Shown: positions 1 through 34,675 of the stretch, in pieces
Layout: every line of letters begins with the position of its first letter
Numbering within the stretch: position 1 is the first letter of the stretch
Source of the DNA: Octopus bimaculoides
Lineage: Eukaryota
Assembly: GCF_001194135.2 (NCBI RefSeq)
Contig: NC_068986.1
Coordinates: 21,855,296 to 21,889,970 of the forward strand
Direction of reading: 5' to 3'
DNA: 34,675 nucleotides
The notes under the pieces: model-generated
The model's input: the letters and a program-made list of their open reading frames with translations, nothing else
Told to the model about the DNA's origin: nothing
The model's database searches: none
Position numbers and translations under genes: made by a program

Positions 1-1348
1 TATATATATATATATATATATATGTTAAGGTTGTTAAAAAAATTAATGACAGCAAAAGTTTTGCTGATGAAAGGACTCAATACTCGTAGTAGAGTCTAAT
101 TTATATGTAAAATAATATTACACACATACACTCACATATGTGTGTGTTTGTGTGTGTGTGTGGAGAGTTAGTTTCCCCAAGGTTGTGTATAGAACTGGTC
201 ATTAACAAATTAGTGTTTATAGATTTGTATTATATATATATATATAAGAACGAAGTGTGTATGTAAGCATACACACACACACACGTACATTGTGTGTTTA
301 AATCAGAGATGTGAACTACGTTAGGTGCAAACAGAAATATTGTATTGGTATTTATTCACGACTGAGTTACTTCCCCTCATCGGAAAGCCACTTTTTATTT
401 TCATATCTTGTGTGAATGATGAAATGAGTACCAGACAAAGTACAGGAGTTGATACAATAGTCTAAAACCTCAAAGGTGTCTGAACATGGCCCACAGTCCA
501 ACGAATGAAACCAACAAATATAGAATACAAGAAGATATATACAAGCTGCAGTGCCAGGATTAAGCCAGGAGCCAGAGTAGCATATGCAAGAAGCCCTGCA
601 TTTTCAGGTCCCCTACTGATAATTGCTTTGTCAGTATGTAATACTATATTGCCTTCAGCTTTTGTAACTTGATGTTTAAGGTTGATCCAATACATCTAAT
701 ATAATAATGAGCATAGTGATTTGATATATTTGTATGTGTGTGCGCGTGTGTGTATTTGTCCAAAATCACAGAGTAGGGGAAAGGGTAGTATAAGTGAAGA
801 GAGAGGAGAGGAAATAGTAATTCAGTGAAGTAGTGAGAGTAATAGCCCTGACTAAGAGACAGTGAGAGAAAGGAAGGGGTGATAGATAAATGACGACGGA
901 GGGGGTGAAAAAAAATCAGCGTTTCAACTCTGTGTGAGTATATGTGTGTATGTGAATGCTTTGCATGTGTGTGTGTGTGTGTGCAATGGAAGTGGGATGG
1001 TGAATATTCAATGCTGAAAAGAAAAATCAAACAGCATTTCAAGTCTGTGTGAGTATGTGTGTGTATATATGCGCATGTACAAGGGAAGTATGAGAACGTT
1101 TGTATCTGTGAATATTATGCACCATATTTTGTACCTTATTCATATATAAAACACTACCATTAGCTGTCATTTTTGACGGCAGAGGATCAGCTAGTTTTAA
1201 ATAAAATACTTGCAAGCTGTCAATTCCTATTTAATGATCCAGCATTTTCTCTATCATATACTACCTTCAGCTTTTGTGAATGATTGGTTGTTTAAAAACT
1301 TGAGCCAATGCTCAGAATACTTTCAAGATCCAATATATTTTGAATTAA

Positions 1349-1568
1349 CTCTTTAGCACTCAGATTATTTAGTCAAATGTTAAGCTTATTTATTCACATC
1401 GTTTTGAATTAATCAGGCATTATCTCGCAGCCTTAAGGTTTTGATGATGTGATTGTGTATTTTCGAATGATATTATAGGGTACATGTTGAGAGGACATAT
1501 CTGTCTGGTCCGAACATAAAATAGATACAATATTTGGGTTGGATATGGTCAGTTTAAATGCTAAAGGG
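1349..1568. mobile_element. piggyBac-like MITE
   Basis: TTAA|CTCTTTAGCA ... TGCTAAAGGG|TTAA: TIRs with TTAA target sites at 1345-1348 and 1569-1572. A degenerate partial copy is at about 22780-22937. Confidence 0.7.
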
Positions 1569-1720
1569 TTAAATAAATTACAACAACCAAATTGAAGAGC
1601 AACAATAAATAGGCTGATTTAATTTTTGTCAGTTTTTAATAAATAGACTTGTCATTCTGTTTCTCTATTTTAATGTGTTAAACTCATCATATAATAAATA
1701 ATTAGATGTAAATATTTTTC

Positions 1721-1952
1721 TGTTGCATCTTGGGAGGGTCATTGTGCAAATAATAAACACACACGCTGGTTATATTTCACTTCTTTATCATTTATTCGTC
1801 AATTGGTTAACTATTTAACCAATTAATTAATTGATTGATTGATTGATTGATTGACTGAATGATTAATCAAACAATTATTCATTCAGTCAATCAATCAAGC
1901 AGTTAGGTTTGTCAAAGTCCTTTCATTGCCATTAGCAACCTCATCAATGACA
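1721..1952. mobile_element. Truncated copy of the long-TIR MITE seen at 13331-13893
   Basis: TTGCATCTTGGGAGGGTCATT...AATTGGTTAACTATTTAACCAAT matches the TIR of 13331-13893; also shares ACCTCATCAATGACA and the (ATTG)n tract. Confidence 0.65.
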
Positions 1953-2574
1953 TGCCGTCTGTGCTTCAAGTCTGCTTCAGGTCTTATAAATTAAATAGGC
2001 TGAACAAATTAAATTATTGCTAAATATGATAGTTGCCATAATACTAACCACCTTCATTAAATTAAATCCAGATTTTTAAACAGATAAAGAATATTTTGTG
2101 TACAGCTTTCTACATTAACTATAAGCTGTTAAATAAAACTATGAAATTAAATAAGTTTAAATCATTATAGACCACATAAACAATTTATATTTTAAGGTTG
2201 GGTATTAGGCAAGAATATTTAACTTGTACATCTTAATCTTAAACAATCAATAATTAAAATTCAATAAAATAGCTAAACTTGTAATATATGCTAAAGGCTC
2301 TGCCCTAGCTTAATCCAACCCTACAGGCTGTAAACCTTTTATGTAGCTATAGGCATGAAAATAAAATATTTGCAGAACACAGACAAGAAAAGTGACTCAA
2401 AATCTTCACCCAAATATAATTACGAATGTCTGTGGCTGATGAAAGAGATTTTGCAAATTATTTGAATAAAATTTGAAATTTTTCTAAATGTAAATGATGA
2501 AAATAAGTCATATATTCAAATATTTAACATAAAACTAATGTGTACAAAAGCTGTAATTATACATACTGACTTCT

Positions 2575-3120
2575 NNNNNNNNNNNNNNNNNNNNNNNNNN
2601 NNNNNNNNNNNNNNNNNNNNNNNNNNNNNNNNNNNNNNNNNNNNNNNNNNNNNNNNNNNNNNNNNNNNNNNNNNNNNNNNNNNNNNNNNNNNNNNNNNNN
2701 NNNNNNNNNNNNNNNNNNNNNNNNNNNNNNNNNNNNNNNNNNNNNNNNNNNNNNNNNNNNNNNNNNNNNNNNNNNNNNNNNNNNNNNNNNNNNNNNNNNN
2801 NNNNNNNNNNNNNNNNNNNNNNNNNNNNNNNNNNNNNNNNNNNNNNNNNNNNNNNNNNNNNNNNNNNNNNNNNNNNNNNNNNNNNNNNNNNNNNNNNNNN
2901 NNNNNNNNNNNNNNNNNNNNNNNNNNNNNNNNNNNNNNNNNNNNNNNNNNNNNNNNNNNNNNNNNNNNNNNNNNNNNNNNNNNNNNNNNNNNNNNNNNNN
3001 NNNNNNNNNNNNNNNNNNNNNNNNNNNNNNNNNNNNNNNNNNNNNNNNNNNNNNNNNNNNNNNNNNNNNNNNNNNNNNNNNNNNNNNNNNNNNNNNNNNN
3101 NNNNNNNNNNNNNNNNNNNN
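2575..3120. other. Assembly gap (N run); further gaps at 3853-3968 and 25293-25418
   Basis: N runs, each abutting (TA)n and/or (CA)n microsatellites. Confidence 0.99.
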
Positions 3121-3153
<33 letters not shown>

Positions 3154-3287
3154 TATATATATATGTTTCTTATTTCTTTTACAGAAGCAATGAGAGAAGG
3201 TGTGAAAAAATGATATAAGAGATAACCATGGTGCTACTGTAAATCCTGTGTGAGTACAGAACTGCAATGGCGCTTACACAAACTGCT

Positions 3288-3428
3288 TTATTTATTCAAA
3301 ATATTGTACATGTTTTCGATCTGTAAGTGAAAATATTTGGCGACGTCTTGTCGTTTCATCTTCATAGTAGGCGTTAACAGTCCATTTTCAATGGTCATCA
3401 ACTCTGAGTGGAGATGTAAAGATTTCAC
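3288..3428 (-). CDS. ACSL1: ACSL last coding exon, 141 nt: VKSLHLHSELMTIENGLLTPTMKMKRQDVAKYFHLQIENMYNILNK*
   Basis: Acceptor tgttttgcag; motif NGLLTPTMKxKR; stop TAA at 3290-3288. Confidence 0.95.
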   Translation of the reverse strand: MKSLHLHSELMTIENGLLTPTMKMKRQDVAKYFHLQIENMYNILNK

Positions 3429-3635
3429 CTGCAAAACAGAAACAGGATGATCAGAGGAACACCTTTAAAATTTTGAAAACGCAATTGAAAAATATATAGA
3501 CATGACTATATAAGATAATAAGTAAAGATAACCATTTTTGTTACCACATATCTTTTGAAATAGATTATTTTCTACTATTATTTTCAGCTAGAGGCTGTGG
3601 CCATACTGGGATACCACCATTAGTGTTAATGCTGT

Positions 3636-3968
3636 TATTCTTTTATTTGTTTCAGTCATTTGACTGGCCATCCTGGAGCACCGCCTTTAGTCGAGCAAAT
3701 CGACCTCAGGACTTATTCTTTCTAAGCCTAGTACTTATTCTATCAGTCTATTTTACCGAACTGCTAAGTTGCAGGGACATAAACACACCAGCATTGGTTA
3801 TCAAGCGATAGTGGGGGCCAACCACAGCCACACGAACACACACACACACACANNNNNNNNNNNNNNNNNNNNNNNNNNNNNNNNNNNNNNNNNNNNNNNN
3901 NNNNNNNNNNNNNNNNNNNNNNNNNNNNNNNNNNNNNNNNNNNNNNNNNNNNNNNNNNNNNNNNNNNN

Positions 3969-4011
<43 letters not shown>

Positions 4012-4166
4012 ATGGGCTTCTTTCAGTTTCCGTCTACCAAATCCACTCACAAGGTATTGGTCGGCCTGAGGCTATAGAAGACACTTGCCCAAGGTGCCAT
4101 GCAGTGGGACTGAACCCGGAACCATGTGATTGGTAAGCAAGCTAATTACCACACAGCCACTCCTGC
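3636..4166 (-). mobile_element. tRNA-derived CORE-type SINE with internal (CA)/(TA) microsatellite; the assembly gap falls inside it
   Basis: Minus strand reads GGCTGTGTGGTAA (A box) ... GGGTTCAGTCCC (B box), then CORE-like GGCACCTTGGGCAAGTGTCTTCT. Same family at about 7408-7562(+), 16085-16198(-), 18985-19135(+), 19160-19338(-), 19935-20279(-), 21005-21170(-), 28030-28190(-), 28705-29107(+) and 33035-33310(-). Confidence 0.8.
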
Positions 4167-4762
4167 TTATTTTAGACTCAATTCCTGCCCTTGTTTCTGG
4201 AATCTATCCTGATGAAATACTGAGTTGAACAGATTTGATCTTCTTTGCATTTCTTACTGTCATCTGTGTTCATCTGATGTGTCAGATGAACGTTTGTCTA
4301 ATCGTTCTTTGAACACATCCACCTCTTACACCTCACAGATGTCTGAAGCCTATTGGCAAGGTACTGAAAATTCGTGGGCTTTTGAACTCTAAGCCATAAC
4401 AATATTGGGTCCTTACTTTGGATGGGTCTTTGGTCTTGAGATCTTTGGTACTTTGCACAGATGCCCAACTCAGTGATGGATATAGCTTTCAGTCCCAATT
4501 TTAATTAATTTTGAAAATAAGGAATTTATCAAAATAACTTTTGGCATTATTAATCTGGTGTTTGGAAGGATTTCATTCAGATTATCTTAAAACAGGAAGT
4601 TTGTATCATAGAACTAAGGAGTGTTTCAGGCAGGGTGTGATAAAAAAAATTGGAAAGGTAAAAAAAATTCAAATATCAATTTCAAAATAAACGAATTGAA
4701 ATACCTTTTTTCCAATTATATATTATTTAAATGTATAACTTTTAAAGACATTTAAATATATG

Positions 4763-5775
4763 GAATGAAGAGCAAGGGCCGTTCTTCAGTTATTTATTTA
4801 AAGCTGTATATGGCTATGATGCAGCCACACTTGGAACCCTATCTTGCTCCTCGGGACACTGACCTCCTGGAAACTGTTCGGAGATGTGCAACCAAGCAAA
4901 TACCCTCCATCAGGCATCTACCATACTCTGAATACCTTGCTTCCCTGGGCAGAGATACATCAAAACACCCACAAAATTATTAACCATCGCGCCAACAACC
5001 ACCTTGAGCACCTTTTTGAGCTCCATGTGTCTAACACATGTGGGCATACCTACAAAGTCAGAAAACAGCACAGCTCCCATGACTTTTGGAAATGTTTTTT
5101 CACACTCAGAGTTGCTGAAGCATGGAACAAACTACCTGCATCAATTGTTAGTTGCTGAGACACTGCATCTTTTAAAACCTCCATGCTTCCTGAAATTTAC
5201 CAACACTACACCTGATACCCCACCCTCCATACATTGTTGTTGGCACTCCGTCGTTTACGACGTCGAGGGTTCCAGTTGATCCGATCAACGGAACAGCCTG
5301 CTCGTGAAATTAACGTGCAAGTGGCTGAGCACTCCACAGACACGTGTACCCTTAACGTAGTTCTCGGGGATATTCAGCGTGACACAGTGTGACAAGGCTG
5401 ACCCTTTGAATTACAGGCACAACAGAAACAGGAAATAAGATTAAGAGAAAGTTGTGGTGAAAGAGTACAGCAGGGTTCGCCACCATCCCCTGCTGGAGCC
5501 TCGTGGAGCTTTTAGGTGTTTTCGCTCAATAAACACTCACAATGCCCGGTCTGGGAATCGAAACCGCAATCCTATGACCGCGAGTCCGCTGCCCTAACCA
5601 CTGGACTATTGCGCCTCCACTACCCTCCATACATATGCACACATGTATATCATGACTCCTACACTATTCACTTTCCTGACTTTTGTACATAATTCTATGT
5701 ACCGTACATGTACCTTCGATGAGCTGTAGGACACCTGAGCCCTATACACAATAATTTCATTATTGTTATTTTTTT
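4763..5775 (+). mobile_element. 5'-truncated CR1/L2-type LINE 3' end, interrupted by a SINE at 5235-5621
   Basis: Frameshifted translation LYxAMMQPHLE, DLLETVRRCATKQIPSIRHLPYSE, SNTCGHTYKVRKQ, FFTLRVAEAWNKLP is typical of the CR1/L2 ORF2 C-terminus; TTA-rich tail near 5760-5775. Confidence 0.8.
5235..5621 (-). mobile_element. Full-length tRNA-derived SINE with a 13-bp target-site duplication
   Basis: Head GGAGGCGCAATAGTCCAGTGGTTAGG...GGTTTCGATTCCC (A/B boxes), (ACA)n tail, TSD ACCCTCCATACAT at 5222-5234 and 5622-5634. An older related copy is at about 6715-6975. Confidence 0.88.
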
Positions 5776-5809
5776 AATTACAGTAATATAAAAAACAAAT
5801 AACGCATAA

Positions 5810-6024
5810 TTGTTTCAAATTCTGACACAAGACCAACAATTTTGGGGGAAGCAGGAGAGACAATTCCTTGGACTAAAGTGCTCGACTGATACTTATTTAA
5901 TTGACCCTGAAAGAATGAAAGGTAAGGTCAACCTTGGTAGAATTTTAATTCATAACATACAGTGCCAGAATCAATACCACTAAACATTTTGTCTGGCATG
6001 CTAACGATTCAGCTTGCTGCCTTA
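5810..6024 (-). mobile_element. tRNA-derived SINE with a Deu/Nin-like central domain
   Basis: Family consensus GAGTTCAAATT...TTTGCCTTTCATCCTTTCGG...AAATAAGTACCAG is clearest at 28201-28423 and 25810-26011; degenerate copies at about 32460-32575 and 34340-34430. Deu-domain assignment is from recall. Confidence 0.65.
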
Positions 6025-6056
6025 CCAATTATAGATAATAATAGTTTCAAACTTAC

Positions 6057-6128
6057 CTGTTCAAATGAATTCAAATTACCCTCTTTGCCAAGCTTAACAA
6101 TATCATCTAATATGTCTTTCTTTAATCT
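6057..6128 (-). CDS. ACSL1: ACSL exon, 72 nt: RLKKDILDDIVKLGKEGNLNSFEQ
   Basis: Acceptor gttattccag, donor gtaagt, phase 0/0; motif LxSFEQ. Confidence 0.94.
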
Positions 6129-6349
6129 CTGGAATAACACAAAGTACAATTATAAACAAATATGCAGACTGAAATTAAAATTACTATTTTCATTTAAGGA
6201 TAAGTAAACTGACAAAATATTCAAATCAAGATTTCCATTGGCAAAGTTCATAAACCTATTTCTTTCTATATTTCTGTTGAAATACACAGCCTTCAGTTCG
6301 GTTAATAATGGTTTCAAATTTTGGCACAAGGCTTGCAATTTTGAGGCCA

Positions 6350-6540
6350 TGTAAAAGCACCCACTACACTCTCGGAGTGGTTGGCATTAGGAATCCAGCT
6401 GTAGAAACTCTGCCAGATCAGATTGGAGCCTGGTACAGCCATTTGGTTCGCCAGTTCTCAGTCAAATCGTCCAACCCATGCTAGCATGGAAAGTGGACGT
6501 TAAACGATGATGATGATGATGATGATGATATCATCATCAT
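6350..6540 (+). mobile_element. RTE-LINE 3'-UTR/tail fragment ending in (GAT)n
   Basis: AAAAGCACCCACTACACTCTCGGAGTGGTTGG...CCAACCCATGCTAGCATGGAAAG...(GAT)n. Recurs at about 13080-13285, 14165-14480, 15520-15680, 16210-16470, 20280-20490 and 29660-29865 (+), and 6530-6690, 27240-27400 and 30235-30650 (-). Confidence 0.8.
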
Positions 6541-7142
6541 TGTTGTTTAACATCTGCCTTCGATGCTGGCATGGGTGGGATGGTTTGACAGGAGCTGGCC
6601 AGGCAGAAGCCTGCCCCAGACTTCTGTGACTGTTTTGGCAGGATTTTTACAGCTGGATGCCCTTCCTATCACCAACCACTCAGCAGTTATATACATATAA
6701 CTGTCACTGCCTTGGTTACAACAACAAGGGTTCCAGTTGATTTAATCAACAAAACAGCCTGCTCATGTAATTAACTCCACAGACACACAGGCATTAAATT
6801 CAGCATGACACAGAATATGATAAGACTGGCCCAGTGAATTACAGGTACAACTCATTTTTGCCAGCTGAGTGGACTGGAGCCACGTGAAATAAAGTGTCTT
6901 GCTCAAGAATACAATGTGACACCAACAATTGAACTTGTGACCTTACAATCACAAGCTTAATATGCCAACCACTAAGACACACACACACACACACATATAT
7001 ATATACATACATACACACATATATACAGGCAGGCAGATAGGTTGAGATACAGAAGAGAACTTCTACCAGTGACTTTATGATATGAGGTAAAATTAGGTTT
7101 AGATCTGAGGTTTAGATTAAAACAAATACAAAATCATCTTAC

Positions 7143-7250
7143 AGGGTCTTGAGCCATCTGTGCTAGGGAACAATTCTCTAAGCCATATTCTTGGGCAGCA
7201 TATTTGGAGAGGACTTCTTCATCGGGAACACAAATTCCAACTAAACAAGA
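7143..7250 (-). CDS. ACSL1: ACSL exon, 108 nt: SCLVGICVPDEEVLSKYAAQEYGLENCSLAQMAQDP
   Basis: Acceptor atgtatcag, donor gtaaga, phase 0/0; motif LVGIxVPD. Confidence 0.92.
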
Positions 7251-8362
7251 CTGATACATAAAACAAAATTTTGAATTAGCAAACATTATTTCAACTATTC
7301 CAGTTATTATAAGAATTTATGGGTATAACAGGAAACAGACGGTAATCAACCAATATTTAAAGAGAGTCTTTAATATGGACAAAAATATTTTTGAAGATCA
7401 TGTTATTATGGCTGGGTGGTTAAGAAGTCCAGCCCCCAACCACATGGTTTTGGGTTTAGTTCCACTGCAAGGCACTTTGACAAATGTCTTCTAATTATAG
7501 CACCAGGTTGACCAAAGCCTTGTGAGTGGACTTAGTAAGTGGAAACTGAAAGAAGCTCATCATTTATACATGGACACATATGTATATATGCCTATATATC
7601 TATATATTATTTATATTATTATATGACTGAACGCCACGCATCCATTTCCAAGTAAGTTTAATCTTAATAATTTCGATGCAACACTTATCCTATCTCTTTC
7701 TCTTTCCCTCTCCTCTGTCATTTCCTCTCTCTTCCTTTCTCTAATTCTTTTTATCTCCCCTTCTCCCCCTTTCATTTTTTTCTCTCTCATCCTTTCTCTA
7801 ATTCTTTTTCTCTCCTCTTCGTCATTCACTGTCTGTCCCTCTCTCTCCCTCACTCTTCCGCCTTTGCTCTCTTATTGCTTGCATGAGACCATCAGCCATC
7901 TTTCTTTTCTTAACTTGAATTGCTTTCTTTCTTTCCTTCTTTCTTTCTGATCAGCCGCAAGGATAAGACGCATTCTTGTCTGTCTCCTGCCAAAGCTTGT
8001 TCCTCTGCGTTCAGCAACTCAACTTGTTCAGGCTTAGTGGCCCTTCCTGTTTGTTTTCAGACATGTCTTAGACAGGTTAGTATGAAAAGGGTTAAAAGTT
8101 TAACTAACTGCTGGTTGCAGAATGTTATAACTAATTTAGTACATGGTGCAGAAGAAAAGAAGGGGGAGGCAGCAGATGCTAATTTGGGGGTAGAATACCT
8201 GGATTCCTTGTTAATAAACACCAATAAAGCAAATCAATGAAATACTTAGAGAGCAAAAATTAATGTCCATCAGAAACTTAAAGCATATTACGATCAAGCT
8301 AACCAGAAGCTAGAAATAAACATCAATGACAAATATTACATAAAAGGGAAATCCCAACTTAC

Positions 8363-8452
8363 TTGCAAACTATCTCCATGTACAAATATCTGGGCAACAA
8401 AACGACTACGAATGTAAATGTTTTCAATTTTTTCAGGAGCTATATATTCTCC
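8363..8452 (-). CDS. ACSL1: ACSL exon, 90 nt: GEYIAPEKIENIYIRSRFVAQIFVHGDSLQ
   Basis: Acceptor tctcaacag, donor gtaagt, phase 0/0; motif GEYIAPEKIE. Confidence 0.96.
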
Positions 8453-8706
8453 CTGTTGAGATAAAAGATTAATTAAAAAATTACAATATATCCCATGTTA
8501 AAATTAAAAATATAGAGGAAAATTAAAATAATGAAAAAAATTGAAGCAGTATTAAAAAACGATTTAATTATATTTATTTTTGCATAAAAGTAGCATAAGA
8601 TTCCTGTGTCACAAAAACCAGTTTTTCTTTTAAGATTAAATATATTTATAAACCCTAACAGCTACAAATCTTAAAAAAAATAATACTGCTTACACATAAG
8701 TATATA

Positions 8707-8923
8707 CGAGTGGGTGCTGAAAGGCTCCTTGTTCTAAGGGTATCGCAAAAGGCTTAGTTGGAGGACCAATCTTCCAAGTTCCTTTACAGGGCTTAGAAAA
8801 ACTGAAGGATCACTGCAAACAGTGTGTGAACCTGAGAGGGGAATATGTTGGCTAAAATCATAATTAACTGATCCACCTGTATTTTCTTTCACCCAAAGCC
8901 AGGAATTATTCAGCACTCATTCG
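8707..8923 (+). mobile_element. Internally deleted mariner element
   Basis: TA|CGAGTGGGTGCTGAAAGG ... AAAGCCAGGAATTATTCAGCACTCATTCG|TA TIRs; internal frame LQGLEKLKDHCKQCVNLRGEYVG* resembles a mariner transposase C-terminus. Confidence 0.8.
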
Positions 8924-9022
8924 TATATCTAATGTTTACACAGCTATATTTATACAACTCAAAAAAAAAAACACTATCAAAAGTCAGTACACCTAAATTT
9001 ACTTCTTTGAACTTATTTACTC

Positions 9023-9228
9023 TAAATGCAGTGACATTTCACATTATGTTCAAGTGGTAACACTTTATGTATAGAAACATGGAAAGGGACAAAAAGGCAG
9101 AAGGTGTGTTGTGATGCTGTAAAACTAAAGTAACCCACTTGGACATTACTGTCTTTGAGTCCTAGGATTTGTAGGTCCAGTTTACTGGTTTCTATGGCAA
9201 TTAAGAAACTGAAATCACAACATTCCCT
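9023..9228 (-). ncRNA. Candidate intronic structured RNA, copy 1 (U17/SNORA73 5'-domain-like); identity unproven
   Basis: Direct repeat of 9788-9994. Outer stem ATAGAAAC/GTTTCTAT and small hairpins CCAG/CTGG, CCTA/TAGG, AAGT/ACTT are kept between copies while the loops differ. Confidence 0.35.
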
Positions 9229-9787
9229 TATAAAATTTTATAAATCTTTTTTGATGGCATAAAAGACATACAGGCAACTTAGATGCACCACAATTTCAGT
9301 AGTGCATATTCAAGAAATAAAAAAAAAGTTTTAGCACATTAATGCATGCCATGTAGGCCCAACTTTGTATACAGGGCCTAGGGTGACATTCTTTGAAACG
9401 AAGTGCATCTTTTATGCCATCAAATACAGTATTTAATGCACTTGGCCCTCCACTCGTCATTACTTGAGTGCAGGTCTGCTGCAAGATCTCAAACTGAGCA
9501 GTTTACCCAATCCTTTCTCTTCAGTACACCAGATGCCATGTGTTTTTACCATCGACAAATCTACCACAATTCAATCTAAACATCAGCTCACAACCCTCAT
9601 ACAGTTCTCTTTGCATAAAAGTCTAAGAACAAAAGACATAGGAGATGTCTCTTGTACAAACTACAAACACTCTTTAATAAAAGCGAAATATAACCATGTC
9701 TGCTAAATAGAAAAATGTGAGTAGTATTTTTTTTATATACTTTTGCTTTAGAATACTCTTCCAAAGTTATCTCACATTTCATGTGTT

Positions 9788-9994
9788 TAAATGCAGTGAC
9801 ATTTCACATTATGTACAAATGGTCACACTTTATGCATAGAAAAATGGAAAGGGACAAAGAGGTAGAAGGCATGTTCAGATCCTCTAAAAGTAAAGTAACC
9901 TACTTGGACATTACTATGTTTCAGTCCTAGGATTTGTAGGGCCAGTTACCTGGTTTTCTATGGCAAGTAAGAGACTGAAATCATAACATTCCCT
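9788..9994 (-). ncRNA. Candidate intronic structured RNA, copy 2
   Basis: Alignable by eye over about 206 nt with 9023-9228 (roughly 80-85% identity, estimated); flanks are unrelated. Confidence 0.33.
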
Positions 9995-10216
9995 CTGAAT
10001 GAGATGCCAGTCATTAATTAACCATGCTCTTGCCATTATAAATTCATTAAGAAATGGTGGTGGACTAATTTTAACTCATAAAACAAATTATTTCTTTCCA
10101 TGGAGACAAAGAAGTAAGCACCATTAAAACAGAAAGTTTAATTAAATATACAAAATTTAAAACTCCCATGTAAATTTTTTGAATAAAAAAAAATACGGTG
10201 CATAAAGAAGCATTAC

Positions 10217-10270
10217 CTGTGATAGCTTAAAAATGTTTTTCTTTCTGTCAATGATTTTCAAAGTTCCATT
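10217..10270 (-). CDS. ACSL1: ACSL exon, 54 nt: NGTLKIIDRKKNIFKLSQ
   Basis: Acceptor aatttccag, donor gtaatg, phase 0/0. Confidence 0.96.
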
Positions 10271-10334
10271 CTGGAAATTAAGTGAAAATTGTTAAAGGAA
10301 CAGCAAAACTTAGAAAATATAACTTGAGAATTAA

Positions 10335-10800
10335 TAACTTCAAAACTGGCATTTAAGATATTCAATGATCCTAATGATTCATTTTTGTCCACCATTCTTG
10401 TACATCTCTCACATATCAAGCCTACCTTCTCCATCAACCTTGCTTATGATCCTACTTTATCTCCTGTATGTTTATAGTTCACAATTTATGAAATTCCTAC
10501 ATACTTACCTACCGCTCATATGCATATTGAGCAACGTCACTTTGCCAATAGCAGTAGGGCCCTGTCTTCTTCCCAACTAAAAGTTTAGTCTTAGCTAGGT
10601 TAACCATAAGGCCTCTTAATTCTAGGTTTTGCTTCAAGTTTGGAATTTCCTCTTCAAATCTTTGGTAGATTCAGCTAAAAGGAAGGACTGTGTCATCAGC
10701 ATACAGAAACTCCCACCGTTATGGCAAGGGGGACTATAATGAATATAACAGGGTTGAGGACTGAGCTCTGATGTACACCTAATAGCTCATTGAATTCAGT
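10335..10800 (-). mobile_element. Degenerate RTE LINE reverse-transcriptase fragment
   Basis: Minus-strand GVHQSSVLNPVIFIIV (cf. GVHQGSVLSPLLF), LYADDT at 10706-10691, then LELRGLMVNLAKTK; stops and frameshifts present. Confidence 0.8.
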
Positions 10801-11367
10801 GTTCCTGACTTCTTACAATCTGAATTCCATTAGCAGCTTAAATCTTTTATGATCATATTTTTAATGAAATACCCTGCCAGTATGTTACAATTAATTTTGA
10901 AAAATCAAGACTTCAAGAGGAATTTTTTTCAAATAAACTAACTTCTGTATTATCAGAGCTTGGAATAAAGCATGAGTATATTCACAGACATTCAATGTAC
11001 ATGTTTAATAAGTCTTTTTCTTCAATGACTGATATTAACAAAGAAAATAAAATGTTTGGATTGTTTTTGGATTCAATATTTCAAAGTAAGTACTTCCTAA
11101 ATTGTTGAAATTAATCCAATACTTCAAAGAGTATAGTTCCTAGATTGTTGTAATGGATTAATACTCCTAAATGAATACTCTTTTAAATTGAAGAAACATT
11201 TATTGTTGTGACTGAAATATTAACACTGCAAATTTAAATGAAAGATTAAGATTAAAAACAGTTAAGGCTGTAAAACCTTGAAAAGATAAATCCAATTAAT
11301 TTCTCAAAAAAATTGTTTGATTTCAACTTGACTGAGTTTTAGTAAGTAAAAAAAAAGTTTAACTTAC

Positions 11368-11484
11368 TGGTAACCATTCACCAACATCACCGGTGTGTAA
11401 CCAGCCATCACTGTCAAAAACTTCCTGGGTTTTCTCGTCATTTTTGAAATAACCACTGAATATGTTATCACCCTTGACACAAAT
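11368..11484 (-). CDS. ACSL1: ACSL exon, 117 nt: [39 protein letters not shown]
   Basis: Acceptor cattttcag, donor gtaagt, phase 0/0; fatty acyl-CoA synthetase signature GWLHTGD. Confidence 0.97.
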
Positions 11485-12206
11485 CTGAAAATGAAGAGAA
11501 AGGATGCAATGAGTTTTAATAAAAATGCAAGAAAATTACATTTCTAAAACAAATATTTATTAAAACTGAAAATAATCAGTGTTAAAACAAAAAAATGAAC
11601 ATTAGAATTTTTTTAAAACAATTATCTTTGCCTACATCTCAAAAGGACTAATAGTCTAATATTGTTTTCCACTCGCAAGACACAGCTCTGAAGAAGCCTG
11701 TGATCTTTGGGCATCCTTAGGATTTGCATATTCATGCTGCCCCTTCTGATCGCTTTGGTACTTACCATCTACATGTACTATACTATAATGTAACACCAAG
11801 GCAAGGGTCAAAGTGATTGCAAATTTCTTTCACTGTAAGCCTCACATTGTGTTGTCTCATATAATGTGGTACTAGTCTATGGGGAGGTACATGACAAATC
11901 AGCTTCACCTCCTTTCTCACATCTACAGTCTTGAAAACAAGGCATGCTGTCCCTTAAACATTATTCCAACTGATGAAGGAGATATTATTTCACACACTAT
12001 CCAGGGTCATGCATGTTATTGTTGTAACAACATGAAGAAAGCACCTGCATTTTTAGAGATGCAGAAACATGTGACCTTCCTACTTGTTTTCTCTTGTACA
12101 CAGATCTCAGATGGCCGTGTTTTCCTTAATAAATATCTTAACCAGGTGGCTCTTTTCTTTATTAACTCAAGACAAACTACAACAGAAACAACAACAGTTT
12201 ACATAC

Positions 12207-12295
12207 CTCGCCTTTATTGTTATCAGCAAAATAGTTCATCTCAGGAATATCAACAAGTTTTATATAGCTGCAACTTAATGGTGGACCAACAACTC
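12207..12295 (-). CDS. ACSL1: ACSL exon, 89 nt: (G)VVGPPLSCSYIKLVDIPEMNYFADNNKGE
   Basis: Acceptor atctttacag, donor gtatgt, phase 1/0; motif IKLVDIPEMNY. Confidence 0.95.
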
Positions 12296-12326
12296 CTGTA
12301 AAGATAATATATCAAAAGGTGTATAT

Positions 12327-12366
<40 letters not shown>

Positions 12367-13330
12367 ATATATATATATAAAGTTGTGAATTTCAGGCAGT
12401 GAAAGACCCTATAACAGTTTGTATTGTTTTTTTTTTTTATATTGGTTTTGTCTGCAGAAAGGGTCTGTACCTTACAGCCTTTGCAGGTCCTATGAGATAG
12501 GTGAGATTGATGCCAGTAACATTCCACTTGAATTATTACAACAAATCAACAGTTAGTTATAAGAAAAATATTTGGAAGGAGGAAGGACTAACATATTAAT
12601 CAATGCAGAACATGGGTGGAGAAAACCGAATAGGAAATGAAAGGAGGAAAGATGAGTAAGTCAGAATACCTAAATGAATACGACATGAGATTGGCCAGTT
12701 CTATAAAGCAGAGGTTATTGTATTCAGACCACAAAGGTTTGTCTGTATGGGCCTCAAGCTTATAGTAAATTTTTTCAAATTTAAAGGACCATTGAACAAT
12801 TGATGGCTTTTAGACAATCTTTGGTGTTGTGATTTGTTTAATTTTTGCTTATATAAGCAGTTGAGGGGTTCAGGTAATTAGAGTAAGAACAAAGTGAAAA
12901 ATTTTCAGAGAGTTATTACCTTTGTTGACAAGATGAGATTAGGGGGATTAGAGAATTCATGGCTAAAATATTCCTCTCAGAAGCAACAAAATGATGTAGA
13001 AACTAAACCTCAGGCTTTCACTTCCAACAGGAAAGGAGTTTTAAAGATCAAGGTTATCACAGATACATTGCCAGAACTGCCTGACTGGCCCTTGTGACGG
13101 TGGCTCGTAAAAAGCACCCACTACCCTCTCGGAGTGGTTGGCGTTAGGAAGGGCATCCAGCTGTAGAAACTTTGCCAGTTCAGATTGAGCCTGGTGCAGC
13201 CTCTGGCTCACCAGTCCTCAGTCAAACCATCCAACCCATGCCAGCATGGAAAGTGGACGTTAAACGACAATGATGATGATGACATTGTAAAACCCTGAAG
13301 GAAGCAAGTATTAAAAATACATATATCTTA

Positions 13331-13893
13331 TTGTATTCCAGGAGGGTCACTATGCTAATGAATACATGCACTGGTTCACTTTCACTTTTTTATTGTTTAT
13401 TTATCTATTGGTTAACCATTTAACCAATCAACTAATCCAGTGGTTCTCAATCAAGGTTCATATGGCCCTTAGAGGTCCATATAAGATTTTGTGTTAAAAT
13501 TTACAGGCATTGAATTATTTGTACTTCTACAACACAAAATATTTTAACAATTTTTTAAATACAATACCTAATGATATTTGATAATAAAAATATAACAGGA
13601 TTTTCTAAAGTCAGAATGGCTATGAGGGTCCATCAGAGTAAAATATGAATCAAAGGGGTCCATAGGGGAAAAATGGTTGAGAAAAACTAAACTAATTAAT
13701 TGTTTGATTCAATCAATCAATCAATCAATCATGCTTGTTAAAGTCTTTTCATCACCATTCATGACCTCATCAATGACAATCAATTAACTGATTGGCTAAA
13801 TAGTTAACCAATTGACAAATAGTATAAATAATGAAGTGAATGAGAGTCAGTGCATGTGTTTATTATTGACATAATGACCCTCCCAAGATACAA
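13331..13893. mobile_element. Long-TIR MITE (about 110-bp imperfect TIRs) hosting a nested hAT MITE
   Basis: TTGTATTCCAGGAGGGTCACTATG at left is the reverse complement of CATAATGACCCTCCCAAGATACAA at right; the TIRs extend through AATTGGTTAAC. Confidence 0.75.
13438..13689. mobile_element. hAT/Charlie-type MITE with 8-bp TSD
   Basis: TIRs CAGTGGTTCTCAA / GGTTGAGAAAAACTA; TSD AACTAATC (13430-13437) and AACTAATT (13690-13697). Confidence 0.8.
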
Positions 13894-13973
13894 CAAAATA
13901 TGTTTCAACATACAAGTTCACATCACAAATCTTACAAACCAAATTAAAAAATGAAACATAAAACAAATCTTAC

Positions 13974-14046
13974 CAATGCTCATATCACCAAGATGCTGAA
14001 GGGTGCATACACCATGGGTTTCAGTTTGGCCATAACCTTCGATTAT
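13974..14046 (-). CDS. ACSL1: ACSL exon, 73 nt: IIEGYGQTETHGVCTLQHLGDMSI(G)
   Basis: Acceptor ctttaaaag, donor gtaaga, phase 0/1; motif GYGQTE. Confidence 0.95.
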
Positions 14047-15717
14047 CTTTTAAAGTATAAAAAAATAAGCACAGAGTGAAACAGTTTAGATTAAAATAGC
14101 TTATTTTAAATACAGTAAATAGCTACAGTGACAACTTTATTAGTGAAGGTAAAGTTATTTAGTGACCCTGCCCGTGCTGGTGCTACATAAAAACATCCAG
14201 TCCCACTATAAAGTGGTTGGCATTTGGAAAGGCATCCAGCTGTAAAAATTATACCAAAACTAACCTCGCTGGCGCTAATGCCATGTAAAAAGCACTGAGT
14301 CCACTCTGCAGAGGGGTTGATATTAGAAAGGGCATCCAGCCATAAAAACCCTACCAAAACAGACACAGTAGCATAGGGTAGTTTTCTACCTGACCAGCTC
14401 CTATGAACCATCCTACCGATGCATGCATGGAAGATGGACGTTAAACAATGATGATGATGATGATGATGATGATGATCCACAGTTCCCAACATTTTCTTTG
14501 CACCATGGACTGGTTCCATACAAGACAATTCTTACACAGACCAGGGGATCATGTGCATAACAAAACACAGTGAAGTGTGTAATACATAATTTAATTATTA
14601 CATATATAATACGTATATAATGCAAAAACACCCTGCAGATTGTGACAACCATTAAAATAGAAATAAAATTTCAAAATTTATTCTTTCTGTGTGGCCCACT
14701 ACCAAAGGATTTACGACTTGGCACTGGTCTGTAATCCCATGTGTAGGGGACCTTTGATCTAGATGACAAAAGGAATTAATAATACACAGATGGACTAAGA
14801 ACTAATTATATATCTAAAAGAAAAAGACAGCAGCATAACATGGAGTGTGCAGATTACACAGGGTGAACGCTTTATGTGTGTGTTTGTTGTAGTCAAAGGT
14901 TTGTTGCGCTTAAAGAAGTGGGCAGGCAATTTGATAAGGACCCAATGTGCTATCCAGGAAATGAACCTTTGACAAACTTCATAACCATTAGTCAATATAC
15001 CATCACAGTATCAATAGTACAATTTGTAGTCTTAAAATATACATAAGCAATGAAGCAATTTTTTATGCACTGTCTTCTCCCCTACAGCTTCTCTACCCCC
15101 TCAGTACCTCTTATCTTTCCTCCTCTGAATAACCCCCACCACCATCAACCCTCTACACTTCTCTTTCCTTCACTGACTTTCTTAGGATTCCTCTGCACCC
15201 TAGGCTACTCCATTTCTGTTCCCTTTATGCTACACCTTCTGTCCATACTTATTCATATTAGACAGCCTAGACAACCCAGTCCTTTACACAACCCACCCAA
15301 CAAAATCTTTCAACTTTATCCCTCCCATTTCCTCAATAACTTTGTTCCTAATCCCTTCCTGCTTCCCTGTTCCCTGTCATACTCCTCAGCCTCCCCACTT
15401 ACTTACCATTCCTCATCCTCCTGCCTAGAATCATTCCCCACTCTCTTTTCTCCCTCAGTCACTTTAGGCCCTTAGCCTTGCAAGTTACAAAGCAATCATC
15501 ACTGCTGCTGATGCCATGAAAAAAAAAAAGAACACCCAGTACCCATTGTAAAGGGGCTGGCATTAGGAAGGACATCCAGTCACAGAAATAGGGTCATACT
15601 TGTCAGATCCCGTCAAACCATCCAACTCGCGCCAGTATGAAAGCTGGACATAAAATATTGATTATGATGATGATGATGCTGATGTGAATTATAAATATAC
15701 AAGAAACGGTAACTTAC

Positions 15718-15868
15718 CATGCAACCAAAAACACAACGTAAAAATGAAAGAACTTTTGGTGATAATGGTGCAGAACCTGTCGTAATCAACTTTGTACGTC
15801 CTCCTAAAGTCTTTTGAATTTCACGAAAAATTAATTTATCCCACCAACTGTTATTGCGAAGAATACCT
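15718..15868 (-). CDS. ACSL1: ACSL exon, 151 nt: (R)GILRNNSWWDKLIFREIQKTLGGRTKLITTGSAPLSPKVLSFLRCVFGCM
   Basis: Acceptor tttatttcag, donor gtaagt, phase 2/0; motifs WDKLIF, LGGR and TGSAPL. Confidence 0.96.
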
Positions 15869-16566
15869 CTGAAATAAAAGATATATAAGAGCATAAGTAT
15901 TTCAAACGATTCTGGTCTTCATTACCATATATTTTCATTACCCAGTTGTAGACATAGATGTGCCATGTCCTTGCATGTCATAAGATGCAACTGAAAAGGT
16001 TTGCAACAAGTAGAAGCTCTGGCTGTAAAACACTGCCTCATGGCATGGACTGGATCATCATCATCATCAACTACCAAATCCACTCTATTACAGCCCAGGG
16101 TTAGAGTAGAGGACCCTTTCCCAAGGTGCTGCACAGTGGGACTAAATCCAAAATCACATGGTTGAGAAGCAAGCCTTCAGACCACATAATCATGCCTGCC
16201 CAATTACAAGAAACATGCATGTAAAAAGCACCATTCAAGCCTGGGTCATTGCCAGTGCTGCCTGACTGGCCCTCATGCCGGTGGCATGTAAAAAGCACCC
16301 ACTACACTCTCAGAGTGGTTGGTATTAGGAAGGGCATCCAGGTGTAGAAACCTTGCCAGATCAGATTGGAGCCTGGTACAGCCATCTGGTTTGCCAGTCC
16401 TCAGTCAAACTGTCCAACCCATGCCAGCATGGAAAGCAGACATTAAACGATGATGATGATGATGATGATGAGATGATACAAATACACAAAGATGAACAAA
16501 CAAACAGAAAGCCTTCTACAGAGAGAGAGAACCAAGACGGAATGTTTCTTTTACTAGCAGTAATTA

Positions 16567-16906
16567 CCATATTTGATGGCCTATAAGACGCACCTTTTTT
16601 TACCTCAAAATGGCTTTAAAAAATCCCTTGCGTCCAATGCACTCAATGTAGGCTCAAAACTTGCTCAAAGCGGTATGTATGTTTACAAAACATGTGCTGC
16701 CATCTATTGGGGAACAATCGCCTACGGCATGTTTATATCAAATGTGGATGCAATAAATTGCTTATAATTACCGGTAATAACATAAAAGTATACAGGTAAG
16801 TGGAGGAATTAAAACCTTATTTTAGTGGTAATTTATTTTACAAAAGTATAGCCTAGGCTAGGGTGCATCTTATGCACTTATGTGTCTAATAGGCCATCAA
16901 ATACAG
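16567..16906. mobile_element. pogo/Tigger-like MITE with TA TSD
   Basis: TA|CCATATTTGATGGCCTATAAGACGCAC ... AATAGGCCATCAAATACAG|TA. A shorter degenerate copy is at about 9243-9431. Confidence 0.75.
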
Positions 16907-17459
16907 TATATGTTTGAAAGCTATATTTCACTCACAAGTATTATAACTTGTTATTCTTGCAGATCAGTGGGTGGGTAAGTGGGCCTTGCATTCAATACAG
17001 AAAACATGTGTCAAGAGAATACTTGACCTTTAGAGTTGCTGAGCATGACACAAATATGGCTACAGCTAAAGACACCTTGCTAAAAACAAAAATCAAAATA
17101 AAACATCTTCTTCATTGATAAGCAAATGTTTTCATTGGTGTCAGTTCTAAATTTCAAAACAGTTACAAAGAAAGGTGTAAACGTTGGTTGATAGTGATCA
17201 TCGAGACTTTAGTCTCTCTCTATCACCTTTCAACAGCATTATAAATGAAGAGACATAGGAACAATTAACAACATAATAAAAAGGTTTTATTTATGATGAT
17301 GCTTGGTTTCACAATTCCTGTCATTCAGCTTAGCCACCGCTGATTAAGTTATAGTTGGTAATGGAAGGTTAAGGTCTTCCTTGATGCCTGCCAGAGAACG
17401 GTGTAAAAGTGCTTCGTGGAGGAGCGAAGTGTTGTCACGTAGAAGGTCTCAGGCTCAAC

Positions 17460-17600
17460 TCACCGAGATAATGAAAGTAACTGCTTAAGTACGAGTTTTA
17501 CTACGCATGCGCAACTCGAGGGGCTTCCGGTGGTGAAGTCCCCTGCGCATGCGCAGAATAGTACTTCCTCAATGGCGGCTATAATTTCGCGCCACTACAA
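17460..17600. promoter_or_regulatory. CpG-rich, promoter-like motif cluster inside an ACSL intron
   Basis: ACGCATGCGCA 17503-17513 and palindrome CTGCGCATGCGCAG 17543-17556 (NRF1 type); CTTCCGG 17524-17530 and ACTTCC 17563-17568 (ETS); CAATGGCGGC 17570-17579 (YY1); TTTCGCGC 17585-17592 (E2F); ACTACAA 17594-17600 (ZNF143 half-site). CpG-dense against a CpG-poor background. Confidence 0.6.
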
Positions 17601-17652
17601 AGGGAAAATAAACTTATTACATAAATCATAAGTTAAAAAAAAAACAGCTTAC

Positions 17653-17735
17653 CTTTCCAATTCACTTGCTTTGGCAGATAATGCCATATTGAACACACAT
17701 TGCTTTACTTTGCTTGAGTTTACTTTTTCTAAAAT
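17653..17735 (-). CDS. ACSL1: ACSL exon, 83 nt: ILEKVNSSKVKQCVFNMALSAKASELE(R)
   Basis: Acceptor ttttttgacag, donor gtaagc, phase 0/2; supplies the phase needed by the next exon. Confidence 0.88.
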
Positions 17736-19375
17736 CTGTCAAAAAATATTTTTTAAATGTAAAATTTATTTAATAATGTTATTTCATTCACAGAAAATTT
17801 CAAATGAATTTAATCTGATTTACCTTGTATTTAATTGATATCAACATAGTTGCAGTAAATAAATGTTGGCGATTAAAAGAAACAGCAAGCATTTGAATTT
17901 TAACTGAGGGCAAAATATCTCAGCTGACTATATCGAAACAGTTTAAATTGAAACTTTTTATTGTTCTAATATGGAATTTGGAATGAGAGACAATTGGGAG
18001 CAGTTGTTTGGACACTGATGATTTCGCATGGCTGACTGGACATTCAACCCACTTTGGCAGCAGTACTTTTTGGCACAGGAAGCAGATATATACATGCACA
18101 CACACAAGCAAATGCACATATAGAAACATACACACACATGCACATATATATAGAGAGAGAGAATGAATACAATTTATTAATTGAACCCAATTGACATAAA
18201 TACTCTCCCTCTCTTCATACACATAAAGAAATATGCTTACACACTTAAATAGAGGAGGAATGGAGAATGAGAGTAACATTGAAGCACTTAACGTGAAACA
18301 AGTTAGCATTAAAAAAACCTGACCGGCCACCATCAGTTTGTGCCAGTCACCACTGAAACCTCGAGTGTTCTTGGACCTCACGCTTTCAATTTTCCCTGCA
18401 AAATTGGAGTAATTGCAGTGCAACTAAGAAATGAGCCCTGCAGAGTGGGGTGCAGTGAGTGTTGCTGTCCATTCTCCATGGTAACATCACTATGGTTATG
18501 TCAGCTAGATGCGGCTGAAAACACCATTTGTTCTGAGGTGTACTCCCTCCCTGCAACATCTTCAGCTTCTTAGCCTCCGCCCCTTTCCTTTTTTCTTTGT
18601 AATCAAATTGTGATTTAATCTTTATGTAAATAAAACTTATAAACTAAACAGATATATTATAAGAAAAACCAGTGCATAAATGCTATGTACAAATCTAACA
18701 GAGAGAGTGGATTATTAAAGCACTAATTAAGTACGGTGGGTGGGGTCAACTCTTCATACTCCCTCTCAGCTACAAGAGGACCATGAGAGACCACTTGCTT
18801 CTAAAATAATGGAAAAGGAGAGTTGCGTGAGGAGTTAGCAACAGCTTGTTTAGCATGATACAAAAACTGTCCAGAGAAACCAGAGGAAGTGGGCATAGAG
18901 GGACCAATGTGCCATGCAGTATAACAGTTAAAAAAAAAAAACACTAACCATTCAACCATCCAGTAAAAATGACATTCCATGCCAGAGGCACACATGACTG
19001 CATGGTGAAGAAATGAGTTTCACAACTGCAGTTTCAAGTTCAGTCCTGTTGTACGGTACTTAGAACCATCTATTATAGTCCCCATACCAACCAAAGCCTC
19101 GTAAAGGGATTTGTTAGGTAGAAGCTGAACGATTCCAACACTCTCTCTCTCTCTCTCTCTCATTGTGTGTGTGGGTGCTTATGTCTTCTTGTCTTGACAT
19201 CATGCCAATCCACACACAAAACTTTGGTTGGCTCAAGGCTACAATAGAAGACATTTGCCAAGGTGCTGTGCAGTGGAACTGAACCTGAGACCACATGGTT
19301 AGTAAACAAACCTCTCAACCACACAGCCACATCTGTGCCTGTAAAAGAATTTTTAAAAATCTGTAAAATTCTTAC

Positions 19376-19510
19376 TTTGTCATATAATCTGTTTAATAAC
19401 CGTGGTACTGAGGGGAAAATAGTGGGCCTTAGAACTTTTATATCATCCATTAGTTTTTTGACATCACCACTGAAGAAACCAATGGAACCACCGGCAATAT
19501 AAAGCATCAC
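19376..19510 (-). CDS. ACSL1: ACSL exon, 135 nt: VMLYIAGGSIGFFSGDVKKLMDDIKVLRPTIFPSVPRLLNRLYDK
   Basis: Acceptor tgttttag, donor gtaaga, phase 0/0; motif PTIFPSVPRLLNR. Confidence 0.96.
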
Positions 19511-20807
19511 CTAAAACAAAGGAAACAGAAATTTTTATGAAAATACACGAAAATTCTAATATATTAAACTCTTGTATATTAACCATAAGAAATATATGCA
19601 AACAACATATAGTGAATAAGATTTGTAGGTTATGATGTTTGCATGCTTCATCTTAACAGTGTTATAGAGAAGGCATGTCATAATGACATCTATATGATGC
19701 TATGGCTATGGAATGCAGGCTACATTATTATTGACAAAATATTATTACTCTCAGTAAATGAACTTTGATCAGAAGTAATCTATGATGAGTTGTAGCAAGA
19801 CTGTATCAAATATATGGAACGTATGTTGTCAATGCATTTATCAAGTACAGGTTTAGTTTATTTCTTCTAAACTGCCATCATTTTGATACATCATGATTAT
19901 ACCAGTATGCTTATAAATGATATATGTATATCTTTTACTTGTTTTAGTCATTAGACTGCAGCCATGCTGGGGCACTGCCTGGAATATTTAGTCAAATGGA
20001 TCGACCCCCAGCACTTATTTTTTAAGCTTTGTACTTATTCTATTGGTCCCTTTTGCCAAACTGCTAAGTTATGGAGATACAAACTCACCAACACATGCTG
20101 TCAAGCAGTGGTAGGGGGACTGGAAGAGAAAGATACATACACATAGATATACATATAACAGGCTTCTATCAATTTCCATCTAACAAATCCACTCACAAGG
20201 CTTGAGGCTATAGTAAAAGACACTCGCCCAAAGTGCCACACAGTGGGACTGAACCCTGAACCATGTGGTTGGGAAACAATGCCAGTATCACCTGACTGGC
20301 CTTCATGCCAGTGCCATGTAAAAGCACCCACTACACTCTCGGAGTGATTGGCATTAAGAAGAGCATCTGGCTGTAGAAATTTGCCAGATCAGACTGGAGC
20401 CTGGTGCAGCCTTCTGGCTTGCCAGCCCTCAGTCAAACCATCCAACCCATGCCAGCATGGAAAGCAGACATTAAATGACGACGATGATGAATGAAGAATT
20501 TAGTAAAGTAACATTGCCATTATTAAGCTGGTTTTTAAAACATAAATTAACATGAATCTCTGAAAGAAAGTTTTAATTTAAATCCCCTTTAAAACAGGAA
20601 GCTTATGTCATAAGACGAAAGGCAGGTTAGTCTCAAAAGATTTAACTGTAAATGTATTATACATGTAAAAATAGTGGAGTAAAGTGTTGGCAATATACCG
20701 TAAATATACTTTGGAAATATACACTCAGTCAGGGTGTGTTTAATGAGTATGTGAAGTATTTCAGTTTTAAGTAAGGTATGTATAAAAAATCCAAGAAAAA
20801 CACTTAC

Positions 20808-20879
20808 TTGAACAAATCTTTCGTAGACGTGAGCTAATGGCAAGTAAGATATCATTACATCTTCACAGCCAATGATATG
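20808..20879 (-). CDS. ACSL1: ACSL gate-domain exon, 72 nt: HIIGCEDVMISYLPLAHVYERFVQ (Y-gate)
   Basis: Acceptor tttctgcag, donor gtaagt, phase 0/0; motif SYLPLAH. Confidence 0.95.
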
Positions 20880-21520
20880 CTGCAGAAACACAAAAGGAAA
20901 ATAAAATTAAAAGTTTAAGAAAAAAAAGTTGTTTTTTTTTAAATTAAAATAGTAAAACGAAAAATAATGTAAGAAAATCAGTGCTTTCATTATTTTTTTT
21001 TATCTTCTACTTGTTTTATTCATTGGATTACGACCATGCTGGTGCACCATAGTGAAAGGTTTAGTCAAACAACTCAACCCCAGAACTTGATTTTAAGTCT
21101 GATGTTTATTTTATCAATTTCGTTTGCTGATTTGCCAGGTAACAGAGATGTAAATAAACTCAGCATTAATACTGTCATGAAGATTTTGCTATATAGTGCA
21201 ATAGTTGGGGAGTTTAGTAATCTCAATCATTTATGGTTAAGCTCCGGCCTTACAAGTCCTGAGGCTCATGACAGGCCTAAACCTAAGTAATGGGTGGGTT
21301 GAAGGAGATTTGACTGTTATGTCTAGATGGTCATTTGACTACTTAGAAACTCCCTTGCTAGCATGAGCAAAATAAGATGAAATAGTACTCTACTGTCTTT
21401 AGCCAACCATTCAAGTTTTCTTTCTCTCTCTCTATCTATCTATTTATCTCTTTCCAATTACACACAAAGGAAAAAAATATATTGAAAAAAAAATCTACCC
21501 ACAAGGAAATATGAACTTAC

Positions 21521-21591
21521 CATCTGTTTTATACTTGCAATAACTGCTGCTAACATTCCTTTATGTGTAAGGATGGCGCCCTTGGGGATAC
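21521..21591 (-). CDS. ACSL1: ACSL exon, 71 nt: (G)IPKGAILTHKGMLAAVIASIKQM
   Basis: Acceptor tatttgtag, donor gtaagt, phase 1/0; second half of the P-loop (PKG). Confidence 0.93.
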
Positions 21592-21829
21592 CTACAAATA
21601 TAGATAGAAGTGATCATCTTGATCATAGAGAAGAAACATGGCCATATCAAAATATAAAAATGTCCATAATAAATATGTTATCAATCAATAAAAGGCTCAA
21701 GTTGGATTCTAAAATAGTTGAATAATTGACATTAATATGCTTAAATAAAAAAAAAATATATATCTCACAGCATACCATAGCATGCAATAAGACTTGAGTA
21801 AATAAAAAAAAAAGACACTTTTCAGTCAT

Positions 21830-22060
21830 GAATGACCAATGGGATTGCACCCAGAAAGTTCCCCTCTGAGGCACAAGTCTGGGCAAGGTTGTTTATGGAA
21901 GACCAGCAGTCGCCCATGCATACCAGCCTCCCCTCTCCATACCATTGATGTTATCCAAGGGAAAAGGCAAAGGCCAATACAGCTTGGCACCAGTGATGTT
22001 GCAACTCATTTCTACAGCTGAACAAACTGGAGCAACAAGAAATAAAGTGTCTTGTTGCAT
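21830..22060 (-). mobile_element. SINE 3' fragment
   Basis: Shares CAACTCATTT...AGCTGA...ACTGGAGC...GAAATAAAGTGTCTTG with 6850-6905; a related fragment is at about 34180-34250. Confidence 0.55.
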
Positions 22061-22084
22061 ATTTAGTCCCACATATTTATTCAT

Positions 22085-22770
22085 GACCTTCAAACATTGG
22101 GCCTCACAGAGGCAATAACAGGAGACCAGGACCTTTGGAGATATGCTGCGATTGAGAAGCCCTGGCAACTGAAGTGAGATCGCAGCCACACATGTCCGGC
22201 CCTGTTAAGAATACTCCTGATGCATCAGGCGATATGATATGCTTGAGAAAACCTGTTGAGTCAAGTAAAACCAATATCGTAGCTGTGGTTAGTGCCCCCA
22301 ACTGGCTCCCATGCCAGTGGCACATAAAAAGTACCATCCAAACATGGTCAAGTTTTCTTTCTTTCTCTCTCTGCCTGACTGTCCCCCATGCTGGTGGCAT
22401 GTAAAAAGCACCAACTAAATGTGGTCGATGCTAGTACCCCTTGATTGGCTCTTGTACCCGTGGAACGTAAAAAGCACCATCCGAATGTGGCTGATGCTAG
22501 TACCCACTGACTGGCTCCTGTGCCGGTGGCATGTAAAAAGCACTATCTGGCCGTGATCGATTCTAGGCCCGCCTGACTGGCTCCTGTGCCAGTGGCACAT
22601 AAAAAGCACACACTACACTCTTGGAGTGGTTGGCATTAAGAAGGGCATCCAGCTGTAGAAACATTGCCAGATCAGATTGGAGCCTGGTGCAGCCGTTGGC
22701 TCTCCAGACCTCAGTCAAACTGTCCAACCCATGCCAGCATGGAAAACGGACGTTAAATGATGATGATGTT
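22085..22770 (+). mobile_element. 5'-truncated RTE LINE: ORF end, 3' UTR with about 66-bp tandem units, and (GAT)n tail
   Basis: Reads DLQTLGLTEAITGDQDLWRYAAIEKPWQLK*, then 4-5 units of TGACTGGCTCCTGTGCCGGTGGCATGTAAAAAGCACC..., then the shared tail. Confidence 0.8.
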
Positions 22771-23205
22771 TTGATTTAATCCTGCATCATCTTGCAATTC
22801 CAAGATTTCAATGGTGTGATTGCTTATGTTTAGAATGACATTGTAAGGTAGGTGCGAGAGACCAGATATGGCTAGTATGAACATAAACAGGTAGAATATT
22901 TGGGCTAGATATGGCATTTTATATGCTAAATCGTTAAAAACCTAAAGAGAGTGTAATTCAATAAAAATAAGGCAACAAAATGGTTACAGGGTATATTGTT
23001 TATGACATTTCATGATACAAGAATAAGTATTGACGTATTGCTGCTTTCAATAGTTTAATATTAATAATTTTTATGATAATACTTTATTTACAAACACCAA
23101 AAATGTCTAATAAATTTCACTTCCGAGAAAATATAATTCCATTTTTATTAGCCAAATATTTTTCACAATTCATAATACTGACCATAAAATGTAAAACTAA
23201 CTTAC

Positions 23206-23257
23206 CAGTTGTACCACTTGTGTAACAAATTATGCATACATCTGTTGATTTGCAAGG
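23206..23257 (-). CDS. ACSL1: ACSL exon, 52 nt: PCKSTDVCIICYTSGTT(G)
   Basis: Acceptor attgttcag, donor gtaagt, phase 0/1; first half of the AMP-binding P-loop. Confidence 0.95.
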
Positions 23258-23869
23258 CTGAACAATAATAAAAACAGGATAAAATTAACACAATTCTTTT
23301 TTTTTTTTAATCAAGGGAAATACAGCTCATAAATCACTGAGTCCAATGGGAAGGGAAGGTGGGAGGTAGCCTTGGCCCAAATACTTTTAACCTCCTTAAC
23401 AAAACTACTTGTGCATTTAAAGGTTGAATGAATATTATATAAAGAAACTATCTCTTTGAAATGAAAATAATTCCAAATATGTTTTTATGCTTACAGTTTG
23501 TCATCTTATGACTAACACTAAAACAGACACACAGATTTACACACATATAAATATATAGACATAGTAACAGTCATACAAACACACAGAAATACACTCATAC
23601 ATATGTGTGTGTGTGTGCATGTAATAAACGCCATCACCATTATTACTGTGCATAGTGTGTATATAAGTGCACACACACACACACACACGTACATTTTCTT
23701 TTTAGACAGCCCTTATTGGTGATGATGATGTTCTTAACACTGCCATCTATGAATAAACACACACATGTATGCACAGACCATTACAAAATCCACAAGTTCT
23801 TGCACATGTGGTGTACACATACATAGTGGTTGTAGTGTGGTTATGGTAGATGATGGCTGTTTTTATTTT

Positions 23870-24390
23870 TTTTGTAGTGTGATCCCATTTCCATCTGTTC
23901 ATTTCCAAGAGCGAGCATGCTTGTATGGTTTTTGCACCACCAAGCAGCAGCCAATATGATCCGTAGCCTGTTTCTTCTTACTGGGTTTGAGATATCTTGC
24001 ACTATATCAGTCTAAACCTGAACTGATCTCTGCATATCTTCTTTCGGCCTGTGTTGTTAAGCTCCCACTTGTAGCTCGGTCAGACATCAGTCATGTGAAC
24101 AAGGTGTCCCATTCATTTCAGATCGGTATAGAATCATGCACTCTCGACATTTCTCCTGTATCTATCTCAGAGTGAACTATATCATTGGTACTAATCCAGA
24201 CTGAAAACTACATATTTGCCTGGAGTATATGATTCTGGTAAACATTTTACCATCTGCCAATAGAAGTGTTATTCCTGCAGTGTCGTTCTTGTCATCTTCC
24301 TTTTGTGCAGCTCTACTCAGTTCATGACAGCCGTTTATGATCAAACTAACTGGGAGGTTGTCAGGGCTTACTATGTAGTTAATTCTGAGA
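23870..24390 (-). mobile_element. Old, internally deleted RTE/BovB-like LINE remnant
   Basis: Minus-strand AGITLLLADGKMFTRII (cf. RT motif RGITLLSxxGKxFxRI) followed by degenerate C-terminal sequence. Confidence 0.55.
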
Positions 24391-24664
24391 TGGCGAAGAG
24401 TACTTGTCTCTCACTCTCTCTCTCTCTCTAACACACACACACAAATTTCTTGTTTTGAGTAAGCATGTATATAACAGAAATATCTGCAAATATTTAAAAA
24501 CATGCACTGATGTAATCACAGGAATGTTTTCAAGTTAGCAGAAACTATTGCAATACACACTGTTGTATTAAATTATTAACTAAAACTTCGTTGTAGTTGT
24601 TTAGATATTTAAAAATTGAAGTGAAAAATGAAAATATATATAAAAAGAAACAAATGAAATTTAC

Positions 24665-24697
24665 CACAAGCTTGTGTGGGTTCTCTTCTCCTAATTT
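24665..24697 (-). CDS. ACSL1: ACSL micro-exon, 33 nt: KLGEENPHKLV
   Basis: Acceptor tctattccag, donor gtaaat, phase 0/0; fills the expected xLGxxN linker before the P-loop exon. Confidence 0.8.
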
Positions 24698-25251
24698 CTG
24701 GAATAGAATAAAAATAATATTAAAAAAATAGTAAAATAAAAGAATACCAAGACAAATGTAAAAGACATTATGTAATTAATGAGAAAGAAATGTAGTCAGA
24801 ATTTTTTTAGTCCTGAAACTAAAACCTATCGAATATTGTTCTCTGTAAAGAATGGTCTCTGAGATTTTAGAAAATGGGACTTCAATATGTGCTACCAGAA
24901 GAGATGTGGTAACATAACTGACCCAGGATTGGAATATAAGAACATATATATTCAGCAGCTTTTGAATTTTGAACATTACATGACAACTAAGATCAAAGAA
25001 AGTATTCATTAAAATGAACATAGATAAGCCATGTGTCTACTCTATAGTAAGACACTTGCACGGTTGTATTTGGTTCGTTTACTGCAATAAATGTTAGCTG
25101 GACGCAAAATAGTGCTTGTTGTATTTATTTAACCATTGTATTTAGTTTATTTACTGCAATAAAAGTTAGCTGTATGCTTCCAAATGTTTATTATCCCTAT
25201 TTATATAACTATCTTTAAAATTTCGACTGGGTTAACCTGGTTTAAAATGGG

Positions 25252-25292
<41 letters not shown>

Positions 25293-25418
25293 NNNNNNNN
25301 NNNNNNNNNNNNNNNNNNNNNNNNNNNNNNNNNNNNNNNNNNNNNNNNNNNNNNNNNNNNNNNNNNNNNNNNNNNNNNNNNNNNNNNNNNNNNNNNNNNN
25401 NNNNNNNNNNNNNNNNNN

Positions 25419-25451
<33 letters not shown>

Positions 25452-26075
25452 TTGTTATATTTTTCTGTTAATATAATAGGTTAGATAGAATGATGTCTAT
25501 AATACAATATTACATATTATGTTGTGCATGTATAGTAATATTACAATCATGAAAGTAGCATTAGCTTATCTCACTCTTTCTCGCAGAACCCTTAGGAACC
25601 TCTTGCAAAACCCTAGGGTTCCAGGGAACTCCAGTTGTGAAATGCTGCTCTAAATTATACTTTTGGTAATGACACATAAAAACAGAAAGAATTTAATTGC
25701 ATCAACATGAGGCCCAAGGAAAAACCACTTGTCCAAGAAACTGCAAGGTGTTTATAAGGGTGGATCGGTAGATAGATAGGTACTGACATAGGTTTAAAGA
25801 AGAGATAAATATTGGTTTCAAATTTTGGCACAAGGCCAGCAATTTCGGGGGAGAGGTGGGGAATTGTTTTACATCAACCCCAGTGTTCAACTGGTGCTTA
25901 TTTTATCAACCCAGAAAGGGAGGAAAGGCAAAGTCAACCTCAGCAGAATTTGAACTCAGAACGCCAAGCATTTTGCCCAGTGTGCTAACGATTCTGCCAG
26001 CTCACCGCCTTAAAGAAGAAATAAATATTGAAAAGAAAAGTCAGTGGATATATTACCTATAAATATTATGTGCAT

Positions 26076-26076
<1 letters not shown>

Positions 26077-26116
<40 letters not shown>

Positions 26117-26126
26117 TGTGTGTGTA
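26077..26126. repeat. (GA)n(GT)n microsatellite; representative of many simple repeats
   Basis: Read directly. Others at 1-23, 145-160, 225-285, 965-983, 7690-7850 (CT-rich), 12330-12378, 19140-19161, 25256-25292 and 28838-28878. Confidence 0.95.
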
Positions 26127-26168
26127 CACATTAGAAGCAGAAAGAAAGGACTCTAAAATAAAACTAAC

Positions 26169-26341
26169 CTCTAATTCTTCAAACAAGACCACTTTTACAC
26201 CGGTCGATTTGGCCAAAGACAAAGATTCACTGTCTGGAGCTTCCATCAACACTATTGTCTTTAAGGTTTCCATTTTACATTTTTGCTTTAGCAAATTTTT
26301 CAGTTTAGAATTTTTGTCACAAACAACCAAAGAAATTTCGG
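26169..26341 (-). CDS. ACSL1: ACSL exon, 173 nt: (A)EISLVVCDKNSKLKNLLKQKCKMETLKTIVLMEAPDSESLSLAKSTGVKVVLFEELE
   Basis: Acceptor ctttctgtag, donor gttagt, phase 1/0; lies inside track ORF 26010..26369. Confidence 0.93.
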
Positions 26342-26501
26342 CTACAGAAAGAGAAACAGAAAGAAACAATTACATCAAATATTAGTTTTAAAATAAAAGA
26401 CATGAAAACATTTTAGTATGTATTACAAAACCATTTTCTTCTTGGCCCCCTTTAAGATTAAGAAAAAATTAATTTACGATACATTTTATTAAAGATCTAT
26501 A

Positions 26502-27130
26502 GGTGTAGACATGGCTGCATAGATGTGGCATTTAATATATTACCACATGGTTTCAAGTTCCATCTCAATGTGTGACACTTGACCTAAGTGTCTTCTTTTG
26601 CAGGCTCAGGCCAACATAATACCTTGTAAGTGTAACTGGTAGTCAGAGACCATATGGTTTAATATCCCCTTTTCTATGCTTGTATGAGTGAGACAATTCA
26701 TTGAGATACATTTTCTACAGCCATATGTTCTTCCTGTTGCCAATCCTTATCAAGGAAGGTAATATTTCTTCATGGCCAACATATTTTTCACAGAAGACTG
26801 GCAAAAAAATTGCACTTGTATGATGATGATGTTCATTCACATGATGTGAAGACAAGGGTTCATGCATATAGACACACACACACACATGCATCTATGAATG
26901 TATATGTGTTTGTTTCTGCCTCCCTGTCTAGACATAGTTGTAAATAAGTGTCACCACCATACAAGCAATGTCATTCATTTCCAATCTTCATTGAAAATAT
27001 GTCTGGTCATGGGGAAAATATTACCTTGCTTGGAAACAAGTGAATGTTGGTGACAGAAAAGGCATCCAGCTGTAGAAAAAAATCTACCTCAATGAATTCC
27101 ATATAACCCATGCAAGAATGAAAAAGTAGA
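26502..27130 (+). mobile_element. Full-length CORE-type SINE with RTE-derived (GAT)n tail
   Basis: Head ATAGGTGTAGACATGGCTGC...CAAGTTCCATCTC, CORE-like GACACTTGACCTAAGTGTCTTCT, (TG) tract, then GGCATCCAGCTGTAGAAA...ACCCATGCAAG...ATGATGATGA. Confidence 0.75.
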
Positions 27131-27483
27131 CATTAAAATGATGATGATGATATCAAAGCATAATATTATTTAGATGTAACAAGCCGACAGACAAGTTGAA
27201 TGAAGTTTTGCAAACAAACAACACAAGAGAAATGTTTACATCATCATTTAGCATCCATTTTCCAATCTGATAAGGGCTTTGACATGGTCTCTACAGCTGG
27301 ATGCCCTTCTTAATGCCAACCACTTTACAGAATGTACTGGATACTTTTTACATGGAACTGACATTAGCAAGGTCAGTAAGTAACTAGCAAGACAAGACCT
27401 CTCAACTGAGAGGGAATACATATAAATGATGAAATTAAATTAACAATCATAAATTTTAAAAGTATAAGGTACAGATATCAAAC

Positions 27484-27583
27484 CTTGATTAACAATATAC
27501 GTTGCAGCATCTGGTCCTAATGTGTCATATAAAGGGATGAGGACCATTGAATACATATAGCAAGCTTGTTCAACAATAAAAAA
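27484..27583 (-). CDS. ACSL1: ACSL exon, 100 nt: FFIVEQACYMYSMVLIPLYDTLGPDAATYIVNQ(A)
   Basis: Acceptor ttctttccag, donor gtttga, phase 0/1; contains the family motif PLYDTLG. Confidence 0.95.
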
Positions 27584-27764
27584 CTGGAAAGAAAAAAAAA
27601 GAAATTGTATATAGATATCTGAATCAAAGTTATTACTGTGTTAGATGCATAAAGTTTGCAGAGATGATCAAGACAACCCAGATAAATTGGGGGAGAAAAA
27701 GAATGGGTATCAGGGAGATTAAGAGAAAAGACTATATGGATACAAACATGATGCATATGGAACA

Positions 27765-27976
27765 TGACAGTTGAGTGAAGAAGTGGGGATCCAAATGAAG
27801 GAAACCTGCAGATGAGGAAGATTGAAGAAGTCCTGGGAAGAAGTTGTAAAGGGTGATTTGGGGATATTGAACCTTACAAAGGAAATAAAGATCTGCAATG
27901 AGTGGAAAGATGCTGCGCTACAAGAAACCTGTCCAATCCATGCCAGCCTGGGAAAAAGACCGGAAATGATGAATGA
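27765..27976 (+). mobile_element. RTE LINE ORF end with a short 3' tail
   Basis: KKSWEEVVKGDLGILNLTKEI...EWKDAALQETCP runs directly into CCAATCCATGCCAGCCTGGGAAA...ATGATGAATGA. Confidence 0.75.
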
Positions 27977-28837
27977 ATTATTGTTTGCTTTTATGGCCAT
28001 TTTTCGTAGTGCACACACAACATACACTACAGGATTCTTTCAGTTTCTATCAACTAAATTCACTCACAAGGCTTTGGTTAGCTCAAGACTACAGTAAGAG
28101 ACACTTGCTCAAGGTGCCATACAGTAGGACTGAACCCAAAAAGAAGCCACATGGCTGAAAAGCAAACTTCTCAACCACAAGTTCCAGGCCTGCATCAAAT
28201 AATTTCTTTATTGCCCACAGGGGTTAAATATAGAGAGGAGAAACAAGGAAAGACAAAGGGATTAAGTTGGTTACATCGACTCCAGTGCATAACTGGTACT
28301 TATTTAATCGCTCCCACCGAAAGGATGAAAGGCAAAGTCAACCTCGTCAGAATTTGAACTCAGAACGTAATGGCAGACGAAATACCGCTAAGCATTTCGC
28401 CTGGTCTGCCAACTCAGCACCCTTCAAATAATGAATGAATGAATGGATAAAAACATTTACCAAATATTTTAATTACTTAAAATATAAAAACTTAAACAGC
28501 AGTACTATGGAAGGCAAACTAATGTTCAATACATTTCTCAATGGTGACGTTATATACAACTATTATTGTTTAGCTCCAAGTTAGCCCTAAATGAGCAGAC
28601 CTAGGATTAGAGATATTTCAGCCACAACCATTTTGCTGCTTTTTAAAATATCAATGACCATATTGTCCAATGTGTCTTTTCTTTACTATAAGAAGTTAGC
28701 TTCCCAACCACATGGTCTCAGGTTCAGTACCACTGTGTAGCACCTTAGGCAAATGTCTTCTACTATAGCTGCGAGTTAACCAAAGCCCTGTGAGTGGATT
28801 TAATAGACAGAAACTGAAAGAAGCCTGTCATACATAT

Positions 28838-28869
<32 letters not shown>

Positions 28870-29109
28870 GAGAGAGACTGTGTGTATGTTTGTGTCTCCT
28901 TGTTTAGACATGCAATTGTTATAAATGAATGCCATTCATTTCTAATATTCCAGAAAAATAAGTCCAACTATGAGAAAATATTATGTTGCTTGGAAATAGA
29001 TAAGGCTTGATGGCAGGAAGGGCATCTAACCATCATAGAAAATCTGCCTCAATAAACTCCATCTGACCCATGCTAGCATGAGAAAGTGGACATTAAAACA
29101 ATGATGAGT

Positions 29110-29420
29110 AAGGCTGATCTCAGAATGCTGAACCTTCTTGAAATCAGCCATTATTGCTTCTTCCCATGTCTTCATCTTCTATAGGCACCTTCCACTCAGA
29201 TCATTTTTTGGCAACTATCATTTTCCGTACATACCCCATACCCACACTAGTGCAATTTTTTCTCTCATACACAACAGCTGAATTTCCTTATATTTTTGTC
29301 TCTTAGCTCATGTGTGCTGTCTTACATATCTGTGATTTGAAAGTCATTTAGCTTCTATTTCTAATAGCTATATGACCACATAGATGCTCTTTTAGTGTCT
29401 TATCATGGAAAGTAGTAAAC
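29110..29420 (-). mobile_element. Degenerate RTE LINE C-terminal fragment
   Basis: Minus strand KTWEEAIMADF, and upstream sequence alignable to the RTE C-terminal region seen at 31300-31650. Confidence 0.55.
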
Positions 29421-30389
29421 ACAGATGTTTTATGTATCAGTCAAGTTAGATATCTAGGAGATGATGTTTGACCAGCAATCAAGTTAGACACCTAGATAAC
29501 AACAAAAACCGTTTTCACATATGCTAGAATTGTGGAAGAAGAAAAATCTGTCACTATCTGCAGTCTTAAAATGATGCTGTGCTAACTCTAACAGTTGGTA
29601 AGTGGTTAATACATAAGAAATTAAAAATAGCCACTGTAATAGTTCCATGAAAACCTTTCTGATTCACTGATGTTGGTGCCATGTAAAAAGCACTCGATCT
29701 ATTCTGTAAGGTGTTTGGTGCTAAGAAGAGCATCCAGCCAAAAAACCCCTGCCAAAACAGACAGTGAAGCCTGGTGCAGTCTTCTGCTAGCCAGCCCCTG
29801 TCAAACTGTCTAACCCATGCCAACAAGGAAAATGGACATTAAATGATGATGATGATGATGTATCAGAACAGCTCAGCAAACAAACTTTTCGCTGAAATTA
29901 TAAACGAGATCAACAGTTCTAGGTGCTCCGGCTGAAGAGACATGTCAAAGCACCGGTGTTCCAGAATCCCTTGTATTATAAACACACATTTGTGGTAAAG
30001 ATGAAGCTGTTCTCCTGTGATGAGCACAACAGTAATTTGCATATTCATGTTCAAATCCACCGGGACGTATTAAGAATAAATATGCATGTTATTGTGAATT
30101 TTAAAATATATCTAGGGGCATCCTGTGGGACGATAGAGATAGAGAAAAATATATTTTCAGATTAATAAAATGTCAGTAAAGTTTTCATAACATATCTGAA
30201 TAGTTTTGTCTGTCCATGCTGAATACAAAATCCAGTCTCATCATCATCATCGTTTAAATCTATTTTCCATGCTGGTATGGGTTGGACAGTTTGACTGAAG
30301 TCTGGAAAGCCAGCGGCTGCACCAGGCTCTGATTTGATCTGACAAGGTTTCTACAGCTGGATGCCCTTCCTAACACTAACCATTCTGAG

Positions 30390-30645
30390 AGTGTAGTGGG
30401 TGCTTTTCACATACCACTGGCACAGGAGCCAGTCAGGAGGCACTGGCATCAGCCACATTCAGATGGTGCTTTTTATGTGCCACCAGCACGGGAGCCAGTC
30501 AGGCGGGTCTGGCATCGACCATGTTCAGATGGTGCCTTTCACATACCACTGGCATGGGAGTCAGTCAGGAAACACTGGCATTGACATGCTTGGATGATGC
30601 ATTTTATGTGCCACCGGAACAGGAGCCAGTCAGGGGGCACTGGCC
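30390..30645 (-). repeat. About 66-bp tandem array (4 units) belonging to an RTE 3' UTR
   Basis: GGTGCTTTT(C/T)ACATACCACTGGCACAGGAGCCAGTCAGG recurs at about 30399, 30465, 30531 and 30597. Confidence 0.8.
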
Positions 30646-30887
30646 AAAGCTATGATTTTGGTTTTACTTCATTTAACAGGTTTTCTCAAACATATCATAT
30701 TGCCCGATGCATCAAAAAAAAAATCTATCAAATAATTAAACAGAAAAGATCAAAGCAAAGTATATCATTCTCATTAAAACCGAACACCTCTGTGATGATG
30801 TTTAATATCTTACAAACCTATGTGATACTGATATAACAATAAAATGGAAAAATATTTAGAAAACAAATTTCAACTAATTTTACAAAC

Positions 30888-30989
30888 CTCAGGATTATTT
30901 TGTGAATAGATCCCAATGTGTGTTTTATTTGAAGGTGTTTGTCCTAATTTTATTAATCCAGCTCCTACATTTGCTGATTTAACCAATAC
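30888..30989 (-). CDS. ACSL1: ACSL exon (first visible), 102 nt: VLVKSANVGAGLIKLGQTPSNKTHIGIYSQNNPE
   Basis: Acceptor ttattacag, donor gtttgt, phase 0/0; matches the ACSL IGI(Y/F)xQNxPE segment. Confidence 0.92.
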
Positions 30990-31069
30990 CTGTAATAAAA
31001 AGAAAAAAACAAAATTGTAATTCATATATATATATATATAAAATACCGTAGAGTTTGTGTGTGGCAGAA

Positions 31070-31885
31070 GAAAATAGTCTTTGTGTGTGGCAAATGTGCA
31101 GGTACAAAAAGCACTAAAAATGTGCAGACAACAGACTCCCTCAAATGCTCGTGGGGATCATTAGAAGTAGTAAATAGCTTCTGTTACCTAGGCGACCAAG
31201 TTAGCAGTGGTGGAGGAAGTTCTGAAAGTGTAGTTGCTAGAATAAGAACAGAATGGGCAAAGTTCAGAGAGCTTCTATCTTTGTTGGTAACTAAAAGTCT
31301 CTAACCTAAGGGCATATTGTATGATGCCTGTATATGTACAGCTATGCTACATGTCAGTGAAACATGGGCTTTGACTACAGAGGATTTGTGAAGGCTTGAA
31401 AGAAATGAAGCTAGCATGCTCTGCTGGATGGGTAATGTCAGTGTGCACACATAAAAGAGTATAAATGATTTAAGAGTAAAACTGGGTGTAAGAGGCATCA
31501 GATGTCGTGTGCAAGAGAGAAGACTGTGATGTATATGGATGAGGACAACTGCATAAAGAAATGCTGAGTTCTAACTATGGAGGGAACTTGTGGAAGGGGT
31601 AAACCCAGGAAGATGTGGGACAAAGGGGTGAGAAAGGATCTTCAGATGCTGAGCCTCACTGAAGAAAGTGACTGGGAGTTGTGATTTGCTGTACGTGAGA
31701 AGATGTACCAAGCAAAGTAAAATTGCTGTCGTCCATATATAAAGTTGATCCTTGTGTATCTTGGATGAAGCATTCAACCAAGGTCTCTGTTTGATACTTT
31801 ATTTGAACCAAATGAAGGTTAGCGAAAGGAAGGGCATCTAGCCACAGAAACTCTGTCTTAACAAATTCCATCTGATCCCCAGTAT
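31070..31885 (+). mobile_element. RTE LINE 3' portion (degenerate)
   Basis: CGKCAGT...LEVVNSFCYLGDQVSSGGG...VARIRTEWAKFRELL, then ILYDACICTAMLHVSETWA and GKPRKMWDKGVRKDLQ, with frameshifts. Confidence 0.85.
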
Positions 31886-34531
31886 ATAAATATTAATTTA
31901 AATAAATATATCTATATATGATTAAAATAGCTATTATTTAACTTTTACTTAATGGGGACACTGATATTTTTAATAGAAAATAGATATTCTGCAAGTTTAC
32001 ATCCTGGACACAATACTCTCTCCTCTTACACAATCTCCAACTGTGGTTCTACATCATTTCTTGTTATAATTCCATTTACATTGAGCTTCATTATAAAAGT
32101 AGTTCCTCAGCTTATTATTTTGTCTTGAAACCTTTATCTGAATCACCAAACATTGTATAACCCATAACTATATCATAAGAGTTTCATGCTTGCCAAGGCA
32201 CATAAATTCAACAGAAGGCAACACAATGGTGAATACCACTTTTTTTAATATTTTAACTGCTGAAACGACTGTAGAATCTTCAATGAAATTACAGAGAATC
32301 TGTAAAATCTTTGCTACTTTTTTATATTATTCTAAAATTAATTTTTTTATTAATCTCCATTAAAAGACATCTTATCTCACAGAATCCTACAACTTTTAGG
32401 GGAATTCACTTTGGAAATCACTGTATTATAGGAATATATTTTTGACACTCCTCCTGTCCCACTACTAAACTGGTAGAAGGATGAGAGGTAGAGTTAAATT
32501 GAACTCAGAACTTATAGGGTTGTAAGTAAAAACTACAAAACGTTTAGTCTGGTGCTTTAATGATTATGCCAAAATTTGTTTCCGTGATGTGTAGGAATTA
32601 CCGCTTTTTAGAATTACTAGAAGCAGCAGTGACAAAACATAGAGGAGAGAGTTTCAATAAAGAATTTATTTAAAGAATGTGGCCCAACAGAGGAATTTTA
32701 GTACAGAAACTATGAGGAATGCCCAACCCAACTTGAATATCAATTACTTTGGCAATAACAGTAAATTACATATGTACCCACCCACTCACAATACACACAC
32801 GCATATACACACTTTGAATAATTCTCAGAAGGAAAGCTACACCCAATTTTAGATTGAGAAGGGGGAGAAAATAACATACAAAAAAAGTTCACAACCACAT
32901 TCTCTATCTTTAGATAAGTTACTTAAAATTCTTGACTCTGCAACCTTTATTCTATTTTCCCGAAGAATAATTAAAGGTTAAATAACATACTGTAATCAAA
33001 GATTATGTTGTGTGCGTGCGTGCTGGTTTATTTTATTATCTTTCTACTTGTTTCAGTCATTTGACTGTGGCCATGCTGGAGTACCACCTTAAAGGGTTTT
33101 AGTCAAAACCAATCAACCAAGGACTTATTATTTAAGCCTAGTACTATTCTATTAGTCTCTTTTGCTGAAGCACTAAGTTATGGGGACATAAGCACACCAA
33201 AACCAGTTGTCGAGTGGTGATGGGGAAAGGAGGGGGACAAACCCAGACACAAAGACACAAACACATAGATACATACACACACATATATATGACGGGCTTC
33301 TTTCAGTTTCTGTCTTGCCTCCCAAGCATGTAGTCACATGTAAAGACTAAACACTTTAGGATTATATGAAGTGTTTATCAATAGATCTGTTAAGTGTAAC
33401 AACAAAAGTCAGAGAGGGTTATGTAGTTAGCTAGTTTAGAAGACATTTTAGTAGATCATGACAAAAATAATAGTTAAATAATAATTTGACTGAATATTTC
33501 ATACTGTACTGAAAGATCACAATATATATTTATATGTGTAGCAGTGAGAAGCAAAAGCACACGTGTGAGTCCGTGGCTATAGTCTGATGGTGAGTGAATT
33601 GAGTAATTGCCAATTAATTAACTTTCTTTTGGCTGAAATCCAAGATGGCTATGTGCATAGCAGCACTTTTCATCTTTCATATGTGAAATTGTAATCAATG
33701 TGGTTTATGCACAGACTTTGTAAAGGATCAACAACTGAAGTATTTCCCCACCACAAACAGTAATCCTAGTTTTTGTGATGTTATACAGATGATATAGGGG
33801 AATCACCAACATTTGTAGCAACTGCTCAACTACCAAGTTTTAGTTTCTGTGCCATTCATGATTAGAGAGTGAGGTAAAAAAACAAACAAACTGCTTCTTT
33901 GATATATGTAATCATACCATCTTGCTTTTGTACTGTTAAATAAGATGAAATTGTCATCTGCCCACTGAAGTGTGTTTCAAGGCCTCTATTTAGGATAGCA
34001 GTATATGTATGATGTGGATGTTGAGGGTGCATTTAGTTATGTATAAGCTAATATGGTGTTACTAATGCTTCCATCGGCCTAGATTAACCATGCACCAACA
34101 CAGGTTTATCTAGACCTGTACAAGATTTTTTTTGAGACAAAACCTAGCAGTTACCTGAACATGTACGTCTTCCCACTCTATGATACTGATGTTTAGCCAA
34201 GGAAAAGGTGCCAACCTGGGACAATACAGCTTGGCATTAACATCACAGGCATTGCCATCAGATTGCAAAGAATCAGGACAAACACCACAAGGTATTTCAC
34301 TTGACCTGTTGACAGTTTTGTCAATCCATGTATCTGAAGTGGTACATTTTTTTTACCAACCCCAAAAGGCTGAAAGGCAACACTGACCTCTGCAGGATTT
34401 AAACTTCGAGTACAAAAACATCCAATAAAATACCACAAGGCAATCTATCAAACACTAAATAAACAAAAGCACCCATGCTGGTGCTGCGCATACAGCACTT
34501 ATGCCAGTGCCACACACCTGTGACAGTGTCA

Positions 34532-34675
34532 CGTATGATGTGGGGGCCCTTGGCGGTGGTGGTGCGTGTGATGGGGAGGGGCCTTTGTGGTGGTGCCGTG
34601 CATGATGGAGGAGAGGCCTCTGCGGTGGCGCCATACACAATGGGGGGGGTCGGCAGCGCCACGCGCGATGGGGGG
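34532..34675. repeat. GC-rich degenerate minisatellite (about 33-bp unit), cut by the window end
   Basis: Units GATG(G)n..GGCC..TG(C/T)GGTGG(T/C)GC.. start near 34537, 34570, 34604, 34639 and 34667. Confidence 0.6.

What the first reader, a model, noticed from the sequence alone, without database searches (positions are those of the whole stretch)
17286..17600. Housekeeping-type promoter buried mid-gene, with a possible spliced first exon
Within about 100 bp there are two NRF1 sites (one a perfect 14-bp palindrome), two ETS cores, YY1, a canonical E2F site and a ZNF143 half-site, plus a GC hairpin at 17520-17543. This is the only such CpG-dense motif cluster I found in the window, and it lies 50-150 nt past the donor of ACSL exon 17653-17735. 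This motif combination is established for constitutive, often bidirectional metazoan promoters. Downstream on the minus strand are a strong donor TCG|GTGAGT (17463), a pyrimidine tract with CAG at 17388 (76-nt intron) and AATAAA at 17291-17286. Three readings are possible (inference): a short spliced ncRNA; an internal first exon splicing to the 15868 acceptor, whose first in-frame ATG (15720) would give an about 248-aa C-terminal ACSL fragment lacking the P-loop and gate; or an antisense transcript (ATGGCGGCT on plus at 17572).
Basis: partly seen in the sequence, partly recalled or inferred. Interest (0 to 1): 0.7.

Follow-up and report, generated by a model that had tools for sequence, protein, structure and literature searches.

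The report
Promoter-like solo LTR in octopus intron
The promoter-like motif cluster inside this octopus fatty-acid-activating gene is real, but it sits on a 424-bp piece of DNA inserted only in Octopus bimaculoides, with the end signatures of a lone retrotransposon LTR, so it is most likely transposon cargo, not an old hidden gene promoter.

Summary
Window 17500-17599 carries two NRF1 sites (one a perfect 14-bp palindrome), ETS, YY1 and E2F motifs. Each occurs nowhere else in the 34.7-kb window. The block lies 53-152 nt past the donor of ACSL5-like coding exon 12 and is the most CpG-dense in the window.

The window is Octopus bimaculoides (100% identical to GCA_001194135.2). In the same intron of O. 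vulgaris and O. sinensis, the whole feature (17176-17599, 424 bp) is cleanly absent. That segment holds the motifs, the "first exon", the "76-nt intron" and the AATAAA.

The extra segment begins TGTA and ends TACA, and is flanked by a 4-bp duplication (AAGG). Removing it restores the empty site without gaps. On the gene's strand it reads promoter-like block, then AATAAA, then about 110 nt more. That is a solo-LTR signature (U3-R-U5).

The CpG richness needs no promoter activity. Every other CpG-dense block in the locus is a repeat copy, and the window's second block is also a bimaculoides-specific insertion.

The donor and AATAAA occur at chance frequency. I found no other copy and could obtain no transcript evidence. 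Genome-wide copy number and promoter activity remain untested.

The parts
17176..17599 (-). O. bimaculoides-specific 424-bp insertion, read as a solo LTR in the same orientation as the host gene. On the minus strand it reads 5'-TGTAGTGGCGCG...CAACGTTTACA-3'.
   Evidence: Absent at exactly this point in O. vulgaris (L001) and O. sinensis (L004). GC 0.43, 18 CpG, o/e 0.92, against o/e 0.24 in 980 bp of flanks. TGTA...TACA termini. Single copy in four loci totalling 276 kb.
17172..17175 (.). Left copy of the 4-bp target-site duplication AAGG.
   Evidence: The empty site in O. vulgaris and O. sinensis holds a single AAGG.
17600..17603 (.). Right copy of the 4-bp target-site duplication AAGG.
   Evidence: Removing 17176-17603 gives a gapless 60/64 match to the empty site.
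17500..17599 (-). U3-like promoter motif block (E2F, YY1, ETS, NRF1, ETS, NRF1, read 5' to 3' on the minus strand).
   Evidence: NRF1, CCGGAAGY, YY1 and E2F each have their only window match here.
17543..17556 (.). Perfect 14-bp palindrome CTGCGCATGCGCAG (NRF1 consensus).
   Evidence: (I13).
17503..17512 (.). Second NRF1-like site ACGCATGCGC (one mismatch).
17501..17556 (.). 56-nt imperfect palindrome: the two NRF1 sites pair around the GC hairpin 17520-17543, which contains the ETS site CCGGAAGC.
   Evidence: dG -20.6 kcal/mol, z -5.4; I6.
17571..17579 (-). YY1 motif GCCGCCATT. Its complement holds the plus-strand ATG at 17572; only 28 nt remain before the insert ends.
17585..17592 (+). E2F motif TTTCGCGC.
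17458..17463 (-). Donor-like GTGAGT inside the insert.
   Evidence: GTRAGT occurs 41 times in the window, so one is expected by chance about once per 1.7 kb per strand.
17286..17291 (-). AATAAA followed by T/GT-rich sequence, about 110 nt before the insert's 3' end. This position fits an R/U5 boundary.
   Evidence: AATAAA occurs 106 times in the window, so it is not significant alone.
17653..17735 (-). ACSL5-like coding exon 12 (aa 352-379). Its donor lies 53 nt upstream of the insert.
15718..15868 (-). ACSL5-like coding exon 13 (aa 379/380-429), whose last codon is M429 (15720-15718).

Best explanation
The feature is a 424-bp insertion specific to the Octopus bimaculoides lineage (window 17176-17599) in the intron between coding exons 12 and 13 of the ACSL5-like gene. 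It is most likely a solo LTR of a low-copy LTR retrotransposon, lying in the same orientation as the gene.

Shown:
- It is present in O. bimaculoides and cleanly absent in O. vulgaris and O. sinensis.
- It has TGTA...TACA termini and a 4-bp AAGG target-site duplication.
- It is compositionally distinct from its flanks.

Inferred:
- An integrase inserted a full element after the split from the O. vulgaris/sinensis lineage. Recombination between the two LTRs then left one LTR.
- The NRF1/ETS/YY1/E2F block is the element's own U3 promoter, the AATAAA marks the end of R, and the last ~90-110 nt are U5.
- The CpGs survive because the DNA is young and/or because octopus transposons are not methylated, whereas the surrounding gene body is CpG-depleted.

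Whether the LTR now fires as an internal promoter of ACSL5-like is not shown. I think it is more likely silent or only weakly active.
For: 1. Species and orthologs. The window is 100% identical to O. bimaculoides CM046606.1. Orthologous loci were fetched for O. vulgaris, O. sinensis and Argonauta.
2. Clean presence/absence. Window 17800-17599 and 17173-16224 align to adjacent bases in O. vulgaris and O. sinensis. After removing the insert and one AAGG, the reconstructed empty site matches both species gaplessly at 60/64.
3. Termini and duplication. From window k-mer frequencies, chance of TG..CA is 0.0055, of TGT..ACA 6e-4, and of TGTA..TACA 4e-5. A 4-bp flanking repeat by chance is 0.005.
4. 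Composition changes exactly at the boundaries: o/e 0.92 inside, 0.24 outside.
5. Calibration. All other CpG-dense blocks in the 62-kb O. bimaculoides locus are copies of multi-copy repeats. Window 5233-5621 is another bimaculoides-specific insertion with o/e 0.91, and an O. vulgaris-specific repeat insertion has o/e 1.05.
6. Literature. In O. bimaculoides, methylation sits on gene bodies and is absent from transposons and promoters (PMC9476566). LTR elements are under 1% of the genome, with 275 full-length Gypsy copies found (PMC6238403). A low-copy family is therefore plausible.
7. Internal order on the minus strand (promoter block, then AATAAA about 308 nt in, then about 110 nt) fits U3-R-U5.
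Against: - No second copy and no full-length element with this LTR was found. There is one copy in 276 kb, nothing in a six-frame peptide search, and nothing in exact scans of metagenome or viral contigs. None of these searches covers the octopus genome, so family membership is unproven.
- No close outgroup. The Argonauta intron is unalignable beyond about 40 nt from the donor. Polarity (insertion versus deletion) therefore rests on the duplication and termini.
- The terminal inverted repeat is only 4 bp.
- A motif set of NRF1, ETS, YY1 and E2F is more typical of host housekeeping promoters than of LTRs I know of (own knowledge).
- AATAAA and GTGAGT occur at chance frequency, so the U3-R-U5 reading is consistent with the data but not demonstrated.
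Confidence: 0.65

Rival explanations
1. Captured copy of a host bidirectional promoter. A roughly 420-bp piece of a real divergent housekeeping promoter from elsewhere in the genome was pasted into this intron at the DNA level during break repair. The piece would carry one non-coding first exon with its GTGAGT donor on one side and the first 9 codons, MAAIISRHY, of a gene on the other.
For: The motif grammar is that of host housekeeping promoters: paired NRF1, ETS, YY1 overlapping an ATG, and E2F (motif knowledge is my own). The segment is single-copy in 276 kb. A strong donor lies about 40 nt after the motif block.
Against: This reading would need TGTA...TACA ends and an exact 4-bp flanking duplication by coincidence, at chances of 4e-5 to 5e-3 and 5e-3. 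Break-repair capture does not normally make target-site duplications (own knowledge). The donor is at chance frequency. The source locus could not be searched.
Confidence: 0.15
2. Working internal promoter, whatever its origin. The block fires in O. bimaculoides and yields one of three products. One is a short spliced ncRNA. Another is a chimeric mRNA from the 17463 donor to the 15868 acceptor, encoding the 248-aa C-terminal ACSL fragment from M429. The third is an antisense RNA.
For: The motif cluster is intact and statistically exceptional. CpG o/e is 1.13 over 200 bp. The donor at 17463 would join exon 13 in an open frame, and the first ATG is M429. Intronic LTRs that became promoters of N-terminally truncated isoforms are known, for example the MTC LTR that drives mouse Dicer-O (PMC8069103).
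Against: The segment is not conserved in two congeners. The CpG richness is explained equally well by recent insertion, as it is for the repeat insertions in the same gene. Splice and poly(A) signals are at chance level. The only called protein-coding gene in the 62-kb locus is ACSL5-like, with no nested gene. A 248-aa fragment lacks the P-loop (TSGTTG, aa 254-259) and could not be an acyl-CoA synthetase. No junction peptide was found (weak test).
Confidence: 0.12
3. Ancestral intronic element that the O. vulgaris/O. sinensis lineage lost by a deletion between two short direct repeats.
For: No close outgroup is available to polarise the difference. Deletion between short repeats also leaves one repeat copy.
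Against: The deletion would have to remove exactly a TGTA...TACA-bounded unit plus one copy of a 4-bp repeat. An old non-functional segment in this CpG-depleted gene body (o/e 0.24-0.28) should have lost its CpGs, yet it has o/e 0.92. The Argonauta intron (about 970 bp) has no NRF1 core and no similarity to the insert.
Confidence: 0.04
4. Assembly artefact: a foreign read or contig was wrongly joined into the O. bimaculoides scaffold.
For: The assembly has N gaps elsewhere in the window (788 N).
Against: There are no Ns near the insert. Both junctions are continuous sequence. A mis-join would not create a 4-bp duplication of the target.
Confidence: 0.03

Closest known systems
Solo LTRs of Ty3/Gypsy or BEL/Pao-type LTR retrotransposons
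   Same: TG...CA (here TGTA...TACA) termini. A 4-bp target-site duplication. Length of a few hundred bp. Promoter-like region upstream of a poly(A) signal on one strand. Clean presence/absence between related species.
   Different: No other family member and no internal gag-pol partner was found with the sequence available. The terminal inverted repeat is only 4 bp. The U3-like part carries a host-housekeeping motif set (NRF1 x2, ETS, YY1, E2F) and no obvious TATA-driven promoter.
Intronic LTRs co-opted as alternative promoters of N-terminally truncated isoforms (mouse MTC LTR driving Dicer-O, PMC8069103; LTR-driven oocyte genes, PMC5538554)
   Same: A lineage-specific LTR in sense orientation inside an intron. 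It has a promoter-like block followed by a donor-like site that could splice to the next exon. It predicts an N-terminally truncated protein.
   Different: There is no transcript evidence here. The predicted 248-aa product would lack the ATP-binding P-loop and is unlikely to be a working enzyme. The MTC LTR promoter is CpG-poor (PMC8069103), whereas this block is CpG-rich.
Metazoan CpG-rich housekeeping / bidirectional promoters (NRF1-ETS-YY1-E2F type)
   Same: Motif content, spacing within about 100 bp, local CpG o/e above 1, and motifs readable in both orientations.
   Different: It is not at a gene start and is not conserved in the orthologous intron of two congeners. It is bounded by transposon-type ends. 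The plus-strand ATG has only 28 nt before the insert ends.

Membership tests
Solo LTR (LTR retrotransposon / endogenous retrovirus-like) | Termini 5'-TG...CA-3' forming a short inverted repeat | tested here: met
   The insert begins TGTA and ends TACA. Chance is 0.0055 for TG..CA and 4e-5 for TGTA..TACA.
Solo LTR (LTR retrotransposon / endogenous retrovirus-like) | 4-6 bp target-site duplication directly flanking the element | tested here: met
   AAGG at 17172-17175 and 17600-17603. The empty site in O. vulgaris and O. sinensis has one AAGG, and the reconstruction is gapless at 60/64.
Solo LTR (LTR retrotransposon / endogenous retrovirus-like) | Belongs to a family: other solo copies, and full-length elements with two such LTRs flanking PBS, gag-pol and PPT | not testable with these tools
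   No octopus whole-genome search is available. One copy in 276 kb of four loci. Indirect searches were negative.
Solo LTR (LTR retrotransposon / endogenous retrovirus-like) | U3-R-U5 order: promoter, transcription start, poly(A) signal, short U5, all on one strand | tested here: inconclusive
   The minus strand has the motif block at 17599-17500 and AATAAA at 17291-17286, followed by about 110 nt. AATAAA is frequent in this AT-rich DNA (106 per window), and no transcription start is known.
Resident CpG-island-type housekeeping / bidirectional promoter | Cluster of NRF1/ETS/YY1/E2F motifs with local CpG enrichment | tested here: met
   14 CpG per 200 bp, o/e 1.13, GC 0.50. Each specific motif is unique in the window.
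Resident CpG-island-type housekeeping / bidirectional promoter | Conserved at the orthologous position in related species | tested here: not met
   Absent in O. vulgaris and O. sinensis. No NRF1 core anywhere in their 81-83-kb loci or in the Argonauta locus.
Resident CpG-island-type housekeeping / bidirectional promoter | Transcription start sites, open chromatin and unmethylated state | not testable with these tools
   No expression, chromatin or methylation data can be queried. The only called gene in the locus is ACSL5-like.
High-copy octopus SINE / repeat families | Many copies per tens of kb | tested here: not met
   SINE-like units have 12-19 copies per locus, whereas the focal insert has 1.
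Structured RNA gene (snoRNA, snRNA, tRNA) | Match to an Rfam model or a tRNA fold | tested here: not met
   No Rfam match at gathering score. The best permissive match is SNORA49 at 17.4 bits against a cut-off of 35, E = 0.56. No tRNA.

The most novel reading that the evidence does not exclude
A species-specific solo LTR delivered a complete housekeeping-type promoter (NRF1/ETS/YY1/E2F) in sense orientation 53 nt past an exon of ACSL5-like. In O. bimaculoides it is active, making either an LTR-initiated chimeric transcript (17463 donor to exon 13) or a new ncRNA. That would be a cephalopod counterpart of mouse Dicer-O, caught soon after insertion and with the empty allele preserved in sister species.
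Probability: 0.1. Interest if true: 0.55.

Novelty: new member of a known kind. Interest (0 to 1): 0.3.

Why it matters
In this octopus gene body, CpG-dense, motif-rich islands mark inserted elements, not resident promoters. Motif-based promoter calls in cephalopod introns therefore need an ortholog check first.

If the LTR proves active, the locus would be a clean, dated example of a transposon handing a ready-made promoter to a metabolic gene in a cephalopod, with natural "empty-site" controls in O. vulgaris and O. sinensis. If it is silent, it is an ordinary neutral insertion.

Tried and rejected
- Rfam at gathering score over the whole window, and in permissive mode on 17100-17700: nothing credible. 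tRNA scan: none.
- Longer target-site duplication (ACAAAGAAAGG / ACAAAGGG, LINE-type): rejected. It needs an indel, whereas the 4-bp model gives a gapless empty site.
- DNA-transposon or MITE reading: rejected. The terminal inverted repeat does not extend beyond 4 bp.
- Helitron reading: rejected. There is a target-site duplication and the ends are not TC...CTRR.
- Duplicate of ACSL's own 5' region: rejected. There is no similarity anywhere in the 62-kb locus at word size 7.
- Polarising with Argonauta: failed, because the intron is unalignable.
- Looking for other copies or a source locus: six-frame peptides of the insert against 5.8 billion proteins gave nothing at E<=10. Exact look-ups of two ORFs from the insert gave nothing. 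Exact DNA scans of metagenome and viral contigs gave nothing. None of these covers octopus genomes properly.
- Chimeric LTR-exon-13 peptide search: returned only three unrelated exon ORFs from other molluscs, from 5 candidates. Uninformative.
- Supplementary files of the mollusc LTR survey hold no sequences.
- Pfam on neighbouring repeat ORFs: no family.

Full report

Yes. Reading 17100-17900 and scanning for the motifs confirms every item:
- a perfect 14-bp palindrome CTGCGCATGCGCAG at 17543-17556, containing the NRF1 core;
- a second NRF1-like site at 17503-17512 (one mismatch);
- ETS CCGGAAGC at 17523-17530 and GGAAGT at 17563-17568;
- YY1 GCCGCCATT at 17571-17579;
- E2F TTTCGCGC at 17585-17592;
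- GTGAGT at 17463-17458 and AATAAA at 17291-17286 on the minus strand;
- ATG at 17572 on the plus strand.

The NRF1 pattern has 2 matches against 0.03 expected from shuffles. NRF1, CCGGAAGY, YY1 and E2F each have their only match in the 34.7-kb window here. The hairpin at 17520-17543 is the core of a 56-nt imperfect palindrome in which the two NRF1 sites pair (DNA fold -20.6 kcal/mol, z = -5.4).

The 200 bp from 17401 hold 14 CpG (o/e 1.13), the most in a window whose overall o/e is 0.28. A second dense block lies at 5226-5700, so "the only one" is not quite right.

GTRAGT (41 per window) and AATAAA (106 per window) are common. The donor and poly(A) signal therefore carry no statistical weight.

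**2. Gene context**

A rough exon concatenate found Octopus ACSL5-like proteins. tblastn and an exact exon map show 21 coding exons on the minus strand. Exon 12 is at 17735-17653 (aa 352-379) and exon 13 at 15868-15718 (aa 379/380-429). The last codon of exon 13, at 15720-15718, is M429. That fragment would lack the P-loop TSGTTG at aa 254-259.

**3. The key result: the feature is a lineage-specific insertion**

I fetched the genomic loci of the orthologous genes: O. vulgaris (L001), Argonauta hians (L002), O. bimaculoides (L003) and O. sinensis (L004). The window is 100% identical to O. bimaculoides CM046606.1.

In both O. vulgaris and O. sinensis, window 17800-17599 and window 17173-16224 align to directly adjacent bases.

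Base-level inspection gives this anatomy:

...acaaagaaAGG|TGTAAACG ... CGCCACTACA|AAGGgaaaat...

The insert is 17176-17599 (424 bp). It starts TGTA and ends TACA, and is flanked by AAGG on both sides (17172-17175 and 17600-17603). Deleting the insert plus one AAGG restores a gapless 60/64 match to the single-AAGG empty site of both congeners.

Chance probabilities from window k-mer frequencies are:
- TG..CA: 0.0055;
- TGT..ACA: 6e-4;
- TGTA..TACA: 4e-5;
- a 4-bp flanking repeat: 0.005.

The ZNF143 "half-site" ACTACA is simply the last 6 bases of the insert, directly against the junction with the target-site duplication.

**4. What the insert is**

TG...CA ends, a 4-bp target-site duplication and a few hundred bp of length are the hallmarks of an integrase-made LTR insertion reduced to a solo LTR (established knowledge of LTR retrotransposons).

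On the minus strand, which is the gene's strand, the order is promoter-like block (first 100 nt), then AATAAA 308 nt in followed by T/GT-rich sequence, then about 110 nt to the end. This fits U3-R-U5. The opposite orientation would give an atypical layout: TATAAA at 17240 and AATAAA at 17275 on the plus strand, followed by about 320 nt.

The composition changes exactly at the boundaries. Inside, GC is 0.43 with 18 CpG (o/e 0.92). In 980 bp of flanks, o/e is 0.24.

**5. Why the CpG density is not evidence of promoter activity here**

Aligning the window to O. vulgaris lists the one-sided indels. The window's second CpG-dense block (5233-5621, o/e 0.91) is also a bimaculoides-specific insertion, this time of a multi-copy repeat. 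An O. vulgaris-specific repeat insertion has o/e 1.05. All other top CpG windows of the 62-kb O. bimaculoides locus are copies of repeats present 12-15 times per locus.

Published methylomes show that O. bimaculoides methylates the bodies of about 14,000 genes but not transposons or promoters (PMC9476566). CpG-rich islands inside this CpG-depleted gene body are therefore the expected look of inserted elements.

**6. What remains unproven**

- Family membership. The insert is single-copy in the 276 kb I could read, unlike the SINE-like units (12-19 copies per locus). LTR elements make up under 1% of the O. bimaculoides genome, with 275 full-length Gypsy copies reported (PMC6238403). A low-copy family is plausible, but it was not shown.
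- Indirect searches for other copies or a source locus all failed. None of them covers octopus genomes.
- Polarity. Argonauta cannot polarise the event because its intron is unalignable beyond about 40 nt. Polarity rests on the duplication and termini.
- Activity. The only called gene in the locus is ACSL5-like. A peptide search across the predicted LTR-exon-13 junction returned only unrelated exon ORFs; that test was weak.

**7. Mechanism and probabilities**

- That this is a lineage-specific insertion: about 0.95.
- That it is a solo LTR: about 0.65.
- Captured host bidirectional promoter: about 0.15. It is disfavoured by the termini and the duplication.
- Ancestral element deleted in the other lineage: about 0.04.
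- Assembly artefact: about 0.03.
- That the block is transcriptionally active today, whatever its origin: about 0.12.

If active, the frame from the insert through the 17463 donor into exon 13 is open but has no ATG before M429. The product would be a non-enzymatic fragment or a non-coding or decay-targeted RNA.

**8. Comparison with known systems**

The closest kind is a solo LTR. The closest functional analogy is an intronic LTR promoter creating an N-terminally truncated isoform. The example is the mouse MTC LTR between Dicer1 exons 6 and 7, which gives Dicer-O (PMC8069103; see also PMC5538554). The block works like, but is not a member of, the resident housekeeping-promoter class, because it fails the conservation test.

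**9. Verdict**

This is an ordinary kind of event (a young transposon-type insertion) with an unusually host-like promoter motif set. Interest is modest unless expression data show that it fires.

Noticed in passing
window 5233-5621: The second CpG-dense block of the window (23 CpG, o/e 0.91, GC 0.51) is also an O. bimaculoides-specific insertion relative to O. vulgaris. It belongs to a repeat with 4-6 copies per locus.
   Followed up: partly
window 16217-16478 and 13071-13281: SINE-like units ending in a (GAT)n/(ATC)n run, which translate as poly-D or poly-H. They have 12-19 copies in each Octopus locus and 5 in Argonauta. The copy at 13071-13281 is absent in O. vulgaris.
   Followed up: partly
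L003 2928-3159, 24230-24460, 25977-26205 (outside the window); L001 59328-59559: A roughly 230-bp CpG-rich repeat family (o/e about 1, 12-15 copies per locus) accounts for most CpG-dense windows of the ACSL5-like locus. One copy sits in the CpG-rich 1.2 kb just downstream of coding exon 1. The copy at L001 59328-59559 is an O. vulgaris/sinensis-specific insertion.
   Followed up: partly
L002 34684-34900 (Argonauta hians, same intron): About 40 nt after the exon-12 donor, the Argonauta intron switches to an unrelated GC-richer sequence. This is possibly its own repeat insertion, close to the position where O. bimaculoides has the LTR-like insert.
   Followed up: no
window about 2575-3135, 3853-3998, 25293-25418: Assembly gaps (788 N in total) flanked by (TA)n-type simple repeats. 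The window-to-L003 alignment breaks at the same places.
   Followed up: no
window 15001-15500 and 7501-8000: Strongly strand-skewed low-complexity stretches (GC skew -0.64 and -0.45), C/T-rich on the plus strand. The first lies just downstream of exon 13.
   Followed up: no
L001 40176-42053 (with a matching copy in L004): An 1,878-bp single-copy segment present in O. vulgaris and O. sinensis but absent in O. bimaculoides. It is one of about ten clean insertions in that lineage. Overall the O. vulgaris and O. sinensis genes are about 20 kb longer.
   Followed up: no
window 4756-5155 (+): Open frames with a ...LPYSEYLASLG... motif that looks to me like the C-terminal tail of a non-LTR (LINE) reverse transcriptase (own knowledge). 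Pfam gave no match.
   Followed up: partly
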